A stretch of DNA of 64,000 bases from an uncultured Bacilli bacterium. Its GTDB lineage: Bacteria > Bacillota_I > Bacilli_A > RF39 > UBA660. Numbering within the stretch: the first letter of the stretch is position 1; each line of letters starts with the position of its first letter. The stretch covers positions 8,214 to 72,213 of the forward strand of contig CAKORG010000001.1 of assembly GCA_934101495.1 (NCBI GenBank). The letters are read 5' to 3'. Shown piece by piece: positions 1 through 64,000 of this stretch. The notes beneath the pieces were generated by a model. The model did not search any database, had not been told where the DNA came from, and saw only the letters and a list, made by a program, of their open reading frames with translations. Both the position numbers and the translations under genes were made by a program.

Positions 1-852
1 GCCATATTTGCCACCCATTATTACTTCATAAGGAGAAGCATTAACAAAGCCATAATTATATGTTACACTTTGCATACTATCTACTTCAGTATCAGTTATA
101 TTCATATTTTGAGTAAATGATTTAAATAAATTCTTATTATAAACATCATTAAATTTATTTTTCCACTTATTATAATATTTTGTTAAAATACTAGATAGTT
201 TGTCATCACTTACACTCAATGTAAAATATTTTTTGATATCACTAAAATGATATACAACTTTATAATCTTTACTTAAATAAACATCCAAATATTCCATTAA
301 AGGAACAAGCATGTAGTTACCTTCACCATTCATATTTTCAATTAGTTCATCACGTGACTCAAATTGGGTAAATGATACATTAGTTGCTTTTTTAATATAT
401 TTTGATACATAACTCAAATCAGATGATAAAATACCTATTGTTTTACCATTTAAGTTTTCTTCACTTGCTACTAAATCACTTGTTTTACTAACTAATACAT
501 AATGGTCTGTATAAAAAACTATATCATTATCGTTAGTACTTGTTTTTTCATTAAAAGTAATTCCACTTGGATTATTACCAACATTAAATGTTATGGGATT
601 GATAGTAAGTTCATATTCTTTTTCAAAACTATCAATGAAGTCATAGAAAACTCCACTACCATCTTTACCAAACACATTAACATTATTAATAACATTAATA
701 TTTTGAATTGTACCTATACTTTCATTAACCCAGTTTCTTTCTGCAACTGTTAATTTATTTTTATCATTTAATAATGTGTATAGAAGTATTGCAGTAATAG
801 CTACAACTAAAATACTAATAATTATAATAATTAAACTCTTCTTCTTTTTCAT
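1..852 (-). CDS. partial CDS, N-terminal portion only (gene continues past the window start): signal-anchor TM followed by an extracellular solute-binding-like (SBP_bac_3-type) domain; probably the sensing part of a receptor or sensor protein
   Basis: Minus-strand ATG at 852..850 (MKKKKSLIIIIISILVVAITAILLY...), open to nt 1 with no stop. Hydrophobic N-terminus, then periplasmic-binding-like segments (NLNGKTIGILSSDLSYVSKY..., GEGNYMLVPLMEYLD...). ATG overlaps the stop of the upstream 162-aa gene (TAATG). Not in the ORF track because the ORF is open at the window edge. Confidence 0.4.
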   Translation of the reverse strand, partial: MKKKKSLIIIIISILVVAITAILLYTLLNDKNKLTVAERNWVNESIGTIQNINVINNVNVFGKDGSGVFYDFIDSFEKEYELTINPITFNVGNNPSGITFNEKTSTNDNDIVFYTDHYVLVSKTSDLVASEENLNGKTIGILSSDLSYVSKYIKKATNVSFTQFESRDELIENMNGEGNYMLVPLMEYLDVYLSKDYKVVYHFSDIKKYFTLSVSDDKLSSILTKYYNKWKNKFNDVYNKNLFKSFTQNMNITDTEVDSMQSVTYNYGFVNASPYEVIMGGKYG

Positions 853-1340
853 TATTCTTCACTTTCTAGTGGGGTATTATTGTTCCAGACTAATCCAGAA
901 CCTGCCACATTTTTAGCTCCGAGAATTGTAAATCCTTCACTATTTTCACTTTTTTCACACTTTAATGTAAAACTAATATCATAAAATGACAATATATCTT
1001 CATTTAGTTTTTCTAAACTAGATGCTGCCAAATTCTTTGCATCTTCAAGTGATGTATCTGATGCAAAATTAATAATAATATAAATTATTTTCCCCTTAGT
1101 ATCCATACTTACTTTTGTAACACTTTTTTCACTTTCTAAGCTTGATTTATATTCACTTTTTAAAGTTTCAGTGACTGGATGCTTATCAATACCATTAAGA
1201 CGATTTCCATAAACACCTTTATTTCCTCCTAAAAAGAAAGAAAAAGTTACGATAATAATTGCAATTAAGCATATTATTAATATTATTCCAAGTACGATAA
1301 GTACTTTGTTATTCCCCCATAATTCTTTCAATTTTTTCAT
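852..1340 (-). CDS. hypothetical membrane-anchored protein (N-terminal TM, about 120-aa extracytoplasmic domain)
   Basis: 162-aa ORF with hydrophobic helix LIVLGIILIICLIAIIIVTF; lies immediately downstream of ligA on the same strand; no recognisable catalytic motif. Confidence 0.5.
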   Translation of the reverse strand: MKKLKELWGNNKVLIVLGIILIICLIAIIIVTFSFFLGGNKGVYGNRLNGIDKHPVTETLKSEYKSSLESEKSVTKVSMDTKGKIIYIIINFASDTSLEDAKNLAASSLEKLNEDILSFYDISFTLKCEKSENSEGFTILGAKNVAGSGLVWNNNTPLESEE

Positions 1341-1378
1341 TTTTCACCTCTTCAAGTAATATTAATTATACTATGTAT

Positions 1379-4258
<2,880 letters not shown>

Positions 4259-4262
<4 letters not shown>

Positions 4263-6346
4263 TTTCCTATCCTCCTTAAACCTTGATAATTATTTAAAAA
4301 TTTCTTTATACCAAATCTTTTATCAAAAGCAACTGTTACAAATCTTTCATCGTTATCTACAACGACACCTTTACCAAATGATGCATGCATAACAATTTCT
4401 CCATGTTTGTAATCAATTCTATCTCCTTCATAAAAGTTAGTTTTATTAAGTACTTTATTTTCTGTTTTACTTTCTTCTTTTTCAATTAAGTTACTATCTA
4501 TTTCTGCAATAAATCTAGATGGTGGATTCATATTGGTGTTACCAAATAACATTCTTCTTTTGGCATTAGTAATATAAAGTCTTTCTTTGGCTCTAGTTAT
4601 ACCAACATAACAAAGTCTTCTTTCTTCTTCAAGATTGCTTTCTTCATTTAAACTCATTGAATGTGGCATTATACCTTCTTCCATACCAATTAAGAATACT
4701 ACTTTAAATTCTAGTCCTTTCGCAGCATGCATTGTCATCAAAGTAATGGCATTATCAAGAGTTTGATGTTCTGATTGATCAGCCACAATACTTATATCTT
4801 CAAGAAAGTCTTCAAGATTTACTGTACCAGTTTCTTTTTGATAATTTTCTGTAATACTTTTAAATTCCATTAAGTTTTCAAGTCTTATATCAGCTTCCAA
4901 GGTATGTTCTTTTTCAAGTTCTTCCTTCATACCAGATTTTTCAAGCACAACATCAATTAATTCTGTTAAGTCCAAATCTTTAGCATCTTCAGTAAGCTCT
5001 AAAATTAGTTTTTTAAACTCAACTTCTTTTGGTTTAGATAAACATTTAAACATGCATTCATTATTATCCTTCGCTAAACTTCTTAAATTATTAATTGATG
5101 TATCCCCGATACCTCTTTTAGGAACATTTATAACTCTTTCTAGAGAAACATCATCTTGATGATTAGAAATAAGTCTTAAATAACAAAGTAAATCTTTAAT
5201 TTCTTTTCTTTTATAGAAATAATAACTGCCCACTACTCGATATGGCCAATTTACTTTTAATATGGCATCTTCTACATTTCTTGATTGAGCATTAGTTCTA
5301 TAAAGAATAGCAAAATCATTATAATCATACCCTTCATCAAGAAGTTTTTTTATTTCATCTACAACAAGTTTTACTTCATCTTTTTCATCATTACCTCTAA
5401 AATACTTAATTTTAACACCATTACCAAAAGTACTATATAAATTTACTTCTTTTCTTTCAACATTATTTTTTATAACACTATTTGCTGCATTTAAAATAGT
5501 ATTGGTACTTCGATAATTTTGATTTAAAGTAATACTTTTACTATCTGGATAATCTTTTTCAAAATTAAGGATATTTTTATAATTAGACCATCTAAATCCA
5601 TATATACTTTGGTTTACATCACCTACTACAAAAAGGTTACGATATTTACTTGCAAGTAGTTTAACTAATTTATATTGTACTTCATTTGTATCTTGGTATT
5701 CATCTATTAAAATATATCTATACTTTTCTTGATATTTGTCTAGTATATCATCATTTTGCATAAATAGTTCAACTGGTCTTTTTAATAAATCATCAAAATC
5801 TACAGCATTATTTCTTTTTAATACTTTTTCATATTCATGATATACTTTAACTGCCACTTTTTCTGGAGGACTATTTAAGTATTTATCAACTTCACTATCA
5901 CTTAACATCTCATTTTTAATAAAACTTATTTTATTTCTTATGTAGCTTACACTATATTCTTTAGTACTTATATCAAGTTCTTTCATTATCTTCTTTATAA
6001 CACTTGAAACATCATCGCTATCTATTATAGTAAAATTGCTTGTTAAACCTAACTTTTCTGTATTTTCTCTGATAACTCGAAGTCCAAAAGAATGAAATGT
6101 ACCCACAAAAGCATAGTTGTTTTCAACCATGTTACTTATTCTATCACGCATTTCTTTTGCTGCTTTATTTGTAAATGTTATAGCTAAAATATTTCCAGAA
6201 TAAATACCATCATTTATCATATTTGCTATTCTAGTTGTTAAAACTTTTGTTTTTCCAGAGCCAGCTCCAGCTAAAACTAGACATGGTCCTTCTTTATGTA
6301 AAACAGCTTCTTTTTGTTCTTTATTTAATCCATCTAACGTGTTCAT
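4259..6346 (-). CDS. pcrA: ATP-dependent DNA helicase PcrA (UvrD/Rep family)
   Basis: 695 aa; Walker A AGAGSGKTKVLTTR, DEYQDTN motif, UvrD C-terminal helicase domain; RBS GGGAGG 6 nt upstream of ATG 6346. Confidence 0.93.
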
Positions 6347-6397
6347 GTAGCCTCCCTATGTATATAAATAATTATATCATTTAATGAATAATAATAA

Positions 6398-6422
6398 AAG
6401 AAAAAATGGACTTTTTAGTCCA
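6398..6422 (-). terminator. rho-independent terminator of the 144-aa gene (stem TGGACT/AGTCCA followed by a T-run on the minus strand); the stop codon lies in the loop
   Basis: Hairpin tggacTTTTTagtcca at 6407..6422 with an A-run 6400..6406 on the plus strand (T-run on the transcribed strand). Confidence 0.6.
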
Positions 6423-6849
6423 TTAAATCTTTGGCATCACAATCTTCACTAAACGGAGAAAGTAAACAAGTTGTACATGTTTCATAATTTTTTTTTGCTT
6501 CTTTTGTGCCACTTACTAAACTTAAAGTAGCATCAAGTATTGTTGGTACCATAAATATTAAGACACCAAGAATAAATTTATTAATCAAACTGTTAGCTGC
6601 TACCATAATTGATTTTTCATCTTTTGAAATTGCTGCTTTTCCAAATTCAATAGAACCTAAAATAATTATAATCAAAGGAACTAATATTTTGATGATGTAA
6701 AGTATGTACCCAACTACTTGAAAAACTTTTAATGTGCCACTATTACTGCTACAGATATCAACTGGTGTAATTTCAAGGTCATCAGCAACAGCAATACTTG
6801 GTGTGAGTAAAACAATAAATAAGCTTAAATATTTAATTATTTTTTTCAT
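6415..6849 (-). CDS. small secreted two-TM protein; minimal member of a three-copy paralogous family in this window (signal peptide, conserved Cys, two TM helices, CxxC...C tail)
   Basis: 144 aa; signal peptide MKKIIKYLSLFIVLLTPSIAVA; segment DICSSNSGTLKVFQVVGYILYIIKILVPLIIIILGSIEFGKAA...KFILGVLIFMVPTILDATLSLVSGT...YETCTTCLLSPFSEDC aligns residue by residue with the C-terminus of the 489-aa protein at 38421..39890; own promoter and terminator. Confidence 0.6.
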   Translation of the reverse strand: MKKIIKYLSLFIVLLTPSIAVADDLEITPVDICSSNSGTLKVFQVVGYILYIIKILVPLIIIILGSIEFGKAAISKDEKSIMVAANSLINKFILGVLIFMVPTILDATLSLVSGTKEAKKNYETCTTCLLSPFSEDCDAKDLMD

Positions 6850-6880
6850 TATAAAATCCCTCTTTAAAAAATTTAAGCTT

Positions 6881-6909
6881 ATAATAACACATTTTTATAA
6901 AAACTACAA
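6881..6909 (-). promoter_or_regulatory. sigma-70-like promoter for the 144-aa gene: -35 TTGTAG, 17-bp spacer, extended -10 TGtTATTAT
   Basis: Minus-strand sequence cTTGTAGtttttataaaaatgtgtTATTATaagc... followed by RBS AAGAGGGA and ATG 6849. Confidence 0.45.
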
Positions 6910-6933
6910 GAAAAAATAGTTTTCACTAATTCT

Positions 6934-7467
6934 TTATTTTAAAATACCATATCCAAATTTAATATTGTCAAAGAATAAAAAATTATGTAATGGATAAAAA
7001 GTTAATATTATAAATAAAATCATTCCTAAGGCAATGATAATAACTGGTAATATGTTAATATTTAATTCTTCACTTTGAAGTATTTTTAAACTAATAAGTT
7101 CCATTAAGGCATAAACAATTAACATTAAGCTAATTGATACAAACATGGACTCACCGATAATCTTGTAAATAGGAATAAAAATAATTAAATACATAATTAC
7201 ACCAAGTAATGATTTAACCATACTACTTATGTAAAAATTGTTTATTTTAATTTTAAACTTATGATATAAAATAAATTCAAGAACTGATGAAAGTAATAAA
7301 CAATAATAAATTATTTTCATATGTTCCCAGATACTTTCATTTACTGGAAAGAATAAAGCAAAGAAATTATTGGGCAATAAATCATACATGAAATGCCATA
7401 AATAAGATAGTAAAAAAAGAAAAACAACATTAATTATTTTTATTTTCTTAATAGTCATAATAGTCAC
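6934..7467 (-). CDS. small polytopic membrane protein (about 5 TM), family unassigned
   Basis: 177 aa, almost entirely hydrophobic helices; conserved-looking FPVNESIWEHMK segment; located between scpB and the 144-aa family gene. Confidence 0.45.
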   Translation of the reverse strand: MTIMTIKKIKIINVVFLFLLSYLWHFMYDLLPNNFFALFFPVNESIWEHMKIIYYCLLLSSVLEFILYHKFKIKINNFYISSMVKSLLGVIMYLIIFIPIYKIIGESMFVSISLMLIVYALMELISLKILQSEELNINILPVIIIALGMILFIILTFYPLHNFLFFDNIKFGYGILK

Positions 7468-7503
7468 CTAATAAATAGTATGAACTATATGGATAAAAAT
7501 ATG

Positions 7504-8067
7504 TTATTTTTCTTCTTTATATATTGATGTAAATAATTCTTCTTCGCTTTCTTCATTTGATTCATTTATTGGTAAATCTGGTAAATCACTTATTGTTGCT
7601 AAGCCAAAATAATCTAAAAATTCGTTAGTTGTACGATATAAATTTGGTTTACCAGGTAAATTACTTTTACCACTTATTTTAACTAAATCTTTAGCCATTA
7701 ATTTTCTAATCATATTAATACTTGCAATGCCCCGAAGTTCATCAATTTCTGCCCTAGTTATAGGTTGATTATAGGCAATTATTGCAAGTGTTTCTAAAGC
7801 TGCACTTGATAAAGTATTTGTGCCTCTCGTAGTTATTAATTTTTGATAATATTCTTTATGTTCTCCTTTTGTAGTTAATTTAAAAGCATCACCGATAAAA
7901 CTTACTCTAATACCTCTATTTTCCTTATTGTATTCCTCTTGTAAATCTTTAAGAAGTTTTTGAGCTTCTTTTTTATCTACTTCTAAAACATCAGCGATAT
8001 TATCTAAAGTTATTCCTTCATCACCTACTACAAAAAGAAGACCTTCTAATATAGCTTCTTTATTCAT
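7504..8067 (-). CDS. scpB: segregation and condensation protein B
   Basis: 187 aa; LEGLLFVVGDEGITLDNIA... winged-helix ScpB signature; 4-nt overlap with scpA. Confidence 0.9.
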   Translation of the reverse strand: MNKEAILEGLLFVVGDEGITLDNIADVLEVDKKEAQKLLKDLQEEYNKENRGIRVSFIGDAFKLTTKGEHKEYYQKLITTRGTNTLSSAALETLAIIAYNQPITRAEIDELRGIASINMIRKLMAKDLVKISGKSNLPGKPNLYRTTNEFLDYFGLATISDLPDLPINESNEESEEELFTSIYKEEK

Positions 8068-8786
8068 AAATTCACTCTTTCTATATATATTTCGCTAAAA
8101 TTACTATCTTGTTTTAATGTAATTTCTTTTTGTTTACACATATCTAATATTGATAAAAATGTTGCTACTACTAAATCTTTTGTATATTCTTCAAAAAGGT
8201 CTGTAAATTTAACATTTTTTCTTTTAGTTAAATAATTTCTTATATATTCTTTTCTTTCTTCAACACTTATTTCTTTTCTAGTTATTTTAGTATTAATTGG
8301 CTTTTGATAATTCATTCTTTTTTGAAGTTCTATTAATGCTTCTTTTAAAAGTTCAGCATCCATATTACCTTCTAAAATTTCTTTTTTCTCAGCATACTCA
8401 CTTAAATTTTCTGGAAGCTTAGTAAAAAACTCATTTCTTTTTTCTTCAAGTTCCTTAAAAACACTTGTAATATTTTGATACTTTTCATACTCAATTAATT
8501 TATTTTTTAAATCTTCTTCACTATTTATTGAATATTCATCTTCATCATTTGTAGTTTCATCCTTTAAATTAAGTAGCAATCGGCTTTTTAAATGAATTAA
8601 CTCTGATGCCATTACTAAATATTCACTGGCATCATCTAAATCATCACTTGGAATACTTTTTATAAATTCTAAATATTTATCTATTATATATTTAGTATCT
8701 ATTTCATAAATATCCATTTTAGCTGTTTTAACTAGATGAAGAAGAAGGTCTAGTGGACCTTCGAAATCATTTATACAAAGTTTCAT
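8064..8786 (-). CDS. scpA: segregation and condensation protein A (kleisin)
   Basis: 240 aa; N-terminal FEGPLDLLLHLVKTAKMDIYEI motif characteristic of ScpA. Confidence 0.9.
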   Translation of the reverse strand: MKLCINDFEGPLDLLLHLVKTAKMDIYEIDTKYIIDKYLEFIKSIPSDDLDDASEYLVMASELIHLKSRLLLNLKDETTNDEDEYSINSEEDLKNKLIEYEKYQNITSVFKELEEKRNEFFTKLPENLSEYAEKKEILEGNMDAELLKEALIELQKRMNYQKPINTKITRKEISVEERKEYIRNYLTKRKNVKFTDLFEEYTKDLVVATFLSILDMCKQKEITLKQDSNFSEIYIERVNL

Positions 8787-8795
8787 AATATCCCC

Positions 8796-9737
8796 CTAAC
8801 TGCATGTATAACCACTGGCTGTCATTTCAAAATAAATAACTTTGGCATCTGTTCCGTACGAATATATTGATTTCAAATTCATTGCGTCGTTTTTAACATT
8901 TGAAAGATTTATTGTAGTTTTAAATTTTAAAATTCCATTTTCAAGTGTTATATTTGATGATACACCCCCAATATTGTTGTATGTTGCTTTAGATATTTGA
9001 TAGTTGTTATATAAATTATTAAAGTTAGGGTCGCTTGTGCTTACCTCATATATTAAATTTGTTACATATACTTTGTTACTATTTAGTATATATTCTAATT
9101 TTTCATAATTCTTATTGTTTGTACACGTCATGGTTGCAATTCCTTCTTCTGTTACATTAACAATATGAGATGGGTATTCATTTTCAAGTATTTTCACTAA
9201 AGATATAGTAGTTGTCATAGTATCATTTAAATCATAACTGGCATCCGTTTCAGAGTTTGGACTCAAAATATCTTGCAAATAAATTCTTTGAAGCAATTTT
9301 TTGTTGTCACTATATAAATTTACAAAATAATGTGCATCTTTTAGTTCTAAAACTTTGCTAGTTAAATTCGTAATTTTGAACTTAATTGTATTGTTTTCAA
9401 TGTTGAAATTACTTATTTTAAAACTTTCTTCTGTTATTTCAAGATCATTTGCTATTTTGTATTCTTTTACTGATGTTTCATCTTTTGTATCATCATTTTT
9501 TTTAGCATCGTTGCTAGGTGTATTTGGCACTACCACTTCTGGATTAAGATAACTATTTATGTATGCTGATATTTCTGGTAAGTATAAAACTCCAGCGACA
9601 AATATAACAAATATTACAAATATCCATAAAATTCCAAAAATACTTGCTTTCTTTTTATCTTGTACTACAGCTAAAGTTGTAGGTACTAATTCTTCTTCTG
9701 AAATAACTATTTGTTTTTTCTTAGCCAATTTAATCAT
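8796..9737 (-). CDS. hypothetical membrane-anchored extracytoplasmic protein
   Basis: 313 aa; single N-terminal TM (ASIFGILWIFVIFVIFVAGVLYL) then an Asn/Thr-rich extracellular region; 9-nt gap to scpA, so probably co-transcribed. Confidence 0.5.
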   Translation of the reverse strand: MIKLAKKKQIVISEEELVPTTLAVVQDKKKASIFGILWIFVIFVIFVAGVLYLPEISAYINSYLNPEVVVPNTPSNDAKKNDDTKDETSVKEYKIANDLEITEESFKISNFNIENNTIKFKITNLTSKVLELKDAHYFVNLYSDNKKLLQRIYLQDILSPNSETDASYDLNDTMTTTISLVKILENEYPSHIVNVTEEGIATMTCTNNKNYEKLEYILNSNKVYVTNLIYEVSTSDPNFNNLYNNYQISKATYNNIGGVSSNITLENGILKFKTTINLSNVKNDAMNLKSIYSYGTDAKVIYFEMTASGYTCS

Positions 9738-9850
9738 CCCATTTCATTCTATTTAAATTATACTATAACTTCCATTTATAAACAAGAAAAATTAAGTAAT
9801 TTAGTCAAAGAAAAATACTTAATTAATTTAATTTAAGTATTTTTTCAATT

Positions 9851-10372
9851 CTATTTAATTAAACCATTTTGAACGTATTTTGTTTCATTTATGACGACGA
9901 AAGCATCTGGGTCATTGCTTCTTACTATGTGAGTTAGAGTTTTTAGTTTTGACTTATTAAGCTGAATCATTAGCATCGTTTTATCCTCATTATCTTGAGG
10001 ATTTTTTAAATCTATTGCTGATACTCCAAAACCTGCTTTTCTGATTTTTTCAAGCATCTTTTTAACTTTACTTGTTTTTGTAGTAACCTGAACACCGATT
10101 AAGCCATCCACAAAGTTATTTGATATAAAACCTCCTAAATAAGTTCCTGTTGCATACCCAGCCGAATAACATATTGGGATTAGTATTGATGTTACATCAG
10201 TTGTTAGTGCTTCTCTGGCTACTAAAAACCAAATAAGGACTTCAAAGAAAGCTATAAGAGCTGGAGTAAATCTTCGGCCTCTTACTACTAAGACAGTTCT
10301 AATTGTTCCCAAAGAAACATCCATAATTCTCGCAAAAAATATTTTTATACATAGTAATAGCATATTTAACAC
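9851..10372 (-). CDS. UPF0316 / DUF2179 family membrane protein
   Basis: 173 aa; N-terminal ARIMDVSLGTIRTVLVVRGRR...FFEVLIWFLVAR closely resembles the UPF0316 (B. subtilis YebE-like) signature. Confidence 0.7.
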   Translation of the reverse strand: MLNMLLLCIKIFFARIMDVSLGTIRTVLVVRGRRFTPALIAFFEVLIWFLVAREALTTDVTSILIPICYSAGYATGTYLGGFISNNFVDGLIGVQVTTKTSKVKKMLEKIRKAGFGVSAIDLKNPQDNEDKTMLMIQLNKSKLKTLTHIVRSNDPDAFVVINETKYVQNGLIK

Positions 10373-10376
10373 ATCC

Positions 10377-10643
10377 TTATATATTTATTATTATGGTCAG
10401 AATTATTAAAATTACAAGTACAATTGATATAATTATTAGTCCAAGAACTTTATTTTCCTTGACATCTCGATATTCTATATTATTTTGATGTCCATATTTT
10501 TCACTTAATAATGTAATTCTTTCAGCATTTTTATCTTTCATCTTGTTTTGATAATTTATTTGTTTTTGGTCCATTAATGCACCACAGAATTTACACACCA
10601 TTCCATCATTTGGAAGTGGATTTCCACATCTATTACATTTCAT
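10377..10643 (-). CDS. zinc-ribbon domain protein with a C-terminal TM anchor
   Basis: 88 aa; CNRCGNPLP...CKFCGAL (two CxxC pairs) then hydrophobic LGLIIISIVLVILIILTIIINI; 4-nt overlap with the upstream 671-aa gene. Confidence 0.55.
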   Translation of the reverse strand: MKCNRCGNPLPNDGMVCKFCGALMDQKQINYQNKMKDKNAERITLLSEKYGHQNNIEYRDVKENKVLGLIIISIVLVILIILTIIINI

Positions 10644-10646
10644 ATT

Positions 10647-12662
10647 TTACTCCAATGTTTGTCCTATATAGGTAATTTTAGCATATCCGTTTCCGCTGTG
10701 ACCCGTCTCATCAACTCCTAAAGGAGATTTGAAAGAGCTATTTCCAGCAATTGTTTGAGCACTAGTTAATTGATAATCTATATTAAGTAAATATCCATTT
10801 GGAAGAGTTGCTGAATTGGTATAAACGAAACCAGAGCCACCACCACCGCCACTTGCAGCGTATTGATTTGTGCCTGACGTTGTTGCGTATCCACCGGCTC
10901 CGCCACCATACCAGCCGCCACCGCCGCCGCCTGAGTTACTATAGTTATTTGATGTTGATCTTGCATTTCCTGCAGCTCCACCTTGAAAAAAGGTGCCATC
11001 ATTACCATTATAAGAACCATAAATACCTTTACTTCCGCCAGATGTTTGCGTTCCACCTTTTGCAGTAGATTCCTCTGCATAAGCAGTTCCATTGCCGCCG
11101 TTAAGCCCGCCGCCGTAACCACCGGCTCTACCAGAATAATTAGCTCCGCCACCGCCACCGCCGGCAACAATAACACGAGCTAGTATATCGTCATTATTAA
11201 TTCTTATATCAGTTCCACCACCACCGGAACCTGCCATTTTATAGCCTGAGTTTCCACCACCATTTACACCACCGGTCTTAACGCTTGCTGTTGTAGTACC
11301 GGCAGCGCCTTGACCACCAGTGTGTATAAATACGTTATCGCCCTTATTTAAGTATACTGTTCCAACAGAATATCCACCTTTGCCCCCAGGATAAGTTGTT
11401 GGAGAAGAATAAGCATATCCACCTTCAGCACCCCAAACTTCTAATTTGTAATAACCGGAAACTTCGATTAATTTTGATTGAACAGCACTTGAATAGTCAA
11501 ATAATCCGTTATAAACATAATCTGTTACTGATGTTGTAGCTAAAATGCCAGACCCGTTGCCAGATGAGTCTACAGAATATGCTTTAAATGTAAACTCAGT
11601 AGCAGGAGCTAAATTTTCAAATGTATGGTTTGTTGCAGTACTTTCCACATATGTATCACCATTATCTTTAGAATAATAGTATTTAGCGGGTGTAAGCCCT
11701 ACATTACTATTTGTTAAATTTATAGTTACATTTTGTCCACTTACAATATTTTGCATACTTTCAAGAATTGGACCAGAACCGACATTTAAATATGCCACAC
11801 AGTTAGTTCTGTTTGTTGCTGAAATAACAACCTTTTGATTTTGTATAGACATTGTTGAAGTTCCTGTACATGCAGATTTACTTCCAAGTTCGTAGAAGTT
11901 ATTGGTTGGTATTTTGTCTACTTCAAAGTATGTCGTTGAACCTTTCTTAGATTGAACAAATATTTTTAGCGCAATATCTACATCCATTGCATCCATATAT
12001 GCCTTACATATCGCACCTTTTTTTTTGGCATTAACCGTAAAGTTTTGTTTATCTGTGTTGTATGTTACTATTGTATCTGTTACATGAGTATTTAAATCAT
12101 TTGCATAAACGCAGTATGACATACTACTATTAAATTCATATCCAACTGATGGAAGCTCTGTTGTTTCGAGTTTTGTATAAACTCCATTTCCTACTCCATC
12201 ACTATCGACATTTTCAGCATAAACTTCTAGTGTTATATCTAAACTTGCAGTTGACTTGAAATATAAATAGCAAACGTCATGACCAGTAGCATCAATACTT
12301 GCATCAAATGAATCAGAATTATATGTTATCTTTGCTCCGTTTGTACAATAGCTCATGCTTGCTTCATATTTATAACCAGCTTTTGGTATGTATGGGTATA
12401 CAGAATAGCTATTAACCCCATTTCCATTAGTATCCCTATCTTCAGCCATAATTCTAATATCCAAATCAGGAATTTTTGGAGTTGTACTAAGCAAAATTGG
12501 GGTTGTATCAATAACTTGATAAAATGCATATGAAACTATTAATCCTACACATGCTAAAATGACTACTATTGCTATACTTACTAGTAGGATTTTATATTTA
12601 TTTAAAAGATTTGTTACATCTTTATTTAAGGCTTTTTTTAATTTTACGCGTAATTTATCCAT
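10647..12662 (-). CDS. membrane-anchored surface protein with internal about 85-aa repeats, an FN3-like segment and a C-terminal glycine-rich domain (ALK/LTK-type Gly_rich-like)
   Basis: 671 aa; N-terminal TM ILLVSIAIVVILACVGLIV; duplicated motif (AEDRDTNGNGVNSYSVYPYIPKAGYKYEASMSYC / AENVDSDGVGNGVYTKLE...SMSYC); C-terminal 250 aa with runs such as VIVAGGGGGGANYSGRAGGYGGGLNGGNG. GGN codons give a local GC spike and spurious overlapping ORFs. Confidence 0.7.
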   Translation of the reverse strand: MDKLRVKLKKALNKDVTNLLNKYKILLVSIAIVVILACVGLIVSYAFYQVIDTTPILLSTTPKIPDLDIRIMAEDRDTNGNGVNSYSVYPYIPKAGYKYEASMSYCTNGAKITYNSDSFDASIDATGHDVCYLYFKSTASLDITLEVYAENVDSDGVGNGVYTKLETTELPSVGYEFNSSMSYCVYANDLNTHVTDTIVTYNTDKQNFTVNAKKKGAICKAYMDAMDVDIALKIFVQSKKGSTTYFEVDKIPTNNFYELGSKSACTGTSTMSIQNQKVVISATNRTNCVAYLNVGSGPILESMQNIVSGQNVTINLTNSNVGLTPAKYYYSKDNGDTYVESTATNHTFENLAPATEFTFKAYSVDSSGNGSGILATTSVTDYVYNGLFDYSSAVQSKLIEVSGYYKLEVWGAEGGYAYSSPTTYPGGKGGYSVGTVYLNKGDNVFIHTGGQGAAGTTTASVKTGGVNGGGNSGYKMAGSGGGGTDIRINNDDILARVIVAGGGGGGANYSGRAGGYGGGLNGGNGTAYAEESTAKGGTQTSGGSKGIYGSYNGNDGTFFQGGAAGNARSTSNNYSNSGGGGGGWYGGGAGGYATTSGTNQYAASGGGGGSGFVYTNSATLPNGYLLNIDYQLTSAQTIAGNSSFKSPLGVDETGHSGNGYAKITYIGQTLE
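12018..12026. repeat. T9/A9 homopolymer inside the coding region of the 671-aa surface protein gene (encodes KKK)
   Basis: cacc-ttttttttt-ggca seen directly; coding-strand A9 in ...NAKKKGAICK... Confidence 0.8.
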
Positions 12663-12831
12663 ATGCCTCTAACCTATCCTAATAATAATTTTAAAATAAA
12701 ATGTCTTTAAAGTCAATTATTTATAATGAATTTATTTACAATTTTTTTATTATGTAAATTTATTATACCCTAAGTATTTAACCCAATACATATTTTAGGT
12801 AAAACATACTATAAGTTAGGGAGGAAAATTT

Positions 12832-13266
12832 ATGTTATTTGATGATAATTTGGGTTTCTTTGGATTTACAATACCTAAAGAAGTAAAATTTGATAAAACT
12901 AATATGCTTACTAGTGTACCTACTGGATTTACTAAAGGAAATATGTTTCAAGATGAATATATTCCTTATAAAGATTATAAGCCAGCTAAAATAGTAGCTA
13001 AAAATGAACAAGAAGCATTACTTCTAGATATTATGGCATTATCCTTTGCAATTAATGATTTAAATATTTACTTAGATTTACATCCGGAGGATACTGAAAT
13101 GTTAAAAAAATTCAAAGAACTTACAGAAAAGTCGTGTGAAAAAGAAATGGAGTATGTAAAGTGTTATGGTCCACTTGAAGTTATGGATAATGAATCTTTA
13201 AACAAATTTGAATGGATTAATAACCCTTGGCCATGGGAAAATACCGGAGGTACTAAATATGTTTAA
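12832..13266 (+). CDS. cotJB: spore coat protein CotJB-family protein with an additional N-terminal region (possibly CotJA-like)
   Basis: 144 aa; C-terminal half (LDIMALSFAINDLNIYLDLHPEDTEMLKKFKELTEKSCEKEMEYVKCYGPL...NPWPWEN) matches the CotJB hallmark including the PWPW motif; RBS GGGAGG upstream; 8-nt overlap with cotJC. Confidence 0.7.
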   Translation: MLFDDNLGFFGFTIPKEVKFDKTNMLTSVPTGFTKGNMFQDEYIPYKDYKPAKIVAKNEQEALLLDIMALSFAINDLNIYLDLHPEDTEMLKKFKELTEKSCEKEMEYVKCYGPLEVMDNESLNKFEWINNPWPWENTGGTKYV

Positions 13267-13819
13267 ATATGTAAAACATTTATCTTATCCAATTAGTGTT
13301 ACTAAAAAAGATTTAAAAATGGCAAAATTAATTATTACACAAGTTGGTGGATATGCTGGAGAACTTGGGGCAGCACTTAGATATTTTCATCAAAAATTTA
13401 CAATGCCAGATGAAAAAGGAAGAGCGCTTTTGAACGATATTGCCACTGAAGAAATAGGTCATTTAGAAATGGTTGCTACAATTGTTTCACAACTTATGGA
13501 AAATGCTACAATTGAAGAAATTAAAGAAGCTGGACTTGAAAGTTTCTACACTGAACATGGGAAAGGAGTATTCCCAATGAGTGCTGATGGTGTTGCTTTT
13601 GACGCATCAACATTTGCAGTTACTGGTAACCCACTTGCTGATTTAGTTGAAGATATGGCAGCAGAACAAAAAGCTAGGGTTGCTTATGAACATCTAATTG
13701 ATTTGGCTACAGACCCAAAAGTTATTGAACCACTTCTATTCTTGCGTCAAAGGGAAATTATTCACTTCAATCGTTTTGAAGAACTTTATAACTATTATAA
13801 GGAAAAAGGATATAAATAA
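13259..13819 (+). CDS. cotJC: spore coat protein CotJC (manganese-catalase / ferritin-like family)
   Basis: Strong similarity to CotJC (KLAKLIITQVGGYAGELGAALRYFHQKFTMPD...TEEIGHLEMVATIV...AAEQKARVAYEHLIDL). Start revised to ATG 13259 (MFKYVKHLSYPISV...) with RBS GGAGG at 13246..13250; the track start at 13208 is an upstream in-frame codon. Confidence 0.85.
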   Translation: MFKYVKHLSYPISVTKKDLKMAKLIITQVGGYAGELGAALRYFHQKFTMPDEKGRALLNDIATEEIGHLEMVATIVSQLMENATIEEIKEAGLESFYTEHGKGVFPMSADGVAFDASTFAVTGNPLADLVEDMAAEQKARVAYEHLIDLATDPKVIEPLLFLRQREIIHFNRFEELYNYYKEKGYK

Positions 13820-13824
13820 TATGA

Positions 13825-13843
13825 AAGCCGTTATGGCTTTTTA
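13825..13843 (+). terminator. weak rho-independent terminator after cotJC (AAGCC-gttat-GGCTT + TTT)
   Basis: Hairpin seen 6 nt after the cotJC stop codon. Confidence 0.4.
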
Positions 13844-13869
13844 TTATGGCCAATTTTTCAAAAAAGCAT

Positions 13870-13898
13870 TTGAATATTTTTATAAATTAGGGTATAAT
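13870..13898 (+). promoter_or_regulatory. sigma-A-type promoter for ftsK: -35 TTGAAT, 17 bp, -10 TATAAT
   Basis: TTGAAT at 13870..13875 and TATAAT at 13893..13898; RBS AAGGTGA precedes ATG 13916. Confidence 0.5.
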
Positions 13899-13915
13899 TA
13901 ATTAAGGTGATAAAA

Positions 13916-16159
13916 ATGGCAAAGAAGAAAAAAACTAAAGAAAGTAATAATAGCAGTTATAGTGTTGAACTTACTGGTCTTATCCTTATACTTATAGGTA
14001 TAATTGGTTTTGGCTTTGGCTTTATTGGTTCCCTGCTTAAAAAGTTTGCAATATTTCTTGCTGGCACTTGGTGGATAATTATATTAATATCCTTAATAGT
14101 GCTTGGGCTTTACATGCTTTACAAAAGAAAAATGCCAAAATTTACTAGTTCTAAATTAATTGGATTATATATTTTTTTCCTTATTTTATTAGTTGCTAGC
14201 CATTTTGAATTTTTATCTATAACTCAGAATCCGAAAGAAATTATTATGGAAACATATAATAATTTTATGGAAAGAATATCATCAATAAATGCATCTAATG
14301 CTTTAAATACATCTGGTATTACTACAGTTGTAATTGGTGGTGGTTTTATTGGAGCTTTATTTACTGCCCTATTTTATGGATTATTTGGTAAAACTGGCAC
14401 TATTGTTATTTTAGTTTCACTTGGCATATTTGCATCTGTTTTAACATTTAATTTCAATTTATCAAATATTTTTGCTAAAATATTTAGTTTATTTAAAAGA
14501 AAGAAGAAAGATAAAGTTGAAACTACAAATGAGGAACCAATTCCAATTAGTAATAGTAATGATATAAAAGAAATATCTGAAGTTAAACCTTTAGAAAAAG
14601 AAAAAATTATTATTACTAGTATGGAAGAATTAAAAACTAAACCTATTAATCAAGAATCATTAGAAAAAAATGAATCTAAACAAGAAGAAGCTGTTGATAA
14701 TGGTGATGAATATTATAGATTACCAAAATTTAGTGAAGTATTTGATCCATTAAAACCTAAAAAAGTTAATAGTACAACATTTACACAAAGTAATAAAGAA
14801 ATTCTTGAAAGAGTTTTAAAAGATTTTGGTATTGCTGCCAAAGTTGTGGAAATTCATATTGGACCAGCAGTTACAGAATATGAACTTACTGTTCCACCAG
14901 CTACTAAAGTAAATAGAATACTAAGTATTGATAAAGAAATAGCTTTGGCACTTGCTGCTAAAGATGTAATAATACAAGCACCTATTCCTGGAAAAAGTAC
15001 AATTGGTATTGAAATACCAAATCCAAGTATTTCAAGTGTTACTTTAAGGGAAGTTCTTGAAAGTCCACAAAACTTAAAAAGTGATGCTAAAATATGTGCA
15101 GCTTTAGGTAAGGATATAATGGGTACTCCAAAAGTATTTGACTTAACAAAGATGCCTCACCTTTTAGTTGCTGGTTCTACTGGTTCAGGTAAATCTGTTT
15201 GTATCAATGGTATTATTGCTTCAATATTAATGCGTTATAAACCAACTGAAGTAAAACTTGTTCTTGTTGACCCTAAAAAAGTTGAACTTACAAATTATAA
15301 TGGTATTCCTCACCTACTTTGTCCAGTTGTAAGTGACCCTAAAAAAGCAAGTTTAACACTACAAAGAGTTGTTACAGAAATGGATAGAAGATTTCAAACA
15401 TTTAGTGATAAAGAAGTAAAAAATATTTCTGGATATAATGAAATGATTGATAAATATAATAAAAAACATCCAGAAAGTCCACAAAATAGAATGCCCTATA
15501 TAGTTGTTATAATTGATGAACTTGCGGATTTAATGCTTGTTGCATCTAAAGAAGTTGAAGATTCAATTACTCGTATTACTCAACTTGCACGTGCAGCTGG
15601 TATCCACCTTATTGTTGCAACTCAAAGACCATCAACCGATGTCATTACTGGGTTAATCAAAAATAATATTCCATCACGTATTGCTTTTGCTGTTGCATCA
15701 CAAATTGACTCTCGTACTATTCTTGACCAAAGAGGTGCTGAAAGACTTCTTGGTAAAGGTGATATGTTATATTTTCCAATGGGTGAATCTGCACCAACAA
15801 GAATTCAAGGGTGCTTTATAAATGATGATGAAATTAAAAGATTAATAGATTTTTGTAAAAATCAAGGTACTGCTAAATATGATCAAACATTTGAAAATGT
15901 TAGTCAAAATACTTCAAGTGGTTCAGGTTCTTCTAGCGCTGGTGGTGAAGATGATGATGCATATAATGATGTTGTGGAATTTGCTATTCAAACAGGCAAA
16001 ATTAGTGCTTCACTAATTCAAAGAAGATTTAGGTTTGGTTATAACAGAGCTGCTAGAATGATGGATCTGCTTGAAGCTCGTGGCATAGTTGGACCTCAAA
16101 ATGGTTCTAAACCTCGTGAAGTTTTAGTAAAGTTAGAGAAAAATAATGTCGAAGAATAA
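13916..16159 (+). CDS. ftsK: DNA translocase FtsK/SpoIIIE
   Basis: N-terminal 4-TM region, linker, motor domain with Walker A GSTGSGKSVCINGI, C-terminal gamma domain (RFRFGYNRAARMMDLLEARGIVG). Start revised to ATG 13916 (MAKKKK); the track start at 13907 is a GTG. Confidence 0.9.
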   Translation: MAKKKKTKESNNSSYSVELTGLILILIGIIGFGFGFIGSLLKKFAIFLAGTWWIIILISLIVLGLYMLYKRKMPKFTSSKLIGLYIFFLILLVASHFEFLSITQNPKEIIMETYNNFMERISSINASNALNTSGITTVVIGGGFIGALFTALFYGLFGKTGTIVILVSLGIFASVLTFNFNLSNIFAKIFSLFKRKKKDKVETTNEEPIPISNSNDIKEISEVKPLEKEKIIITSMEELKTKPINQESLEKNESKQEEAVDNGDEYYRLPKFSEVFDPLKPKKVNSTTFTQSNKEILERVLKDFGIAAKVVEIHIGPAVTEYELTVPPATKVNRILSIDKEIALALAAKDVIIQAPIPGKSTIGIEIPNPSISSVTLREVLESPQNLKSDAKICAALGKDIMGTPKVFDLTKMPHLLVAGSTGSGKSVCINGIIASILMRYKPTEVKLVLVDPKKVELTNYNGIPHLLCPVVSDPKKASLTLQRVVTEMDRRFQTFSDKEVKNISGYNEMIDKYNKKHPESPQNRMPYIVVIIDELADLMLVASKEVEDSITRITQLARAAGIHLIVATQRPSTDVITGLIKNNIPSRIAFAVASQIDSRTILDQRGAERLLGKGDMLYFPMGESAPTRIQGCFINDDEIKRLIDFCKNQGTAKYDQTFENVSQNTSSGSGSSSAGGEDDDAYNDVVEFAIQTGKISASLIQRRFRFGYNRAARMMDLLEARGIVGPQNGSKPREVLVKLEKNNVEE

Positions 16160-16200
16160 GAAAATTATTTAAAAATATAAAATAATGTGTTATATTATAA

Positions 16201-16797
16201 ATGAAAGGTATGGTGTGTATGGCAAATACAAATGATATAAAAAAAACAAAAGAAGAAGTTAATGAAATGAAAGAAGCTAAAAATATATTTGCTTCTAAAA
16301 ACTTTTTAATTATTTTAGGAGTTGTACTTTTATTAATTCTGATTATATTTTATGTTTACAGAGTTAATAAAACTAATGAAACAGAAAAATATAGTACAAG
16401 TTATTTAGTCAGTACTGGTACAGTAAGCTTAGAAATTAAGAATTTAGATGAAGTTAATCAAATTCTTACTGAGTCACCTAATGAATATTTTGTTTTAATT
16501 ACTTATACTGGTGATAAAGATACTTATAAATTAGAAACAGGCTTAAAAACTATTATTGATAAATATAAATTAAGTGACTCTTTCTATTATATAAATGTAA
16601 AAGATATGTTAAATGAAGATAATTACTTAACAAGATTAAATAATGCTTTTGGAACAGATAAAATTACTAAAATTCCTGTAATACTTTTTTATAGAGATGG
16701 TAAAGTTGTAAATACAGTTCATAGAAATGATAATAATGTTATAAACGCTGGAGATTTTCAAAAGCTTTTAGATATTTATGAATACCAAGGCCAATAA
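16201..16797 (+). CDS. membrane-anchored thioredoxin-fold protein lacking a CxxC active site
   Basis: 198 aa; TM FLIILGVVLLLILIIFYVY; C-terminal PVILFYRDGKVV resembles thioredoxin-family beta-strand motifs but no CxxC is present. Confidence 0.5.
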   Translation: MKGMVCMANTNDIKKTKEEVNEMKEAKNIFASKNFLIILGVVLLLILIIFYVYRVNKTNETEKYSTSYLVSTGTVSLEIKNLDEVNQILTESPNEYFVLITYTGDKDTYKLETGLKTIIDKYKLSDSFYYINVKDMLNEDNYLTRLNNAFGTDKITKIPVILFYRDGKVVNTVHRNDNNVINAGDFQKLLDIYEYQGQ

Positions 16798-16808
16798 TGG
16801 CCTTTTTT
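16789..16808 (+). terminator. rho-independent terminator (GGCCA-ataa-TGGCC + T6) overlapping the stop codon of the upstream gene
   Basis: Hairpin ggccaataatggcc followed by tttttt at 16803..16808; the TAA stop sits in the loop. Confidence 0.6.
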
Positions 16809-16821
16809 AAGGAGTGAAATT

Positions 16822-17340
16822 ATGTTAAATGTTGTTTTATTTGAGCCGGAAATACCTCAGAATACTGGTAATATAATGAGAACTTGTGTGGCAACTAATA
16901 CTACTCTACATTTAATTAAACCTTTAGGTTTTAAAGTTGATGATGCTTCACTTAAAAGAAGTGGTGTTAATTATATAGATAAATTAAAGTGGTATGTATA
17001 TGAGGGTTGGGAAGATTTTTTAAGTAAGAATCAAAATGGTACATTTTATTTTTTAACGAGATATGGTCATAAACCACATTCTAGTTTTGATTATAGTAAC
17101 TTAAATGAAAATATCTATTTTGTTTTTGGAAAAGAATCCACAGGTATACCAAAAGATATTTTGAAACCCCACATTGATAAATGTATGAGAATGCCTATGA
17201 CTTCTAATGTACGAGCTCTCAACTTATCTAATACAGTTGCCATAATGCTTTATGAAGCTTTAAGACAAAGAAATTATAATGGACTATTATTTGATGAGCC
17301 ACATAAATCAAAAACTGAAATCGAAGATTTTGAAGAATGA
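16822..17340 (+). CDS. trmL: tRNA (cytidine/uridine-2'-O)-methyltransferase TrmL (SpoU/TrmH class)
   Basis: 172 aa; MLNVVLFEPEIPQNTGNIMRTCVATNTTLHLIKPLGF... typical TrmL/CspR N-terminus; RBS AAGGAG. Confidence 0.85.
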   Translation: MLNVVLFEPEIPQNTGNIMRTCVATNTTLHLIKPLGFKVDDASLKRSGVNYIDKLKWYVYEGWEDFLSKNQNGTFYFLTRYGHKPHSSFDYSNLNENIYFVFGKESTGIPKDILKPHIDKCMRMPMTSNVRALNLSNTVAIMLYEALRQRNYNGLLFDEPHKSKTEIEDFEE

Positions 17341-17423
17341 GATTTACTTATTCTTTTTTTCTTTACATCAATTTGACAAATACCAATGAAAATGATACAA
17401 TGTTAGTGATGCGGGGGACATTT

Positions 17424-18842
17424 ATGAATGAAATGAGAGGATCAGAGTTAAAAGTTTTTTTTGAAAATCAGCCTGACGAATTTATTATGGATTTCTTTGT
17501 ATTTCAAAATGAACTTGAACTTGATGTGTTTTTAATAGGAATTTTATCAATTAAGAACGAAGACCTTAGATATAAAATGTTTGATAAATATTCTGTTTTC
17601 TTTAGAGAATTTGACTTAAAAGCTTTTAAAAAACTATTTACGGATGAAGAACTAGCTGATATTGCTTATGAGTTTTTGGATAAAATGAAATCATTAAGCA
17701 TTCATTTAAAAGCAATATTTGTTGTCGCTACACAAAATGAAGAATTATTATTAAAATACTTTAGTGAAGCTATAACAGATGAAGATAAAATGGAATATAT
17801 TAAGAATGTACATTATCGCTTTGGATATTTTAGTGAGTTAGAGCAATATTTAATAAGTAACTTACATGACGAAAGATTAAAATATTTATTGAATTCAAAT
17901 AGTCCCGATAAAAAGGAAATGTATTTAACCGAAGGATGCAAAGTATCTTCACAATCCATTTCATCAGGAATAACCATAGGTGTTGAATTAGAAACAACGA
18001 ATGAAAATATTAGTTTATTTAAAAATATGCCTTGTTTATTAGGAAGATTTGATGTGAAGAGTGATACTTCGGTTAAAAGCGGATTTGAAATTGTTTCACC
18101 AATAATGCATTATAATCAAAAAGATTTAGCAGAACTCGAAGCAGTTTGTACTGCTTTGCAAAAGTGTGGATTTGCTACTGACGATACATGTGGGGGTCAT
18201 ATTCATATTGGTGCTAGTTATCTCAAAACTAAAGAAGATTATGCAATGTTGTTATATTTATTTACCAATTGTGAAGATATAATTTATAAAATTTCTGATA
18301 GAAGTTGTTCTCAGAAAAGATTAAGTATTGAAAAATATGCTAGTAAAATTAAAGATAGACTTTTGATTTCAATATCTAATGGAGATTTAGATAATGCTGA
18401 ATCTTTTTCCGATTATGTTAAAGCTTTAAAGAACATTATGAGGACTAGACATTGTGGTCTTAATCTTCAAAATATAAATAAACCTGAAAAGAATACTATT
18501 GAGTTTAGAATGGCAAATGGAGAAATTGATTATAAAGAATTGCTTGCAAACATTAATCTTTTTGCTAGACTTATTCAAATTTCACACGATTTAAATACTT
18601 TCGATGAAAATTATTATAAGGTTAAATATGCACAAAAAATTGGGCAAGAACCTGATGAAGAAAGACGTCTTGAATTTTTGTTAGCTTTATTATTTGATGA
18701 CGAAAAAGAAAAAGAAATTTATCGTGAGAGATATGCAACAAATTCTAGGATTATGGAGCTTATTGATGGTGATATCATTGCTCCAGCACATGAGTTAATT
18801 GGTATGAGTCGCGAAAGAAAGTTGTGTAAGAAGACAATATAA
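17424..18842 (+). CDS. Amidoligase_2 (GCS2/glutamine-synthetase-like amidoligase) family protein with an about 190-aa N-terminal alpha-helical extension of unknown function
   Basis: C-terminal 280 aa carry Amidoligase_2-like motifs (ITIGVELETT..., GFEIVSPIMHY..., CGGHIHIG..., TIEFRMANGEIDYKELLANINLFARLI). Preferred start ATG 17424 (MNEMRGSEL...) preceded by RBS GGGGGA at 17413..17418; alternative upstream ATG 17337 overlaps the trmL stop (ATGA). Confidence 0.6.
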   Translation: MNEMRGSELKVFFENQPDEFIMDFFVFQNELELDVFLIGILSIKNEDLRYKMFDKYSVFFREFDLKAFKKLFTDEELADIAYEFLDKMKSLSIHLKAIFVVATQNEELLLKYFSEAITDEDKMEYIKNVHYRFGYFSELEQYLISNLHDERLKYLLNSNSPDKKEMYLTEGCKVSSQSISSGITIGVELETTNENISLFKNMPCLLGRFDVKSDTSVKSGFEIVSPIMHYNQKDLAELEAVCTALQKCGFATDDTCGGHIHIGASYLKTKEDYAMLLYLFTNCEDIIYKISDRSCSQKRLSIEKYASKIKDRLLISISNGDLDNAESFSDYVKALKNIMRTRHCGLNLQNINKPEKNTIEFRMANGEIDYKELLANINLFARLIQISHDLNTFDENYYKVKYAQKIGQEPDEERRLEFLLALLFDDEKEKEIYRERYATNSRIMELIDGDIIAPAHELIGMSRERKLCKKTI

Positions 18843-18843
18843 A

Positions 18844-18867
18844 AAGCCTCATAGGGCTTTTTTTTAT
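18844..18867. terminator. bidirectional rho-independent terminator between convergent genes (AAGCCT-cata-GGGCTT + T8)
   Basis: Hairpin seen directly after the amidoligase stop; the A/T flanks allow function on both strands. Confidence 0.55.
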
Positions 18868-18876
18868 TTTATCAAA

Positions 18877-20034
18877 TCATTGTTTCAGTAAGGATTTTCC
18901 TCTTCCTAAGACTTTTAAATTTCTAATTATATAATCTAAAATATTTGCTTTTTTTACATCTTTTTCCACAGTTACATCAACCTCATCAATAATATTTCCA
19001 TCATCATCAATTATTTGTGCTAATCCCACTATATCGCCTTTTTTAACCGGAGCTTTTATTTTATCAACTAATAAATTAAATTTATAATTCGTAAAAGCAT
19101 CAGTATTTTTTAAAAGTTCTGTAGCGTCTTGTGCTAAAACAATGTTTGTAACATCTTTTTTTCCACGCTCTACTCTTACTTTTCCAAGTACTTCGCCCTT
19201 AGTTTTAATTATATTAATTTTATAAGTATTAAATGCATAATTTAACATTTTAACTGTATCACTACTTCTATTTTCAGTTGTATCTTCCCCCATTACTACA
19301 GATACTAATCGAAAATTATCTTTTTTAGCTGTTGCTGTTAAACAATAACCTGCAGTTTTTGTAAATCCAGTTTTAAGTCCATCAACACCTTCATAAAATC
19401 TAACTAATCGGTTGGTATTAACAAGCCAAATTCTTGAACCATCATTTTTTTCTAAATATTCTTCATATATACTTGTGTATTCTAATATTTTTGGATGTTT
19501 CAAAAGTTCTCTAGCAATAATTGACATATCTCTGGCTGTTGAATAATGCCCCTCAGCATCTAGTCCATGAGCATTTACAAAGTTGGTATTTACTGCACCA
19601 ATTTCTTTAAGTCTTTTGTTAAGCATTTCTACAAAAGCTACTTGTGAACCACCAATTTTTTCTGACATTGCTACCACAGCATCATTACCACTTGCTATAG
19701 CTATTCCTTTAAGTAAATCATGTACTGTGTAAACTTCACCAGCTTGTAAAAATACTTGACTTCCTCCCATGTTAGCTGCTTCATCACTTATTGTTACTTT
19801 ATCTTCTAGTTTTAGACTTCCATTATCTATTGCTTCCATAATTAGAAGCATGCTTCCAAGTTTTGTCATTGATGCTGGTGCTAACTTTTCATCAGCATTT
19901 TTTTCATAAAGCACTTTACCAGATAGATTATCCACTAAAATAGCACTTTTGGCATTCGGAGCAAAATCTTCTGCGGCTTTAACTCCTAGAGTTAAAAATA
20001 AAAAACTCATAATAATTAATAAAATCTTTTTCAT
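18877..20034 (-). CDS. dacF: serine-type D-alanyl-D-alanine carboxypeptidase (PBP5/DacA/DacF family)
   Basis: 385 aa; signal peptide; SxxK (ASMTKLGS), SGN (ASGNDAVVA) and KTG (GLKTGFT) motifs; PBP5 C-terminal domain. Confidence 0.85.
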   Translation of the reverse strand: MKKILLIIMSFLFLTLGVKAAEDFAPNAKSAILVDNLSGKVLYEKNADEKLAPASMTKLGSMLLIMEAIDNGSLKLEDKVTISDEAANMGGSQVFLQAGEVYTVHDLLKGIAIASGNDAVVAMSEKIGGSQVAFVEMLNKRLKEIGAVNTNFVNAHGLDAEGHYSTARDMSIIARELLKHPKILEYTSIYEEYLEKNDGSRIWLVNTNRLVRFYEGVDGLKTGFTKTAGYCLTATAKKDNFRLVSVVMGEDTTENRSSDTVKMLNYAFNTYKINIIKTKGEVLGKVRVERGKKDVTNIVLAQDATELLKNTDAFTNYKFNLLVDKIKAPVKKGDIVGLAQIIDDDGNIIDEVDVTVEKDVKKANILDYIIRNLKVLGRGKSLLKQ

Positions 20035-20072
20035 ATATACACCTTACTAATTATTATGATTATTATTTTTTA

Positions 20073-20666
20073 TTAGAACAATTTAAACTTTCTTTTTTTT
20101 ATTAATACAGCTGTTGTGCCCACTAAGCTAACTCCAATAACTCCAGGAACAATGCCTCCATCACTTTCTGGTTCATCATTATCATAAGTACACTTTCCAT
20201 CCTCTTTTTCTGCCATTTCATCATAATTTAGTGCATCTTTATCTGTACATCCCATTTTATAATAAACACAACTATCATCATTTTGATTAGCATTTCTATT
20301 ATAGTTTTTGGCTGCTTTATCCATACAACCAAATACTTTAGTTATACAGCTTCCATCATCTTTTTCTGCCGTCTTATCATAATTTAGTGCATCTTTATCT
20401 GTACAACCTTTTTTATAATAAATACAACTTCCATCATTTTGATTAGCATTCCTATTATAGTTTTTGGCACCACTATCTGTACATCCATAAATTATTTGTG
20501 GAGCACAAGTGCATGTTGGACTTAAAGTACCATCCTTACAAATAGTTCTACCATAAGAGTTACAACCCGCAACCCCACCATGATGTGAACAACAACCTTG
20601 TTGTGCATAAACTGGAAATGCTCCAACCAATAAAAAAAACAAACCTACTAAAATATACTTCTTCAT
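20073..20666 (-). CDS. secreted Cys-rich tandem-repeat protein with a C-terminal hydrophobic anchor and basic tail
   Basis: 197 aa; signal peptide MKKYILVGLFFLLVGAFPVYA; four about 26-aa units of pattern GC(T/M)D..A(K/L)NY(N/D)..A..(D/N)DGSC.Y; C-terminal GGIVPGVIGVSLVGTTAVLIKKRKFKLF. Confidence 0.6.
   Translation of the reverse strand: MKKYILVGLFFLLVGAFPVYAQQGCCSHHGGVAGCNSYGRTICKDGTLSPTCTCAPQIIYGCTDSGAKNYNRNANQNDGSCIYYKKGCTDKDALNYDKTAEKDDGSCITKVFGCMDKAAKNYNRNANQNDDSCVYYKMGCTDKDALNYDEMAEKEDGKCTYDNDEPESDGGIVPGVIGVSLVGTTAVLIKKRKFKLF
20175..20485. repeat. intragenic tandem repeat: two near-identical 156-nt (52-aa) units, each made of two 26-aa Cys-rich sub-repeats
   Basis: Near-identical nucleotide blocks starting around 20223 and 20379 (…ataatttagtgcatctttatctgtaca…) seen directly. 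Confidence 0.75.
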
Positions 20667-20716
20667 AACTTCCTACCTCTTTGTTATAAATATTTTAGCA
20701 TATTTGTTTATTTTTT

Positions 20717-21013
20717 TCAATTTAAAATATACTTAATTATATTCTTTATTTCTTTAATATCATCAATTAATAATGCCTCATTTAAGTTTTTTCTACTTTC
20801 ATAAATATGTAATTTACTTTCATATTCTTCTAACTTTTTACTTGTCTTATTAATTATATTACCTACATAACTTTTAGATACTTTTTCTAAATCCGCTATT
20901 TCTTGTAAAGTAAAATTTTCTTCATAATAAAACTTATAATATTTTTTATTTGATTCATTTAATAGTGAACCATATATATTAAAAAGCTCGCCATAATATA
21001 CAAAATCTTCCAT
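20717..21013 (-). CDS. ylxM: YlxM / UPF0122 family putative DNA-binding protein (SRP-operon associated)
   Basis: 98 aa; GELFNIYGSLLN...FTLQEIADLEKVSKSYV...EEYESKL matches B. subtilis YlxM; lies immediately downstream of ftsY as in Bacillus. Confidence 0.75.
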   Translation of the reverse strand: MEDFVYYGELFNIYGSLLNESNKKYYKFYYEENFTLQEIADLEKVSKSYVGNIINKTSKKLEEYESKLHIYESRKNLNEALLIDDIKEIKNIIKYILN

Positions 21014-21999
21014 TACATCAAATCCTTAAATAAACCATAAATATAGTTTTCTATATCAAATGGAATTAAATCTGTCATTTTTTCTCCGAGTCCTACAAAT
21101 TTAACAGGAATATTTACATCTTCCTTTATGGCAAGCACAATTCCGCCTTTAGCAGTTCCATCAAGTTTAGTTAAAACTATACCTGTGATATCAGTAATTT
21201 CTTTAAATGCTTTAGCTTGCATAATTCCATTTTGACCGGTTGTGGCATCAATTACAAGTAATGTTTCATGAGGTGCTCCGGGAATAATCTTGCCAATAAC
21301 TTTATTTATTTTTTCTAGTTCTTTCATTAAATTAACTTTATTATGAAGTCTACCTGCAGTATCAATTAAAACAATATCAGCGCCATCTTCTTTTGCTTTT
21401 AAAAGGCCATCATAAATAACTCCAGCAGGATCAGTATTTTCTTTACCATAAAATAAAGAATTAGTTCTATCTGCCCAAATTTTTAATTGTTCAACAGCTC
21501 CAGCTCTAAATGTATCACCTGCTATTAACATTATCTTTTTGCCTTCATTTTTATATTTATGGGCAAGTTTGGCAATTGTTGTGGTTTTACCTACTCCATT
21601 AACACCAACCATAAGTATAACTGTTGGTCCATCCTCAGCCATTTTTATTTTATCAGTTATAGATTCATTATTAACATATATTATAAAAAGTTCATCAACA
21701 ATAACTTCATTTAAATATTTAGTATCAGTTATATTTTCAGATTTTACTCTTTTTCTAAGTCTATCCATAAAATCCATAATGGTGTTAACACCAATATCAG
21801 CCATAATCAAAATATTTTCAAGTTCATCAAAATATTCATCATTTATTTTAGTATATTTAATACCAAGCATACTAAGTTTAGAAACAAATTCATTTCTTGA
21901 TTTTTCTAAACCTTCATCATATTTTTGTACATTTTCATCTTTTATTTCTATTTTTTCTTTTTTACTAATTATATTTTTTAATTTATCAAATAAGCCCAT
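21013..21999 (-). CDS. ftsY: signal recognition particle receptor FtsY
   Basis: 328 aa; NG domain with GVNGVGKTTTIAKLA, DTAGR, TKLDGTAKGG motifs. Confidence 0.92.
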   Translation of the reverse strand: MGLFDKLKNIISKKEKIEIKDENVQKYDEGLEKSRNEFVSKLSMLGIKYTKINDEYFDELENILIMADIGVNTIMDFMDRLRKRVKSENITDTKYLNEVIVDELFIIYVNNESITDKIKMAEDGPTVILMVGVNGVGKTTTIAKLAHKYKNEGKKIMLIAGDTFRAGAVEQLKIWADRTNSLFYGKENTDPAGVIYDGLLKAKEDGADIVLIDTAGRLHNKVNLMKELEKINKVIGKIIPGAPHETLLVIDATTGQNGIMQAKAFKEITDITGIVLTKLDGTAKGGIVLAIKEDVNIPVKFVGLGEKMTDLIPFDIENYIYGLFKDLM

Positions 22000-22025
22000 T
22001 ATAATTACCCTCCTTATTAATTATA

Positions 22026-22059
22026 GCAAAAAAACTATTCTAATGCAATTTAGAATAGT
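22026..22059 (-). terminator. rho-independent terminator downstream of the HerA-like gene (10-bp stem ACTATTCTAA/TTAGAATAGT, T7 on the minus strand)
   Basis: Hairpin at 22034..22059 with an adjacent A-run 22027..22033 on the plus strand. Confidence 0.6.
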
Positions 22060-22065
22060 CTTAAA

Positions 22066-23802
22066 TTAAAACCAAATGTTTTTAACATTAACACTTGTAC
22101 TTTCTGGAATTGGATTTGGAAGTTCAAAATTAACTAATGTCGGTATTTTAAAACCTACCCCGAACACAAATGCAGCTCCTGGTGATAACGATTTAATTTG
22201 CTCAATATTAGCCATTGATACATTGGTGCTCATTGTTCTTACAATCTCTAAGTCTGCTGGGTGAAATACTCTGAATACTATAAAGTTTGCACATTGACTT
22301 AAAGAAGTCGTAGAAAGTTCACTAGGTCTTTGCGTAATAAATGTAAGAAGTGTTCCATATTTTCTTCCTTCTTTAGTAATTCTATCAAATATGCTATAAC
22401 CAATTACATTTATATCATTATCATTTTGCACATATCTATGCGCTTCTTCCAAAATAATATTGAATGACAAGCTACCTCTTTTTTCTAATGAAGTTGTATA
22501 ATTAAATAAAAGTTTACTATATATTTTAGTTAGTACTTTAGCAAAATCGTCATCAATATCGCTTAAATCTATATTTACTAAATTATTTTTAATAAACATA
22601 TCTCTTATAAATTCTTCTTTTCCAATATATTCATCAACATTAAATATGTGTTTAGTGTCACTATTTATTATACTTTGAAGTCTTGTTTTTAAAATATTCA
22701 TCTCTTTATAAATTATATCATTATTAATCGTTCCTTCACTAATAAGAGAAAATTCTAGAGCACTATATAAATCTTCAAGAGAATAACACATAGCATCTAC
22801 AATATCTATGCTTTCTAAATCTACATTTTCAAATTGTTGTAAAAACTTCATAACTTCGAAAATTGCATTCATTTTTCCAGAATCATCAATTAAAAGACAT
22901 TGCCTAAATGTTCTGTCATAGCCTGGTTGGTGTATAGTTGAATCAAGATTTAAATCTTCAGTATTATAATGAGTTAAAACTGCAATTACTTGGTCCCTGA
23001 TAGTACTCGATGATCTTCCACTTGTTAATATATCCACCAAACATTTAGCTATGATATCGTTTTTATATCTTTTAATTTCTGGGGTATTACTTTTAAATAT
23101 TTTAACTAATTTTAACGATTTTTTTAAAACTGGTAATTGATCCGGACTAGAAACTCGAAGTAATAATGCTAGATCATCAACATCTAAAAACCATGCTGGA
23201 AACTTCAGTTGAGCTTCTTTATCTTTTTTAGGTTTATTTGAAAAACTAGCAAAATTTAAACCTAAATTTTTTATATTTTTAAATGTTTCTACATATTCAC
23301 CATAGGCATCAAATAAAACTATGTGAGAATTTATGGGTTTGTTTATAAAAAATAAATTTTGAAGAATTCTAGCTACTCCACAAGATTTACCAGAACCAGT
23401 GTTGCCAATTACAGCTAAGTGATTTGCAAATATATCATTTAAAGAAACGGACACATTAAATTTTTTATATATGGCTGAGGATCCCAGTAATAGAAAGTCT
23501 TTTTGAATTTCATTTTTTCCTATGATAAGTTCAAGTTCTTCTTTATATATAACTCTAACTGGGGCTATACCACTAGGTTTCTTGACTATACCAGCATTAA
23601 ATTTGTTATTTATTATTTCACCAACTAAAAGTATTTTGGCTTCTACTTCATCTATATATATTACTTCACCAACTATTTTTCTACTATCTTCCAGAAAAAT
23701 AACGTGACATGCAATTAAACTAGATATGGCTTTTCCAGATATATTTTCAATTGTAACTTCATTGTTATTTATCCTTTTTATCTTACCAAACATAACAACC
23801 AT
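22066..23802 (-). CDS. HerA-like P-loop ATPase (HAS-barrel + DUF87/FtsK-HerA superfamily), standalone
   Basis: 578 aa; N-terminal barrel-like region, Walker A AVIGNTGSGKSCGV, Walker B/sensor region IILEEAHRYV, arginine-finger region FITQRPSEL; monocistronic with its own terminator. Confidence 0.7.
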   Translation of the reverse strand: MVVMFGKIKRINNNEVTIENISGKAISSLIACHVIFLEDSRKIVGEVIYIDEVEAKILLVGEIINNKFNAGIVKKPSGIAPVRVIYKEELELIIGKNEIQKDFLLLGSSAIYKKFNVSVSLNDIFANHLAVIGNTGSGKSCGVARILQNLFFINKPINSHIVLFDAYGEYVETFKNIKNLGLNFASFSNKPKKDKEAQLKFPAWFLDVDDLALLLRVSSPDQLPVLKKSLKLVKIFKSNTPEIKRYKNDIIAKCLVDILTSGRSSSTIRDQVIAVLTHYNTEDLNLDSTIHQPGYDRTFRQCLLIDDSGKMNAIFEVMKFLQQFENVDLESIDIVDAMCYSLEDLYSALEFSLISEGTINNDIIYKEMNILKTRLQSIINSDTKHIFNVDEYIGKEEFIRDMFIKNNLVNIDLSDIDDDFAKVLTKIYSKLLFNYTTSLEKRGSLSFNIILEEAHRYVQNDNDINVIGYSIFDRITKEGRKYGTLLTFITQRPSELSTTSLSQCANFIVFRVFHPADLEIVRTMSTNVSMANIEQIKSLSPGAAFVFGVGFKIPTLVNFELPNPIPESTSVNVKNIWF

Positions 23803-23865
23803 TCCTATTCTTTATTTAAGTATAACATTTATTCTAAAAATTAACAATTATTTTATGTAAATACC

Positions 23866-23894
23866 TTGCATTATGGGTAACTTTTTGATATAAT
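23866..23894 (+). promoter_or_regulatory. strong sigma-A promoter for tRNA-Lys: -35 TTGCAT, 17 bp, extended -10 TGaTATAAT
   Basis: TTGCAT 23866..23871; TATAAT 23889..23894 preceded by TG at 23886..23887. Confidence 0.6.
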
Positions 23895-23932
23895 CTATTT
23901 GTTGTTTGAATTAAAACAATAAACATTGAAAT

Positions 23933-24008
23933 GGGCTGTTAGCTCAGTTGGTAGAGCAATTGACTCTTAATCAATGGGTCTAGGGTTCGAATCCCTAACA
24001 GCCCACCA
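23933..24008 (+). tRNA. tRNA-Lys (anticodon CUU), CCA encoded
   Basis: 76-nt cloverleaf: acceptor GGGCTGT/ACAGCCC, D arm GCTC-AGTTGGTA-GAGC, anticodon stem ATTGA/TCAAT with loop CTCTTAA (U33, anticodon CTT, A37), T arm TAGGG-TTCGAAT-CCCTA, discriminator A + CCA. Confidence 0.85.
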
Positions 24009-24024
24009 TTGAAAGTCTTATAAA

Positions 24025-24056
24025 ATCTAGAAGAAATCATTCTTCTAGATTTTTTA
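24025..24056 (+). terminator. rho-independent terminator after the tRNA (11-bp stem ATCTAGAAGAA/TTCTTCTAGAT + T5)
   Basis: Hairpin seen directly. Confidence 0.7.
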
Positions 24057-24086
24057 TTATTTAACTTTTAATAAAAAAAGCAATAG

Positions 24087-25565
24087 CTAAATTACTATTG
24101 CAATTAAAGTATTTGAACCTTTATTTACTATTTTAGAAACTGTGTCTTTAAGTTTATATCTTGTATTATCTGGCATCATGCTAAGTTTTGCTTGAATACC
24201 TTCTTGGACAATTGCTTCTAAACTTCTACCAAATATTTCACTTTTCCAAATACTTGATGCATCATTTTCATAATCTTTCATTAATCTATCAATTAATTCT
24301 TTAGATTGAAGTTCACTACCTATTATTGGTTCAAAAGTCGACTCGACATCTACTTTTAACATGTGAATACTTGATGCAACAGCTTTAAGTTTTACCCCAT
24401 ATCTGCTTCCTTGTTTTACAAGTTCAGGTGTTTGAAGTTTTAATTCTTTTATTCCAGGATATACTATTCCATAACCAGTACTTTTGGCCATTTTTATAGC
24501 TCCTCTTAAAGAATCCATTTCTTCTTTATCTTCTTTATAATTAGCAAATATTTTTAAAAGTCCTGCTTTAGTAGTTACCATATCTCCCATTAAAGATTTA
24601 AGTGTTTGAGTGTAAAGTTCATTTGAACTTTCTAATGTTATTGTAACAGTTCCCGTGGATGCATCTAATTCCGATATAAAGGAGTTAGATATGTATTCTG
24701 AATCACTGAAATGTTCCAATATATAGTCTACATCTTTAACTTTTTCAACACTGATTACACTTTCTTTAATCTTTTCTAAATAATGCATTTTGATTTCATT
24801 ATTACTTGGTAATACATTTACCCACTCTGGCACTTTAACCTTTATATCTAAAACTGGGAATTCATATAGTGCTGTTTTAAGTATTTCCATTATCTCTTTT
24901 TCATTCATTAATTCTGCACTTATTGGCATTACTGGCACATCATAGGTATCACTTAAGTTTCTTGCTAGTTCTTGTGTTTCAGTATTAGTTGGGTGAATAC
25001 TATTTAGAATAACTATGAAAGGTTTTCCAATAGTTTTTAATTCACTTACAACTTTTTCTTCTGCATCGAGATAAGATTCCCTTTTGATTTCACCGAATGA
25101 ACCATCTGTTGTAACAACAATCCCTATTGTTGCATGATCTTTGATAACCTTCTCTGTTCCTATTTCGGCCGCTTCAACAAAGGGAATCGCATCCTCGAAC
25201 CATGGACTTTTTACCATCCTTGGATTTCCTTCTTCATCAACAAAACCATTAGCTTCAGGAATGACATAACCTACACAATCAACTAACTTGATGCTTGTTT
25301 CGAATTCGCCGACTTTGATTGAGGCCCCATTACTTGGGACAAATTTAGGTTCAGTTGTCATGATAGTTTTACCTTGTGCACTTTGAGGTATTTCATCTAA
25401 ACATCTTTTCTTTTCATATTCATCTGTTATATTTGGTACAACTAGATTTTCTATGAATCGTTTAATGAATGTTGATTTACCTGTACGAACAGCTCCAACT
25501 ACTCCTAAGTAGATTTCACCATCCCCGCGCTTTGCTATTGATGATATAATTTTTTCTTTTTCCAT
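24087..25565 (-). CDS. spoIVA: stage IV sporulation protein A (spore coat morphogenetic ATPase)
   Basis: Very strong similarity across the full length to B. subtilis SpoIVA (GDGEIYLGVVGAVRTGKSTFIKRF..., QGSRYGVKLKAVASSIHMLKVDVES..., C-terminal GSNTLIAIVI). Start revised to the second ATG 25565 (MEKEKIISSIAKRGDG, matching the SpoIVA N-terminus MEKVDIFKDIAERTGG); the track start at 25583 is too close to the predicted promoter. Confidence 0.9.
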   Translation of the reverse strand: MEKEKIISSIAKRGDGEIYLGVVGAVRTGKSTFIKRFIENLVVPNITDEYEKKRCLDEIPQSAQGKTIMTTEPKFVPSNGASIKVGEFETSIKLVDCVGYVIPEANGFVDEEGNPRMVKSPWFEDAIPFVEAAEIGTEKVIKDHATIGIVVTTDGSFGEIKRESYLDAEEKVVSELKTIGKPFIVILNSIHPTNTETQELARNLSDTYDVPVMPISAELMNEKEIMEILKTALYEFPVLDIKVKVPEWVNVLPSNNEIKMHYLEKIKESVISVEKVKDVDYILEHFSDSEYISNSFISELDASTGTVTITLESSNELYTQTLKSLMGDMVTTKAGLLKIFANYKEDKEEMDSLRGAIKMAKSTGYGIVYPGIKELKLQTPELVKQGSRYGVKLKAVASSIHMLKVDVESTFEPIIGSELQSKELIDRLMKDYENDASSIWKSEIFGRSLEAIVQEGIQAKLSMMPDNTRYKLKDTVSKIVNKGSNTLIAIVI

Positions 25566-25595
25566 TAATCCACCATCTTTCATTTTTCTATTCTA

Positions 25596-25624
25596 ATCGT
25601 ATGATATGTGGGTAGATTTTATTC
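25596..25624 (-). promoter_or_regulatory. candidate sigma-E-type (mother-cell) promoter of spoIVA: -35 GAATAAA, 14-bp spacer, -10 CATACGAT
   Basis: Minus-strand sequence GGAATAAAatctacccacatatCATACGAT about 30 nt upstream of ATG 25565; resembles the B. subtilis sigma-E consensus (xxATAxx-N14-CATACAxT). Confidence 0.35.
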
Positions 25625-25837
25625 CTACAATTAGTTTAATGGTGGATTAATAGAAATGTTGCAATATTCTAAGATGATTTTTTGCACTACAAAAGCTTAA
25701 TATATTATATATGTTAAACACAAACATCTCATAGTTCCTACACTATTAAATTGACTGTTGTTGAATACCAATTACAACCTCTATAAATTGTATATGCTCT
25801 TATAGTTTTTTGATTTGATAGCACCTCAGAGCCTATA

Positions 25838-26692
25838 CTATGCTGTGTATCCAAGTTTGATTGATACTCCTCGCATGTTATCATAATCATTTTGAACAGC
25901 TGTGGCAAAATTAATAACTTTACCATAACCATTGTGACTTATTGTGTATGATTTTGATTGTGCGAGTGTAACTGCTGTCATTGCATGTTGATAGCTACCA
26001 TATACTGTAGCCCACTGAGATGTTGCAGTTACAATTGCTTGAATTTCACATGTAAACCCACTTGCGGCATCTACTAGATTCATTGATATACCAAAACCAT
26101 TTGAACTTAAAACCATATTTGTTCCTTGATATGAGTAATTTACTGCGTCTGTTATTCCATTTGTTGTATAAAATTGTACACCACTTTGAGTTCCAGAACT
26201 GATTGTTGCATCATCAACTCTCATTGCCATTACATCATAAGATTTTACTCGTGGATTTATTAACCAGTTATTAGTTACATAAATAAGATAAGTATTAGTT
26301 CCAGTTTGTGAAGTATAAATTTCAATATTTTTATATGATGTTGTATGATAAGTAGCCGCTGGGGATATGTTATTCTCTGTCTCTGCTGCCGTTATTGCTT
26401 CTTCTTTGCTGACCTCTGTTGTAATCGTTCCATTTGTTGTCTCTGTAACCTTATAGTACTTACTTACTTTGTTGCTGTGTTCTAAATCATAACTTAAATA
26501 TCTTGCTGCTTCTTCATCACTCATAAAAGATATTCGTGTATCTGAAAATACGTTTCTAAGTCTTGCATATTCCTCATCTGTTAGATTTGCTGCTTTTACA
26601 TTAGTTGAAATAATCATAACTAACAGAAATGAAATAGTCATAATAATTTTTTTCAGCTGTTCAAGTGCACCTCCTCTCTGTTCCACATTCAT
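25838..26692 (-). CDS. secreted beta-rich protein of unknown function (relatively GC-rich gene)
   Basis: 284 aa; signal peptide ...KKIIMTISFLLVMIISTNVKA; mature protein rich in Thr/Ser/Tyr/Gly with alternating polar/apolar stretches; local GC about 36-40% versus under 25% in the neighbouring gene. Confidence 0.5.
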   Translation of the reverse strand: MNVEQRGGALEQLKKIIMTISFLLVMIISTNVKAANLTDEEYARLRNVFSDTRISFMSDEEAARYLSYDLEHSNKVSKYYKVTETTNGTITTEVSKEEAITAAETENNISPAATYHTTSYKNIEIYTSQTGTNTYLIYVTNNWLINPRVKSYDVMAMRVDDATISSGTQSGVQFYTTNGITDAVNYSYQGTNMVLSSNGFGISMNLVDAASGFTCEIQAIVTATSQWATVYGSYQHAMTAVTLAQSKSYTISHNGYGKVINFATAVQNDYDNMRGVSIKLGYTA

Positions 26693-26749
26693 CGTATCAG
26701 ATTATGTCGAAAAAGGAAATAGAAAATCGCGGGAGTTGCATTTCTCGTT

Positions 26750-27964
26750 TTAGAGAACACTCATTATTTCGTTATAAACACTGAGAATGTAGTCAATTTC
26801 TTTTTTGTTATTTTTGCATGTTTCAGTTACACAAGAATATGTTTTCGATTGTAAAAAATATTGAACATTGTAAATTATTTTGCCTTTATCTTCCGAAACA
26901 AGAAATGTAACTGTGTTTCTATCTACTACATATCTAGTTGTATATTTCAAACCATTATCTAATCTTTCTTTTTTTATAATCCTTGAACTTGGCTTATATT
27001 CAATAATACCACCATCTTCATCTATTTTATTATATGTTTCAGTTCCCTCATCATAAGTAAAACCTAAACTTTCTAATTTATTGATACTATTATTATTTTC
27101 TACTACTTGTTTTGTACTATCCTCATTATAATCATTTTCTTTGAGCACTAAAAAAGGATTTTGTAGTCCCAAATCCTCTATGCCTTTATTTTGTTCTTTG
27201 ATGTATTCTTTATAACAAAGTTTATTGTTATTCAACTTTTGTTTTAGTATTAATTTGCTTTCATAAGAATAATTATTGTTATCTATATCAGTTGTATAAA
27301 TTTTAATATATAAATTGTTCTTGATGTTTTCAATTACATCTTTTTTTAATAAATCTGTATAGGATTTGCTTTCCTCTATATAAATGTTGTCAAGTGAATT
27401 ACTTTCAAAAATGACATGTTTGTCACCATTCAAATATGTATATAATTCTAGTTTAATACTTGTTGGTTCATAGTTTATTTTCTCTAAATTAATGTTGTTG
27501 ATAGTTATTATATTTAATACTTTTGTTTTGAAGAAATAACCATCATCGAAAGTAATATTTTCACTTTCATAAGTTAAATTGTAAATTCTTATTGTATTAT
27601 AATTATTAATAAAGTAAGCTAGTAATAGTATAAATGTTACTATAAAACCTATCAAAAATATGTGATTTAAAATATAGTTTAAGATATGTCCTAGTTTTCT
27701 TTTTAAATTTTGGAGTATATCTTTGTAGTTTTTCTCGGATTTTACTATAGAGTCTGGAGATATTTTTAACTCTTTACATAATTTCTTTATTGTTTCGAGA
27801 TCTGGTACTGTTGAACCGTTTTCCCATTTAGAAATAGTTCTATCGGATACACCAATTAAATCGGCGAGTTCTTTTTGAGTAATATCTCTTTCCTTTCTAA
27901 TATTGTAAATTGTGTTTGCAAAATCTGTGCATTTTACTTCTGTTGTCTTATTTGTCCTTTTCAT
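26750..27964 (-). CDS. membrane-tethered XRE-family transcriptional regulator (N-terminal HTH, one TM, about 280-aa extracytoplasmic domain)
   Basis: 404 aa; HTH TQKELADLIGVSDRTISKWENGSTVPDLETIKKLCKELKIS; TM HIFLIGFIVTFILLLAYFI; large C-terminal domain of unknown fold. Confidence 0.7.
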   Translation of the reverse strand: MKRTNKTTEVKCTDFANTIYNIRKERDITQKELADLIGVSDRTISKWENGSTVPDLETIKKLCKELKISPDSIVKSEKNYKDILQNLKRKLGHILNYILNHIFLIGFIVTFILLLAYFINNYNTIRIYNLTYESENITFDDGYFFKTKVLNIITINNINLEKINYEPTSIKLELYTYLNGDKHVIFESNSLDNIYIEESKSYTDLLKKDVIENIKNNLYIKIYTTDIDNNNYSYESKLILKQKLNNNKLCYKEYIKEQNKGIEDLGLQNPFLVLKENDYNEDSTKQVVENNNSINKLESLGFTYDEGTETYNKIDEDGGIIEYKPSSRIIKKERLDNGLKYTTRYVVDRNTVTFLVSEDKGKIIYNVQYFLQSKTYSCVTETCKNNKKEIDYILSVYNEIMSVL

Positions 27965-28014
27965 ATTTTCACCGTTTTCATTTTACCACATATTGGAAAA
28001 GAATGCACTACAAA

Positions 28015-28043
28015 TTGACAAATTTTTTAATGTTTATTATAAT
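28015..28043 (+). promoter_or_regulatory. consensus sigma-A promoter: -35 TTGACA, 17 bp, -10 TATAAT, for the serine-hydrolase gene
   Basis: TTGACA 28015..28020, TATAAT 28038..28043; RBS GGGGGA 28056..28061; ATG 28069. Confidence 0.65.
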
Positions 28044-28068
28044 ATGATTATCTTAGGGGGATAATAAG

Positions 28069-29514
28069 ATGAAATATATAATATATAAAAAATATTTAGA
28101 TACATTAATAAAAAATCAAAATGATACTAATATACCTTGTTTACAAGATATTTATACTAAAAAAGATTATGAGAAACTTCTTAAACCTGTCATGAAGATT
28201 ATAAAAGAAAATTCTTATGCTAGTTTGACTACACTTAGATTAAAACTATTTCTTCAAAGTGGATTAAAAGAAATAATTGATAATTTTGTTAAAGATACAC
28301 AAATTACTCCGGGGCTTATTTTAGACTTTGGAACTTTTAAAAATAGAGATACTGTAATATGTGGTAATAGACAAGAATATGTCATGAGAAACGGAATTTT
28401 AGTTAGGGAAGAATTACCTATGGAAAAGAATACTATTTTTGATTTAGCTTCTACTTCTAAAACTTTTACTGCAGTGGCAACATTAATACTTGCTGAGAAA
28501 AATTTAATTGATGTTTTTGATCCAGTTAATAAGTATGTACCTGAATTTAAAAATTTAGGAAATACAACGATTTATGATCTACTCAAATTTAGAGTTAGTG
28601 TTGCTACTCCGATTAGGGTTGACTCTGTTCAGGACAAAGATAAGGCCTTAGAAATATTATATCAAGCTTATCCAAGAGATGTTAACATTGAAAATGCCTA
28701 TACTGATATTGGGGCTATGATATTAAGAGTCTTAATTGAAAAAGTTACTAACATGAAATTTACAGATTTTGTAGAAACAGAAATATTAAAAAAATGTGGT
28801 ATGAACGATACTTTTTTAAATGTTCCATATTATAAATTAGATAGAGTTGCTAATGAAAATTATTCTACTATTATTACTCAGGATGGCAGTGCTATAACTA
28901 GATATGATAATGTTCCTGGTACTGTTCATGATCCTAAAGCTAATGCTATTGGTCAAAAAGAAGGTGTTGCTCCAGGTCATGCCGGATTTTTTTCCACTAA
29001 AGATGATATGATAAAACTTGCGGAAGCTTTAATTAACGAAGAATTAATATCAAAAAATAGTTTATTATCTATGAGCGATACAGAAACCGGATTTAAAGAT
29101 GATGATAAATATACTAGGTTTTATGGTTCATTAGTATATTTGAAGCAACCAGATCCTAAGTTTTTATCTGTTTACCCTCGTCTTTCAGGCCGTTCTTTTA
29201 TGTCACCTGGGTTTGCTGGAACACAGCTTGTTGTCGACCCTATTAATAAAATCACATTATTTGTGGGTTCACCTAGACTTCATAATAGAATATATCAAAT
29301 TCATAAAACACAAATGCAAAACATTAAAGTTGATGAACATAATAAAAAAACTTTTATAATGCCTGATGGAACTGAAAAAATAGTATGTAGCGATTATACT
29401 AAAGCTAAAGAAGTTCTTGTTACTTTAGCACTTGACTTAGCTATACAATATCAATTACTTGAAAATTTATATCCAAATCAAAAAGAAATGCATTTAGTTC
29501 GAGAACTAAATTAA
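28069..29514 (+). CDS. beta-lactamase-family serine hydrolase (class C / PBP4*-like / family VIII esterase type)
   Basis: 481 aa; SxxK active-site motif in LASTSKTFTAVA; beta-lactamase-fold sequence hallmarks. Confidence 0.75.
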   Translation: MKYIIYKKYLDTLIKNQNDTNIPCLQDIYTKKDYEKLLKPVMKIIKENSYASLTTLRLKLFLQSGLKEIIDNFVKDTQITPGLILDFGTFKNRDTVICGNRQEYVMRNGILVREELPMEKNTIFDLASTSKTFTAVATLILAEKNLIDVFDPVNKYVPEFKNLGNTTIYDLLKFRVSVATPIRVDSVQDKDKALEILYQAYPRDVNIENAYTDIGAMILRVLIEKVTNMKFTDFVETEILKKCGMNDTFLNVPYYKLDRVANENYSTIITQDGSAITRYDNVPGTVHDPKANAIGQKEGVAPGHAGFFSTKDDMIKLAEALINEELISKNSLLSMSDTETGFKDDDKYTRFYGSLVYLKQPDPKFLSVYPRLSGRSFMSPGFAGTQLVVDPINKITLFVGSPRLHNRIYQIHKTQMQNIKVDEHNKKTFIMPDGTEKIVCSDYTKAKEVLVTLALDLAIQYQLLENLYPNQKEMHLVRELN

Positions 29515-29525
29515 CATTTCTTTTT

Positions 29526-32500
29526 TTATTCCTTATTTTCGTATGATAATAGTTTTTCAATATCTTCTTTGGTAAGCTCTGATATAATATTTTTATCTCT
29601 TATCTCTCCATCTATTAATTTATCACTTAATATTCGCTTTTTATTTTGAAGTTCTAATATTTTTTCTTCAATAGTTCCCTTGGTTATTAAATGAATTACT
29701 TCAACGGTGTTGGTTTGACCTATTCGGTGGGCTCTATCTGTTGCTTGGTTTTCTGCTTGAGGATTCCACCATAAATCTAAGTGAATGACAACATCTGCTG
29801 ATGCTAGATTTAATCCTGTTCCTCCAGATTTTAACATTATTAAAAATACTTTTATATCATCATTTTTATTGAAATTATCTACCATTTCTATTCTGGTTTT
29901 GGCTGGTACTGATCCATCAATCATATAAGTTCTAATTTTGTTATTATTTAATTTCTCTTTAACTATGTTTAAAGCAGTTTTAAATGATGAAAATATTAAT
30001 ACTTTATGATCATTTTTAGTATACTCACTTACAATATTTTCCAACTGCTCAATTTTATTTGAGCCATCAGTGTAGTTATCATATATGATACTTGGGTCTA
30101 TACAAATTTGTCTTAATTTAGTAAGTAACTGAAGAATTAAAAATCTAGCTTTATTCATTCCATCTTCTTTAATAATCTTATCCATTTCTTCTTTTACTCT
30201 GTTTAGTTCTGCCACATATAGTTTCTTTTGTTCATCTTTTAAATCAATGTATATGTCATTTATTAATTTTTCAGGAAGTTCTTTAACTACATCACTTTTC
30301 TTTCTTCTTAAAATAAATGGAGTAATTTGTTTGCTTAAACCTTTAATTAAAATTTCACTATCTTCATCAAAATCTTTAATTTTATATTTACTTTGAAATT
30401 TAGTTAAATTTGCTAAATAGCCTGGCATAATAAAATCAAATATACTCCATAATTCGAGTATTGAGTTTTCAAGCGGGGTACCTGTTAAAGCAAATTTTGT
30501 TTCCGCTTTTATACTTTTTACTACTTTTGTAATACCAGCATGATTATTTTTAATATTTTGTGCTTCATCAATTATCATAGTATTAAAACTTAAATTTTCA
30601 TATATTTCTTCATCTTCACGTAATAAGCCGTATGTAGTGATTATTACATTTAATTTATTTAAATCTTTTAAAATATGTTTTCTTTTTTCTTTTGAACCTA
30701 TGCAAATTGCTTTTTTTATTTGGCTTGCAAAACTATCAAACTCATGTTCCCAGTTGTATGCAAGTGATGTTGGAACCACTATTAAAAATTTAGATGTTGG
30801 ATTATCTTTTAACATTTGTTTTATATAATAGATGACCTGAATTGTTTTACCTAGCCCCATTTCATCTGCAAGAATACCACCGAAACCTGTTTTAGCTAAA
30901 TTGTATAGCCATTTTACTCCGGTTAATTGATAATCACGTAAAATACTTGTATCTTCTAAACTCAAATTACTATCTTTATATTCATAAAAATTCTTTATAA
31001 AGTTGTCAAATAAATTGTCTGTGGAAATAATTGAATATTTTGTTTTCTTTAAACTATCTAGATAAATAGCACGATATTTTAATATGTTTCCTTTGCCATT
31101 TATTATTTCTTCGTCAGTTAGTTCTAATTCTTCAGTTAAATTGTTTAATTCTTGCAATGATTCATCTTCAAGATTTATAATATTACCATTTTTAAGACGA
31201 TAATATTTTTTCTTATCTTTAATACTATCAAATATACTTACTAGTTCACTACTATTAATATCACCTAAATTAAAGTTATAACTTAATATATTATCTTGAC
31301 CTATGCCAAACATTGATGATACAGATGTTTTCTTTTTAATTTTAATATTTTTAAATTTTTCAGTTGTAAATATTTCGTATTTGATAGCAAGTTGTTCAAG
31401 ACCATTTTCTAAAAATTCTACTTCTAACTCTATATCACGTAAAACTAGTTTATCTTTTTCGAGTATAAAACCATATTTGCCTATATCATTTAAGACACTT
31501 GTTTCAAAATTTATATCTCGTAGTATTTCATTTGATTTATTAAAGTAATCTATTTCTTTATCGTCATAATTAAATACTATATTAGAAATTATATATTCAT
31601 TTCTAATATCAAAATAAAGTTTAGCTTTAATAACACTTGGTAAAACTATGTCATCAACGGATGAATCTATTTTTAATTTTTTTCTAACTACTTTAAGAAG
31701 ACCTTTATTAAATAAGTCCAGTTTATCCTTAGAGATTATTAGTTTATCTAATTCATTCTGTTTTAAATCTTCGATTAATTCTTGTTCTTTAGCATTTAAA
31801 TGATATAGCTTTCCTTTGTAAAATATATATTCATAATCATCATCTATTAAGTTTTCTATGTTTTCTAAATCAAAATCTAATTCATAAATATTATCTTTCT
31901 TTACTAAATTTGTATCAATTGGAAAATATTCATTGATACCATCAGCTTCATAATTGTTAATAACAAATTTTATTTTTTTTAATTTACTCAAAAATTTCTT
32001 TAAAGATGTTGTATTGATATAATTATATCCTCCATCATCAAAAGTATTATAATAGGCTTTTAAAATTGTTTCTGCATCACTACTTAGATAATATTTTTGA
32101 GGATTATATGTAAAACTTTTGCCAAAATAAACTTCACCTTCTCCGGATTCATATACACTTTTAAAAGCACTAGCATGATTTCCTAAAGTATATAACTTTT
32201 CATCTCCGATAAGTATTTTTACTGTGCAGTCAATTGAATTGTAATAGTAGTAATAATTGCTTTTTCTTTCTGTAACATTAATTATCAAATTAACTGTTAA
32301 CTCTTTTTTAATAATATTTTCTTCACTTGTAATGAATTTTTCTAATATACTACTTGATATCTTTGGAATGTTAATAAACATCGTACCAAACATTTCTTCA
32401 TAATTATTTAATATTACTGCAGCAATGTGTTTGCAACTTCTGGTGCTTCGGTAGTCTCTGCAATCACATGATGTTCTAATAATTCTTTTATTGTTTTCAA

Positions 32501-32714
32501 TCATAATAGATACATCATAGTATGTTGGTTTTTTCTCATCATCCACTTCATACCAATAATAATTTATTTTTTCAGTTAATCCTGTAGTTTCTTTTTGATT
32601 TAGTGGAGATATTTTACTTGCATCATATTTCTTGCCTTCCACAATGTCTGATGTATGGACAAATGCTGTAATATTTGTTTTATTAATTAGTTCTTCAATA
32701 TTGTCTATTTGCAT
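29526..32714 (-). CDS. SNF2-family helicase/translocase with an N-terminal SWIM zinc finger (YwqA/RapA-like)
   Basis: 1062 aa; SWIM CDCRDYRSTRSCKHIAAV; SNF2 motifs ADEMGLGKTIQ, DEAQNIKN; helicase-C DLWWNPQAENQATDRAHRIGQ. Confidence 0.85.
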   Translation of the reverse strand: MQIDNIEELINKTNITAFVHTSDIVEGKKYDASKISPLNQKETTGLTEKINYYWYEVDDEKKPTYYDVSIMIENNKRIIRTSCDCRDYRSTRSCKHIAAVILNNYEEMFGTMFINIPKISSSILEKFITSEENIIKKELTVNLIINVTERKSNYYYYYNSIDCTVKILIGDEKLYTLGNHASAFKSVYESGEGEVYFGKSFTYNPQKYYLSSDAETILKAYYNTFDDGGYNYINTTSLKKFLSKLKKIKFVINNYEADGINEYFPIDTNLVKKDNIYELDFDLENIENLIDDDYEYIFYKGKLYHLNAKEQELIEDLKQNELDKLIISKDKLDLFNKGLLKVVRKKLKIDSSVDDIVLPSVIKAKLYFDIRNEYIISNIVFNYDDKEIDYFNKSNEILRDINFETSVLNDIGKYGFILEKDKLVLRDIELEVEFLENGLEQLAIKYEIFTTEKFKNIKIKKKTSVSSMFGIGQDNILSYNFNLGDINSSELVSIFDSIKDKKKYYRLKNGNIINLEDESLQELNNLTEELELTDEEIINGKGNILKYRAIYLDSLKKTKYSIISTDNLFDNFIKNFYEYKDSNLSLEDTSILRDYQLTGVKWLYNLAKTGFGGILADEMGLGKTIQVIYYIKQMLKDNPTSKFLIVVPTSLAYNWEHEFDSFASQIKKAICIGSKEKRKHILKDLNKLNVIITTYGLLREDEEIYENLSFNTMIIDEAQNIKNNHAGITKVVKSIKAETKFALTGTPLENSILELWSIFDFIMPGYLANLTKFQSKYKIKDFDEDSEILIKGLSKQITPFILRRKKSDVVKELPEKLINDIYIDLKDEQKKLYVAELNRVKEEMDKIIKEDGMNKARFLILQLLTKLRQICIDPSIIYDNYTDGSNKIEQLENIVSEYTKNDHKVLIFSSFKTALNIVKEKLNNNKIRTYMIDGSVPAKTRIEMVDNFNKNDDIKVFLIMLKSGGTGLNLASADVVIHLDLWWNPQAENQATDRAHRIGQTNTVEVIHLITKGTIEEKILELQNKKRILSDKLIDGEIRDKNIISELTKEDIEKLLSYENKE

Positions 32715-32809
32715 AAGTTACCTCCATCTTTTTATATTAGCATAGTTTTATTTTATATACAATTGTTTTATATTATTTTGTGAAGAAAAAAATTTTTCAA
32801 ACAAAAACT

Positions 32810-33649
32810 TTAAAACATTATGTATGGTTTTAAAGTTTCATTATTTGTTTCATATATTGCTATATCTTCACCTTGATATGTAAATATTACTTTATCTTGA
32901 ACATTATAAATATTTTTAATTCTTCCACCATTTTTTATAATTTTAATTAATTCATCATTTATTTCTATACTTGGATATTTTAAAAATTCGTGAATGTTTT
33001 GAAATTTAAAATTACCATTATTTATATCATCTAATGTAAATGAGTCTTTTATATCAAAATTGCCTTGCTTAGTCCTTATCAGATTATTCATTGTACCTAC
33101 GGTACCTAATTTTTCACATATATCCTCGATTAGACTTCTAATATATGTTCCTTTGGAAACATGTGTTTTAAATTTAATTATATTTTTATCAAATTTTATT
33201 AATTCAAGAGAATATATACTTACTTCACGTTTTGGTAATTCAACTTCAATGTTATTTCTTGCATATTCATATAATTTTTTACCATTTATTTTTACTGCTG
33301 AATATTTTGGCACTATTTGTTCATATTTTTTTGGAAACTCTTCAAATACTTTTATTATACTACCTTCAGTTATGTTAAAACTTTTATTTTCGATAATGTT
33401 ACCTGTTATATCGCCAGTGTCAGTTTTAATTCCTAACTTTATTTCTGCAATATATTCTTTGTCTAAAGACGTCAGTAAATCAACTAGTTTTGTATATTTA
33501 CCAAAAAGGCATACAAGCACACCGGTTGCAATTGGATCCAAAGTGCCTGTATGACCTATTTTTTTAGTATTAAATATTTTTGTTAGTTCATTAACCACAT
33601 CTCTGCTAGTTAGATTTTTTTCCTTGTTTACGATTAAGAGTTTGTTCAT
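32810..33649 (-). CDS. truB: tRNA pseudouridine(55) synthase TruB
   Basis: 279 aa; LTSRDVVNELTKIF...GHTGTLDPIATGVL catalytic Asp motif. Confidence 0.85.
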   Translation of the reverse strand: MNKLLIVNKEKNLTSRDVVNELTKIFNTKKIGHTGTLDPIATGVLVCLFGKYTKLVDLLTSLDKEYIAEIKLGIKTDTGDITGNIIENKSFNITEGSIIKVFEEFPKKYEQIVPKYSAVKINGKKLYEYARNNIEVELPKREVSIYSLELIKFDKNIIKFKTHVSKGTYIRSLIEDICEKLGTVGTMNNLIRTKQGNFDIKDSFTLDDINNGNFKFQNIHEFLKYPSIEINDELIKIIKNGGRIKNIYNVQDKVIFTYQGEDIAIYETNNETLKPYIMF

Positions 33650-34184
33650 TAATTTCTCTCTTTTCTATGTGTTTAATAAAAAGTTCAGTTCTATATGTAT
33701 CTTTGTCACCTGCCATATGGCTATAACCACATGTAGTTGCAAACCTTGTAGCTATTCTTTCATTTGTTGGTATTTCAAAGACAACTTCTTGTTCATTTAA
33801 GCTAGCAATTTCTTCTACTTTTTGAACTATTTCATTTAATAATTGAAGTTTTTCCGCAACATCTGGGTAGTTTGTATAAACAATATCACATATATGAATA
33901 TACTCTTTTGTTATATAAATACGAGCTACGGATTGTATTCTATCTTCTGCATTGAAGACTATTAAGAAAGTAAAATCATTATGTTCGTTTTCTAATGCTT
34001 TTTTGGAATCCATGAATGATTTATTGTGCAACTCTTTATCCGTTAGTTTTTCTTTGTCCATTGTGAATTTGAGATTTTTATTTAAAATATCTCTTTCACC
34101 ATTTTGGTTTTGAAAGAATTTGTAATATTCTTCTAGAACTGTACGTTCAAATTTGGCTGGTATTTTTTTTACTAAAGTTATCAT
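33606..34184 (-). CDS. hypothetical protein inserted between rbfA and truB
   Basis: 192 aa, no recognisable motif; overlaps the truB start by 44 nt. Confidence 0.45.
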   Translation of the reverse strand: MITLVKKIPAKFERTVLEEYYKFFQNQNGERDILNKNLKFTMDKEKLTDKELHNKSFMDSKKALENEHNDFTFLIVFNAEDRIQSVARIYITKEYIHICDIVYTNYPDVAEKLQLLNEIVQKVEEIASLNEQEVVFEIPTNERIATRFATTCGYSHMAGDKDTYRTELFIKHIEKREINEQTLNRKQGKKSN

Positions 34185-34187
34185 TTT

Positions 34188-34532
34188 TTATTCCCCCTCG
34201 TCGATTGACTTTATTATTTTTTCTATTTTTTCGCCATATGCAATTGATTTGTCATACACAAATTTTAATTCAGGTGTATGTCTGATTTCTAATTTTTCAC
34301 TGAGCTTTCCTCGTATAAATGAGGCTGCTTCATTAACTTCTTTTTCTAAAGTAGTTATGTCTAAATTATCAAATGAAGTAAAATATACTTTACAATAACT
34401 TAAATCATTTGTTAAATCACATCCTGTGATAGTTATATGTTTTAAAATTTCATCACTTACTTCATTTATTAAAATATCACCAAGATATCTTTGAATATCA
34501 CTAGCTATTCGAGCTATTTTGTACTTAGGCAT
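34188..34532 (-). CDS. rbfA: ribosome-binding factor A
   Basis: 114 aa; RIARIASDIQRYLGDIL...KVYFT... RbfA KH-like signature; follows infB. Confidence 0.85.
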   Translation of the reverse strand: MPKYKIARIASDIQRYLGDILINEVSDEILKHITITGCDLTNDLSYCKVYFTSFDNLDITTLEKEVNEAASFIRGKLSEKLEIRHTPELKFVYDKSIAYGEKIEKIIKSIDEGE

Positions 34533-36633
34533 GTTTTACCTCGATCATTTCATAAGCCTCGATAGTATCTCCTTCTTTAAAATCATTGAATTTTTCTAAA
34601 GTAATACCACATTCAAAACCTTTTTTTACTTCTTTTACTGTGTCTTTTTCTCTTTGAAGTGATGCTATTTTTTCGTCACTTGCAATAACTACACCATCAC
34701 GTATAACTCTAGCAAGTGCGCCATTTTTAACTATGCCACTTGTAATGTATGAACCAGCAATGTTACCAATTTTAGAGAACTTAAATATTTTTCTAATTTC
34801 GGCTTCACCAAGTATTTTTTCTTCAAATTCTGGATCTAACATACCATTTATAGCTGCTTCAATATCTTCGACAAGTTTGTAGATGATTGTATACAATCTT
34901 ATATCTATATTGTTGTCTTTGGCTATATCTTTGGCATTAGAAGATGCTACAACGTTAAATCCAATAATAATGGCATTTGATGCACTAGCTAAAACTACAT
35001 CTGATTCAGTGATGGCACCAATACCACTTCTTATTACTTTAACAGAAACATCTTGTTCTTTGATTTTTTCTAAGGCATTTTTTACTGCTTCTTCGGAACC
35101 ACGAACATCGGCTTTTAAGACAACATTAATTTCTTTATTTCCAGCATCAACAGATGCAAATAAATCATCAAGTGATACTTTTTTATCTTTACCAGCATTC
35201 ATTTTAGCAGCATCTTTTCTTTTTTCTGCTACAGATTTTGCTTCTGCTTCTGTTTCAAAAGCCATAAATTTATCACCAGCTGATGGATTTTCAGTTAAAC
35301 CTGTGATTTCAACTGGTGTTGATGGTCCAGCTTCTACAACTGCTTCACCACGGTCATTTTTCATTGTTCTTACTTTAGCATAGCTTGTTCCAACAACAAT
35401 TGGATCACCAATTCTAAGAGTTCCGTTTTGAATTAGGAATGATGCAATGCCACCAACATTTTTATCAAGTCTTGATTCGATAACTGCTCCTACTGCATAA
35501 CGATTTGGATTAGCCTTTAACTCACATACTTCAGCAATTGTAAGAATTGTTTCAAGAAGTAAATCAATTCCTTCACCTGTATGAGCAGATATATTTATAA
35601 ATGGAATATCTCCACCCCAGCTTTCCGGTGTTATGCCTATTTCTGCCATTTCTGTTAACACTCTATCAATGTTTGCATCCGGTTTATCAATTTTGTTAAC
35701 TGCAACAATAATTGGAACTTTTGCACTTAATGCATGTTCTACTGCTTCTTTCGTTTGTGGTTTTACACCGTCATCAGCTGCAACTATTATAATTACGATA
35801 TCTGTAACTGATGCACCTCTGGCACGCATTTCTGTAAAAGCTGCATGACCTGGTGTATCAATAAATGTTATAAGTTCATCTTTGTATTTAGTTTGATAAG
35901 CTCCGATATGTTGTGTAATTCCCCCAAATTCTTTATCAACTACGTGTGTATTTCTTATGTAGTCAAGAAGTGTTGTTTTACCATGATCAACGTGTCCCAT
36001 TATAGTTACAATTGGTGGTCTTTTTACTAAATCTTCTTCTTTATCTATTATTTCATATTCTTCAAAGTTAGTAACATCTTGTGTTTCTTCTCTTTTTAAA
36101 GTTTTATTATAAAGAAGTGCTATAATTTCGGCATTTTCAAAATCTATTGACTCATTTAGACTTAACATTAAACCATTTTCCATTAATTTTTTAATGATTT
36201 CTGCTCCACCTACATTTAAAACATTTGCAAATTCACTAACACTCATGCCATTTTTATAAAGTACAATATTTTCATCCGCTTCATTTTTCATAAGTTTATT
36301 TTTATGTTTGTACATTTCTTTTTTTAACATATTAAACTCTTGTTTATTAGTATCTTTTTTCTTTAGTTTTTCTTTACTTATACTTTCTTTCATGGATTTA
36401 TCTACTTTTGAAGACGTCATTATTTCATCTACTTTATCTTCGATATCTTCTTCTTCTTCATAAGTAATTTCTTCATCTGTACTAATTAAATTAATGGTGT
36501 TATCTAGCATAATGATGTCATCATCTGTTAATAAGTCATCTTTTGCATTAACATTAATAGCTAGTTCATGACATTTCTTTAGAATTTCTGCTACAGATAA
36601 ATTTACATCATTTGCATATTCTGATACTTTCAT
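34525..36633 (-). CDS. infB: translation initiation factor IF-2
   Basis: 702 aa; G domain GHVDHGKTTLLD, DTPGH, NKID; conserved C-terminal domains. Confidence 0.95.
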   Translation of the reverse strand: MKVSEYANDVNLSVAEILKKCHELAINVNAKDDLLTDDDIIMLDNTINLISTDEEITYEEEEDIEDKVDEIMTSSKVDKSMKESISKEKLKKKDTNKQEFNMLKKEMYKHKNKLMKNEADENIVLYKNGMSVSEFANVLNVGGAEIIKKLMENGLMLSLNESIDFENAEIIALLYNKTLKREETQDVTNFEEYEIIDKEEDLVKRPPIVTIMGHVDHGKTTLLDYIRNTHVVDKEFGGITQHIGAYQTKYKDELITFIDTPGHAAFTEMRARGASVTDIVIIIVAADDGVKPQTKEAVEHALSAKVPIIVAVNKIDKPDANIDRVLTEMAEIGITPESWGGDIPFINISAHTGEGIDLLLETILTIAEVCELKANPNRYAVGAVIESRLDKNVGGIASFLIQNGTLRIGDPIVVGTSYAKVRTMKNDRGEAVVEAGPSTPVEITGLTENPSAGDKFMAFETEAEAKSVAEKRKDAAKMNAGKDKKVSLDDLFASVDAGNKEINVVLKADVRGSEEAVKNALEKIKEQDVSVKVIRSGIGAITESDVVLASASNAIIIGFNVVASSNAKDIAKDNNIDIRLYTIIYKLVEDIEAAINGMLDPEFEEKILGEAEIRKIFKFSKIGNIAGSYITSGIVKNGALARVIRDGVVIASDEKIASLQREKDTVKEVKKGFECGITLEKFNDFKEGDTIEAYEMIEVKHA

Positions 36634-36650
36634 TTAATCACAACCTTTCG

Positions 36651-36908
36651 TTATTTTTGTACTATTTCTTCTAATTTTTCGTAAATAGAATTGGGCAATT
36701 CTACTTCAAGTACCCTATTTAATACTTTATTATTTTTAGCTTTTTTTATAACCTCAATATCTTTTTTTAAATAAGCTCCACGGCCATTTACTTTTCCTAT
36801 TTCATCAATTACTATTTCTCCTTCAGGAGTTCTAACTACTCTGATTAGTTCTTTTTTTGGTAATTTTTCTTTAGTAATGATACAAGAGCGCATTGGTATT
36901 TTTTTCAT
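36651..36908 (-). CDS. ylxR: YlxR / DUF448 RNA-binding protein of the nusA-infB operon
   Basis: 85 aa; MRSCIITKEKLPKKELIRVVRTPEGEIVIDEIGKVNGRGAYL matches YlxR. Confidence 0.8.
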   Translation of the reverse strand: MKKIPMRSCIITKEKLPKKELIRVVRTPEGEIVIDEIGKVNGRGAYLKKDIEVIKKAKNNKVLNRVLEVELPNSIYEKLEEIVQK

Positions 36909-38035
36909 TATTTGTTTCCTGCTTGTTGTATTTCTTCCATGGTCTTAATTTCTAAATGATATTTGGTTAGTTTACTAGCTAATTTAATATTACTTCCCTT
37001 TTTACCTATTGCTGCTGATAGATTATCACTACCTACAATAACTAGAGCATTTCTTACTTCAGCATCTGGTATTGATACTATAACATCTTTTGCTGGTGTC
37101 ATAGCATTTTTAATAAATACAGCTGGATCTTCACTATATAAAACCAAATCTACTTTTTCTCCTTTTAGTTCTTTTAAAATGCCAGCTATTCTTGAACCAC
37201 GTTCACCGATACATGAACCTATTGCATCTATTCTATCATTAATTGAATATAAAGCAATTTTTGTTCTAATACCAGGTTCTCTAGCTACTCCAGCAATTAC
37301 AATTGTGCCATTTGCAACTTCAGGTATTTCATGTTCAAATAATCTTTTAACAAATCCATAATTATTTCTTGATAGCTTGATGATTGGTCCTTTTGGGCCA
37401 CTTTCAACTTTGCTAACATATACTTTAATATTTGAACCCATTATTATTTGTTCACCAGGTATTGTTTCTTTTTTTGGAAGTATTCCTCTGGTTCTACCTA
37501 AATCAATATAGTAGTTATTTTGATCTTCCATTGCTACCATACCAATCATTAATTCATCTTGTTTATCAGAAAATTCTTCAATCACACTGTTTTTTTCTGC
37601 TTCTCTTATTTTTTGCATTACAACTTGTTTTGCTGTTCCTGCTGCTACTCTTCCAAAATCTTTTGGTGTCACTTCTTCTTCAATTGTTTCACCAACTTTG
37701 ATATTTGGTACCTTTAATTTGGCATCTTCCAAAAGTATTTGAGCATCACGATTAATTTCTGGCTCAATTCTTGTAATATTTCCTTCTTCATCTTCCACTA
37801 GTTCTGCTTCTTTTATTTCGGGAACTACTACGTAATATGAATATACTTTGATATCTCCGGTTTCACGATTGATGTCTACTCTAACATTTGTCTTGGAATT
37901 AAAGTTTTTCTTGTATGCAGTCTGAAGGGCTAATTGTAAGGCTTCAAAAACTACATCTGGGCTTATGTTTTTTTCTTCTACTAGAACATTTAATGCCTTG
38001 ATTAGTTCATTTCCATTTGATTGTTGTTTACTCAT
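36908..38035 (-). CDS. nusA: transcription termination/antitermination factor NusA
   Basis: 375 aa; N-terminal domain, S1 and two KH domains (GSRIAGILKELKGEKVDLV...). Confidence 0.93.
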   Translation of the reverse strand: MSKQQSNGNELIKALNVLVEEKNISPDVVFEALQLALQTAYKKNFNSKTNVRVDINRETGDIKVYSYYVVVPEIKEAELVEDEEGNITRIEPEINRDAQILLEDAKLKVPNIKVGETIEEEVTPKDFGRVAAGTAKQVVMQKIREAEKNSVIEEFSDKQDELMIGMVAMEDQNNYYIDLGRTRGILPKKETIPGEQIIMGSNIKVYVSKVESGPKGPIIKLSRNNYGFVKRLFEHEIPEVANGTIVIAGVAREPGIRTKIALYSINDRIDAIGSCIGERGSRIAGILKELKGEKVDLVLYSEDPAVFIKNAMTPAKDVIVSIPDAEVRNALVIVGSDNLSAAIGKKGSNIKLASKLTKYHLEIKTMEEIQQAGNK

Positions 38036-38037
38036 TT

Positions 38038-38289
38038 TTACTCTCCTCTTTCTTTACTTACTACATCTAATATGTAGCTATCATCTGTTATATCGGCTTT
38101 ATCCACTACTTCATTTACAACTTTGGTGGCTTCAACTATTGTTTCTAAGTCAATACCTCCGATCTTATCTAAGGTTACTGTTAGAAACTTATACTTTCCT
38201 TTTTCTTCAAAAGTTATGTCATCAACAATTATATCTGTCTTTTCAAAAGCCTTTTGTAAATCAATTTTAAGTTTGTCTAATACTAGCAT
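38038..38289 (-). CDS. rimP: ribosome maturation factor RimP, short form (N-terminal domain only)
   Basis: 83 aa; aligns with residues about 20-100 of B. subtilis RimP (IIVDDITFEEKGKYKFLTVTLDKIGGIDLETIV...YILDVVSKERG) but lacks the C-terminal Sm-like domain; RBS GGAGGTG. Confidence 0.6.
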   Translation of the reverse strand: MLVLDKLKIDLQKAFEKTDIIVDDITFEEKGKYKFLTVTLDKIGGIDLETIVEATKVVNEVVDKADITDDSYILDVVSKERGE

Positions 38290-38352
38290 AAAACACCTCC
38301 ATAACTAATAATAAAAGTGGGATTTCCTGCCCACTTAAAACTGATAGTTAAA

Positions 38353-38360
38353 TTATATCA
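38353..38360 (-). promoter_or_regulatory. extended -10 element (TGaTATAAT) of the probable rimP-nusA-infB operon promoter
   Basis: Minus-strand ...tttgTGaTATAATttaac... followed by the hairpin AGTGGG-atttcctg-CCCACT (38318..38342) in the leader. Confidence 0.4.
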
Positions 38361-38372
38361 CAAATATTTATT

Positions 38373-38414
38373 AAAAAAAAGCCAAATTTAGCAATTTATG
38401 CTAAAAAATGGCTT
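38373..38414 (-). terminator. rho-independent terminator of the 489-aa gene (nested hairpin AAGCCA...TAGCA-taaat-TGCTA...TGGCTT + T8)
   Basis: Seen directly; A8 run at 38373..38380 on the plus strand. Confidence 0.6.
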
Positions 38415-38420
38415 GTTTTA

Positions 38421-39890
38421 TTAGAATTTTCCACTACGTCCATCTCCACCGCCGCCATTTTCCGATTTACTTTTAGCCTTATTCTTTTCAGTTGTTGTAC
38501 CATCTGACAACTTTTTAGGTGAACATTTACTTTCATCACTAGGATTTAGTATACAATCTCTACATCCGCGATATTTGTTTGATATCTCAGTTGTACCATC
38601 TATTAAACTTAGGAAAAAGTCTAGCACTGTTGGTATGAAAAATATTATTAGACCAATGAGAACTTTTTTAGCAAATTGTACTGTTGCATCTTTCATTGCT
38701 TTATCGTCTCCACTTAATGACGCTTTTCCCAGGTCTATACTTCCCAATACTATTAATATTATTGGCACTAATATTTTGATAACTATTATAATATATCCTA
38801 TTACTTGGAATACCAGTAAAGATGTACTATCGTTAGAACAAAGGTTGACTTGCGTTATTCCTAGTTTTTCCAAATCTTTTTTTGTATTATCAACTGGGTC
38901 ATCAGCTCTTTTATCCGCACTATCAGATGGTTTTGGATAATTTTTGTAATCATCTGTTGTAGGACTATCATATGTTGTTAAATAGACATAAAACGAACCT
39001 AAATTGTCAACTTCTAATAATGTTATATCATCAGGAAAAGTATTGTTTTCTAAAAATAGAAAATCAAAATCTTTATCTCTAACCATGAAATTATACATTT
39101 TATAGGTTACTACATCACTATTTGTTCCGAAATTTGCTATGTACATCGTTTGGGAAAAATCATTCTTTGAAATATTGAAATAGTAACTTTTACCCTTTTC
39201 TCTTTGAACAACACCCAACTCAATATCGAATTTTCCTTTATAAAGGTCCGTTGTTTTTTGATATTTTTTACATGCAATTGCATTACTTTCTTTACAATTA
39301 TTATTATTATTATTATTATTATCCGAGTTATTATCATTACTATTATCACTTATTGAGCTTATCGTAATATTTTTAGAATTACTTTCATAATAATTAGTAT
39401 CATAAACAATATATTCGTCATTTTTATTTTTGTATAAATATATTTCTGGACAACCTTGCTTCTTATCATAATATTGAAAAAAGTTTTCAAGGTAAAAATA
39501 GTCTTTATAAACAAAGTCATAGTTGGCCACTTTGTGAGTTCCATCATGAGATTTTTCTGTTATTTTATTATTTTTATATGTAACATAAGAAACAGTGTGA
39601 ACTTCCTTTTCATTATTATAATCATAACTTACTTCAAATTTATTTTCATCAATAGTAAATGTCATTGAATTTAATCTCTCAATATTTAATTTTTTTAAAT
39701 CATATTTACATACAGTTGTATTTGTAGTAGTATTACTTGATTGCCCACTTGGCTGAGTTGTTTTTTTTGCTATTGCTGGGTTACTAAATCCACTTGCAGC
39801 GGTATAATAGCAATCATAAGTTTTAGCTCCCACCGCTAAAGGAAGTAATACATATACAAAAAAACTAAAAATCAATAATTTACTTTTCAT
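38421..39890 (-). CDS. large secreted protein: signal peptide, about 330-aa N/D/K-rich extracytoplasmic region with a poly-Asn tract, plus the conserved C-terminal two-TM Cys-tail module shared with the 144-aa protein
   Basis: 489 aa; C-terminal NLCSNDSTSLLVFQVIGYIIIVIKILVPIILIVLGSIDLGKASLSGDDK...KVLIGLIIFFIPTVLDFFLSLIDGT...YRGCRDCILNPSDESKC aligns with 6415..6849. Confidence 0.6.
   Translation of the reverse strand: MKSKLLIFSFFVYVLLPLAVGAKTYDCYYTAASGFSNPAIAKKTTQPSGQSSNTTTNTTVCKYDLKKLNIERLNSMTFTIDENKFEVSYDYNNEKEVHTVSYVTYKNNKITEKSHDGTHKVANYDFVYKDYFYLENFFQYYDKKQGCPEIYLYKNKNDEYIVYDTNYYESNSKNITISSISDNSNDNNSDNNNNNNNNCKESNAIACKKYQKTTDLYKGKFDIELGVVQREKGKSYYFNISKNDFSQTMYIANFGTNSDVVTYKMYNFMVRDKDFDFLFLENNTFPDDITLLEVDNLGSFYVYLTTYDSPTTDDYKNYPKPSDSADKRADDPVDNTKKDLEKLGITQVNLCSNDSTSLLVFQVIGYIIIVIKILVPIILIVLGSIDLGKASLSGDDKAMKDATVQFAKKVLIGLIIFFIPTVLDFFLSLIDGTTEISNKYRGCRDCILNPSDESKCSPKKLSDGTTTEKNKAKSKSENGGGGDGRSGKF
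39297..39320. repeat. (ATT)8 trinucleotide microsatellite (coding-strand AAT = Asn8) inside the 489-aa gene
   Basis: Perfect att x8 seen directly. Confidence 0.8.
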
Positions 39891-39941
39891 TTGAACTCAC
39901 CTATCTTATAGAATTATTATATCAGTTTTTTTTGTTATAAT

Positions 39942-40709
39942 CTAGTCCCTATTTTGAATTTTTTCAATATCCCTTAAAGGGAATCCTTTTTTATATAAAT
40001 TATATTTTAATTTTGTTTCTAATTCTTTGTTTTGATATTTTTTACTTAATCTATTATATTCTTTATGATATTCTTTTTTTAAAATACCATTATTATCTTC
40101 AATATCTATGCTGTTTATAACGCTATTTATCATATCTTTATCATATCCCAAATTTGTTAAATCATTCTTCAGTTTTAAAATAAGATTACTCTTACTGAGT
40201 TTCTTATTACTGACAATTTTTTTATTGACTATCTTTTTTACTTTATCCTTCCATATGTTTTTATCAATATCATTTATGTTGCTTTCTATTAATTCCGAAT
40301 TTAATCCTATTTTTTCTAATTCTTTTTTTATATAAATTGGTCCTTTGGTACCCAAATTCATTTGGTCATTAATATAACTTTTTATATATTTTTCTTCATT
40401 TAAATAACCTAATTCTTCTAGTTTATCAATTACTTTATTTTTAATCTCTCTTGAATATTCCTTTAACTTGTTCTCTAATTCCTTTTTTGTTCTTTGCTTA
40501 AAACTTATCAATTTTAAAGATTTGTTAAATGCTTCATAATAGTTATTATAATCAATTATTTCTTTAAATTCTAAGTCTGTTAGATTTGTTGGTTTTAATA
40601 GATTGTATTTAATTAAAGTATCACTATAAAACTCTAGCTGAGTATTATCACCTAGAGTTATTATATATTTGTTATTTTTCTTTTTTATATTAGATATTTT
40701 CTTCATCAT
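39942..40709 (-). CDS. recX: recombination regulator RecX
   Basis: N-terminus MMKKISNIKKKNNKYIITLGDNTQLEF parallels B. subtilis RecX (MPFITKISTQKRNTERFNVYLDEKYAF); three-helix repeat region LGYLNEEKYIKSYINDQMNLGTKGPIYIKKELEKIGL. Start revised to ATG 40709; the track start at 40730 overlaps nrnA by 40 nt. Confidence 0.7.
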   Translation of the reverse strand: MMKKISNIKKKNNKYIITLGDNTQLEFYSDTLIKYNLLKPTNLTDLEFKEIIDYNNYYEAFNKSLKLISFKQRTKKELENKLKEYSREIKNKVIDKLEELGYLNEEKYIKSYINDQMNLGTKGPIYIKKELEKIGLNSELIESNINDIDKNIWKDKVKKIVNKKIVSNKKLSKSNLILKLKNDLTNLGYDKDMINSVINSIDIEDNNGILKKEYHKEYNRLSKKYQNKELETKLKYNLYKKGFPLRDIEKIQNRD

Positions 40710-41655
40710 TATATGTTTTACATGTTGCATCTAAATCTTTTGCTAGAGCTTCAATTACTTTATAATCACTAGTTCGACATCCAGATGCAAATTTATGTCC
40801 TCCCCCATTATATTGTGCCACTACTTCGTTGATAACTGGTCCACGACTTCTGATATTTGCTTTATAAATATCATTTCTTTCATCATACACTACGAACATC
40901 CAACACATAAGTTCTTTAATGAAATAGAAATCATTAACTTGATTTGATACACTTGTTGGTTCAACGTTAAATTTCTTTAAGTCTTCACTTGGTACAAAGA
41001 TAAAACCAAATCTATTTTCAGTTATTTCTATATTATTTATGAGATATGCACGAAATTTTTCTTCGTTTATGCTTCTTTCATATAAATTATCATAAAGATT
41101 TACAAAGTTTATATTACTTGTTTTGACAAGTTCGTATGCTGTTTTTAAAGTTTCAACGCTTGTGTTTGGTAGTAAAAATCTGTCACTGTCAAAAACCATA
41201 CCTATATATAAATCTTCAGCTATTTTAGTGTCCATTGCAAGTGGACTATAAAGAAGAAGTTCTGCAATCATTTCACATGTACTGGATTTAGTTGAGTCAG
41301 TCCAGTCAACATCACCAACGATGTCTTCAGCTGGGTGATGATCAATTTTTAAAATAGCATCGTATTCTAATCCGTTTATACCATCTACTCTGTAAAAGTT
41401 TGGAACATCAAGCACAATTAATAAAGAATTTGTTAAAGTACTTAAATCAGGTTTATCAAGAGCTCCTAAATATTTAAATTTATGAACTCCTGCACCTACT
41501 GCATATACTTCTTTATTCGGAAATGTTAATTTAATTGAGTCCCTTAAAGCTATTTGACTTGCTATAGCATCAGGATCTGGGCTAATATGACGAGCTAATA
41601 CTATTTTGTCATATTTTTTGATTATCTTAATTATTTTTTTGTACATTTCCTTCAT
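40690..41655 (-). CDS. nrnA: DHH-family oligoribonuclease / pAp phosphatase NrnA
   Basis: 321 aa; DHH motif region ARHISPDPDAIASQ..., DHHP, C-terminal GGGHKFASG (DHHA1). Confidence 0.8.
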   Translation of the reverse strand: MKEMYKKIIKIIKKYDKIVLARHISPDPDAIASQIALRDSIKLTFPNKEVYAVGAGVHKFKYLGALDKPDLSTLTNSLLIVLDVPNFYRVDGINGLEYDAILKIDHHPAEDIVGDVDWTDSTKSSTCEMIAELLLYSPLAMDTKIAEDLYIGMVFDSDRFLLPNTSVETLKTAYELVKTSNINFVNLYDNLYERSINEEKFRAYLINNIEITENRFGFIFVPSEDLKKFNVEPTSVSNQVNDFYFIKELMCWMFVVYDERNDIYKANIRSRGPVINEVVAQYNGGGHKFASGCRTSDYKVIEALAKDLDATCKTYNDEENI

Positions 41656-41672
41656 TTTATCACTCTTTCTAA

Positions 41673-42869
41673 TTAGTTATTTTTGTTCTTTAATTCCATT
41701 GTATCCATGGCAATCATTAATTCTTCATCTGTTGGTACAACATAAACTGGAATTTTTGAGTCATCTGTTGAAATAAGACGGAATTCTCCACGGAAATCAT
41801 TTCTTTCATCATCTAATTTAACACCTAAAGATGCAATTTTTTCAATAATTGATTTACGCATTGTTTTACTGTTTTCACCAACACCTGCAGTTAAAGTAAT
41901 TACATCTGCTCCGCCAAGTAAATTATTATACATTGCTATATAATTAGCTATCTTTTTAGCATACATTTCTTGTGCTAATATTGCTCTTTCATTTCCTTCT
42001 TTTGCAGCATTTTCAACATCTCTTGAGTCACTACTTACTCCACTTACACCTAAAAGTCCGCTCTTTTTATTTAAGTCATTTGTAAGTTCTTCAAGTGTTT
42101 TGCCTGTTTTTCCTTCTAAATATGATAACATTGATGCATCAATATCACCACTACGAGTTCCCATCATGATACCTGCAAGTGGTGTAAATCCCATAGATGT
42201 ATCAACTACCTTTCCAGAATCAATAGCTGTTATAGAACCACCATTACCGATATGACAAGAAATAACTTTTAAATCATTTCTGCCAAAATATTCACTAATT
42301 GTTTTATTAATGAATCTATGACTAGTGCCATGGAAACCATATTTTCTAACACCATATTTTTCATACCATTCATATGGTACTGGATATAGATATTCAGCTT
42401 CTTTCATTGTTGTATGAAAGGCTGTGTCAAATACACCAACTTGAATTGTATTTGGTAAAGCCTTCATAAATGCTTTTACACCCATTATATTGGCTGGATT
42501 ATGAAGTGGTGCAAGTTCATTATATTTAGAAACTCTTTCTAGTACATCTTCTGTTAATACAACTGACTCTGTGAATTCTTGTCCACCATGAACCATACGA
42601 TGTCCCACTCCTTCAATTTCATCTAATGAGCTTATTATCCCCATATCAATAAGTTCATTCATTAGTATTTGTACGGCAACTGAATGGTCTCTCAAATCAA
42701 CTTCTTTAGTTATTTTTTCTCCATTATATTTTATTGTGTAGCAGGAGCCGTTAATTCCGATTTTTTCAAATAATCCGCTTGCTACAACATTTTTTTCTGG
42801 TAGTTCAATTAATGTAAATTTTAATGATGAACTACCTGCATTTACTGCTAATATTTTCATTTCTTTCAC
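41673..42869 (-). CDS. ackA: acetate kinase
   Basis: 398 aa; MKILAVNAGSSSLKF N-terminus and conserved acetate/propionate kinase motifs. Confidence 0.93.
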   Translation of the reverse strand: MKEMKILAVNAGSSSLKFTLIELPEKNVVASGLFEKIGINGSCYTIKYNGEKITKEVDLRDHSVAVQILMNELIDMGIISSLDEIEGVGHRMVHGGQEFTESVVLTEDVLERVSKYNELAPLHNPANIMGVKAFMKALPNTIQVGVFDTAFHTTMKEAEYLYPVPYEWYEKYGVRKYGFHGTSHRFINKTISEYFGRNDLKVISCHIGNGGSITAIDSGKVVDTSMGFTPLAGIMMGTRSGDIDASMLSYLEGKTGKTLEELTNDLNKKSGLLGVSGVSSDSRDVENAAKEGNERAILAQEMYAKKIANYIAMYNNLLGGADVITLTAGVGENSKTMRKSIIEKIASLGVKLDDERNDFRGEFRLISTDDSKIPVYVVPTDEELMIAMDTMELKNKNN

Positions 42870-42886
42870 CTCTTCTTCTATTATAC

Positions 42887-42916
42887 AAAAAAAAGATAGA
42901 TTAATCTATCTTTTTT
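42887..42916. terminator. bidirectional terminator: perfect palindrome AAGATAGATTAATCTATCTT flanked by A8 and T6
   Basis: Seen directly between the NUDIX gene stop and the ackA start. Confidence 0.55.
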
Positions 42917-42929
42917 AATATTTTTTTAC

Positions 42930-43334
42930 TCATTTTATTAATTTTCTACTTAAACAATATGGCACTACTTCATTTTTTAAGGTATTTGATAATATATCAG
43001 TTCCAATACTGCTTTCGTACCATAAAAAGTTTTCTATTTCTTCTGATAAAGTGAGATTACCTTCAAGAGTGCCATTATATTTAAATACATAAAAATGTAT
43101 TGGCGTTTTTCCATCACTTGTTGCTATTTCATCAAATTCCATTACTAATTCAAATAAATTCTCATCAAATATTGCTTTTTCACCTAATTCTTCATGACAT
43201 TCTCTTTTGGCTGCTGCAAGTGGAGTTTCCCCATCTTCTACTTTTCCACCAATCATTTGATATGTTGGTCTCTTTCTCGGTTTATCAATCAATACCTTTT
43301 CATCTTTGAAGAACATTGTACCTACGACATTCAT
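42930..43334 (-). CDS. NUDIX hydrolase
   Basis: 134 aa; Nudix box GGKVEDGETPLAAAKRECHEELGE. Confidence 0.8.
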   Translation of the reverse strand: MNVVGTMFFKDEKVLIDKPRKRPTYQMIGGKVEDGETPLAAAKRECHEELGEKAIFDENLFELVMEFDEIATSDGKTPIHFYVFKYNGTLEGNLTLSEEIENFLWYESSIGTDILSNTLKNEVVPYCLSRKLIK

Positions 43335-43340
43335 ATTATT

Positions 43341-44021
43341 TTATCCTTCCTTATTATTTTTCTTACGTATATCTAGTTCTTTAAAAAATACTTGAAATTT
43401 AGGAAAAGCATTTTTTATACGTCGATATAATATACTATTATCTTTAAACCATTTTTCAATATATTGTTTTATTTTTTCGGTATTGTCTTTTCGTTCACTT
43501 TTAATCTTGCCTTTTATTTTAAATAAAATATACGTCGATATAATATTATCGATTACATAAATAACAAATATTGTAATTGCTACCCAAAATAGTGCTGTAG
43601 GAGATAATTTATCAACAAGCTTAATAACTGCAGGATGCAAAACATAAATAATAAGTGATGCAAGTAGACCAAACGGGATCATTGTTTCTAAACAAATTCT
43701 ACCATTTATATTAAATCTTTTGTTTGAGTAATCCCACCATCTAACATTGTATATTTTTTCCATAAAATAGCTAGTAAAGTATTCTAGAAGTGAACATATT
43801 AAAATTGCTTTTAAAAATACGCTAAGAATATCACTTGTATTATTTCCCACTACTAATATGATAGCTAGGCACCCCCATCCGTATATCGGACAATAAGGGC
43901 CTATTAAAAATCCTCTGTTTACAAATTTATGCTTATTCCATAGAGATGTGCATACCTCCATAACCCATCCTAAAAATGAGTAAATAATAAAATATAAAAA
44001 ATACTTATAAATTATTTCCAT
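43341..44021 (-). CDS. DUF1113 / CmpB-like polytopic membrane protein (putative ABC-transporter type IV family)
   Basis: Conserved GW..E.....NRGFLIGPYCPIYG motif. Start revised to ATG 44021 (MEIIYKYFLYF...) with RBS AGAGAGG; the track start at 44054 adds 11 residues. Confidence 0.55.
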   Translation of the reverse strand: MEIIYKYFLYFIIYSFLGWVMEVCTSLWNKHKFVNRGFLIGPYCPIYGWGCLAIILVVGNNTSDILSVFLKAILICSLLEYFTSYFMEKIYNVRWWDYSNKRFNINGRICLETMIPFGLLASLIIYVLHPAVIKLVDKLSPTALFWVAITIFVIYVIDNIISTYILFKIKGKIKSERKDNTEKIKQYIEKWFKDNSILYRRIKNAFPKFQVFFKELDIRKKNNKEG

Positions 44022-44423
44022 AAAAACCTGCCTCTCTATCTTAGAACAAAACATAAATTTCCAACAATGTAAGTCTTATGTTATATCACAATTGCACTCT
44101 TTGCTTTCAATGAAAACCTGTGTTTCTCACCAAGATTAATATTGAATGATTAAGACTCTACTACTTATATTTATTTTGCTCTTGTTTTCATTATACATTC
44201 TTTCATAGAGATTTTCAAGCTTTTCTACATTTTCACATATCTTACTTTCCACTAAAATGAAAAACAATTTTTTTATCAATCATTGTTTTCATTCTGCGGT
44301 TGGATATATTCTGAATTTATATATTTTTATTTTCGAAGTTTAATTTCACAAAATTTGGATGACTTTCTTAGTATATAAAAAAAAGATAAATTGTTTTTTA
44401 TCTTTTCAAACGAATTTTTTTGT

Positions 44424-44987
44424 TTAGTCATTTTTTTGGTATTTGCATCTAGCTCTTTTGAGTTCAGCACTCTCTCTTTGCTCAAAGTACATATTTATAT
44501 CTTCTAAAACACTTTTTTCAGCACAATTTCTATCGTATAGATAATATATACTTTTCAATCTTTCTTCCGCTATTTTTTTATTTGCGGATAAGCTGTCGAT
44601 ATTTTTCCTGATAGTTTCTCTTCTTTGTTCTGTGCTTTCAATTTCTTTTTTTATAATTATTTTAGCTACTTTTATAAATTTTGGCATCTTACAAACATAA
44701 AGAGCAATAAAAAGATATAGTATTATACCTAAAGAAAAGATATTGTTAATGACGAATATACAAATGAGTAATAATGTGCTTATACTAAAGTCATTTATAA
44801 CAATATCCCTTTGAAAAAGCATCTTATTAGAGTAATCAGTTGTTTTTTTTAATTTTTCCATTTCAATATCCAGTTTGGATTCTATTTCTAATAAATATTC
44901 TTTGGCACTATCTTTTTGACTTTCTAATTCTAATATTAATTTGTTTAATTCTTGCCTTCTATCGGCATTTTTTTTGTTTATATCCAT
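44424..44987 (-). CDS. hypothetical protein: coiled-coil plus central TM hairpin
   Basis: 187 aa; charged helical N- and C-terminal regions flanking FSISTLLLICIFVINNIFSLGIILYLFIALYV. Confidence 0.45.
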   Translation of the reverse strand: MDINKKNADRRQELNKLILELESQKDSAKEYLLEIESKLDIEMEKLKKTTDYSNKMLFQRDIVINDFSISTLLLICIFVINNIFSLGIILYLFIALYVCKMPKFIKVAKIIIKKEIESTEQRRETIRKNIDSLSANKKIAEERLKSIYYLYDRNCAEKSVLEDINMYFEQRESAELKRARCKYQKND

Positions 44988-45057
44988 TTTTCAATCCCTC
45001 GAGTGCCTAGATATAATATACCTTTTTTAGTATATTGTCAAGTAGATTTTATATTGC

Positions 45058-45474
45058 TTACAAATATGATTTCCATGATTTGATTTGAAACTCTAAAAGT
45101 TCTAATAATTCTTCAGCAAGTTCAGTTACTTTTTTATCTGTTTCAGAGTTAAGTATTTCTTCCACCTTGATAATCCCTTTGTTGGTACCTTCAGTTAACA
45201 TTTTAGCTATTTTTGAGTCATCACATTTAAGTAGTTCAATTCCTGTATAAATTTCATTAAACATTTTAATAATTATGTTTATTTCTGTTGGTTCTTCACC
45301 AAGTTCTTTTAACATATTTGTAATATCCATCTTATTTACCATGTATTTTTTCTTGGCATCACTCATAGTTTTAGCTAATGCTTTATCCTCGATATGTCCT
45401 TTTACTTCATCAATACCTATTATTCCCATTGTAACTATTTTATATAGTTCATTTAATGCTTCTACATCATACAT
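45058..45474 (-). CDS. hypothetical cytoplasmic alpha-helical protein
   Basis: 138 aa; downstream of RNase J; no recognisable motif. Confidence 0.4.
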   Translation of the reverse strand: MYDVEALNELYKIVTMGIIGIDEVKGHIEDKALAKTMSDAKKKYMVNKMDITNMLKELGEEPTEINIIIKMFNEIYTGIELLKCDDSKIAKMLTEGTNKGIIKVEEILNSETDKKVTELAEELLELLEFQIKSWKSYL

Positions 45475-45479
45475 TTAAA

Positions 45480-45510
45480 AATCACCCATTTATAGTATGA
45501 GTGATTTTTT
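45480..45510 (-). terminator. possible terminator or processing hairpin after rnj (AATCAC-15 nt loop-GTGATT)
   Basis: Hairpin seen directly; the T-run is on the plus-strand side only, so function is uncertain. Confidence 0.3.
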
Positions 45511-45515
45511 CAATA

Positions 45516-47150
45516 TTATACCTCTTGAACAACTGCAATTATCATTGGTTTACATTCTGTTTGTTCATATAAGTATCTACTTAGTTCTTCTCTTATTTCA
45601 ACTTTTATTTGATTAAAATCAATGTATTTTGGTGTTATATTTCTATTAATAATGGCTTCACATATAACTTTTATTTCTTTAATCATGTCTGCAGAATCTT
45701 TAACATAGATAAATCCACGAGTAGTAACTTCTGGACCCACAAGTAAAACTTTATCTTTCTTGTCAACTGTGGCACTAATTAGTACTATACCATTTTCAGA
45801 AAGCATTTCTCTATCTTTGATAACTAAATCACCGATATCATCATTACTTGTTCCATCTATTAAAACATCATCTACTTTAATTCTAGCAAAATTATCTATA
45901 AGTTTACCATTTTCAAATGTTACAACATCTCCATTTTGTTTAAGTAAAATGTTACTATCTGGAATTCCTAAGTTACTTGCTAGATTAGCATTATTTACCA
46001 TGTAACGATATTCACCTTTAACTGGCATATAGAATTTTGGATTTATTAGTTTAATCATTAACATTAAATCTTCACGAGATGCATGATGTAGTATTTCTTT
46101 TTCTTTATCAATAGTTTCAATATCACATCCAAACTTTGAAAGTTCATTTTGAAGTTTTACTAAAACTTTTTCTGTACTGTCATAACGTGGTTCAGCAAAA
46201 ACTATTGTATCTGTTGGTTTTAATGTTATAAATTTGTCATAGCCATTTAGAATTTTATTCATGTTAGCATATGGGGTTGTTCTATCATCCATTACTAAAA
46301 GAATGGCATTGTCATCATTAATATTTGATAAATCACCTAGTAATTCTTCATTATAATGCATATATCCTTCTTTACTGGCAAAGTTTAAAACATTTTGAAG
46401 TCTTTTTCCCATTAAAACTATTTTACGATGGGAATTTGCTGCTGCTTCAAATATTTCAGATATTGTGTATAAATGAGTTGGCAATACAGAAAAAATAATT
46501 CTTTTGTCATGATGTTTTATGACATCTTCAAAAAAACTTACAAGTCTGTGTTTCGGAGATGTATGGCCATTTTTTTCTGCAAAGGAAGACTCACATAATA
46601 AACATAATACTCCTTGTTTACCAATATAAGCAATTTTACCTATATCCATATCATAAGCTCCTTGCATGCTTGGGTCAATTACGAAATCTCCAGTATAACA
46701 TATTGCTCCATCTTTAGTATTTACAACATACATAACTGCATCTGGTACAGAATGTGATACAGAAATTGGAAATATAGAAACATTACCAAAATTAATTTTC
46801 TTATGTGGTTTAATTAATTCAATATTATTTTCATTTACACCATCTTCCATAAGTTCAAATTTAGTATATTTTGTTGCGTATACCTTTAACGCTGGAATAT
46901 CTTTTAAAAGGTCGCGGACAGCTCCCATATTTTCTGGATGTCCATGGGTTATAAACAAACCTTTAATTCTTTTTTTATTTTTAACTAGATAACTAAAATC
47001 CGGCATTATGTAGTCAATTCCTAGCAAATTTCCACTTGCAAATTTTATTCCGGCATCAAAAACATATATTTCGTCATCTACTTCAATTACATAGGAATTC
47101 TTCCCACTTTCAGAAAGTCCTCCCAAACCAAAAATCTTTATTTTACTCAT
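45516..47150 (-). CDS. rnj: ribonuclease J (metallo-beta-lactamase / beta-CASP RNase)
   Basis: 544 aa; MSKIKIFGLGGLSESGKNSYVIEVDDEIYVFDAGIKF..., HGHPENMGAV metal-binding motif. Confidence 0.9.
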   Translation of the reverse strand: MSKIKIFGLGGLSESGKNSYVIEVDDEIYVFDAGIKFASGNLLGIDYIMPDFSYLVKNKKRIKGLFITHGHPENMGAVRDLLKDIPALKVYATKYTKFELMEDGVNENNIELIKPHKKINFGNVSIFPISVSHSVPDAVMYVVNTKDGAICYTGDFVIDPSMQGAYDMDIGKIAYIGKQGVLCLLCESSFAEKNGHTSPKHRLVSFFEDVIKHHDKRIIFSVLPTHLYTISEIFEAAANSHRKIVLMGKRLQNVLNFASKEGYMHYNEELLGDLSNINDDNAILLVMDDRTTPYANMNKILNGYDKFITLKPTDTIVFAEPRYDSTEKVLVKLQNELSKFGCDIETIDKEKEILHHASREDLMLMIKLINPKFYMPVKGEYRYMVNNANLASNLGIPDSNILLKQNGDVVTFENGKLIDNFARIKVDDVLIDGTSNDDIGDLVIKDREMLSENGIVLISATVDKKDKVLLVGPEVTTRGFIYVKDSADMIKEIKVICEAIINRNITPKYIDFNQIKVEIREELSRYLYEQTECKPMIIAVVQEV

Positions 47151-47220
47151 ATATTATCACCTTCATTTAAAAAAAATAAGTTCTTCGGTAAATAGATTAT
47201 ACCAAAAAACTTAAATTAAA

Positions 47221-47997
47221 TCAATCTCTTTCTTCACTCAGCATTTTACTTAATGAAATAATGTCCAAATCTTTGTAAATAATACTATTAATTAATATCT
47301 TAATATTTTTAACATCTGCATTCTTTTCTACGTAGTATATGTCACCTGCTTCAATAGAATTTTTTAATGTTATGAAAGTGTTATTATTTAATATTTTATC
47401 TGTTTTAACTAGATATTTTTGATTTTTCCGACACAATTCTTCATTCTTACTCGACACGTAACAGATATGTGTATTATTACTATATTTATTAATCAAAGAT
47501 TCTAAATCTTTATATTTACTTACATCGTTGTTAATTTGTTCCATCTTTTCATTTTTATTAAAATTATTAATATTTACTAAGATGCTGCCATCAATATTGT
47601 TTTCTTTGAAATAATTTATTATATTCTCATTATATTCAATTACAAATGATACGCTTTTTTTGTAACGATTTCCTTTGTTTACAATTTTATCTTTGTTATT
47701 TTCAAGGGTTATTTCTGGATATGACGTATCAAAAATTAAATAGTATGAGTTGAAAGCATTTAAGTCTTTCATGTTATAAAAGCTATTTTTGACGTTTACT
47801 ACTTTTCCATTTAGTCCGGGAGTTATATAATTATCAACTATTTCAGCATTCACAAAAGATTCATTATAATCTTGTTCTTCACTTTTAATTTTCTGATAAA
47901 TTTCACTATTTTCGAGGGTAAGATTTGCTATTTTTTCTGTGTAAATAAAACTAAAAGCTGCAATGGCAAGTATTCCAATATTACGAAAATGTTTCAC
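47221..47997 (-). CDS. hypothetical secreted/membrane-anchored protein
   Basis: 258 aa; N-terminal hydrophobic ILAIAAFSFIY; Asn/Lys-rich; canonical NodB deacetylase motifs looked for but absent. Confidence 0.4.
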   Translation of the reverse strand: MKHFRNIGILAIAAFSFIYTEKIANLTLENSEIYQKIKSEEQDYNESFVNAEIVDNYITPGLNGKVVNVKNSFYNMKDLNAFNSYYLIFDTSYPEITLENNKDKIVNKGNRYKKSVSFVIEYNENIINYFKENNIDGSILVNINNFNKNEKMEQINNDVSKYKDLESLINKYSNNTHICYVSSKNEELCRKNQKYLVKTDKILNNNTFITLKNSIEAGDIYYVEKNADVKNIKILINSIIYKDLDIISLSKMLSEERD

Positions 47998-48043
47998 TTT
48001 AAAATCACCTTAATTAAGTATATGCCCCTGAAAAAAGAAGATG

Positions 48044-48421
48044 TTAGAAACATTCAACAATTGCGTCACTATCATCCGAAACTTCACGAAGTCCACGATT
48101 TTTATTTGATGATGCTATAAACGATATTCTTTCTGCTATTATTTCTGTTATGTATTTAGTTTCATTTTGATCATTTACATAACTACTATTTTGCACACGC
48201 CCCTTGATGCCAATAGTATCTCCAGTATGACAATAATCTTTGGTAGCTGATGCCATACCATTCCAAAGAACACATCTAATAAAATCAGTTTCATATTTTC
48301 CTTCTGAATTTTTAAAACCTCTTGTTACAGCAATGTTTATTATTGTTCTTTTTTTACCTGTTTCAGATACTTCATATTCTGGGTCCTGAGATAGTCTTCC
48401 AACTAATATTACTTGATTCAT
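48044..48421 (-). CDS. ssb: single-stranded DNA-binding protein, short form
   Basis: 125 aa OB-fold (MNQVILVGRLSQDPEYEVSETGKKRTIINIAVTR...); C-terminus ...SDDSDAIVECF instead of the canonical DDDIPF tip. Confidence 0.7.
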   Translation of the reverse strand: MNQVILVGRLSQDPEYEVSETGKKRTIINIAVTRGFKNSEGKYETDFIRCVLWNGMASATKDYCHTGDTIGIKGRVQNSSYVNDQNETKYITEIIAERISFIASSNKNRGLREVSDDSDAIVECF

Positions 48422-48507
48422 TAATTTGCCTCCTTTCGAACCAACTTTATCATTTTTCAGAGATATTTCAAAATAGTAGATTTGTTAATTTTAATAAATA
48501 ATTTATA

Positions 48508-48534
48508 AAAATTGGTCAAAAATCAACCAATTTT
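48508..48534. promoter_or_regulatory. 9-bp perfect inverted repeat AAAATTGGT-N9-ACCAATTTT in the divergent promoter region between ssb and the 250-aa gene (candidate operator or bidirectional hairpin)
   Basis: Seen directly. Confidence 0.35.
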
Positions 48535-48636
48535 TGGTTTATTTTGAGATAAATTTAATAATTGTTAGAAAATAGATATTGTTTTTTTTCTTAATATTTG
48601 ATAAACTATATTAGAAAATAGGAGTGTTGATTTAAC

Positions 48637-49389
48637 ATGAGTAATGGTATAAATAATGAAAATATTGTTAGCTATAATGACATAATACTTAGAAATTATC
48701 AAAAAACATATCCAAATTTGGCTGGGTTTTCTTATGACATTCAAAATGATTGTTTAGTTTACGAAGGAAACTATGTTAAGCTTTCAGGCTATGGTTTGAG
48801 TAGAATAGACCCAGTATTTTTTAATATGAATCCCGAAGACATTTTCATTTACTTTAAAGATGGTCTTTATCAAAGTGGAGATAAGAACTCTCAAATTGAA
48901 GATTATTTTAATCAATTAGTTATAACTGAGGATGAAGAAGAAACGATTAAAAGTTATGTTGGTCAATATATTGATAAGTTAAACATATACGCTAGAAATG
49001 CTGATGTTTTTGATAAATATTTTCAAAATGAAAGTATTAGGACCTTTATGAAAGATTTAATGACCACAAAAAGAATTGTGGAAGAAGCAAGAAAACTGGC
49101 AAATCCCAATGTCTATAACGCTTATCAAATGATTACAAATGCTTATAATGATGAAATGACTAGTATGAATCAAAATCAAACACAAAACCAAAGTCTAGAT
49201 AAAGCAATGACTTTAACTAGAACAAAACCTGGTTTTAGTGGTTATACCGAATTTGACAAAAACTTAGATTATTTAAATGAGCTTAATAGAAAAGATAAAA
49301 TGGGAATGGCTGGTTATACAAGTTTAATCTTAATAATTACTTCGGCGATTACATTTGGAATGTACTTAGCACTTAAATTGCTTGGTTAA
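48637..49389 (+). CDS. hypothetical protein with a C-terminal TM anchor
   Basis: 250 aa; RBS TAGGAGTG; C-terminal AGYTSLILIITSAITFGMYLALKLLG. Confidence 0.45.
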   Translation: MSNGINNENIVSYNDIILRNYQKTYPNLAGFSYDIQNDCLVYEGNYVKLSGYGLSRIDPVFFNMNPEDIFIYFKDGLYQSGDKNSQIEDYFNQLVITEDEEETIKSYVGQYIDKLNIYARNADVFDKYFQNESIRTFMKDLMTTKRIVEEARKLANPNVYNAYQMITNAYNDEMTSMNQNQTQNQSLDKAMTLTRTKPGFSGYTEFDKNLDYLNELNRKDKMGMAGYTSLILIITSAITFGMYLALKLLG

Positions 49390-49417
49390 AAAATTGGTGA
49401 ATTTCTTTCACCAATTT

Positions 49418-50119
49418 TTATTTTACATTACCAAATCTTCTATCTCTTTTTTCATATTCTTTTATTCCTTTTTCCAATTGCTCTGGAGTAAAGTCTGGAA
49501 AATATACTTTAGGAAAATACATTTCCGCATAAGATATTTGCCACAACATAAAGTTACTAACTCGATTTTCACCACTTGTACGAATTAAAAAGTCAATATC
49601 CGGTAGATTTTTATATAAATACTTTTTAAATAATTCTTCATTTATATCATTAATATTTAATTTCTTTTCTAAGACATCTGTTGCTATTTTTTTTGTTGCG
49701 TCAACTATTTCTTGTCTACCACCATAGCTCAAACAAAAATTAACAACTAATCCGGTATTATCTTTTGTTGCTTCTTCAAGTTCATCTATGGCTTTTACAA
49801 TCTCTGGCTTTAAAAATTCTTTTTGAGATGAAAATAAAACTTTGATATTGGCATTTTTATATTTTGCTTTGCATTTTTTGAACCATTTCATAAAAAGTTC
49901 CATTAAGTAATTTACTTCTTCGGGACTTCTATTAAAATTTTCGGTTGAAAAAACATATAAACTTAAATATTTTGCTATTTTTTTCTCATTTATATACAAA
50001 ATTATTTTTTCGAGAGTTTCTGCTCCAGCTTTATGTCCTTCGCTTCTACTTTTTCCTTTTTCTTTTGCCCATCTGCCATTTCCATCCACAATAATACCAA
50101 TGTGATTTATCTTTGTCAT
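49418..50119 (-). CDS. uppS: undecaprenyl-diphosphate synthase
   Basis: 233 aa; IIVDGNGRWAKEKG... and cis-prenyltransferase motifs. Confidence 0.9.
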   Translation of the reverse strand: MTKINHIGIIVDGNGRWAKEKGKSRSEGHKAGAETLEKIILYINEKKIAKYLSLYVFSTENFNRSPEEVNYLMELFMKWFKKCKAKYKNANIKVLFSSQKEFLKPEIVKAIDELEEATKDNTGLVVNFCLSYGGRQEIVDATKKIATDVLEKKLNINDINEELFKKYLYKNLPDIDFLIRTSGENRVSNFMLWQISYAEMYFPKVYFPDFTPEQLEKGIKEYEKRDRRFGNVK

Positions 50120-51285
50120 TTACGTCTTCTCCTTCTTTTGTGCTTTTTCTTTTTAAATATTAATATTAATATTAGAATTAAAGATGCTAAAATTATTATA
50201 GATGCTTCAATTGGATAATATTTAATATTTTCTTCAAGAAAAACATCGCTAGTTTCAAGTAATTTATCACCTTCATAGATTTTTACTATTCCAATTTTTT
50301 CACTTTTTTTAGTTTTATAAGGTATCTCATCTACACCTTCATAAACATAGTTTACTTTAGTATTATTTTTTAAATATAACTCTGTTTTTTTAGAACCAGT
50401 TATTTTATATGATTTGTTGCTGCTTAATTTAATAGGTATTTCTTTAATAAATGTGTCATTATCTAAAATACTTTGATAACTGTAATTTTCATCATAATAG
50501 TTATAAATACTTATTGTATCTTTAACGGCATTATATGGATATTCTGTACTTGATTTTATTACTACAAGCAAATAATTTACATCATGAAGATTTGTTATTG
50601 AAGCAAGGCATCGACCTGCCTGTTTAGTAAATCCACTTTTAGCCCCATCAATTTTATTCGTCTGTAAAATATTATCATAATTACTTACTGTACTTTTTAA
50701 ATTTAGTCCATTTGTTGTTTTATAACTCTTTGTTGTAAATACCTTTTTAAAGGTTTCATTCTTTAAAGAGTATTTTAAAAGCTTAGCTATATCACTTGCT
50801 GTTGAATAATTATTTTTATCATCTTTGCCAATTGGATTAGAAAAGTTTGTATTATTCATTCCTATTTTCTTTGCTGTTTCATTCATTTTAGCTATAAACT
50901 TTTTATAACCTAGTGTATTATTTACTGCGGCATTAACAGCATCTGCACCACTTGGAAGTAAAATACCATAAAGTAAATCTTCATATGTTACTTTATCTCC
51001 GACTTTAAAACCGGCTTTTGAATACCCCGTTGTGCCTTCGAAATCTTTTTCTGTAATAGTTATTTCTTTAGTTAAATCACTTGTATTTTCAATTGTTACT
51101 AATGCTGTCATCATCTTTGTTAAACTAGCTATTTCAACTATTTCATCTGCATTTTTGCTATATAATATTTTATCATCATTCATATTATAAAGAATTACAT
51201 TTTCACTGGTAATAAAAAAATCTTCAGCATATACTGGATAGATAAAGAAAAAGAGGCTTAGAAGAAAAATACTAATTTTCTTCAT
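50116..51285 (-). CDS. serine-type D-alanyl-D-alanine carboxypeptidase (second copy), C-terminal TM plus poly-basic tail
   Basis: 389 aa; signal peptide; SxxK (ASLTKMMT), KSG (GAKSGFTKQAG); C-terminus IIILASLILILILIFKKKKHKRRRRRK. Confidence 0.75.
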   Translation of the reverse strand: MKKISIFLLSLFFFIYPVYAEDFFITSENVILYNMNDDKILYSKNADEIVEIASLTKMMTALVTIENTSDLTKEITITEKDFEGTTGYSKAGFKVGDKVTYEDLLYGILLPSGADAVNAAVNNTLGYKKFIAKMNETAKKIGMNNTNFSNPIGKDDKNNYSTASDIAKLLKYSLKNETFKKVFTTKSYKTTNGLNLKSTVSNYDNILQTNKIDGAKSGFTKQAGRCLASITNLHDVNYLLVVIKSSTEYPYNAVKDTISIYNYYDENYSYQSILDNDTFIKEIPIKLSSNKSYKITGSKKTELYLKNNTKVNYVYEGVDEIPYKTKKSEKIGIVKIYEGDKLLETSDVFLEENIKYYPIEASIIILASLILILILIFKKKKHKRRRRRK

Positions 51286-52673
51286 TATATAGCCTCATAA
51301 GTTGTGCCTTCACGAGTATCTTTTAAAATAATTCCTTTTGCAAGTAATTCTTCTCTGATACTATCAGCAAGTTCATAGTTTTTGTTTTTTTTAGCTTCAT
51401 TACGTTCATTTATTTTTTTGATAATTTCTTCTTCATTGTCAATTTTCTTTATGTCTTGTTTTAATAAATCTAGGCTTAATACACTATCAAATTCACCAAC
51501 TAATTTATATTTTGTGCCTTCATTTACATCACTTTTTAGTAAATCATGTAAAACAGTTATAGCATTTGCTGTGTTTAAATCATCTTCTAGGCATGAGACA
51601 AATTTATCTTTCCAAGTTTTATAATCTTCTTCATTTATGTTATTGTCAAATTTTAGGCTTGATGTTTTACTATGTAATTTTTTATATGCATTTTCTGCAC
51701 CATCTAGTGAACTATATGAAAATGTTAGTTGACGGCGATAGTGACTTAAAAGACACATATATCTAAAACTTAATGGGTCGTAGCCTTTTTCTTTTAATAC
51801 TTGAACTGTTAAAATTGCTCCATGACTTTTACTCATTTTGCCAGTTTCATCATTTAAATGTTCATTGTGGAACCAATAATTACACCATTTATGGCCAAGA
51901 TAACTTTCACTTTGGGCAATTTCATTCGTGTGATGTGGAAATATGTTATCTACTCCACCACCATGAATATCTAAATATTCCCCTAAGTATTTGATACTTA
52001 TACCGGTACATTCTATATGCCATCCTGGATATCCTAGTCCCCATGGACTTTCCCATTTTAAATCTTGTTCATCAAATTTAGATTTAGTAAACCAAAGAAC
52101 AAAGTCGTTTTGATTTTTCTTTGATGAGTCTTCTTCTACACCTTCGCGGACTCCAACAACCATTTCATCTGCTTTATGATTCGTAAGTTTGTAGTAATCA
52201 TCTAATTTTGACGTGTCAAAATATATGTTTCCGCCGCTTTTATAAGCGTAGCCTTTAGCAAGTAGATTTTCTATTATTTTTATATAATCATTTATATTAG
52301 CTGTTGCTGGGCTTACTACATCTGGCACTCTGTTGTTTAAATCTTCAAAATCTTTAAAGAATGCATCAGTATAAAATCTAGCAATATCCATTACTGTTTT
52401 ATGTTCTTTTTTGGCACTACTTACCATTTTGTCATCACCAGAGTCTGAGTCACTTGTTAAATGACCAACATCAGTAATATTCATAACTCTTTTAACATCA
52501 TAGCCAAGATATCTTAAAGTTTTATCTAAAATATCATGACCAATGTAGTTTCTCATGTTGCCTATGTGAGCATAATGGTATACCGTTGGTCCACACGTAT
52601 AAAAACTTACTTTTCCATCTTGCCATGGAACAAAATCTTCAATTTTTCTTGTAAGTGTATTATATATTTTCAT
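51285..52673 (-). CDS. cysS: cysteine--tRNA ligase
   Basis: 462 aa; HIGH-region TCGPTVYHYAHIGN and KMSKS motif. Confidence 0.93.
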   Translation of the reverse strand: MKIYNTLTRKIEDFVPWQDGKVSFYTCGPTVYHYAHIGNMRNYIGHDILDKTLRYLGYDVKRVMNITDVGHLTSDSDSGDDKMVSSAKKEHKTVMDIARFYTDAFFKDFEDLNNRVPDVVSPATANINDYIKIIENLLAKGYAYKSGGNIYFDTSKLDDYYKLTNHKADEMVVGVREGVEEDSSKKNQNDFVLWFTKSKFDEQDLKWESPWGLGYPGWHIECTGISIKYLGEYLDIHGGGVDNIFPHHTNEIAQSESYLGHKWCNYWFHNEHLNDETGKMSKSHGAILTVQVLKEKGYDPLSFRYMCLLSHYRRQLTFSYSSLDGAENAYKKLHSKTSSLKFDNNINEEDYKTWKDKFVSCLEDDLNTANAITVLHDLLKSDVNEGTKYKLVGEFDSVLSLDLLKQDIKKIDNEEEIIKKINERNEAKKNKNYELADSIREELLAKGIILKDTREGTTYEAI

Positions 52674-52684
52674 TTTTTCTCCTT

Positions 52685-53080
52685 TTATTTTTCTTCATAT
52701 AATAATTTTAAAGTAATTTCATCACTATTAGTATCATATTTTATCAGTTTTATTTTGTATTTTGTTTTATTAATTTCAATCTCATCATTATTGATACTAC
52801 TTAATTCTACTGTATCAATGTAAGGATTATGTATAACTATTAATTTAGCTAGTTTTTCTCCTTCTCTTTCACAATCTTCTTCTTTGCATCTATTGTCACT
52901 TACTTTAGAGTATTTTAAATAGATATCATCTTCTATGTTAGCAAAATCTTTAACTTTCATTGTAAATTCTTGATTTCTCTGGATATAAATATTTTCACCT
53001 TCATTGAAGAAAAGATATATATAAACTCCGATGGCAATAAATACTATTGGTATAACAAGCCAACCTATTCTTTTTTTCAT
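52685..53080 (-). CDS. hypothetical small membrane-anchored protein
   Basis: 131 aa; N-terminal TM WLVIPIVFIAIGVYIYLFF. Confidence 0.45.
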   Translation of the reverse strand: MKKRIGWLVIPIVFIAIGVYIYLFFNEGENIYIQRNQEFTMKVKDFANIEDDIYLKYSKVSDNRCKEEDCEREGEKLAKLIVIHNPYIDTVELSSINNDEIEINKTKYKIKLIKYDTNSDEITLKLLYEEK

Positions 53081-54498
53081 TTTGTTAACCTATTTAATAT
53101 TTCTTCTTTACCTATTAAATATAGAGTATCTGCTAGTTCTGGTCCATGCATAATACCACTTGCAGCTATTCTTATTGGCATGTATAATAATTTACCTTTT
53201 ACTCCAGCTTTTTCTTTAACATTATTTATAACATTTGCTAAAGCTTCAACTGTCCAGTCGGTTGTATTTTCAATTTCTTTTTTGAATACTTCAACAACAT
53301 GAGGGATTACTTCATCACTTTTCATAAATTCTGCTGCTTCTTCATTTACTAAAAATTCATTTGTAAAGAATGATGCTGTTACTTCATTAATTTCTGCTCC
53401 ATAATCAATATGATTTTTATAAACTAGTAATAATCTGTTAACCCATTCTTCAGTCTTACCTTCTGTATTGTTTGTAAAATATTTTTTAATCCAAGTTAAA
53501 TATTCTTCATCACTTAAATTATTTATATAGTGATGGTTAAACCATTTCAGTTTTTTAACATCATAGCTACTAGATGACTTGCTTATTCTGTTTTCATTAA
53601 AGTTTGAGATAAGTTCTTCCATTGTAAATACTTCCTCATTAGTTTCTGGACTCCATCCAAGTAATGCCAGATAGTTTACTATAGCACTTGGTAAATAACC
53701 TTCATTGTAAAGGTCCATGAACGATGCATCGCCATTACGTTTAGATAATTTATTACCATCTTCACCTAAAACCATAGCAACATGGATATATGTTGGTTTT
53801 TCCCAGCCATAAGCTTCATAAAGTAAATTGTATTTAGCTGTTTGGTCTAGATATTCTTTACCACGAATTACATGAGTTATTTCCATTAAATGGTCATCAA
53901 TTACATTGGCAAAATTGTATGTTGGAAATCCATCACTTTTAAGTAATATTTGGTCATCTAAGATGCTATTGTCAATTTTAATTTTACCATATACGACATC
54001 TTCCACTATAGTTTGTCCAGTTTTAGGCATTTTTTGTCTAATTACATACGGAACTCCATTTTTTAAATTTTCTTTGATCGTTTCCTTACTTAATCTTGAA
54101 CATCTACCATCATATAAAAATGGTTTATGCCTTTCATCAGCATGTTTTCTCATTGCTCCTAGTTCATCTTCAGAACAAAAACAATAATAAGCTTTATCCA
54201 TTTCTACAAGTTTTAAGGCATATTCTTTATAAATTTCTTTCCTCTTGCTTTGAATATATGGTCCATAGCCTTTTTCATTATTTGGCCCTTCATCTATTTT
54301 AAAACCACATAAATCCAAAGTATTGTAAATAAAATCTACTGCACCTTCAACTTCACGTTCTTGATCTGTATCTTCTATTCTTAATATAAAGTCTCCATTA
54401 TATTTTTTAGCTAATAAATATTCAAATATTGCTGTTCTTAAATTTCCTATGTGCATGTATCCAGTTGGACTCGGTGCATAACGTGTTCTTACTTTCAT
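53077..54498 (-). CDS. gltX: glutamate--tRNA ligase
   Basis: 473 aa; PSPTGYMHIGNLRTA (HIGH) and KLSKR motifs. Confidence 0.93.
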   Translation of the reverse strand: MKVRTRYAPSPTGYMHIGNLRTAIFEYLLAKKYNGDFILRIEDTDQEREVEGAVDFIYNTLDLCGFKIDEGPNNEKGYGPYIQSKRKEIYKEYALKLVEMDKAYYCFCSEDELGAMRKHADERHKPFLYDGRCSRLSKETIKENLKNGVPYVIRQKMPKTGQTIVEDVVYGKIKIDNSILDDQILLKSDGFPTYNFANVIDDHLMEITHVIRGKEYLDQTAKYNLLYEAYGWEKPTYIHVAMVLGEDGNKLSKRNGDASFMDLYNEGYLPSAIVNYLALLGWSPETNEEVFTMEELISNFNENRISKSSSSYDVKKLKWFNHHYINNLSDEEYLTWIKKYFTNNTEGKTEEWVNRLLLVYKNHIDYGAEINEVTASFFTNEFLVNEEAAEFMKSDEVIPHVVEVFKKEIENTTDWTVEALANVINNVKEKAGVKGKLLYMPIRIAASGIMHGPELADTLYLIGKEEILNRLTK

Positions 54499-54513
54499 AA
54501 ATAATTCTCCTTC

Positions 54514-54852
54514 TTAATTTTCAAAAAAACTTTTTATTAATTCTAATATGTTATTAAATTCTTCGTCGCTACATCGCTCTATAAACTCAATGTTTCGCTC
54601 AGCATAATCAATGCTTCTGATATGCTCACACAAAACTGCCCCCTTTATTTTTTTTAGACCAGTAAGCTCATAATGAGTTGGAAAGCCTTTAGTATTTGTT
54701 GTAATTGGACAAACTATTGCCATATTGGTAAACTGATTAAATAATCTACTGCTTATTACTAAGGCTGGTCTTTCTCCTTTTTGTTCATGCCCTTTTATAG
54801 GGTTAAAATTAATATATACGATATCTCTTTCTTGTGGAATATATTTTACCAT
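54514..54852 (-). CDS. mazF: MazF/PemK-family endoribonuclease toxin
   Basis: Start at ATG 54852 (MVKYIPQERDIVYINFNPIKGHEQKGERPALVIS...), overlapping the mazE stop (ATGGTAA); RBS GAGGGG. Confidence 0.8.
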   Translation of the reverse strand: MVKYIPQERDIVYINFNPIKGHEQKGERPALVISSRLFNQFTNMAIVCPITTNTKGFPTHYELTGLKKIKGAVLCEHIRSIDYAERNIEFIERCSDEEFNNILELIKSFFEN

Positions 54853-55088
54853 AACTCTTTTCCCCTCGCTTCGTCCCATGTAAAGTCTTCTACTTTTTCA
54901 GGACCTTTATATTTTTTAATTCTTGATTTTAATGTTTCTGGCTTTCTAAGAGCTTTAGTAACAATGATTTGTTCCCCCTCTCTAGTAATGTTTACTGCAT
55001 CTCCTGATTTTAAATTTAAAGCCTCTAAATAAACTTTGGGTATTCTTATTCCATTAGAATTACCCCATTTTTGTACTTTATATGCCAT
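54846..55088 (-). CDS. mazE: MazE/PemI-family antitoxin (AbrB/SpoVT-fold)
   Basis: 80 aa; MAYKVQKWGNSNGIRIPKVYLEALNLKSGDAV... swapped-hairpin signature. Confidence 0.75.
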   Translation of the reverse strand: MAYKVQKWGNSNGIRIPKVYLEALNLKSGDAVNITREGEQIIVTKALRKPETLKSRIKKYKGPEKVEDFTWDEARGKELW

Positions 55089-55164
55089 AACTTATCCCTC
55101 CATCTCTAATATATACATAGTCTATATCAAAGTCAAGTAAAATTTGTTAATTTGTGAAAAAATT

Positions 55165-56784
55165 TTATTCAAAAGCTTTTATATAACTTAATTCAGGAAA
55201 ATTCGTAATTAATACTTTTTTTAGATAGTTTATTTTATTATTTAAATTTGGATATTCTTCATAATTTTTACATGCACAAACACTTTCAAAAAGTCGTGCT
55301 CTATCTTCTTGTTCATTGGTTCTAGCATAGTTATCCACAAAATATATTTCATTTTTAAATTTACTTGTTTCCAAGACATCTTTATATAGCACATTCGGAT
55401 AATAAACATTTTGATATGTGAAATTTTCTGGGTTCAAACTACCCCAGTCATATGAAAAATCTTTAAGTTTAAGGTATGCATCTATAATATGCATAGTTTC
55501 ATGGGCTAAGATATTAAGTAAATTATCTTTGGAATTAAGTTTAATTATTATTACATATTCACTATTTTTAACAAAAGATAAACCTACCACATCTGTTTGA
55601 CTACTTTCAAGTTCTCCGCCAGTTATGTCATAGGCAAAATATATATTTAAGCCCTTCATATCATATTCATAAAATCTTTGGAAAAATGTTTTGTTAAAAA
55701 TAAGAAGATAATCTTCAAGATAACTTAAGGCATCGATAATGTCATTGTAGTTATTTACTTCAGTTATGTTGTAGTCTTTATGCATGATATTAATACTTTC
55801 TTTTAAGTTAACATTTATACTATAGTTTTCTTTTATTTCTGTAACTTTATTGCTTATATAATCATTTTCAAATAAATTATCTTTGTTTATACTTCCTTCA
55901 ATATCAAAAACATCATAAACATATATTGTTTTATCTGTAAATACATATATTTTATTTTCATAAACTTTAATACTTTTTACGCTTTCTTTAACCTTATATA
56001 TATCTATTCTAGCTGTTTTACTTTTTTCATATAGATTATAAACATCTATTTCTTTATTTTCTAAGACATATAAATTGTATTCATTTTTACTCAAATGTAT
56101 TATTTTACTTGTTAAATTTTCAATAGGACTTTTAAATTCTTTGTAATCATTATTTGTATTATATATTTTTATTTTGTCATTACTATATGTAAATACTCCT
56201 TTTTCAAAAGTGTCATAATTTTTAATGTTTTCTTCTTTTAAAATAGTTTCTTTGTATAAATTTATTTTTTCTGTAATACTATCCTTTCTTATAAGTAAAC
56301 ATTTTAAATTACAAATGCTATTAATTACTTCAGGGTATTCATTAAAATTATTTTCATATATACTTGATTTTACTGCATAGTCATTTTCAGTGATTAGCTC
56401 TCTTTCTTCTAAAAGCTCTAGGTGTTTATCATATACACTTATTTTACTTTTGTCTTTACAAACCATATACTGATTACTATTATCATTTTTTAAGTTGCAT
56501 GACATATTGATATTTTTAGTATAAATATTTTCTTTTTTACTTGTAGTATCTATTTCTTTAAGCAAATAGTCATTATTATTTTTATATAGCAAGTATATTT
56601 TATTATTATTTATGATGCTGTTTATAAGTGTGTATTTATCTATATATAATGGATAGTCTTCGAAGGAATAAATACTTTTGGTTACATCATCAGAATTATA
56701 ATCTTCGTATATTTTAAACCCAAGCATGACAAGAAGCATTGTTATTAAAATTAAAAGTAATGTTAGAGTAGTATTTTTCTTCAT
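55165..56784 (-). CDS. membrane-anchored extracytoplasmic protein with a C-terminal HExxH (putative zinc-metallopeptidase-like) motif
   Basis: Start revised to ATG 56784 (MKKNTTLTLLLILITMLLVML...); the track start at 56817 is upstream. Large Tyr/Asn/Lys-rich region; C-terminal NLLNILAHETMHIIDAYL. Confidence 0.5.
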   Translation of the reverse strand: MKKNTTLTLLLILITMLLVMLGFKIYEDYNSDDVTKSIYSFEDYPLYIDKYTLINSIINNNKIYLLYKNNNDYLLKEIDTTSKKENIYTKNINMSCNLKNDNSNQYMVCKDKSKISVYDKHLELLEERELITENDYAVKSSIYENNFNEYPEVINSICNLKCLLIRKDSITEKINLYKETILKEENIKNYDTFEKGVFTYSNDKIKIYNTNNDYKEFKSPIENLTSKIIHLSKNEYNLYVLENKEIDVYNLYEKSKTARIDIYKVKESVKSIKVYENKIYVFTDKTIYVYDVFDIEGSINKDNLFENDYISNKVTEIKENYSINVNLKESINIMHKDYNITEVNNYNDIIDALSYLEDYLLIFNKTFFQRFYEYDMKGLNIYFAYDITGGELESSQTDVVGLSFVKNSEYVIIIKLNSKDNLLNILAHETMHIIDAYLKLKDFSYDWGSLNPENFTYQNVYYPNVLYKDVLETSKFKNEIYFVDNYARTNEQEDRARLFESVCACKNYEEYPNLNNKINYLKKVLITNFPELSYIKAFE

Positions 56785-56850
56785 ACAGGTCAACTCCATA
56801 TAACTATATTTTATCATAAAATTTATATAAAAGCTTGTTATTTTAACTTA

Positions 56851-57120
56851 AAAAGAAGAATTATTTCAATTCTCCTTTTAATCTTTCAGCTTGGTTAAGT
56901 GATAATTTCGTAACTCTACAAATTAAATCTACATTGCAATTTTCCTCAAGCATCGCTGTGGCATCTTCAACAGCTTTTTGTTTAATACCACGTTCTATGC
57001 CATCTTCAAATGTTTCTTGTTTTTCATTACCATCAAATCAAAGTCACAAGCAATTCATTACTTTTTAATGCTATATCTACTTCACTATTAACTGAATTTT
57101 TATTTATACTTATAAAAGTC
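56851..57120 (-). pseudogene. degraded C-terminal remnant of an Rpn/YhgA-like (PD-(D/E)XK, transposase_31 family) putative transposase/recombination nuclease
   Basis: Minus-strand frame without a start codon translates to ...DGNEKQETFEDGIERGIKQKAVEDATAMLEENCNVDLICRVTKLSLNQAERLKGELK*, resembling the conserved C-terminus of Rpn-family proteins; upstream frames are interrupted by stops. Confidence 0.4.
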
Positions 57121-57396
57121 CATCTTCAGTTGAGATAAATATTTTTTTGACAATACTATCTCTGGCATTGATTTTCTTAATTTCTAATCTTTGAATGATT
57201 GATTTGCCTAGCTATTATAGATATAATTTATAAACTTTCAAGGCTTTCGACACCCTTCGACATAAAGCAAACTGGAGAAATATATTAGTTAACATTTATT
57301 TACATTTTTAAATTACAAAATATGTAATTATTTTACAACTATAGTAGATATTATTGTACATTTTAAGTATTTTGTTTTTATAATCGAAATTTTTAG

Positions 57397-57423
57397 AAAA
57401 AAAATAAGACTTTTCATCTTATT
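57397..57423 (-). terminator. rho-independent terminator of trxB (AATAAGA-cttttca-TCTTATT, T8 on the minus strand)
   Basis: Seen directly; the stop codon lies within the stem. Confidence 0.55.
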
Positions 57424-58294
57424 TCATGTTTGTTATTACTCTGGCACCATCTGCAGCTGCTGTTACAAGTTGATATGTATCTTTATTAATAATATCCCCG
57501 ATAGCATATACTCCTTTTATTTCTGTTTCTAATTTTTCATTTACTTTTACATAACCATTTTCATCAAGTATTTCTTTTGGCACAAATTCTGTTGCTGGCC
57601 TATACCCTACATAAATAAATACACCCTTAACATTTAAAGTAGTACCATTATCTAGAGTTATACTGGATAATTTATTATTTTCTTCATTCATACTTTTGAT
57701 ATTAGCATTGTAAATTATTTCTATCTTAGGATTTTTCTTTATATTTTCCACAAGCATTTCCTCACCACGGAAACCGCTTCTTCGATTAATGAGATAAATA
57801 TGCCCCACAATATTTGCTAGATATAAAGCTTCTTGAAGGGCACTATTGCCTGTACCTACAATAGCTACATTTTCATTTTTATAAAAGAATGCATCACATA
57901 CTGCGCATGTTGATAAACCTTTTCCAAGTAAAGTTTTTTCATTATCTAAGCCTAAATACTTTGGCTTTCTACCCATTGCTAAAACCACTTTTTTTGCTTC
58001 ATATGTACTCTTATCAGTTATTACTTTTTTTGTTTCTTCATTTAACTCTAAACTTTTTACTTCTTCTAAAACATATGGAATATCTAAAAATTTAACTTGT
58101 TTTTCGAGAACTTCAGCAAAATCTGGGCCAGCTATTTCTGGTACACCTGGATAATTACTAATTTTATCTATATTATTTAAAAGACCCCCGGGCATGCCTT
58201 TATCAATAAGTAATACTTTTTTATTACTGCGTTTAGCATAAATTCCTGCGGTTATACCACTTATGCCCATGCCAATTATGATTATATCATACAT
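57419..58294 (-). CDS. trxB: thioredoxin-disulfide reductase-like flavoprotein
   Basis: 291 aa; FAD motif IIIGMGISG, redox CAVCD, NADPH motif GTGNSA, C-terminal GVYAIGDI. Confidence 0.8.
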   Translation of the reverse strand: MYDIIIIGMGISGITAGIYAKRSNKKVLLIDKGMPGGLLNNIDKISNYPGVPEIAGPDFAEVLEKQVKFLDIPYVLEEVKSLELNEETKKVITDKSTYEAKKVVLAMGRKPKYLGLDNEKTLLGKGLSTCAVCDAFFYKNENVAIVGTGNSALQEALYLANIVGHIYLINRRSGFRGEEMLVENIKKNPKIEIIYNANIKSMNEENNKLSSITLDNGTTLNVKGVFIYVGYRPATEFVPKEILDENGYVKVNEKLETEIKGVYAIGDIINKDTYQLVTAAADGARVITNMK

Positions 58295-58306
58295 TATTAT
58301 TCCTCC

Positions 58307-59116
58307 TTAGAATCTTACTACTTGGTTTTCATCTTGATCATACAAATCTTCATAGCGACCTTTTCTACCTGTAATCATAATAATTATTAAACCAACGAAG
58401 ATCATGACAATTGAAACTATTTGAGCCATTTTAAACCCACCTAGCATAAGCGAATCTGTTCTCATTGCTTCAATTATAAAGCGACCTAGTCCATACCACA
58501 TCAAATATAATGCAAATGGCTGACCAACTTTGGTAATTTTTAATCTTCTTACTATAAGAAGTACTAGAAAGCCCACCAAACACCATAATGATTCATATAA
58601 AAATGTCGGTGTATAATAGATTCCATCAATATTCATGCCTTTAATTATAAAGTCGGGAATGTGTAAACTTTCTAAGTGAGATAGTGTTGTGGCTGGACCA
58701 TGTGCTTCACTATTGAAAAAATTTCCCCATCTACCCATGGCTTGAGCAAGAAGCATCGATGGTGCTAAAAAGTCAAACATTCTAACAGCTCTTACTTTAT
58801 ATTTCTTACAATATAATAGAATAACCAATATACCAGCAATTATACCCCCATGTATTGCAAGTCCACCTTCCCAAATTTTAAATATATCCCAGAAATTATT
58901 ATACAATTCTAGATTGAATAACACATAGTATAATCTAGCACCAATTATACCAAATATTATGACCCAGAAAAGCATATTAAAAACAAACTCTGTTGGATAT
59001 TTATATCTCTTTGCTTCTTTTAAAACTAGAGTTATACCTATCATAGCTCCTAAAATAATTAATACCGAATACCACTCTAATTTAAAATTACCTATTTCAA
59101 TTATATATCTATTCAT
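58307..59116 (-). CDS. lgt: prolipoprotein diacylglyceryl transferase
   Basis: 269 aa; polytopic; Lgt signature region GGLAIHGGIIAGI... Confidence 0.88.
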   Translation of the reverse strand: MNRYIIEIGNFKLEWYSVLIILGAMIGITLVLKEAKRYKYPTEFVFNMLFWVIIFGIIGARLYYVLFNLELYNNFWDIFKIWEGGLAIHGGIIAGILVILLYCKKYKVRAVRMFDFLAPSMLLAQAMGRWGNFFNSEAHGPATTLSHLESLHIPDFIIKGMNIDGIYYTPTFLYESLWCLVGFLVLLIVRRLKITKVGQPFALYLMWYGLGRFIIEAMRTDSLMLGGFKMAQIVSIVMIFVGLIIIMITGRKGRYEDLYDQDENQVVRF

Positions 59117-59228
59117 AATTCACTCTCCTTTATATATTGTACCAAATTTTTTTAAATTAATCTATGCATAATAATTATTTAATTTAAGAAAAAAGCATTA
59201 ACTCATTAATAAAGTCTAATGCCTCTTA

Positions 59229-62036
59229 TTATTTTAGTATTTTAGCTAAAAATTCACCAGTATATGATCCTTTGCATTTGGCTACTTGTTCTGGAGTTCC
59301 AGTAGCCACAATTTTTCCACCATATTTACCACCATCTGGACCTAAATCTATGATGTGGTCTGCTACTTTTATAACATCTAAGTTATGTTCAATTACTATT
59401 ACTGTATCACCATTATCCACTATTCTATTTAGAATAACTAATAGTTTTTTAATATCATCAGAATGAAGTCCTGTTGTTGGTTCATCAAGTATAAATACTG
59501 ATTTGCCTGTTGCTTTCTTTTGAAGTTCTTTAGCAAGTTTTACACGGCCAGCTTCCCCCCCTGATAATGTTGGTGCTGATTGACCTAATTTAATGTATGA
59601 AAGTCCGACATCCATCATTACCTTTAGTTTATTGTAAATTTTTGGAACATTTTCAAAGAATTCCAGAGCTTCACTTACTCTCATGTCCAACACTTCACTT
59701 ATATTTTTGCCTTTATATTTTATTTCAAGAGTTTCTCTGTTATATCTTCTTCCTTTACATACATCACATGGAACATATACATCTGCTAGGAAATGCATTT
59801 CAATTTTCTTAACGCCATCTCCCCAACAATTTTCACATCTTCCACCTTTAACATTAAATGAGAAACGACCTTTGTCATATCCGCGCATTTTTGCTTCTTT
59901 TGTTTGCGCAAATAAATCTCTAATATCATCAAATACTCCTACATACGTTGCGGGATTACTTCTCGGTGTTCTACCTATAGCATCTTGAGTTATTTGGATT
60001 ACTTTGTCAATATTTTCAAGGCCTGTTATTTCTTTACAAACACCTGGAATTACTTTACTTTTATAAATTTCTGATGCTAGTCTTTTATATAAAACTTCGT
60101 TAATAAGTGAAGATTTACCTGAGCCAGATACACCAGTTACAACTACTAATTTGTTAAGTGGAATATCTACATTTATACTTTTTAAGTTATTTTCTTTAGC
60201 ACCTTTGATACTTATTTTTAAACCATTACCTTTTCTGCGTTTTTCAGGCACTTCTATTTTTAACTCTCCGCTTAGGTATTTTCCTGTTAAACTATTTGGA
60301 TTTTTCATAACTTCTTCTGGCGTGCCAGCAGCCATAATTTGTCCACCATATTCACCTGCGCCTGGACCAACATCTACTAAATAGTCTGATGCTAGCATAG
60401 TATCTGTATCATGCTCAACAACAATTAGTGAATTACCTAAATCACGCATTTCTTTTAATGAATTAATTAATCTTTCGTTATCTTTTTGATGAAGGCCAAT
60501 ACTAGGTTCATCAAGAACATATAAAACACCTGATAATTTTGAACCAATTTGGGTTGCAAGTCTTATTCTTTGTGCTTCCCCACCAGATAATGTTCCTGCA
60601 CTTCTTGTTAAAGTTAAATATGATAAACCAACATTATTTAAGAATTCTAGTCTAGAAATTATTTCCTTTAGTATAAGGTTACTTATTTCTTTTTCTTCGT
60701 TATTTAGTTTTAACTTTTTAACAAAATCAAGTAAGTCACTTATAGACATATCACACATATCAAAAATATTCTTATCATTAATATATATAGATAATACTGA
60801 TTTTTGTAATCTTTTTCCTTTACAAACTGGACACTCTGTTTCAATCATATACCCTTGAAGCCATTCCCTGATCCATCCACTTTTTGTTTCAACATATCTT
60901 CTTTCTAGTGTTGGAATTACACCTTCATATGTACCTTTTGTATTTCTGGTACTGCCATTTTTAGAAACATAGTTAAATTCAAGTATTTCATCTGTACCAT
61001 ATAATATGTAGTTTAATTTTTCTTCAGGAATATCCTTTACTGGTGCAAACATATTGATATCATATTTTTTACATATAGTTTCAATTTGGGTAAAATACAT
61101 ATTTGAATCCATACTTAAGGCAGATATAGCACCTTCTACTAAAGATTTATTTGGATCTGGTATTAGTAAATCTTTACTAATATGAAGCTTTGTACCTAAA
61201 CCTTTACATTCTTCACAAGCTCCGTATGGGGCATTAAATGAAAATAATCTTGGTTCTAGTTCTGGTATTGAGTAGTTACATATTTCACAAGCATATTTTT
61301 CACTCATGAATATTTCTTCATCATCAACTAGTAATACTACTTTGCCATCAGCTTTCTTGGTGCTTGTTTCTACGGCTTCAAATATTCTGCTATATTCTTC
61401 ATCATCTACAGTAATTTTATCTATAATAATATCTATATTGTCTTTAATATTTTTTTCTAGAGTTATTTCTTCATTTAAACTCATATTTTTGCCATTTACG
61501 CGAACACGAGTAAAGCCTTCTTTACGAAGTTCATCAAATAAATCTTTATGGGTTCCCTTTTCGCCATGAACTACAGGTGCTAATATGGCAACTGTTTTTC
61601 CTTTGTATTCCATTACTTTATTAGTCATTTCTTCAATACTTTGACTTTTTATTGGTGTATGATGAGTTGGACAATAAGGTCTACCAATTCTGGCAAATAA
61701 AAGACGCAAATAATCGTAAATTTCAGTTATTGTACCTACTGTTGAACGTGGATTTTTATTCGTAGATTTTTGGTCGATTGATATTGATGGTGATAATCCT
61801 TCAATAGAGTCTACATCTGGTTTTTCATTTACACCAATAAATTGACGAGCATAAGCTGATAGGCTTTCTACATATCTTCTTTGCCCTTCAGCATAAATTG
61901 TATCAAATGCTAAACTACTCTTTCCTGAGCCTGATACTCCGGTCATGACAACTAACTTATTTTTAGGTATTTCTAAATCAACATTTTTTAAATTGTTCTC
62001 TCTAGCTCCTTTTATTATTATTTTATCATTATTCAT
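59229..62036 (-). CDS. uvrA: excinuclease ABC subunit A
   Basis: Two ABC ATPase modules (GVSGSGKSSLAFDTIYAEGQRRYVESLSAYARQF...), Zn fingers. Start revised to ATG 62036 (MNNDKIIIKGARENNLKN...) with RBS AGAGGTG; the track start at 62087 is upstream in frame. Confidence 0.93.
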   Translation of the reverse strand: MNNDKIIIKGARENNLKNVDLEIPKNKLVVMTGVSGSGKSSLAFDTIYAEGQRRYVESLSAYARQFIGVNEKPDVDSIEGLSPSISIDQKSTNKNPRSTVGTITEIYDYLRLLFARIGRPYCPTHHTPIKSQSIEEMTNKVMEYKGKTVAILAPVVHGEKGTHKDLFDELRKEGFTRVRVNGKNMSLNEEITLEKNIKDNIDIIIDKITVDDEEYSRIFEAVETSTKKADGKVVLLVDDEEIFMSEKYACEICNYSIPELEPRLFSFNAPYGACEECKGLGTKLHISKDLLIPDPNKSLVEGAISALSMDSNMYFTQIETICKKYDINMFAPVKDIPEEKLNYILYGTDEILEFNYVSKNGSTRNTKGTYEGVIPTLERRYVETKSGWIREWLQGYMIETECPVCKGKRLQKSVLSIYINDKNIFDMCDMSISDLLDFVKKLKLNNEEKEISNLILKEIISRLEFLNNVGLSYLTLTRSAGTLSGGEAQRIRLATQIGSKLSGVLYVLDEPSIGLHQKDNERLINSLKEMRDLGNSLIVVEHDTDTMLASDYLVDVGPGAGEYGGQIMAAGTPEEVMKNPNSLTGKYLSGELKIEVPEKRRKGNGLKISIKGAKENNLKSINVDIPLNKLVVVTGVSGSGKSSLINEVLYKRLASEIYKSKVIPGVCKEITGLENIDKVIQITQDAIGRTPRSNPATYVGVFDDIRDLFAQTKEAKMRGYDKGRFSFNVKGGRCENCWGDGVKKIEMHFLADVYVPCDVCKGRRYNRETLEIKYKGKNISEVLDMRVSEALEFFENVPKIYNKLKVMMDVGLSYIKLGQSAPTLSGGEAGRVKLAKELQKKATGKSVFILDEPTTGLHSDDIKKLLVILNRIVDNGDTVIVIEHNLDVIKVADHIIDLGPDGGKYGGKIVATGTPEQVAKCKGSYTGEFLAKILK

Positions 62037-62293
62037 ATATAGCACCTCTTTTTCATATTTTGACACAAAAAGATAATTTTCATGCAAAAATAATATATCA
62101 CAAACATATATTTGTAGTCAAGAGAATTTTGTAATGTTCCAATGTAAAATTTAGTAATTATTTAAATAAATGAATATAATTAATGTAAATAACTCATTTT
62201 TAAGTGTTTAAAATTTGACAAATCATTGATTATATGGTAAAATAATGGCGACTTAAAGGAAAAGTGTTTTCTAAAGCGAAGGGGGTACGTTAT

Positions 62294-63832
62294 ATGTACG
62301 AAGAAGGAAAGAAAAATTTAAGTTTAAATTGGGGATCACTTGCAATTAAACTTGTGATTCTTGCAGTTATAGTATTTATAGCTGGTTGGATATTTGTTAA
62401 AGTAACTGGCAACACATCGACCAAATCTAAAAATACTTTAGCTGATAGTAATAGTGAATATATTAACAATATTAACACTATGAAAACTGCAGCATTTGAA
62501 TATTTTACAAAATCAAAATTACCTGAAAAAGTTGGTGCAACTGAAAAAGTAACACTAGCTCAAATGATTAATCAAAAGTTGTTAATTGACTTTACTAACG
62601 ATGGTAAAGCTTGTGACACTAATTCAAGTTACATTCAAACTACTAAGACTGCTGATGGTAATTATGCATTAAAAGTTAGTTTAACTTGTGGTAAACAATC
62701 TGATTTTATTGTTACTACTATTGAAAAAACTGCTTGTGATAATAATGGAACTTGTATAGTGGATAATACTAAAACAAATACTGACGTTGTTGACAATAAT
62801 AAAAATAGTAATATGAATAACAATAACTTAAGCAATAATAATAGTAGTAATAGTTCTAATAATTCAAGTTCTATTACAACAAATAATACTAACAAAGGAA
62901 ATGGTTCGAGCAAAGGAAATAGTTCTAGTTCTAGTTCAAGCACAAGTACTAAAACTACAGTTACTACAAAGATTACTATTAAAATAAGTTGTACCAATGG
63001 ATGTTGTCAAACAAATTGTAATAACAACAACAATAATAATAACAACAATAATAATAACAACAATAATAATAATAATAATAATGATAAACCAACACCTAGT
63101 AAAGTTAGATATTATAAATATGTAAAATATAGTGATTGGAAAGATGGTTATTCTAATGCAGATAATGCAGAAAATAAAAAACAAACTATAACAACATATA
63201 ATTATTGTAAGGAATACAAAAAAACTTACTATTCAACTGGTTATGTTACAGATAAGACAAACATTGGAAAATATAATTATGAAATACAATTCTTAGATTT
63301 ACCAAGTGATGTTAATAATGTTGACGTTGTAAAAAGAAGTGCATCATATTTCAGTAATTCAAATACTGATTATCGTGCATACATTAGAAACAGAGAAAAC
63401 GTTTATATGACTGGCAATTCAGGTAAATATGATGTTTCTATTAATAATGTTTCTTCATTTAGAGAATCATCATTAAAGAGAAGTAATTTTAGTTTTAAAG
63501 TTTCTGATGCTTATTACAACAGAACTGAAAAGAATTGGGCTACTGAAATTACTGTTGATTATAAAAATTTAAGTAATGTTACACCATATTATGCTAGTAA
63601 TTTACGTTATGATGTATATTTTGTACCATTAAAGTTTGATATTAGTTATTCAAGAAATAGTACTTGTTATAGAGATTATGAAAATAGTCAAGTTAAATAT
63701 GAAAATTATAGTGTGAGTGATCCTGAAGAAGAAGAAATATGGAAGCATAGAACTTATGAATATAAATGGAGTAAAGAAACTTCATTAGAAGGTTATACTT
63801 ATACTGGTCAATATGAAGATAGAGCTGAATAA
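62294..63832 (+). CDS. membrane-anchored surface protein with a long poly-Asn/Ser low-complexity tract
   Basis: Preferred start ATG 62294 (MYEEGKKNLSLNWGSLAIKLVILAVIVFIAGWIF...) after RBS AAGGGGG; the track start is 62264. N21 run and S-rich tract. Confidence 0.5.
   Translation: MYEEGKKNLSLNWGSLAIKLVILAVIVFIAGWIFVKVTGNTSTKSKNTLADSNSEYINNINTMKTAAFEYFTKSKLPEKVGATEKVTLAQMINQKLLIDFTNDGKACDTNSSYIQTTKTADGNYALKVSLTCGKQSDFIVTTIEKTACDNNGTCIVDNTKTNTDVVDNNKNSNMNNNNLSNNNSSNSSNNSSSITTNNTNKGNGSSKGNSSSSSSSTSTKTTVTTKITIKISCTNGCCQTNCNNNNNNNNNNNNNNNNNNNNNDKPTPSKVRYYKYVKYSDWKDGYSNADNAENKKQTITTYNYCKEYKKTYYSTGYVTDKTNIGKYNYEIQFLDLPSDVNNVDVVKRSASYFSNSNTDYRAYIRNRENVYMTGNSGKYDVSINNVSSFRESSLKRSNFSFKVSDAYYNRTEKNWATEITVDYKNLSNVTPYYASNLRYDVYFVPLKFDISYSRNSTCYRDYENSQVKYENYSVSDPEEEEIWKHRTYEYKWSKETSLEGYTYTGQYEDRAE
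63020..63083. repeat. (AAT/AAC)n microsatellite encoding an uninterrupted run of 21 Asn
   Basis: aataacaacaacaataataataacaacaataataataacaacaataataataataataataat seen directly. Confidence 0.8.
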
Positions 63833-63846
63833 GCTCTATCTTTTTT
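63818..63846 (+). terminator. rho-independent terminator (GATAGAGC-tgaataa-GCTCTATC + T6); the stop codon lies in the loop
   Basis: Seen directly. Confidence 0.65.
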
Positions 63847-63906
63847 ATTGCTTTTAATCTACACAAATTTATACTTCTTTTATATTTATTTTAAAGCAAA
63901 ATAAAA

Positions 63907-63924
63907 ACTGTTGTAATTAACAGT
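63907..63924. terminator. bidirectional hairpin ACTGTT-gtaatt-AACAGT between convergent genes
   Basis: Seen directly; U-rich flanks on both strands. Confidence 0.45.
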
Positions 63925-63937
63925 CTTTATTGTTTGA

Positions 63938-64000
63938 TTAACCATTTTTAACTGAAGTACAATCTGACCCGGTTGGATTACTTACACATGCTGCACAATA
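63938..64000 (-). CDS. partial CDS (C-terminal 20 codons; gene continues past the window end): third member of the two-TM Cys-tail family
   Basis: Only one minus-strand frame is open to the window edge: ...YCAACVSNPTGSDCTSVKNG*, matching the tail pattern Y..C..C..(S/N)P...(D/E).C of the 144-aa and 489-aa proteins. Confidence 0.4.
   Translation of the reverse strand, partial: YCAACVSNPTGSDCTSVKNG

Follow-up and report, generated by a model that had tools for sequence, protein, structure and literature searches.

A membrane-anchored protein of uncultured gut Bacilli with an exchangeable ALK/LTK-type glycine-rich domain

The glycine-rich domain (GRD) of the receptors ALK and LTK is a TNF-like β-sandwich with an inserted glycine-rich subdomain; in these type I receptors, it is followed by an EGF-like module, and the intracellular part is a tyrosine kinase. 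This rare fold is known from work on the human receptor, which is relevant to cancer, and more recently from phage tail fibres, and we found no paper on its role on bacterial cells. A 64,000-nucleotide stretch of DNA from an uncultured Bacilli bacterium (hereafter the window) encodes a 671-aa protein for which an ALK/LTK-like glycine-rich domain had been predicted from the sequence. What, then, does such a domain do on the cells of this group of abundant, uncultured human gut bacteria? Our analysis partly confirmed the original prediction, with corrections, and supports its main interpretation. The domain family (PF12810) is a known one; what is new here is a conserved stalk whose GRD is replaced as a cassette among alleles, some of which are nearer to GRD proteins of gut phages than to the other alleles compared.

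Results

Organization of the locus

The locus contains the following features.

10647..12662, minus strand: CDS of the membrane-anchored GRD protein of 671 aa, including the stop codon; supported by its PF12810 match and by homologues
10377..10643, minus strand: CDS of a tail-anchored zinc-ribbon protein of 88 aa, with CxxC-x10-CxxC at C3, C6, C17, and C20 and a TM segment at about aa 66–88
9851..10372, minus strand: UPF0316 membrane protein (DUF5698 + DUF2179), with a probable true start at ATG 10363 (170 aa)
10650..10653, minus strand: GGAG Shine–Dalgarno sequence of the zinc-ribbon gene, 6 nt upstream of its ATG and still inside the final codons of the GRD gene
12688..12716, minus strand: candidate promoter, the best sigma-70-like match (TTGACT, 17 nt, TAAAAT; 10/12 matches), 26 nt upstream of the GRD-gene ATG
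10778–11176 (minus strand), 10799–11068 (plus strand), and 10983–11183 (plus strand): three ORFs judged spurious, out-of-frame or antisense to the Gly-rich coding region that contains them

The GRD and zinc-ribbon genes had been described as overlapping by 4 nt, but the window reads TAA (10649–10647), AAT, and ATG (10643), that is, a 3-nt spacer. The position of the Shine–Dalgarno sequence suggests that translation of the zinc-ribbon gene is coupled to that of the GRD gene. The UPF0316 gene said to come next is indeed present, although it lies beyond the segment for which it was described. Its product matched DUF5698 (57.5 bits; cut-off 27.5) and DUF2179 (40.8 bits; cut-off 22.8) in the usual order, and the best NCBIfam model, of the PRK04164 group, matched with an E value of 7e-37, below the equivalog cut-off. 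ATG 10363 is the more likely start than GTG 10372, and relatives are called at 170 aa. The three genes are probably co-transcribed. Scanning the minus strand from the GRD gene to scpA for intrinsic terminators gave none. The sigma-70-like site upstream of the GRD gene is treated as a candidate because it is a mere consensus match in AT-rich DNA, where the scan found 45 sites against 35 expected, a difference that is not significant.

The GC content is 0.45–0.50 across 10700–11450 and about 0.22–0.33 on either side. This spike, attributed earlier to GGN codons, is mostly explained by them, since removal of the Gly codons lowers the GC content of the GRD part from 0.451 to 0.326. All three of the predicted spurious ORFs were found in this region, and they are judged spurious because they have no significant Pfam match and lie wholly within a gene supported by homology. 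No second GRD copy was found in the window. The locus neighbours cotJ, ftsK, and scpAB in a core-chromosome setting (LigA, PcrA, ScpAB, FtsK, IF-2, and UvrA), the wider window is of housekeeping character, and no phage genes were identified near the locus.

Conservation of the gene order in relatives

The order of GRD gene, zinc-ribbon gene, and UPF0316 gene, whose conservation had been proposed as a check, is kept in 26 species-level genomes of one uncultured gut Bacilli clade, and the spacing between the first two genes is −4 to +12 nt at 24 of the 26 loci. Because all 26 genomes belong to one clade in which gene order is broadly conserved, synteny alone is no proof that the three genes work together, and we regard the UPF0316 protein as a widespread, housekeeping-type membrane protein loosely attached to the GRD/zinc-ribbon pair. 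In relatives whose contigs extend far enough upstream, cotJB-cotJC is divergent from the GRD gene. Sigma-F-like and spoVA genes lie just downstream of the locus in one relative, and in two others an AbiL-like defence pair is inserted at it. A search of PADLOC-DB 2.0 gave no match for the GRD protein, the zinc-ribbon protein, the UPF0316 protein, or the downstream 313-aa protein.

Architecture of the 671-aa protein

A total of 1350 homologues of the 671-aa protein were found, and many span the full length; no NCBIfam model covers it. From the N- to the C-terminus, the protein consists of a cytoplasmic tail, one TM anchor, three β-sandwich modules with a Cys pair each, an FN3-like domain, and the GRD.

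12594..12662, minus strand: cytoplasmic N-terminal tail, aa 1–23 (7 K/R, 2 D/E, net charge +5)
12522..12593, minus strand: single TM signal-anchor, aa 24–47, the sole hydrophobic segment (Kyte–Doolittle peak 3.35; helix at aa 24–40 in the model)
12246..12473, minus strand: stalk module 1, aa 64–139, Cys pair C106/C131
11985..12245, minus strand: stalk module 2, aa 140–226, Cys pair C184/C219
11772..11984, minus strand: stalk module 3, aa 227–297, Cys pair C265/C288, a more diverged copy
11523..11771, minus strand: FN3-like β-sandwich, aa 298–380 (pLDDT above 90 in the model)
10662..11501, minus strand: TNF-like and glycine-rich domain of ALK/LTK type (GRD), aa 388–667, the exchangeable cassette

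The single N-terminal TM segment, the basic 23-aa tail, and the three invariant Cys pairs agree with the earlier description of a surface protein, and suggest a type II (N-in, C-out) membrane-anchored protein that is probably exposed on the cell surface. Three residues of the tail, K14, D15, and K22, do not vary across the family alignment. A lipoprotein N-terminus (ILAC, aa 35–38) was rejected as unlikely, since C38 is not invariant in the family, and the hydrophobic stretch runs on past this residue. A sortase-anchored LPXTG adhesin was ruled out as well: no LPXTG-like motif occurs in the protein, which has no C-terminal sorting signal and ends with the last strand of the GRD.

The original prediction recognized a duplicated module of about 85 aa in the N-terminal part. 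The repeat is real, but it has three copies rather than two. With hhalign, module 1 aligned with module 2 at a probability of 98.8% (E 5.7e-17), module 2 with module 3 at E 1.9e-6, and module 1 with module 3 at E 4.3e-4; module 3 is a β-sandwich with a pLDDT of about 80–85 in the AlphaFold model. All six stalk cysteines are invariant across the family alignment, and the pairs are probably disulfide-bonded. The FN3-like segment, also predicted, is weak in the window protein alone (Pfam fn3 E 0.012, below threshold) but holds at the family level, where fn3 was matched by 11 of 32 homologues (best E 7.5e-5), and in the confident β-sandwich of the model. We estimate the length of the stalk at about 20 nm, and it may only just cross a Gram-positive wall.

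Identity and fold of the glycine-rich domain

The Pfam search proposed for the C-terminal part identified it as an ALK/LTK-type domain. PF12810 (ALK_LTK_GRD) matched aa 402–666 with an E value of 8.3e-46 and 157.4 bits (gathering cut-off 24.5 bits), covering profile positions 7–243 of 243, and it was matched by all 32 aligned homologues. Gly accounts for 28% of aa 401–671, and the conserved blocks noticed earlier were all located: VIVAGGGGGGANYSGRAGGYGGG (aa 498–520), GGSKGIYGSYNGNDGTFFQGGAAGNAR (aa 542–568), and SGGGGGGWYGGGAGGY (aa 577–592). A family profile searched against PDB sequences matched ALK, SCD-2, and LTK alone (E 2e-8); single-sequence phmmer against the same database found no ALK and returned chance-level BMP-1 matches (E 0.6).

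Structure prediction, another check that had been suggested, gave a fold related to that of the ALK domain. The AlphaFold model of the GRD alone (pLDDT 91.2, pTM 0.91) starts and finishes with strands and has, between them, confident Gly segments that DSSP assigned to neither helix nor strand (pLDDT 85–97). In a Foldseek search of the PDB, ranks 1–21 were all ALK/LTK TG/GRD structures (E 4e-8 to 2e-5, probability 1.0), followed by the Bxb1 tail tip 9d93 (E 5e-4), the Pam3 fibre 7ypx (E 0.011) and 7yfw (E 0.025), and then noise. With TM-scores to ALK/LTK of just 0.37–0.46 and rmsd values of 8–13 Å, differences in geometric detail are possible. Of the 14 PPII segments defined by experiment in human ALK, at least 9 are matched in the alignment by conserved Gly blocks, if the numbering of the 7MZW chain starts at residue 673 (segment list from PMC13243192). 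By analogy with the solved structures, the GRD may contain a polyglycine-II core. The family alignment displays a conserved Gly stem with variable loops.

Replacement of the GRD as a cassette, and its phage relatives

Comparison of alleles revealed that the stalk is conserved while the GRD is replaced as a unit, with a boundary at about aa 383–388. The proteins P0004 and P0093 are 0.89 identical in the stalk but 0.29 in the GRD, whereas P0015 and P0047 are 0.65 identical in the stalk and 0.84 in the GRD. DGR-like hypermutation as the source of GRD diversity was ruled out by a 90%-identical relative, in which the GRD (0.92) is no more diverged than the stalk (0.88); divergence therefore proceeds by replacement.

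Phage relatives of the GRD were found by IMG/VR pattern scans and by a BFVD fold search (E 1e-21, 43–44% identity). The tail-fibre and lysis regions of phages encode GRD proteins that reach 63–68% identity to allelic GRDs. At the same cotJB/GRD/zinc-ribbon/UPF0316 site, the P0005 GRD shares 63% identity over 270 aa (E 4e-72) with a phage protein whose gene adjoins tail-fibre, holin, and endolysin genes; its identity to the other 31 allelic GRDs compared is at most 49%. The window's own GRD is about 37–47% identical to the phage proteins found, gut phages included, and matches phrog_1589 of PHROG with an E value of 1.9e-32; the phage link is demonstrated for other alleles, not for that of the window. 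Among INPHARED phage records, tblastn found nothing similar to the GRD, probably an effect of low-complexity filtering, by which Gly runs are masked. The GC content of one phage contig carrying a GRD is 0.31, and that of the window is 0.28.

The zinc-ribbon protein

The zinc-ribbon family comprises 101 proteins restricted to this gut Bacilli clade, and neither tblastn nor a scan for a zinc-ribbon-plus-TM motif found the gene at 53 more distant GRD loci. In Pfam, the 88-aa protein matched generic zinc ribbons alone, all below threshold. A weak match was obtained to the N-terminus of TcaA (NCBIfam NF053815, E 6e-5), where a CxxC...CxxC ribbon is likewise followed by a TM segment; however, TcaA has 463 aa with a large extracellular domain, whereas the 88-aa protein terminates at its TM helix, and membership of the TcaA family was ruled out because the score of 22 bits is far below the family threshold of 550.

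Zinc-binding anti-sigma factors have an anti-sigma zinc-finger domain, usually an extracytoplasmic sensing part, and an adjoining sigma factor gene. An anti-sigma-like role, as suggested for the zinc-ribbon protein, is not borne out: it matched no anti-sigma family, it has no extracytoplasmic part since its TM segment reaches the C-terminus, and the ORFs on either side of the locus (about 6.9–16.2 kb) included no recognizable sigma factor gene. The protein is tail-anchored with the ribbon in the cytoplasm, is probably co-expressed with the GRD gene, and would probably partner the GRD protein on the cytoplasmic side, at its conserved tail and TM segment.

Discussion

The 671-aa protein shares its Pfam family, PF12810, with the TG region of ALK/LTK (PDB 7NX1, 7NX4, 7LS0, and 7N00), and in both cases the domain sits on a single-pass membrane protein, extracellular in the receptors and predicted to be so in the bacterial protein. 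The topology, however, is opposite: the bacterial protein is type II, with the GRD at the distal C-terminal end. It lacks kinase, EGF-like, MAM, and LDLa domains, its cytoplasmic part has just 23 aa, its GRD is about 17–21% identical to those of ALK/LTK, and, unlike them, this domain is bacterial and hypervariable through cassette exchange. A receptor tyrosine kinase of the ALK/LTK type was ruled out, as there is no kinase or EGF match and the TM segment and GRD lie at the N- and C-terminus, respectively.

Phages offer further parallels. [quoted passage not shown] In these fibres and tips, the domain type is the same as in the GRD, and the variable loops around the conserved stem are thought to contact the host receptor. 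Where phage fibres have an N-terminal baseplate-docking helical domain, however, the 671-aa protein has a TM helix and a β-sandwich stalk, and its gene belongs to the core chromosome rather than a phage tail module, with no adjoining fibre chaperone gene. In Salmonella phage S16 and T-even phages, the gp38 adhesin (PDB 6F45) is a polyglycine-II sandwich with glycine-rich motifs and hypervariable segments, and it follows the design proposed here for the GRD, with a rigid polyglycine-II core, variable loops, and modular exchange of specificity (PMC9608196; PMC13243192). By contrast, gp38 belongs to another fold family outside PF12810 and without a TNF-like sandwich, and it was not among the Foldseek matches of the GRD model in the PDB. 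PE_PGRS antigens of pathogenic mycobacteria also carry surface-exposed, polymorphic glycine-rich domains, predicted to be polyglycine-II sandwiches (PMC10216338; PMC9436101), and parallel the proposed display of such a domain by the 671-aa protein on a bacterial surface. They form an unrelated sequence family of Actinobacteria, not gut Bacilli, have no TNF-like domain, and use a PE domain and type VII secretion instead of a TM anchor.

We consider it probable, though well short of certain, that the 671-aa protein of this low-GC lineage is a surface adhesin-like recognition protein with an exchangeable GRD tip, whose specificity changes by cassette replacement. The domain identity, architecture, synteny, cassette mosaicism, and likeness to phage proteins are established by the results above; the recognition role would be transferred from the metazoan receptor and the phage fibres. 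The basic tail and the single TM helix would hold the protein in the membrane, and the three β-sandwich modules and the FN3-like domain would form a stalk bearing the C-terminal TNF-like/glycine-rich domain. By analogy with the solved relatives, the conserved Gly blocks may build a rigid polyglycine-II core and the indel-rich loops between them the recognition surface; it is this pairing of core and loops that led us to propose an adhesin-like device. That the tip recognizes a ligand is suggested by its exchange among relatives for variants also present in gut phages. The ligand would be extracellular, most plausibly a glycan or a cell-envelope component, and specificity would shift by recombination of whole GRD cassettes from a pool to which tail-fibre-region proteins of gut phages and further bacterial genes for GRDs also belong.

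The locus is well suited to further work, with one conserved chromosomal site, a conserved stalk, and natural tip variants, some of them common to gut phages, and this makes both the ligand recognized and the dependence of specificity on the cassette testable. It also points to a path by which genes may pass between receptor-binding proteins of phages and surface proteins of their hosts. If the tip is a plain adhesin, the result would be a useful annotation for many unnamed proteins and no surprise. A bolder version, which we think unlikely although worth stating, holds that the locus is the bacterial counterpart of a phage receptor-binding protein: tips would circulate between gut phages and the surface of Bacilli since both bind envelope glycopolymers, they would serve in cell-to-cell recognition or in masking phage receptors, with turnover driven by phage–host conflict, and the zinc-ribbon protein would be a cytoplasmic partner dedicated to the anchor.

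Other functions were weighed against the adhesin-like reading. An ALK-like signalling receptor would bind an extracellular signal with its GRD and relay it, via the TM segment and the conserved tail, to the zinc-ribbon protein, which would serve as transducer or as anti-sigma-like regulator. The invariant tail residues, the tight and conserved coupling with a clade-specific cytoplasmic zinc-ribbon protein, and the use of the GRD as a ligand-binding receptor module in ALK/LTK are consistent with this. We nevertheless consider it quite improbable: the three genes encode no kinase, response regulator, sigma factor, or DNA-binding domain, the flanking ORFs (about 6.9–16.2 kb) showed none either, the zinc-ribbon protein has only sub-threshold generic matches and the weak TcaA match, and whole-cassette swaps with phage proteins typify adhesins and receptor-binding proteins, not dedicated sensors. 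Such swaps are also unexpected for a structural envelope or spore-surface protein that recognizes no specific ligand and whose Gly lattice is a rigid building block of a wall-proximal layer or the spore surface. Polyglycine-II bundles are mechanically rigid, and the divergent cotJB-cotJC genes and, in one relative, the downstream sigma-F-like and spoVA genes fit this idea; but the link to sporulation is adjacency alone, and the sole promoter-like site found is, as weak evidence, of the sigma-70 type. We give this alternative a correspondingly low probability.

The relationship with phages admits two further readings. The surface GRD might bind the envelope receptor of GRD phages or act as a decoy, giving receptor masking or superinfection exclusion, and an arms race would drive the turnover of cassettes. 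The identity of allelic GRDs to phage proteins, the similar GC content of the phage contig and the window, and the AbiL-like pair at two loci would agree with a phage-directed function; however, PADLOC matched none of the three proteins, infection of this clade by GRD phages would be an assumption, a common domain does not demonstrate a common ligand, and the locus is fixed in the core genome rather than in a defence island, so that this too appears to have little chance of being correct. Far less credible still is the view that the gene has no cellular role and is a remnant of a prophage or a domesticated tail-fibre gene. The match to phrog_1589 and the many other phage proteins matched by the GRD would suit such an origin, but it is largely refuted by the context: the setting is one of housekeeping genes with no phage gene identified nearby, a TM anchor and stalk occupy the place of the baseplate-docking domain of a phage fibre, and 26 species-level genomes have kept the locus intact.

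Glycine-rich domain of the 671-aa protein

The original prediction placed a domain resembling the glycine-rich region of ALK/LTK receptors at the C-terminus of a 671-aa surface protein encoded in an operon-like block of three ORFs:

10647-12662, minus strand: glycine-rich domain (GRD) gene, 671 aa, from ORF calling
10377-10643, minus strand: zinc-ribbon gene, 88 aa, from ORF calling
9851-10372, minus strand: UPF0316 gene, 173 aa as ORF, from ORF calling

A Pfam search bore out the domain assignment: PF12810 (ALK_LTK_GRD) matched aa 402-666 with E 8.3e-46 over a nearly complete profile (positions 7-243 of 243) and matched all 32 aligned homologues, and the GRD is thus a clear member of this family. 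The family profile searched against all PDB sequences matched only ALK, LTK, and SCD-2, the nematode homologue of ALK, with E-values from 2e-8. A published list (PMC13243192) gives fourteen polyproline-II/polyglycine-II helices of human ALK that were defined by experiment; in the profile alignment, conserved glycine blocks of the family coincide with at least nine of them, and we infer a polyglycine-II lattice in the GRD.

Structure prediction agreed with this assignment. The GRD was modeled confidently by AlphaFold2, both in the full-length protein (pLDDT 85-97) and alone (pLDDT 91.2, pTM 0.91), with β-strands at both ends and, between them, confident stretches lacking both helix and strand. 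In a Foldseek search against PDB, ranks 1 to 21 were ALK/LTK structures (E 4e-8 to 2e-5), followed by a mycobacteriophage Bxb1 tail-tip protein (E 5e-4) and a cyanophage Pam3 tail fibre (E 0.011 and 0.025); lower matches were noise (E > 1). The TM-scores were modest (0.37-0.46); the data thus give good support for membership of the fold family, but not for a close match in geometry.

The glycine-rich blocks quoted in the original prediction lie at aa 498-520, 542-568, and 577-592, and glycine makes up 28% of aa 401-671. The predicted GC spike was evident, with 0.45-0.50 across 10700-11450 against a window mean of 0.28; removal of the glycine codons lowered the GC of the glycine-rich part from 0.451 to 0.326, indicating that GGN codons account for most of the spike. 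What is left is a slightly raised GC3 and commoner GGC codons. Three ORFs in other frames, also anticipated as spurious, sit wholly within the glycine-rich coding stretch, gave no significant family match, and are regarded as by-products of composition.

Anchor and stalk

The protein has a single hydrophobic segment, at aa 24-47; the 23-aa tail before it contains seven K/R and two D/E. An LPXTG motif is absent, and a lipoprotein signal at the N-terminus is argued against by a transmembrane-segment Cys that is not invariant across the family. The stalk, between this anchor and the GRD, begins with three homologous modules of approximately 75-87 aa (aa 64-139, 140-226, and 227-297), each with an invariant Cys pair (C106/C131, C184/C219, and C265/C288). 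A repeated module had been foreseen, but in two copies rather than the three supported by pairwise hhalign (E 6e-17, 2e-6, and 4e-4). The modules matched no Pfam family, and a search of 1.84 billion proteins found them in just 107 representative clusters; of 10 distant module-bearing clusters tested, five also carried PF12810. For the FN3-like segment (aa 298-380), the fn3 match is weak in this sequence alone (E 0.012), but the proposal is supported by better matches in relatives (11 of 32, best E 7.5e-5) and by a confident β-sandwich in the AlphaFold2 model.

Organization of the locus and the zinc-ribbon protein

The three minus-strand ORFs are tightly packed. The GRD and zinc-ribbon genes do not overlap by 4 nt, as had been proposed, but are separated by 3 nt (TAA-AAT-ATG), and the Shine-Dalgarno GGAG of the latter lies within the last codons of the former. 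The third gene, as expected, encodes a standard UPF0316 protein with DUF5698 and DUF2179, for which ATG 10363 is the most likely start. No intrinsic terminator was predicted on the minus strand across the block, and a promoter match upstream of the GRD gene (12688-12716) is reasonable but without statistical support. The window is core chromosome (LigA, PcrA, ScpAB, FtsK, IF-2, and UvrA), in which no second GRD copy was found and no phage genes were identified near the GRD locus.

The arrangement (GRD gene, zinc-ribbon gene, UPF0316) is conserved at 26 genome loci of uncultured gut Bacilli, labeled uncultured Bacilli or Tenericutes, Clostridium sp. CAG:609, Firmicutes bacterium CAG:460, or Candidatus Onthocola (one contig, L016, stops before UPF0316). 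The spacing from GRD gene to zinc-ribbon gene was -4 to +12 nt in 24 of the 26, and cotJB-cotJC and ftsK usually lie upstream of the block. UPF0316 is attached less tightly than this pair: at two loci, an insert of approximately 1.9 kb separates it from the zinc-ribbon gene (L017, 5197-7027; L021, 8345-10175) and encodes an AbiL-like candidate defence pair (PADLOC PDC-M12A, E 4e-119; PDC-M12B, E 4e-51). At L153, of the P0005 allele lineage, genes for a STAS protein, a sigma-70-family factor, and spoVAC/spoVAD/spoVAEB (3997-6764) lie downstream of UPF0316 in place of the window's 313-aa protein and scpAB, and the block is intact despite the rearrangement. Two relatives (L006, 6001-9485; L025, 3945-7974) have two tandem stalk-plus-GRD paralogues followed by one zinc-ribbon gene.

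The 88-aa protein has an N-terminal CxxC-x10-CxxC zinc ribbon and a transmembrane helix that reaches the C-terminus, so the ribbon should be cytoplasmic with no part exposed outside. Its zinc-ribbon matches were sub-threshold and a match to the TcaA N-terminus was weak. The suggested anti-sigma-like role found no support: the protein bears no anti-sigma signature, and a sigma factor gene was not seen in the ORFs on either side of the GRD locus. The family is small and unnamed (101 clusters, all approximately 88 aa, 52-98% identical). Neither tblastn nor a zinc-ribbon-plus-TM motif scan found the gene in 53 more distant GRD-protein loci, indicating that the pairing is a property of this protein family rather than of the domain. 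Judging from coupling and co-distribution, the conserved tail and anchor probably have the zinc-ribbon protein as their partner on the cytoplasmic side.

Other features of the window were also recorded. The 313-aa protein (8796-9737, minus strand), encoded between the UPF0316 gene and scpA, has one N-terminal transmembrane segment and no family match in Pfam, NCBIfam, PHROG, or PADLOC, and is kept at 72-83% identity in some related loci only. At 12832-13819 (plus strand), the cotJC ORF as listed (TTG start 13208) overlaps cotJB by 59 nt; its true start is probably further downstream because the Mn_catalase match begins at residue 18. An Amidoligase_2 protein (17337-18842, plus strand) and a HerA/DUF87-type ATPase with a weak FtsK/SpoIIIE match (22066-23802, minus strand) may together mark a mobile element or a defence element within a few kb of the GRD locus. 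Rfam RF03531 ('Clostridioides difficile sRNA included into helicase gene') matched 4559-4658 (minus strand; 71.5 bits, E 3e-10, above the gathering score) inside a UvrD/PcrA-type helicase ORF (4259-6346).

Exchange of the glycine-rich domain

Conservation is high over the first 380 residues of the 32-sequence alignment, whereas in the last 270 invariant glycine blocks alternate with indel-rich variable segments. Stalk and GRD identities were poorly correlated (Spearman 0.22): they were 0.89 and 0.29 for the alleles P0004 and P0093, but 0.65 and 0.84 for P0015 and P0047. A 90%-identical relative showed no surplus GRD divergence (0.92 versus 0.88 for the stalk), indicating replacement rather than local hypermutation as the source of the differences. 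Neighboring genes are far better conserved than the GRD gene; at L003, identities were 97% for FtsK, 98% for CotJC, and 95% for ScpA versus 56% for the GRD protein.

For some alleles, the GRD resembles phage proteins more than it resembles any of the other 31 alleles in the comparison. The P0005 GRD is 63% identical over 270 aa (E 4e-72) to a 332-aa protein of an IMG/VR contig versus at most 49% to other alleles, and its gene lies at the same locus (cotJB, GRD, zinc-ribbon, UPF0316); that of P0034 is 61.5% identical to a phage protein versus at most 46%, and that of a common allele type is 56-61% identical to another phage group. The similarity begins at approximately aa 383-388, the least conserved stretch of the bacterial alignment, and the phage GRD genes sit among tail-fibre-like, holin, and endolysin genes. 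These comparisons indicate that the GRD is an exchangeable cassette at the family level. The window's own GRD is 39-47% identical to the best phage proteins, and the evidence for exchange thus pertains to the family rather than to the window allele.

GGC makes up 29% of glycine codons in the GRD part (10650-11460, minus strand) versus 9% in the stalk, and GC3 of the GRD gene (0.17-0.24) exceeds that of FtsK, ScpA, IF-2, and UvrA (0.10-0.15); such a mild anomaly in composition would fit imported cassettes.

Possible function

ALK and LTK bind their cytokines through the TNF-like/glycine-rich fold, and all solved relatives of the GRD use the fold for recognition. Host-range mutations of a Klebsiella phage fibre fall in its glycine-rich domain (PMC12671077), and mycobacteriophage adhesion devices bear polyglycine-rich domains (PMC13252515; 10.64898/2026.07.24.740622). 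[quoted passage not shown]

An ALK-like signaling receptor is an unlikely reading. The 671-aa protein is not a receptor of the ALK/LTK type, as it has no kinase and the opposite topology. Nor is it a phage fibre, since it lacks the docking domain and its gene lies in the core chromosome; this genomic context also contradicts a prophage remnant, which we consider highly improbable. We give little weight to a phage-directed role, such as receptor masking, and a structural or spore-surface role seems comparably doubtful beside the adhesin-like reading.

PF12810 proteins of bacteria and viruses already have entries in databases and in PHROGs, where their function is given as unknown. We found no papers on cell-anchored bacterial members, and the single full-text match to PF12810 was an unrelated fungal genome paper. 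What is new here is the architecture of the 671-aa protein, its dedicated small partner, and evidence that the tip comes from a pool that gut phages share.

Related genes elsewhere

In three large gut-phage contigs (L081, 6750-14962; L085, 7959-13320; L095, 3693-11244), GRD genes adjoin a radical-SAM gene (phrog_1802, E 1e-64 to 1e-70) and an ORF of approximately 810-830 aa with a Cys-rich N-terminus (MRLMACSGGCGTSC...) and 22% glycine; one L081 protein (1097 aa) has three tandem GRDs. Other gut MAGs carry related genes in different arrangements (L029, 1654-8899; L039, 4357-9006; L061, 319-10026; L032, 4555-13089). One carries a tandem array of four genes for proteins with a similar anchor at the N-terminus and a region rich in glycine, most so from approximately aa 370-390, and others encode giant multi-GRD proteins of 1549, 2844, and >3235 aa. 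In these gut MAG lineages, the GRD seems to be a widely used component of surface proteins.

Follow-up and report, generated by a model that had tools for sequence, protein, structure and literature searches.

The window analysed here, which means the whole stretch of 64,000 nt from an uncultured Bacilli bacterium (GCA_934101495.1, contig CAKORG010000001.1, positions 8,214-72,213; position 1 is its first letter), carries on its + strand a frame that is open without interruption from 17337 to 18842, as had been noted in the original prediction. Within this frame, a two-domain amidoligase of 472 aa is encoded at 17424-18842 (+ strand, stop codon TAA at 18840-18842) by a real and intact gene, which forms one cistron with its own predicted promoter, RBS, and terminator. 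The surroundings of the ligase gene are composed of housekeeping and sporulation genes: CotJB, CotJC, FtsK, a membrane PedC-like/DUF6568 protein (1.4e-58), and TrmL (TIGR00185, 1.3e-57, exceeding the cut-off) on one side, and a DacB-like protein, a Cys-rich secreted repeat protein, YlxM, FtsY, and a HerA-like protein on the other. The two upstream neighbours agree with the tRNA methyltransferase and the membrane thioredoxin-fold protein assigned before to these positions, and the predicted absence of usual amidoligase partners was also borne out, because neither a GAT-II, an NTN-hydrolase, nor an AIG2/GGCT gene is present among the ten nearest genes (five per side). The gene is syntenic in uncultured gut Bacilli. 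Its origin from a phage or mobile element was considered and rejected, based on a GC content equal to that of the flanks, the lack of close relatives in IMG/VR, and the conserved synteny.

For the expression of this gene, a strong predicted promoter of the vegetative, sigma-70/SigA type was located at 17373-17401 (+; -35 TTGACA at 17373-17378, a spacer of 17 nt, TG at 17393-17394, and -10 TACAAT at 17396-17401), which gives 11 matches out of 12 in addition to the TG extension and is the top promoter-like site within 16100-20200. Downstream of this promoter, the putative RBS GGGGGA (17413-17418, +), as read from the sequence, lies 5 nt upstream of the ATG at 17424. The promoter pattern AATTTGACAAA...TG.TAtAAT is kept in all eight syntenic relatives, the RBS (ATATGGGGGT) is found at the same position in every relative compared, and promoter, RBS, and ATG together are conserved in eight of the eight. 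At the other end of the gene, a bidirectional intrinsic terminator (18841-18872, either strand), common to the ligase gene and the convergent dacB-like gene, was detected on both strands by the terminator scan, with a predicted RNA fold of -9.1 kcal/mol followed by a U-run. An Rfam scan of 15500-21500 detected no RNA element except for a single chance match below the threshold.

The start codon had been placed at 17337, within an ATGA overlap with the trmL stop, and translational coupling to trmL had been proposed. The ATGA letters are present in the sequence, but promoter, RBS, and homologs indicate the start at ATG 17424, which was the alternative offered at that time together with the GGGGGA at 17413; the same Met is used and the RBS is conserved in relatives. 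The closest homologs of 472 aa begin with the residue that is aligned to the Met of 17424, the cluster of at least 90% identity is mostly called at 472 aa, and a public protein (P0245) identical to 17424-18839 of the window is called at 472 aa in public assemblies. Furthermore, the in-frame stop nearest upstream of the conserved ATG is only 15-93 nt away in relatives. The remaining 29 codons (17337-17423, +) were judged to be a spurious and untranslated 5' extension, inside which the predicted promoter of the ligase gene is located, downstream of 17337. Thus, as judged from the sequence comparison, the true start is most probably ATG 17424, giving 472 aa, and not the ATGA overlap at 17337. The corrected start and the independent promoter are relevant to annotation and to the design of expression constructs.

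Between the two genes, a terminator-like hairpin of trmL was found at 17332-17362 (+), the 10-bp stem of which (17332-17341/17347-17356) covers the TGA stop of trmL and precedes a U-run. Its predicted RNA fold is -8.5 kcal/mol (z=-3.7), none of 200 shuffled sequences being as stable, and the equivalent hairpin in one relative (L001) gives -9.8 kcal/mol; the simple terminator scan overlooked the hairpin because it contains few G-C pairs. Six of the eight relatives with the conserved promoter, RBS, and ATG carry trmL just upstream, and no ATGA is possible there because the trmL stop is TAA, so that the overlap is absent. Considering the hairpin, the intervening promoter, the conserved promoter/RBS/ATG, and the TAA stops without overlap, translational coupling to trmL appears not to take place, and the ligase gene should be transcribed from its own promoter. 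It is therefore barely credible that a 501-aa protein starts at 17337 and is linked with trmL in function as well as in translation, for instance in tRNA-related amide ligation. This model could be argued from the ATGA overlap itself, from the output of 501 aa by some gene callers, and from the finding that trmL is the adjacent upstream gene in all eight closest-clade loci (six distinct) that retain the upstream flank. The adjacency is, however, confined to one synteny group, the longer relatives being located in unrelated contexts. In addition, a hairpin with U-run and a near-consensus promoter separate the two genes, homologs begin at the Met of 17424, and the closest relatives share 94-99% identity in TrmL but 64-66% in the ligase.

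The catalytic domain with Amidoligase_2/glutamine-synthetase-like fold extends from aa 181 to aa 395 (17964-18608, +), as delimited by the Pfam match, the structure model, and the invariant residues. In the profile search, PF12224 (Amidoligase_2) was matched at E=6.8e-19 with 69.1 bits, well above the cut-off of 22 (aa 243-412 of the 501-aa ORF), and the same profile is matched by the long homologs; PHROG 2443 (amidoligase enzyme) was matched at 2.6e-20. All the motifs originally pointed out (GVELE, FEIVSP, CGGHIHIG, IEFRMANG, and LANINLFARL) are found in the ORF. The catalytic residues are G186-V-E188-L-E190, E222 (FEIVSP), H259-I-H261 (GGHIHIG), and E360-F-R362-M..N365-G-E367, among which E188, E190, E222, H259, H261, E360, R362, N365, and E367 do not vary across the 44 homologs compared, the window protein included. 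The AlphaFold2 model of the whole protein is confident (pLDDT 90, pTM 0.88), with a catalytic fold similar to GS and YbdK in the C-terminal two thirds and an all-helical N-terminal third. Upon Foldseek search against PDB, YbdK ranked first (1r8g, E=7e-5), ahead of glutamine synthetases, glutamate-cysteine ligase, and Dop, and BFVD models of phage proteins annotated as amidoligase enzyme superpose on the catalytic domain at E=5.8e-10. These results altogether confirm the predicted membership of the window protein in the Amidoligase_2 family and its fold. PF12224 was the only family at E<=1 in the Pfam scan of the window protein, GCS2 (PF04107) being absent from the result; no match was obtained against NCBIfam, nor against the PDB sequences when these were searched with the family profile, and no family of PADLOC-DB 2.0 matched at E<=1.

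The C-terminal extension (aa 396-472; 18609-18839, +) is modelled as three helices and a terminal beta-hairpin. Its motif LLxxLFD..E..IY..RY..N is conserved, with L423, F424, Y433, R436, and N440 invariant, and no known family was matched by this segment.

The N-terminal domain (aa 1-167; 17424-17924, +) is a helical-repeat (alpha-solenoid-like) domain of 11 helices in the structure models, and is predicted with pLDDT of 88 even when modelled alone. The helical and motif-less nature described for this region was supported, since no match was found in Pfam, NCBIfam, or PADLOC, but its length, given as about 190 aa, is reduced to about 167-180 aa when counted from 17424. When this domain alone was compared with PDB by Foldseek, nothing significant came up, the best hit having E=0.48 amid noise from annexin, COPI, and TPR-like structures. 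A distinct ORF for this region was rejected, because all homologs have it fused to the ligase and the entire protein folds as a single unit (pTM 0.88). Neither the N-terminal nor the catalytic profile was matched by any further ORF of the 64-kb window.

The N-terminus of the window protein can be aligned to the longer N-termini of homologs of 557-590 aa. A profile made from the latter matched a total of 129 proteins including repeat arrays, among them ligases in which the repeats are more numerous (up to 1127 aa) and proteins of 900-1880 aa with other C-termini, in which the ligase domain is absent. The repeats are short, about 26 aa (as in P0137). The profile made from the short forms alone hardly reaches the repeat proteins, and thus the homology between short forms and repeat proteins is transitive via the long forms. 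A rough NJ tree places the short forms within the long ones. As far as can be judged from these alignments, the N-terminal domain of the window protein is probably a shortened version of a helical-repeat array of variable length.

The ligase diverges about 10 times faster than the flanking genes. Protein identity is 64-66% for the ligase versus 81-99% for eight flanking genes, and in comparison with one relative (L008), dN is 0.22 for the ligase versus 0.007-0.095 for the flanking genes, and dS is 0.91 versus 0.17-0.75. The ratio dN/dS of the ligase stays at 0.23-0.37 in seven comparisons, the catalytic part giving the lowest value in five of the seven, indicating that the ligase is under purifying selection (dN/dS about 0.24) despite its high rate. 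A decaying gene with relaxed constraint and no present function could be envisaged from the highest dN of the locus, a dN/dS 3-10 times that of most neighbours, the reduced N-terminus, and the loss at the window locus of the partners that the relatives possess. Decay is very improbable, however, because dN/dS is far under 1, nine of nine syntenic genomes have an unbroken reading frame with dS up to about 2, every catalytic residue is invariant, the promoter and RBS are conserved, and the predicted fold is confident. The high dS could also be explained by low expression with weak codon bias, instead of by conflict.

PF12224 reportedly comprises amidoligases that are predicted in phages, on plasmids, and on conjugative elements. 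The window protein is the same as members of this family in the motif set, the GS-like fold, and the above-cut-off profile match. In contrast to the phage and mobile members, however, its gene is chromosomal, with native GC content and conserved synteny; the relatives on viral contigs are only 22-30% identical, in the catalytic part only, and phage amidoligases were matched over about 280-300 columns, to which the window protein adds the N-terminal repeat domain and the C-terminal extension. The typical partners of the family (GAT-like thiol peptidase/NTN hydrolase and AIG2/gamma-glutamyl cyclotransferase) are not present among the ten genes nearest to the window ligase. AIG2/gamma-glutamyl cyclotransferase is a described partner of amidoligases (PMC11318856). 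The partner neighbourhood is a contextual feature and is not required for PF12224 membership. The literature searched on PF12224, amidoligase, and HEPN contained neither an experimentally characterised member nor an account of the present architecture, and to our knowledge no PF12224 member has been described with biochemical data. A paper on a Klebsiella amidoligase-like enzyme was rejected as a relevant precedent, because the enzyme is an ATP-grasp protein. Within PF12224, a large family of which many members come from phages and mobile elements, the window ligase represents a chromosomal, stably inherited, and apparently constitutive member from abundant uncultured human-gut Bacilli, with hundreds of member sequences in some clusters.

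Among solved structures, the top match is YbdK/GCS2 (1r8g, 1tt4; Foldseek probability 1.0), with which the predicted chemistry of ATP-dependent carboxylate-amine ligation would be shared. The likeness is in the fold only, with 12% identity to the catalytic domain and TM of about 0.4; YbdK is a single-domain protein with weak activity on small molecules, while the window protein has two domains. The PafA/Dop enzymes of pupylation (9cku, 5lrt), which were matched weakly (E=0.03-0.1), have the same GS-like carboxylate-amine ligase fold and act on protein substrates, and the fold is thus capable of protein modification; they differ from the window protein in that no sequence similarity is detected, the substrate-binding elements are unrelated, and neither a Pup-like tag nor proteasome genes are present.

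Based on the fold chemistry, the Amidoligase_2 domain would use ATP and Mg2+/Mn2+ for conversion of a carboxylate into an acyl-phosphate, and attack of an amine on this intermediate would then create the amide bond. The compact stack of 11 helices at the N-terminus might serve as the substrate-selecting module, and the substrate may be macromolecular, a carboxylate of a protein or peptide being the likeliest candidate; with such a substrate, the ligase would act as a covalent modifier. That the protein is an active cytoplasmic carboxylate-amine ligase, of which the repeat domain picks a macromolecular target, is our tentative reading, somewhat short of an even chance. The confident predicted structure and the separable candidate substrate-binding domain make this protein a tractable entry to what PF12224 ligases modify.

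Alternatively, an amine or amino acid could be ligated to a small carboxylate to yield a metabolite of gamma-glutamyl type or peptide-like nature, the helical domain serving for oligomerization or regulation. The nearest solved folds (YbdK, glutamate-cysteine ligase, and glutamine synthetase) are those of small-molecule enzymes, an observation that speaks against a macromolecular target. A metabolic role would also suit a gene that stands alone in a housekeeping region under a promoter of constitutive appearance and that none of the syntenic relatives has lost. Nevertheless, a small-molecule ligase is somewhat unlikely, since no metabolic, transporter, or cyclotransferase partner is located nearby, the rate of 10 times that of neighbours, the variable repeat number, and the tandem paralogs in relatives are unusual for a metabolic enzyme, and unrelated C-terminal domains carry the same repeat array.

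Another alternative is modification or recycling of peptidoglycan stem peptides or their cytoplasmic precursors (for instance, addition of an amine onto a free carboxylate of D-Glu or the diamino acid). The ligase gene adjoins a peptidoglycan-peptidase-type gene in four synteny groups: an S11 DacB-like gene in the window group (convergent) and in the L019 group (co-directional, 46% identical), VanY in L006/15/16/18 (divergent), and a gene with Big_2 and NlpC/P60-like domains in L021/23/28/33/35, although the NlpC/P60 match is under the Pfam cut-off (18.3 versus 23 bits). The peptidase adjacencies may, however, represent inherited synteny but not independent events, because L019 has both VanY and DacB. 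The other contexts examined (L014, L022, L026, L027, and L029) are without a peptidase neighbour, the orientations vary, the peptidases are extracytoplasmic whereas the ligase is cytoplasmic, and core wall enzymes evolve slowly whereas the ligase evolves fast. A cell-wall peptide enzyme is accordingly held to be improbable.

Indications of a conflict setting come from the longer relatives, which are located in variable islands, often as tandem paralogs, beside genes for proteins of about 555 aa with the motif RNK[LI]AHGN, here called HEPN-like after a weak precomputed PF18736 label that stayed below the threshold in our Pfam and PADLOC scans. Such proteins are present in L006, L016, L018, L021, L023, L024, and L032-36, and in two synteny groups without relation to each other they adjoin the long forms, frequently with two ligases beside two HEPN-like genes. 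The HEPN-like family is also found between restriction-modification and GmrSD genes, and one repeat-array protein is cargo of a mobilisable integrase/Mob/Fic element. The HEPN-like family also occurs without amidoligases and its orientation relative to the ligase varies, and therefore the association may only mirror a shared variable region; an obligate pair of both was rejected for the same reasons. Sharing of the ligase N-terminal domain by the HEPN-like neighbours was also rejected, as no similarity was detected by BLASTP. In the 64-kb window, tblastn with four RNK[LI]AHGN proteins detected no HEPN-like partner, and three long homologs gave no match to PADLOC-DB 2.0 at E<=0.1. The window locus was examined as the site of the L035/L064 island and this was rejected, since only the PedC-like gene recurs.

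The window gene is a chromosomally fixed singleton from a fast-diversifying family, and may have come from a family characterized in related gut Bacilli by variable islands, tandem paralogs, and HEPN-like neighbours. From this setting, an origin in conflict between genomes, whether defence or the control of toxins, is weakly suggested. In HEPN-MNT toxin-antitoxin systems, which are referred to only as an analogy, an enzyme covalently modifies the HEPN toxin. Conflict proteins made of a repeat array and an enzymatic head likewise combine variable helical repeats with different enzymatic domains, as seen in relatives of the window protein, and the likeness extends to the tandem paralogs by HEPN-like genes, the mobilisable element beside Fic, and the restriction-modification/GmrSD island. 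The window ligase differs from them in having no partner, no PADLOC match, and no NTPase or known sensor domain. The lack of HEPN-like and other partners in 64 kb and of a PADLOC match, together with the housekeeping and sporulation surroundings, speaks against conflict as the role of this copy.

Some of the repeat proteins carry an unclassified head with a pol-beta-nucleotidyltransferase-like G-S-x10-D-x-D motif (a reading by motif only), and at least two further unclassified head types are found on repeat arrays; for the giant repeat proteins, Pfam detected nothing in the C-terminal parts, and a PDB sequence search with one of them was equally negative. The ligase could belong to an undescribed protein family of uncultured gut Bacilli, in which an array of variable length recognizes the target and interchangeable nucleotide-dependent heads modify it, the heads being Amidoligase_2 here and the nucleotidyltransferase-like motif head and at least two other types elsewhere. 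Members of such a family would diversify rapidly, undergo tandem duplication, and be housed on mobilisable elements or in islands of variable or defence type. Those with an amidoligase head would modify proteins for defence or for the control of toxins, for instance through attachment of an amino acid to a carboxylate of the target, and the copy in the window would represent a singleton that has been domesticated. This wider proposal is doubtful as a whole; if true, with the array as the target-recognition module on several heads, it would mean that bacterial conflict systems include covalent protein modifiers with a new type of architecture.

The open reading frame at 17337-18842 on the plus strand is open throughout and contains every motif named in the original prediction. 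PF12224 (Amidoligase_2) was the single clear Pfam match (E=6.8e-19, 69.1 bits against a cut-off of 22), and the PHROGs matches were 'amidoligase enzyme' families (phrog_2443 at 2.6e-20), while NCBIfam and PADLOC searches with the ligase gave no match. From the profile matches and the motifs, therefore, the core of the earlier observation is real, far beyond chance. The protein belongs to PF12224 by profile, by motifs and by fold, but by sequence it is not a member of GCS2/YbdK. As had been described, TrmL (TIGR00185, score above the cut-off) and a membrane PedC-like/DUF6568 protein lie upstream, and typical amidoligase partners are absent: the GAT-like peptidase or AIG2 cyclotransferase neighbourhood described for the PF12224 family (cf. 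PMC11318856) was not found among the ten nearest genes, five on each side of the ligase. Literature searches yielded no description of a helical-repeat and amidoligase architecture and no assayed PF12224 member.

The start at 17337, within an ATGA overlap with trmL, was not borne out, since the closest homologs, the promoter and the ribosome-binding site all indicate ATG 17424. Homologs of 472 aa are the closest (54-67% identity), and their MNE or MSE starts align with the Met at 17424. In the protein cluster of at least 90% identity, 472 aa was called for 12 of the 15 among the members listed, and one member (P0245) has the same reading as window 17424-18839; a second assembly with the exact same protein was also called at 472 aa. 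A promoter-like site at 17373-17401 on the plus strand (TTGACA, 17 nt, TACAAT with TG extension; 11/12 matches) is the best in the whole 4-kb region and falls within the proposed 5' extension, followed by the plus-strand GGGGGA ribosome-binding site at 17413 and then ATG at 17424. The block AATTTGACAAA ... TG.TA(T/C/A)AAT ... ATATGGGGGT ... ATG is kept in all eight syntenic relatives. Six of the eight with trmL directly upstream of the ligase have TAA, not TGA, as the trmL stop, so that these six lack the ATGA overlap, and in the syntenic relatives an in-frame stop lies 15-93 nt 5' of the ligase start. The overlap thus appears to be an accident of the TGA stop in the window strain. The trmL stop itself lies in a hairpin with a 10-bp stem followed by a U-run (-8.5 kcal/mol, z=-3.7), present also in the relative locus L001, and a bidirectional terminator at 18841-18862 on both strands closes the ligase gene; an Rfam scan of 15500-21500 detected no RNA element. 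Translational coupling to trmL, for which the overlap in the window strain had spoken, is left unsupported by the conserved promoter, ribosome-binding site and ATG and by the hairpin with its U-run, and this model is hardly tenable. The ligase gene is instead predicted to form its own transcription unit starting at 17424, and we hold with high confidence both that it is a monocistronic gene at 17424-18842 and that it encodes an intact Amidoligase_2 enzyme.

The AlphaFold2 model built from 44 homologs was confident (pLDDT 90, pTM 0.88), suggesting that the domains stand in a fixed arrangement. The alpha/beta catalytic domain (residues 181-395) gave as best matches among solved structures YbdK (1r8g, E=7e-5), glutamine synthetases, plant glutamate-cysteine ligase and Dop, and among viral models phage 'amidoligase enzyme' proteins (E=5.8e-10, about 290 columns). 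Nine residues, E188, E190, E222, H259, H261, E360, R362, N365 and E367, are invariant in all 44 sequences; in this fold, metal and ATP binding is expected at these positions. In the glutamine-synthetase/GCS2 superfamily, ATP and a carboxylate react to give an acyl-phosphate, whose acyl group is passed on to an amine; because this chemistry is established, the ligase should proceed by the same two steps. Residues 396-472, the C-terminal extension, are modelled as three helices plus a beta-hairpin; they carry a conserved LFD...IY..RY..N motif and, like the N-terminal domain, match no known family. On inspection the sequence showed neither an evident signal peptide nor an evident membrane-spanning stretch, and the enzyme is therefore probably cytoplasmic. 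The N-terminal domain (residues 1-167) is composed of 11 helices (pLDDT 88 modelled alone), and the claim of a helical region without recognised family held, with no Pfam match and no significant PDB fold match (best E=0.48).

Homologs are mostly 557-590 aa long, the extra 100 or so residues being added N-terminal helices. When the catalytic domains were placed in a rough neighbour-joining tree, the 456-472-aa forms made one clade inside the long forms, which lay in turn inside still longer forms; this nesting makes the window protein a reduced form. Search of 1.84 billion representative proteins with the profile of the N-terminal region gave 129 matching proteins. Among them are ligases (400-1127 aa) in which the profile matched two to five stretches, and proteins lacking the ligase domain (900-1880 aa) in which it matched up to eight. 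A profile from the short forms only scarcely reaches the repeat-array proteins, and the window domain is therefore tied to the arrays via the long forms. The large non-ligase proteins carry C-termini of at least three unrelated groups, none with a match by Pfam scan. One group has a GSTGRGTN.PG..DFDF motif and by this motif alone resembles the pol-beta nucleotidyltransferase signature; a PDB sequence search gave no match. P0124 (locus L070, 8001-12995, plus strand), P0128 and P0149 are giant proteins of 1453-1664 aa with six to eight matched stretches of the ligase-type array and a C-terminal region that has a pol-beta-nucleotidyltransferase-like motif (e.g. GSTGRGTNKPGEGDFDFMMRID in P0128) and no Pfam match. 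The P0124 gene lies as cargo in an element that also carries an integrase, a Mob_Pre relaxase and Fic.

The reading that we consider likeliest, though tentatively, is that the helical domain would select a macromolecular target, which the enzyme would modify covalently, and that the enzyme may descend from a conflict-related family. A small-molecule ligase, for which the glutamine synthetases and glutamate-cysteine ligase among the structural matches could speak, is a rather unlikely alternative.

When neighbour proteins were clustered over 26 loci, one family turned up repeatedly in synteny groups unrelated to each other, a protein of about 555 aa with an N-terminal RNK[LI]AHGN motif, HEPN-like by its R-x4-H. 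The precomputed annotation, PF18736, is marked weak, and our Pfam and PADLOC scans were sub-threshold. Genes with this motif lie at L006, 9714-11405 (minus strand), and, on the plus strand, at L033, 5273-6946; L035, 1616-4949; and L066, 6001-7677. Members of the family adjoin long-form ligases as 1+1, 2+1, 1+2 or 2+2 copies, and the HEPN-like protein and the ligase have no sequence in common. The family is abundant, with tandem paralogs beside long-form amidoligases and a C-terminal region of about 400 aa without assignment. We do not read this as an obligate pair with the ligase, because relative orientation differs from locus to locus and the family also occurs without ligases, once directly 3' of a RE_AlwI/GmrSD/methyltransferase island, between restriction-modification and GmrSD genes, and in a second example in an unrelated context. 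The association is accordingly read as co-residence in variable, defence-type islands. Within the window itself no HEPN-like gene, no further repeat-array gene and no such element was found. As a second recurrent pattern, peptidoglycan-peptidase-type genes (DacB-like, VanY, Big_2 with weak NlpC/P60) directly adjoin the ligase in four synteny groups, which would suit an enzyme of cell-wall peptides; such a neighbour is absent from five other contexts checked, and we regard this role as improbable.

The gene order FtsK, PedC-like, TrmL, ligase, followed by convergent DacB-like, YlxM and FtsY, is conserved among metagenome-assembled genomes labelled uncultured Bacilli, 'Tenericutes', Erysipelotrichaceae or Clostridium sp. 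CAG:609, mostly from human-gut samples. The GC content of the ligase gene (about 27%) equals that of its flanks, and IMG/VR relatives are only 22-30% identical, matching in the catalytic domain alone. The ligase is the outlier of its own locus, being 64-66% identical to the closest genomes, against 93-99% for FtsK, TrmL, DacB, FtsY and HerA and 81-91% for the PedC-like protein and YlxM. In comparison with the relative locus L008, dN was 0.22 (neighbours 0.007-0.095), dS 0.91 (0.17-0.75) and dN/dS 0.24 (0.02-0.19), with dN/dS of 0.26 in the N-terminal and 0.21 in the catalytic domain. These values indicate a gene kept by selection yet changing about 10 times faster than its surroundings; decay, with which the rapid change alone might agree, is very improbable. 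The higher dS could reflect older alleles swapped by recombination, or just weak codon bias. One homolog (L031, 5752-7107, on a contig labelled Muribaculaceae) is split over three short ORFs of 146, 125 and 134 aa; it is probably a pseudogene, though an error of binning or assembly may also account for it.

In locus L004 (9493-12376), flavodoxin-like, aldo-keto reductase, MerR and LCM methyltransferase genes sit between the amidoligase and dacB, which marks the 3' side of the ligase gene as a site that tolerates insertions. At 20073-20666 on the minus strand of the window lies a predicted secreted, membrane-anchored protein of 197 aa with a Cys-rich start, four tandem repeats of about 27 aa (GC[TM]D..A.NY...A...D.SC.Y) and no Pfam match; its distribution is patchy (77% in L009, partial in L012, not in L001, L008 or L010). 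Between ftsY and spoIVA, a lone gene (22066-23802, minus strand) codes for a 578-aa HerA-type ATPase (Pfam DUF87 5e-20, PADLOC HerA model PDLC04102 3e-104); no SIR2, DUF4297 or NurA partner is visible nearby. Relatives have this ATPase at 86-94% identity, and in L001 it is accompanied by an extra HTH_3 gene missing from the window. Sporulation genes, cotJB, cotJC, spoIVA and a DacB-like S11 carboxypeptidase, surround the locus (window 12832-13819 and 24087-25583; also L001 and L004), which gives the organism the appearance of a spore-forming Firmicute, even if 'Tenericutes' is the label on some of the related assemblies.

Follow-up and report, generated by a model that had tools for sequence, protein, structure and literature searches.

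The products of P1, P2 and a third gene, all on a 64-kb stretch of DNA (the window, i. e. the whole stretch that was analysed), are in our view members of a large family of VirB2-like (T4SS_pilin-related) pilin-fold proteins of small-genome gut Bacilli, an assignment to which we incline without regarding it as settled. The best reading of the proteins that carry the shared module is that they are VirB2-like pilin-fold subunits or anchors showing variable ectodomains.

Three paralogous genes and their shared module

The similarity of P1 and P2 is well beyond chance expectation. The sequence-only reading had aligned the C-terminus of P2 with nearly the whole mature P1, and this was borne out: the open reading frames are as claimed, and BLASTP gave 61/132 identities (46%, E=1e-28), residues 17-144 of P1 being aligned with residues 332-463 of P2. 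A module HMM scored P1 with E=1.4e-46 and P2 with E=2.2e-48. The features of the three genes and their flanks are as follows.

6415..6849, minus strand: P1, 144 aa, a minimal family member (open reading frame, BLASTP against P2, module HMM)
P1, about aa 1-22: signal peptide, followed by about 20 extracellular residues including Cys33
6424..6777, minus strand: P1 module, aa 25-142 (HMM envelope)
6649..6726, minus strand: P1 TM1, aa 42-67 (hydropathy)
P1, minus strand: charged loop, EFGKAAISKDEKSIMVAANSLI (hydropathy and motif positions)
6511..6582, minus strand: P1 TM2, aa 90-113 (hydropathy)
P1 cysteines: C33 before TM1; C125, C128 and C137 after TM2 (motif positions)
6405..6424, minus strand: terminator-like hairpin and T-run overlapping the P1 stop (consensus match only)
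38421..39890, minus strand: P2, 489 aa (open reading frame, module HMM)
P2 parts: signal peptide (about aa 1-22), ectodomain of about 320 aa, C-terminal module, K/G-rich tail of 28 aa
38862..39824, minus strand: P2 ectodomain, aa 23-343 (AlphaFold2, conserved columns)
38508..38861, minus strand: P2 module, aa 344-461 (HMM envelope)
38736..38813, minus strand: P2 TM1, aa 360-385 (hydropathy)
P2, minus strand: loop, DLGKASLSGDDKAMKDATVQFA (hydropathy and motif positions)
38598..38669, minus strand: P2 TM2, aa 408-431 (hydropathy)
P2 cysteines: Cys351 before TM1; C443, C446 and C456 after TM2 (motif positions)
38315..38336, minus strand: terminator-like hairpin 85 nt 3' of the P2 stop, before rimP (consensus match only)
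63938..64000, minus strand: 3' end of the third family member, its 20 last codons and stop (translation, synteny; the remainder is outside the window)

Only the end of the third copy lies in the window (codons 63941..64000, stop 63938..63940), with the translation YCAACVSNPTGSDCTSVKNG before the stop. Against the module HMM this fragment gave E=0.2, which is not significant alone, at profile positions 101-117, the correct place. Its identity, as proposed from the letters, is supported by synteny. Positions 59226-63850 of the window are 88% identical to the syntenic locus L025 and 85% identical to L011, and at the site of the third copy both of these loci have two tandem module genes of 116 aa and 111/115 aa, with the tails ...CAGCISNPTNSSKC / ...CKDCISSPLNEDKC. 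Given this tandem pair, a fourth copy probably lies just past the end of the window. Inside the 64 kb no additional module copies came up in a six-frame HMM scan, and the exact 522-aa protein neighbouring the third copy had no matching record.

Hydropathy agrees with the architecture that had been claimed, namely a signal peptide, a variable N-region, a Cys, TM1, a charged loop, TM2 and a CxxC...C tail, and P1 and P2 each have an N-terminal signal-like segment. The AlphaFold2 model of the P2 module is a helical hairpin (H15-52 and H55-89, mean pLDDT 82.8). Fold searches returned generic helical hairpins only, and the module profile searched against PDB sequences returned rhodopsin-type transmembrane noise only (E>=0.14). 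One Cys before TM1 and three after TM2 are present in 292/373 distinct modules. Variants with 1+1, 1+5 and 1+7 occur, so that the total stays even, and the module subfamily adjoining the VirB6-like gene c0 (see below) has exactly 1+1. Both ends of the hairpin, which bear the conserved 1+3 pattern, probably point outward, and this pattern probably forms a disulfide staple.

The ectodomain of P2 was modelled as two beta-rich domains (about aa 59-177 and 204-305, domain pLDDT about 75-85) with a poly-Asn linker between them; its conserved cysteines are Cys61, C147, C199 and C207. A Foldseek search of the PDB with the full P2 model gave no match at E<0.1, and the family of this ectodomain has only about 25 relatives in the set examined.

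Size of the family and its profile matches

The paralogy stands. The family is, however, neither three-membered nor narrowly lineage-specific, as the sequence-only reading had it: the module profile found 10,118 cluster representatives (of 50%-identity clusters) at E<=1e-3 and 6,136 at E<=1e-10. The hosts are uncultured gut 'Tenericutes'/Bacilli, and a scan of genome contigs with the module gave at least 306 confirmed stretches. The records nearest to the window are UMGS1410 (92% identity) and Firmicutes bacterium CAG:460.

Many family members have ectodomains of 100-500 aa or fused enzymes. Modules that are 65-75% identical carry Glucosaminidase, Peptidase_M15_4, NlpC/P60, Dockerin, Peptidase_C39_2 or esterases as N- or C-terminal passengers. 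This joining of one module to unrelated domains would fit a generic two-helix anchor for extracellular domains with no link to a type IV secretion system (T4SS) or to a Tad pilus, its gene clustering then reflecting an island of surface proteins and synteny retained by descent. We regard such an anchor as an unlikely, though serious, alternative. Minimal members such as P1 have no passenger, and an anchor without cargo is hard to explain; moreover, the hairpin and the 1+3 cysteines are conserved above the need of a passive anchor. Polymerising pilins, for their part, do not typically have fused enzymes or ectodomains hundreds of residues long, which counts against the VirB2-like reading.

No curated family in Pfam, NCBIfam or PHROGs was matched directly by P1 or P2, and in Pfam and NCBIfam these two and the 522-aa neighbour gave noise only (Srz, DUF1686, and MscL far under its cut-off). 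In particular, P1 and P2 at full length and the P2 module alone had no match at E<=1 to PF18895 (T4SS_pilin) or to PF04956 (TrbC/VirB2). Among the relatives, PF18895 was the commonest Pfam match (19/40 at E<=1, best 1.4e-5), and in a larger set it was again the commonest, with 41/131 at E<=0.01 and a best value of E=1.8e-9. The alignments always span about positions 4-71 of the 71 in the model, which corresponds to TM1-loop-TM2, and the signal peptide and the hairpin of two hydrophobic helices with a short charged loop, as in PF18895 proteins, are present. PF04956 was absent from the 25 commonest families listed for the 40 and the 131 relatives, among which rare matches could be hidden.

Most PF18895 scores are low. 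The gathering cut-off of the model is 26.6 bits, whereas the majority of the relatives score 16-23 bits. The best match corresponds to about 38 bits, above the cut-off, when extrapolated from the relation of E-values to bits; the inspected matches had 15-23 bits, and ten short relatives were all under the cut-off. The same relatives give spurious matches of 20-24 bits to Frizzled (up to 24.1 bits) and to 7TM_GPCR_Srz (up to 22.9 bits), as good as or better than those to PF18895. Since the low scores are rivalled by this 7TM noise, VirB2 homology by sequence rests on a minority of members, on the frequency of the matches and on their register. That most scores are within the range of spurious matches also favours a generic anchor, whereas the E=1.8e-9 reached by at least one member argues against it. 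The absence of a match to TrbC/VirB2, from which the sequence-only reading had excluded this class, holds for P1 and P2 themselves, for which no confident match to any characterised family was obtained. At the level of the family the exclusion probably does not hold, because PF18895 is the commonest match among the relatives and T4SS genes come directly after the module genes in 36/80 loci.

Further candidates would be other small membrane-active proteins, namely holins, bacteriocin or immunity proteins, proteins resembling mechanosensitive channels, or membrane proteins of sporulation. The pair of TM helices, the charged tail and a weak NCBIfam match to MscL (E=0.0027) fit such proteins, but we consider them most improbable. 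The MscL score of 17.7 bits is far short of the cut-off of 180, by which MscL was rejected. Holins and other phage proteins were rejected as well: P1 and P2 have no PHROG match, the module had no tblastn match in 50,697 phage and 72,556 plasmid records, and phage or bacteriocin genes are not adjacent. The host had been taken for a spore-former. This found no backing in the ten scanned window products near P1 and the third copy or in the Pfam calls around P2, which contain no sporulation gene; a sporulation protein was discarded on the same ground.

Gene neighbourhoods

P1 and P2 are dispersed copies, surrounded by housekeeping genes (PcrA, RecX, RimP-NusA); of the three, only the third adjoins a Tad-like cluster. 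An identical P2 protein occurs on two metagenome contigs, flanked by RecX and RimP-NusA. In the relatives L001 and L004 the orthologues of P1 and P2 are side by side in the order RecX-P2-P1-PcrA, which suggests that the two genes originated by tandem duplication. At P1, one terminator-like site was found versus 0.1 expected from shuffles. The RecX/PcrA context is kept across species, which would suit a generic anchor.

A neighbourhood survey, which the sequence-only reading had proposed, was done on 80 loci among the matches listed, with one genome per species, and tied the module genes to a T4SS in 36/80 loci and to a Tad-like cluster in 27/80. The genes form tandem arrays of one to seven, with three or more in 21/80 loci. 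In the 36 loci the last module gene stands directly before c0 on the same strand, with a median gap of 15 bp. The order 3' of the array in the T4SS-type loci is c0, c2, c1, VirB4. VirB4 (AAA_10 9e-14, P-loop_TraG 1.6e-13) was present in 29 loci, a count that is limited by contig ends. The VirD4 coupling protein (T4SS-DNA_transf 1.5e-53) is also encoded 3', as are large wall hydrolases (SpoIID, Glucosaminidase+M23, C39_2, NlpC/P60). c0 is polytopic and matches TrbL_4 (1.1e-5) and TrbL/VirB6 (2.5e-4); c2 has two TM helices in about 103 aa and matched TcpE in 11/15 and PrgI in 6/15 of those scanned. From these weak Pfam matches together with size, topology and position, c0, c2 and c1 may correspond to VirB6, VirB3 and VirB4-N, the assignment of c1 being a guess, since it comes from a single TraC_F_IV match with E=0.061. 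The profiles of c0, c1 and c2 had no match among PDB sequences.

The proximity to c0 is a difficulty for a generic anchor: a 15-bp same-strand gap to a VirB6-like gene in 36/80 loci, with proteins that are 21-62% identical, is operon-like. Much of the neighbourhood conservation could, on the other hand, reflect common ancestry of related species, and this too counts against the VirB2-like reading. P1 and the P2 module match 126 and 131, respectively, of the 140 module genes in the loci bearing a VirB6-like gene (E 1e-26 to 2e-31, 37-46% identity); they are as close to these as P1 is to P2.

In the window itself no open reading frame within the 64 kb clustered with VirB4, c0, c1 or c2 of the related loci, and in the syntenic loci no T4SS was found within 10 kb of the site of the third copy. 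In the lineage of the window (L011, L025, L038, L017, L076) the pair of module genes follows the Tad cluster, and unrelated genes such as UvrA come next. Copies with no adjoining T4SS in this lineage again favour a generic anchor and, like the housekeeping surroundings of P1 and P2, speak against the VirB2-like reading.

A TadZ-like gene stands immediately before the array in 27/80 loci, with a median gap of 58 bp, and the third copy of the window is of this kind. The Tad-like cluster, which the TadZ-like gene closes, contains two CpaB/RcpC genes, a CpaF-like T2SSE ATPase (2.8e-29) and TadB/C-like, small pilin-like and TadE-like genes. Possibly it is the Tad-like pilus that the module proteins serve, not the T4SS; they might, for instance, form a platform or anchor for this pilus or be one of its minor components. 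The pair of the window lineage, which includes the third copy, indeed stays with the Tad cluster though no T4SS follows. Yet we think this improbable, for the cluster has its own single-TM pilin-like and pseudopilin-like proteins, several arrays are next to a T4SS with no Tad cluster within 10 kb (L058, L039, L033, L071, L051), the gap to the TadZ-like gene is looser than that to the VirB6-like gene, and the module, with its two TM helices, lacks a processing motif of the Flp type. A Flp/Tad pilin proper was ruled out by the two TM helices and the Sec-type signal peptide; the Tad family PF13400 was matched by only 2/40 members (E=0.13).

Comparison with known systems and a possible mechanism

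The closest parallel to the VirB2-like reading is in Patescibacteria, where arrays of 2-11 divergent VirB2-like PF18895 genes lie near virB4 and have proved essential in one species (10.1101/2025.01.22.634366, PMC12102498; PMC12857230). Such arrays of the CPR were reported by Quinonero-Coronel et al. 2025 (PMC12102498) and, as cited in PMC12857230, by Wang et al. 2023. According to a recent review, VirB2 is missing from Gram-positive T4SSs with Patescibacteria as the sole exception, and their T4SSs are unique among monoderms in possibly making conjugative pili (PMC12857230). The module family shares with these arrays the small Sec-exported two-helix hairpin, the tandem divergent paralogues (one to seven genes as compared with 2-11 in the CPR), an adjoining chromosomal T4SS of monoderm type with VirB3-, VirB4-, VirB6-, VirB1- and VirD4-like genes, PF18895 as the best Pfam match, a separate pilus system in the same organisms and reduced host genomes. 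It differs in that its hosts are Bacillota (uncultured gut Bacilli), that P1 and P2 miss the PF18895 model and most relatives are under the cut-off, that some copies, P1 and P2 included, are dispersed among housekeeping genes, and that the arrays often have a Tad-like cluster on one side and the T4SS on the other. The conserved 1+3 extracytoplasmic cysteines and the ectodomains of 100-500 aa or fused enzymes may be further differences. Tandem arrays of divergent paralogues are thus present in the family, whose members are dispersed in the window and paired in L001, L004, L011 and L025; T4SS genes, which adjoin in 36/80 loci of the wider family, are found beside none of the three copies of the window.

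The Gram-negative VirB2/TrbC/TraA pilins (PF04956 and relatives) resemble the module in their signal peptide, their two hydrophobic helices with a short charged loop, and both termini on the outer side. The ends of the RP4 TrbC and Ti VirB2 pilins are covalently closed by head-to-tail cyclisation; in the module, cysteines with proposed disulfides take its place. Unlike these pilins, the module has much longer helices (about 35-38 residues in the model) and large fusions, its host, a monoderm, lacks an outer-membrane complex, and its pilus is putative. Some members, i. e. an anchor with Glucosaminidase, M15 or NlpC/P60, are similar to the VirB1-like hydrolases of Gram-positive T4SSs (PrgK, pIP501 TraG, Tn916 Orf14; PMC12857230), and the T4SS loci of the family likewise encode wall hydrolases. 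Their anchor, however, is a pilin-like hairpin instead of a single TM helix, and P1 and P2 have no hydrolase domain. To the Tad/Flp pilus the likeness is one of position, the third copy and 27/80 arrays being directly 3' of a Tad-like cluster (CpaB/RcpC, CpaF-like ATPase). The module differs from Flp pilin by its two TM helices and its Sec signal peptide and by the lack of a G/XXXXEY-type processing site, and the cluster has pilin-like genes of its own.

A possible mechanism in line with the VirB2-like reading is the following. The module protein would be exported by Sec and its signal peptide cut off, whereupon the two long hydrophobic helices would insert as a hairpin with the ends outside and the Lys/Asp-rich turn in the cytoplasm. 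The cysteine that precedes helix 1 and the CxxC...C that comes after helix 2 would then be on the same outer face, where disulfides could staple the ends, with an effect comparable to that of cyclisation in the RP4 and Ti pilins. In most relatives, divergent paralogues are encoded in tandem arrays co-oriented with, and about 15 bp before, a Gram-positive-type T4SS, often after a Tad-like cluster. From this placement and co-orientation we infer that the T4SS machinery recruits the hairpins, which might become subunits of a short wall-crossing pilus or stalk, or membrane-anchored accessory proteins of the T4SS. The variable N-regions (20 aa in P1, about 320 aa in P2, hydrolases or dockerin in others) would be exposed on the cell surface and could act in contact, adhesion or wall remodelling. 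Of this scheme, the paralogy, the size of the family, the features of its topology, the cysteine pattern, the hairpin fold and the neighbourhoods come from the analysis; disulfide stapling, recruitment by the T4SS and exposure at the surface are proposals.

More tentatively, RF39-like gut Bacilli of reduced genome could possess a chromosomal, Patescibacteria-like contact apparatus, made of a Tad-like pilus and a monoderm T4SS. This T4SS would differ from every characterised Gram-positive one by its arrays of disulfide-stapled VirB2-like pilins, of which many would bear variable ectodomains of adhesin or enzyme type. The three genes of the window would be part of this repertoire, and the diversity of the paralogues would set partner specificity in a cell-to-cell, possibly epibiotic or scavenging, lifestyle. 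We would rather doubt than assert this wider picture. Were it true, Patescibacteria would no longer be the sole monoderms with VirB2-like pilins, and Bacilli would be a possible donor or recipient of a Patescibacteria-like system.

If the VirB2-like reading is true, VirB2-like pilins would reach thousands of protein clusters in Bacillota of the animal gut, with the same layout of array and T4SS and coupled to a Tad-like pilus. The family also provides a natural series, which begins with hairpins that carry nothing else (P1) and leads to those bearing large ectodomains (P2) or wall hydrolases, and the conserved 1+3 Cys 'staple' is a testable point. It may, moreover, help to explain in what way auxotrophic gut Bacilli with small genomes make contact with other cells. 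For annotation, the module would give a name and a context to very many 'hypothetical proteins', which is the only product name recorded for nine relatives.

The window copies and their shared module

The sequence-only reading had described three paralogues in the window, defined by a C-terminal module of two transmembrane (TM) helices and a cysteine tail. Its observation is confirmed and its interpretation is partly supported: the architecture was right, whereas family size and organism were wrong, as the exclusion of VirB2 probably was. ORF calls returned the two complete genes with the positions and lengths it had reported, and translation returned the end of the third:

6415..6849, minus strand: P1, ORF of 144 aa
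38421..39890, minus strand: P2, ORF of 489 aa
63941..64000, minus strand, stop at 63938: third copy (P3), last 20 codons only, by translation

BLASTP aligned P1 17-144 to P2 332-463 with 46% identity (E=1e-28), which bears out the residue-level paralogy. In both proteins hydropathy indicates a signal-like segment at the N-terminus and, beyond it, two long hydrophobic helices joined by a K-, D- and E-rich loop; one Cys lies ahead of helix 1 and a CxxC...C motif follows helix 2. Hydropathy and motifs agree with the proposed order of signal peptide, variable N-region, Cys, TM1, loop, TM2 and Cys tail. A terminator-like hairpin (consensus match only) follows P1 as well as P2. The fragment of the third copy was not significant on its own (HMM E=0.2), yet it fell at the right profile positions. 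Window 59226-63850 is 88% and 85% identical to the related public loci L025 and L011, and both have two tandem small module genes with matching tails at this site. Therefore the third copy ending at 63938 is genuine, and there is probably a fourth immediately outside the window end. A six-frame HMM scan of the window found zero additional copies.

The module consensus is C...L.VFQ.IGY.I.IIKILVPIILIVLGSIDLGKA..S.DDK.IK.A...L.KR...G.IIFFIPTILDF.LSL..G.......F..CT.C.L.P.....C., with C10, K31, I32, P35, K48, A49, G72, F76, F77, P79, T80, C102, C105 and C115 (P2-module positions) invariant or nearly so. AlphaFold2 on the module alignment (A1, 40 sequences) gave a helical hairpin (H15-52 and H55-89, mean pLDDT 82.8), with the Cys tail modelled as two short helices. 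Both ends of the hairpin should lie outside and the charged turn inside, provided that the signal peptide is cleaved or, in members without one, that the N-terminus is very short. A 1+3 pattern, with a single Cys ahead of TM1 and three behind TM2, is found in 292 of 373 distinct modules. The commoner variants (1+1, 1+5, 1+7) also keep the total even, and the subfamily that always adjoins a VirB6-like gene shows a strict 1+1 pattern. This even parity argues for disulfides that would join the two outer ends; a Zn(Cys)4 site in their place is an alternative.

Source organism and size of the family

G+C content of the window is 26-31%. The public records closest to it are MAGs filed as uncultured Tenericutes, Bacilli or Erysipelotrichaceae (UMGS1410, 92% identity; RUG14232, 88%; Firmicutes bacterium CAG:460, ~80%), names which we take to denote RF39-type reduced-genome gut Bacilli. 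The annotated genes around the copies are housekeeping genes (PcrA, ScpA/B, RecX, RimP-NusA-IF2-RbfA-TruB, UvrA, Lgt, a Pyr_redox_2 family oxidoreductase), and nothing among the products scanned supported the description of the organism as a spore-former.

Nor is the family a small one of three members. A word-indexed search with P2 returned 99 proteins, all with the module, and the A1 profile matched the representatives of 10,118 clusters (50% identity) at E<=1e-3, of which 6,136 scored E<=1e-10. The source names of nine relatives are all 'hypothetical protein'. Searches of plasmid and phage collections with the module gave no match; that the proteins are holins, immunity, MscL-like or sporulation proteins, for which no support was found, is very improbable.

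Module arrays, Tad-like clusters and type IV secretion genes

Eighty loci from different species genomes were surveyed by calling ORFs, marking module genes by HMM and clustering the other proteins. Module genes occur as tandem arrays of 1-7 genes in the same orientation, spaced by a median of 56 bp. The last array gene is directly followed in 36 of the 80 loci, at a median gap of 15 bp, by a gene for a polytopic protein of ~716 aa (cluster c0; TrbL_4 1.1e-5 and TrbL/VirB6 2.5e-4, two members). Next comes c2 (~103 aa, two TM helices), for which 11 of 15 proteins scanned matched TcpE and 6 PrgI, below cut-off but consistent, and then c1 (~190 aa, soluble, 71% mean column identity). The latter always precedes a short VirB4 of 595 aa (AAA_10 9e-14, P-loop_TraG 1.6e-13) and is possibly its split-off N-terminal domain, to which one weak TraC_F_IV match (E=0.061) points:

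L058:14697-15323 and 15326-17110: c1 and VirB4
L061:18747-19313 and next gene: c1 and VirB4

Contigs that extend further also encode a large wall hydrolase, with SpoIID, Glucosaminidase+M23, C39_2 or NlpC/P60 domains, together with a coupling protein of the VirD4 type (T4SS-DNA_transf 1.5e-53, TraG-D_C 7.9e-22). Taken together, the genes that follow the array are the set which PMC12857230 summarises for a Gram-positive-type type IV secretion system (T4SS).

The array gene immediately 5' of the VirB6-like gene belongs to a separate subfamily of greater divergence (116-446 aa), whose members have a single Cys ahead of TM1 and another at the very end of the protein (..CGIK, ..CGVGT). This gene may encode a component specific to the T4SS and not one more variable paralogue. 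Examples are:

L013:2444-3169
L020:15886-16389
L022:12455-13699
L023:5429-6403, and others

In 27 of the 80 loci the array stands right after a Tad-like cluster, which encodes DUF5411, two CpaB/RcpC-SAF proteins, a CpaF-type T2SSE ATPase (2.8e-29), two polytopic, two pilin-like (~82 aa) and two TadE-like proteins and one 329-aa TadZ-like protein; the labels TadB/C, TadE and TadZ were assigned from position and shape, as none of these proteins matched Pfam. Since the T4SS and Tad arrangements occur separately, the array is the common element. A Tad-associated component would fit the window's own third copy, but arrays are also kept where only the T4SS is present, and the Tad cluster encodes pilin-like proteins of its own, which makes this reading improbable.

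Uncultured gut Bacilli also keep a super-locus (L061:1-20333, L057, L049, L020, others) in the order DUF5411, two CpaB/RcpC, CpaF-like ATPase, TadB/C-like, small pilin-like, TadE-like, TadZ-like, module array, VirB6-like, TcpE/PrgI-like, split VirB4, wall hydrolase and VirD4. The window counterpart of its Tad part lies just past 64000.

The module is far better conserved than the regions attached to it: even where modules are 65-75% identical to that of P2, the N-terminal regions are unrelated. Domains joined to it include Glucosaminidase, Peptidase_M15_4, NlpC/P60, Dockerin, Peptidase_C39_2 and esterases. The P2 ectodomain, common to only about 25 proteins in the analysed set, is predicted to form two beta-rich domains with a poly-Asn linker between them; no relative was found among solved structures. 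The many passenger domains, together with the housekeeping context of P1 and P2, would suit a generic surface anchor. This seems rather unlikely, however, given the 15-bp coupling to the VirB6-like gene, the members without a passenger and the strong conservation of the module itself.

Relation to known pilins and place of the window copies

PF18895 (T4SS_pilin) was the Pfam family matched by the largest number of relatives, 19 of 40 in one set (best 1.4e-5) and 41 of 131 in another (best 1.8e-9), always at model positions ~4-71 of 71, i. e. TM1-loop-TM2. P1 and P2 themselves did not match it. The matches inspected scored 15-23 bits against a cut-off of 26.6, and the same relatives gave plainly spurious matches of similar or higher score to eukaryotic families, above the gathering cut-offs of these (Frizzled, 24.1 versus 22.3 bits, and nematode 7TM_GPCR_Srz, 22.9 versus 22; relatives P0238 and P0211). 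Membership in PF18895 is thus suggestive on sequence grounds, and the argument rests mainly on gene context. Automatic annotation of this family will produce false 7TM labels, and weak T4SS_pilin matches need context. PF04956 (TrbC/VirB2) was absent from the Pfam results, and PDB sequence and fold searches were uninformative for the bare hairpin. The PF18895 matches and the arrays adjoining T4SS genes speak against the earlier exclusion of TrbC/VirB2.

According to a review, VirB2 is absent from Gram-positive T4SSs, Patescibacteria excepted (PMC12857230). The closest described system is the Patescibacteria array of 2-11 divergent VirB2-like PF18895 genes near virB4, which is essential in Southlakia epibionticum (PMC12102498; PMC12857230). 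What is additional in the Bacilli branch is a conserved set of cysteines, the proposed staple, along with large fusions, dispersed copies and the Tad-T4SS sandwich. Judged by the condition that the earlier reading had set for refutation, the novelty of the module is reduced but not removed; the related family PF18895 is itself uncharacterised in monoderms beyond Patescibacteria. Full-text searches returned no description of the family in Bacilli; the Tad-like 'pilin' cluster of the gut clade TANB77 (PMC11680825) comprises single-TM pilin-like proteins from a different lineage.

We lean towards the interpretation that module proteins are hairpins with a VirB2-like pilin fold, held closed by disulfides on their outer side and recruited by a T4SS, perhaps acting together with a Tad pilus. 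Their role would be that of subunits in a pilus or stalk, or that of anchored accessory proteins which present variable ectodomains, with P1 as the bare, P2 as the ectodomain-bearing and P3 as the Tad-adjacent form.

P1 matched 126 and the P2 module 131 of 140 T4SS-linked array genes (E 1e-26 to 2e-31), a similarity equal to that between P1 and P2. When the window ORFs were clustered with the proteins of the related loci, none joined a VirB4 or VirB6-like group. In two relatives (CAG:460, UMGS686) the orthologues of P2 and P1 are adjacent, in the order RecX-P2-P1-PcrA:

L001:3441-5181
L004:3444-5233

L007, L008 and L019 have a single module gene at this site. In the window and its closest relatives P1 lies by PcrA and P2 by RecX, ~31.5 kb apart; the split pair with its old neighbours kept implies a rearrangement or an insertion between the members of a tandem pair.

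The third copy is of the type that follows a Tad cluster. In its lineage (L011, L025, L038, L017, L076) the pair is followed by a 522-aa protein and UvrA, with no T4SS. Two further window ORFs, 55165..56817 (minus strand, 550 aa) and 8796..9737 (minus strand, 313 aa), had no Pfam match at E<=0.001. The 522-aa protein (62264..63832, plus strand) had no Pfam or NCBIfam match, and its exact sequence was absent from records. A TM helix lies near its N-terminus, and the protein also contains long tracts of poly-Asn/Ser and parts rich in Cys; its cluster (c24) is conserved in 7 loci, divergently oriented beside the Tad/module locus. Its poly-Asn run (window 63200..63330, >20 N) and that of P2 (window 39300..39360, aa ~180-197, NNSDNNNNNNNN) are low-complexity linkers typical of this AT-rich genome, and their lengths differ between orthologues.
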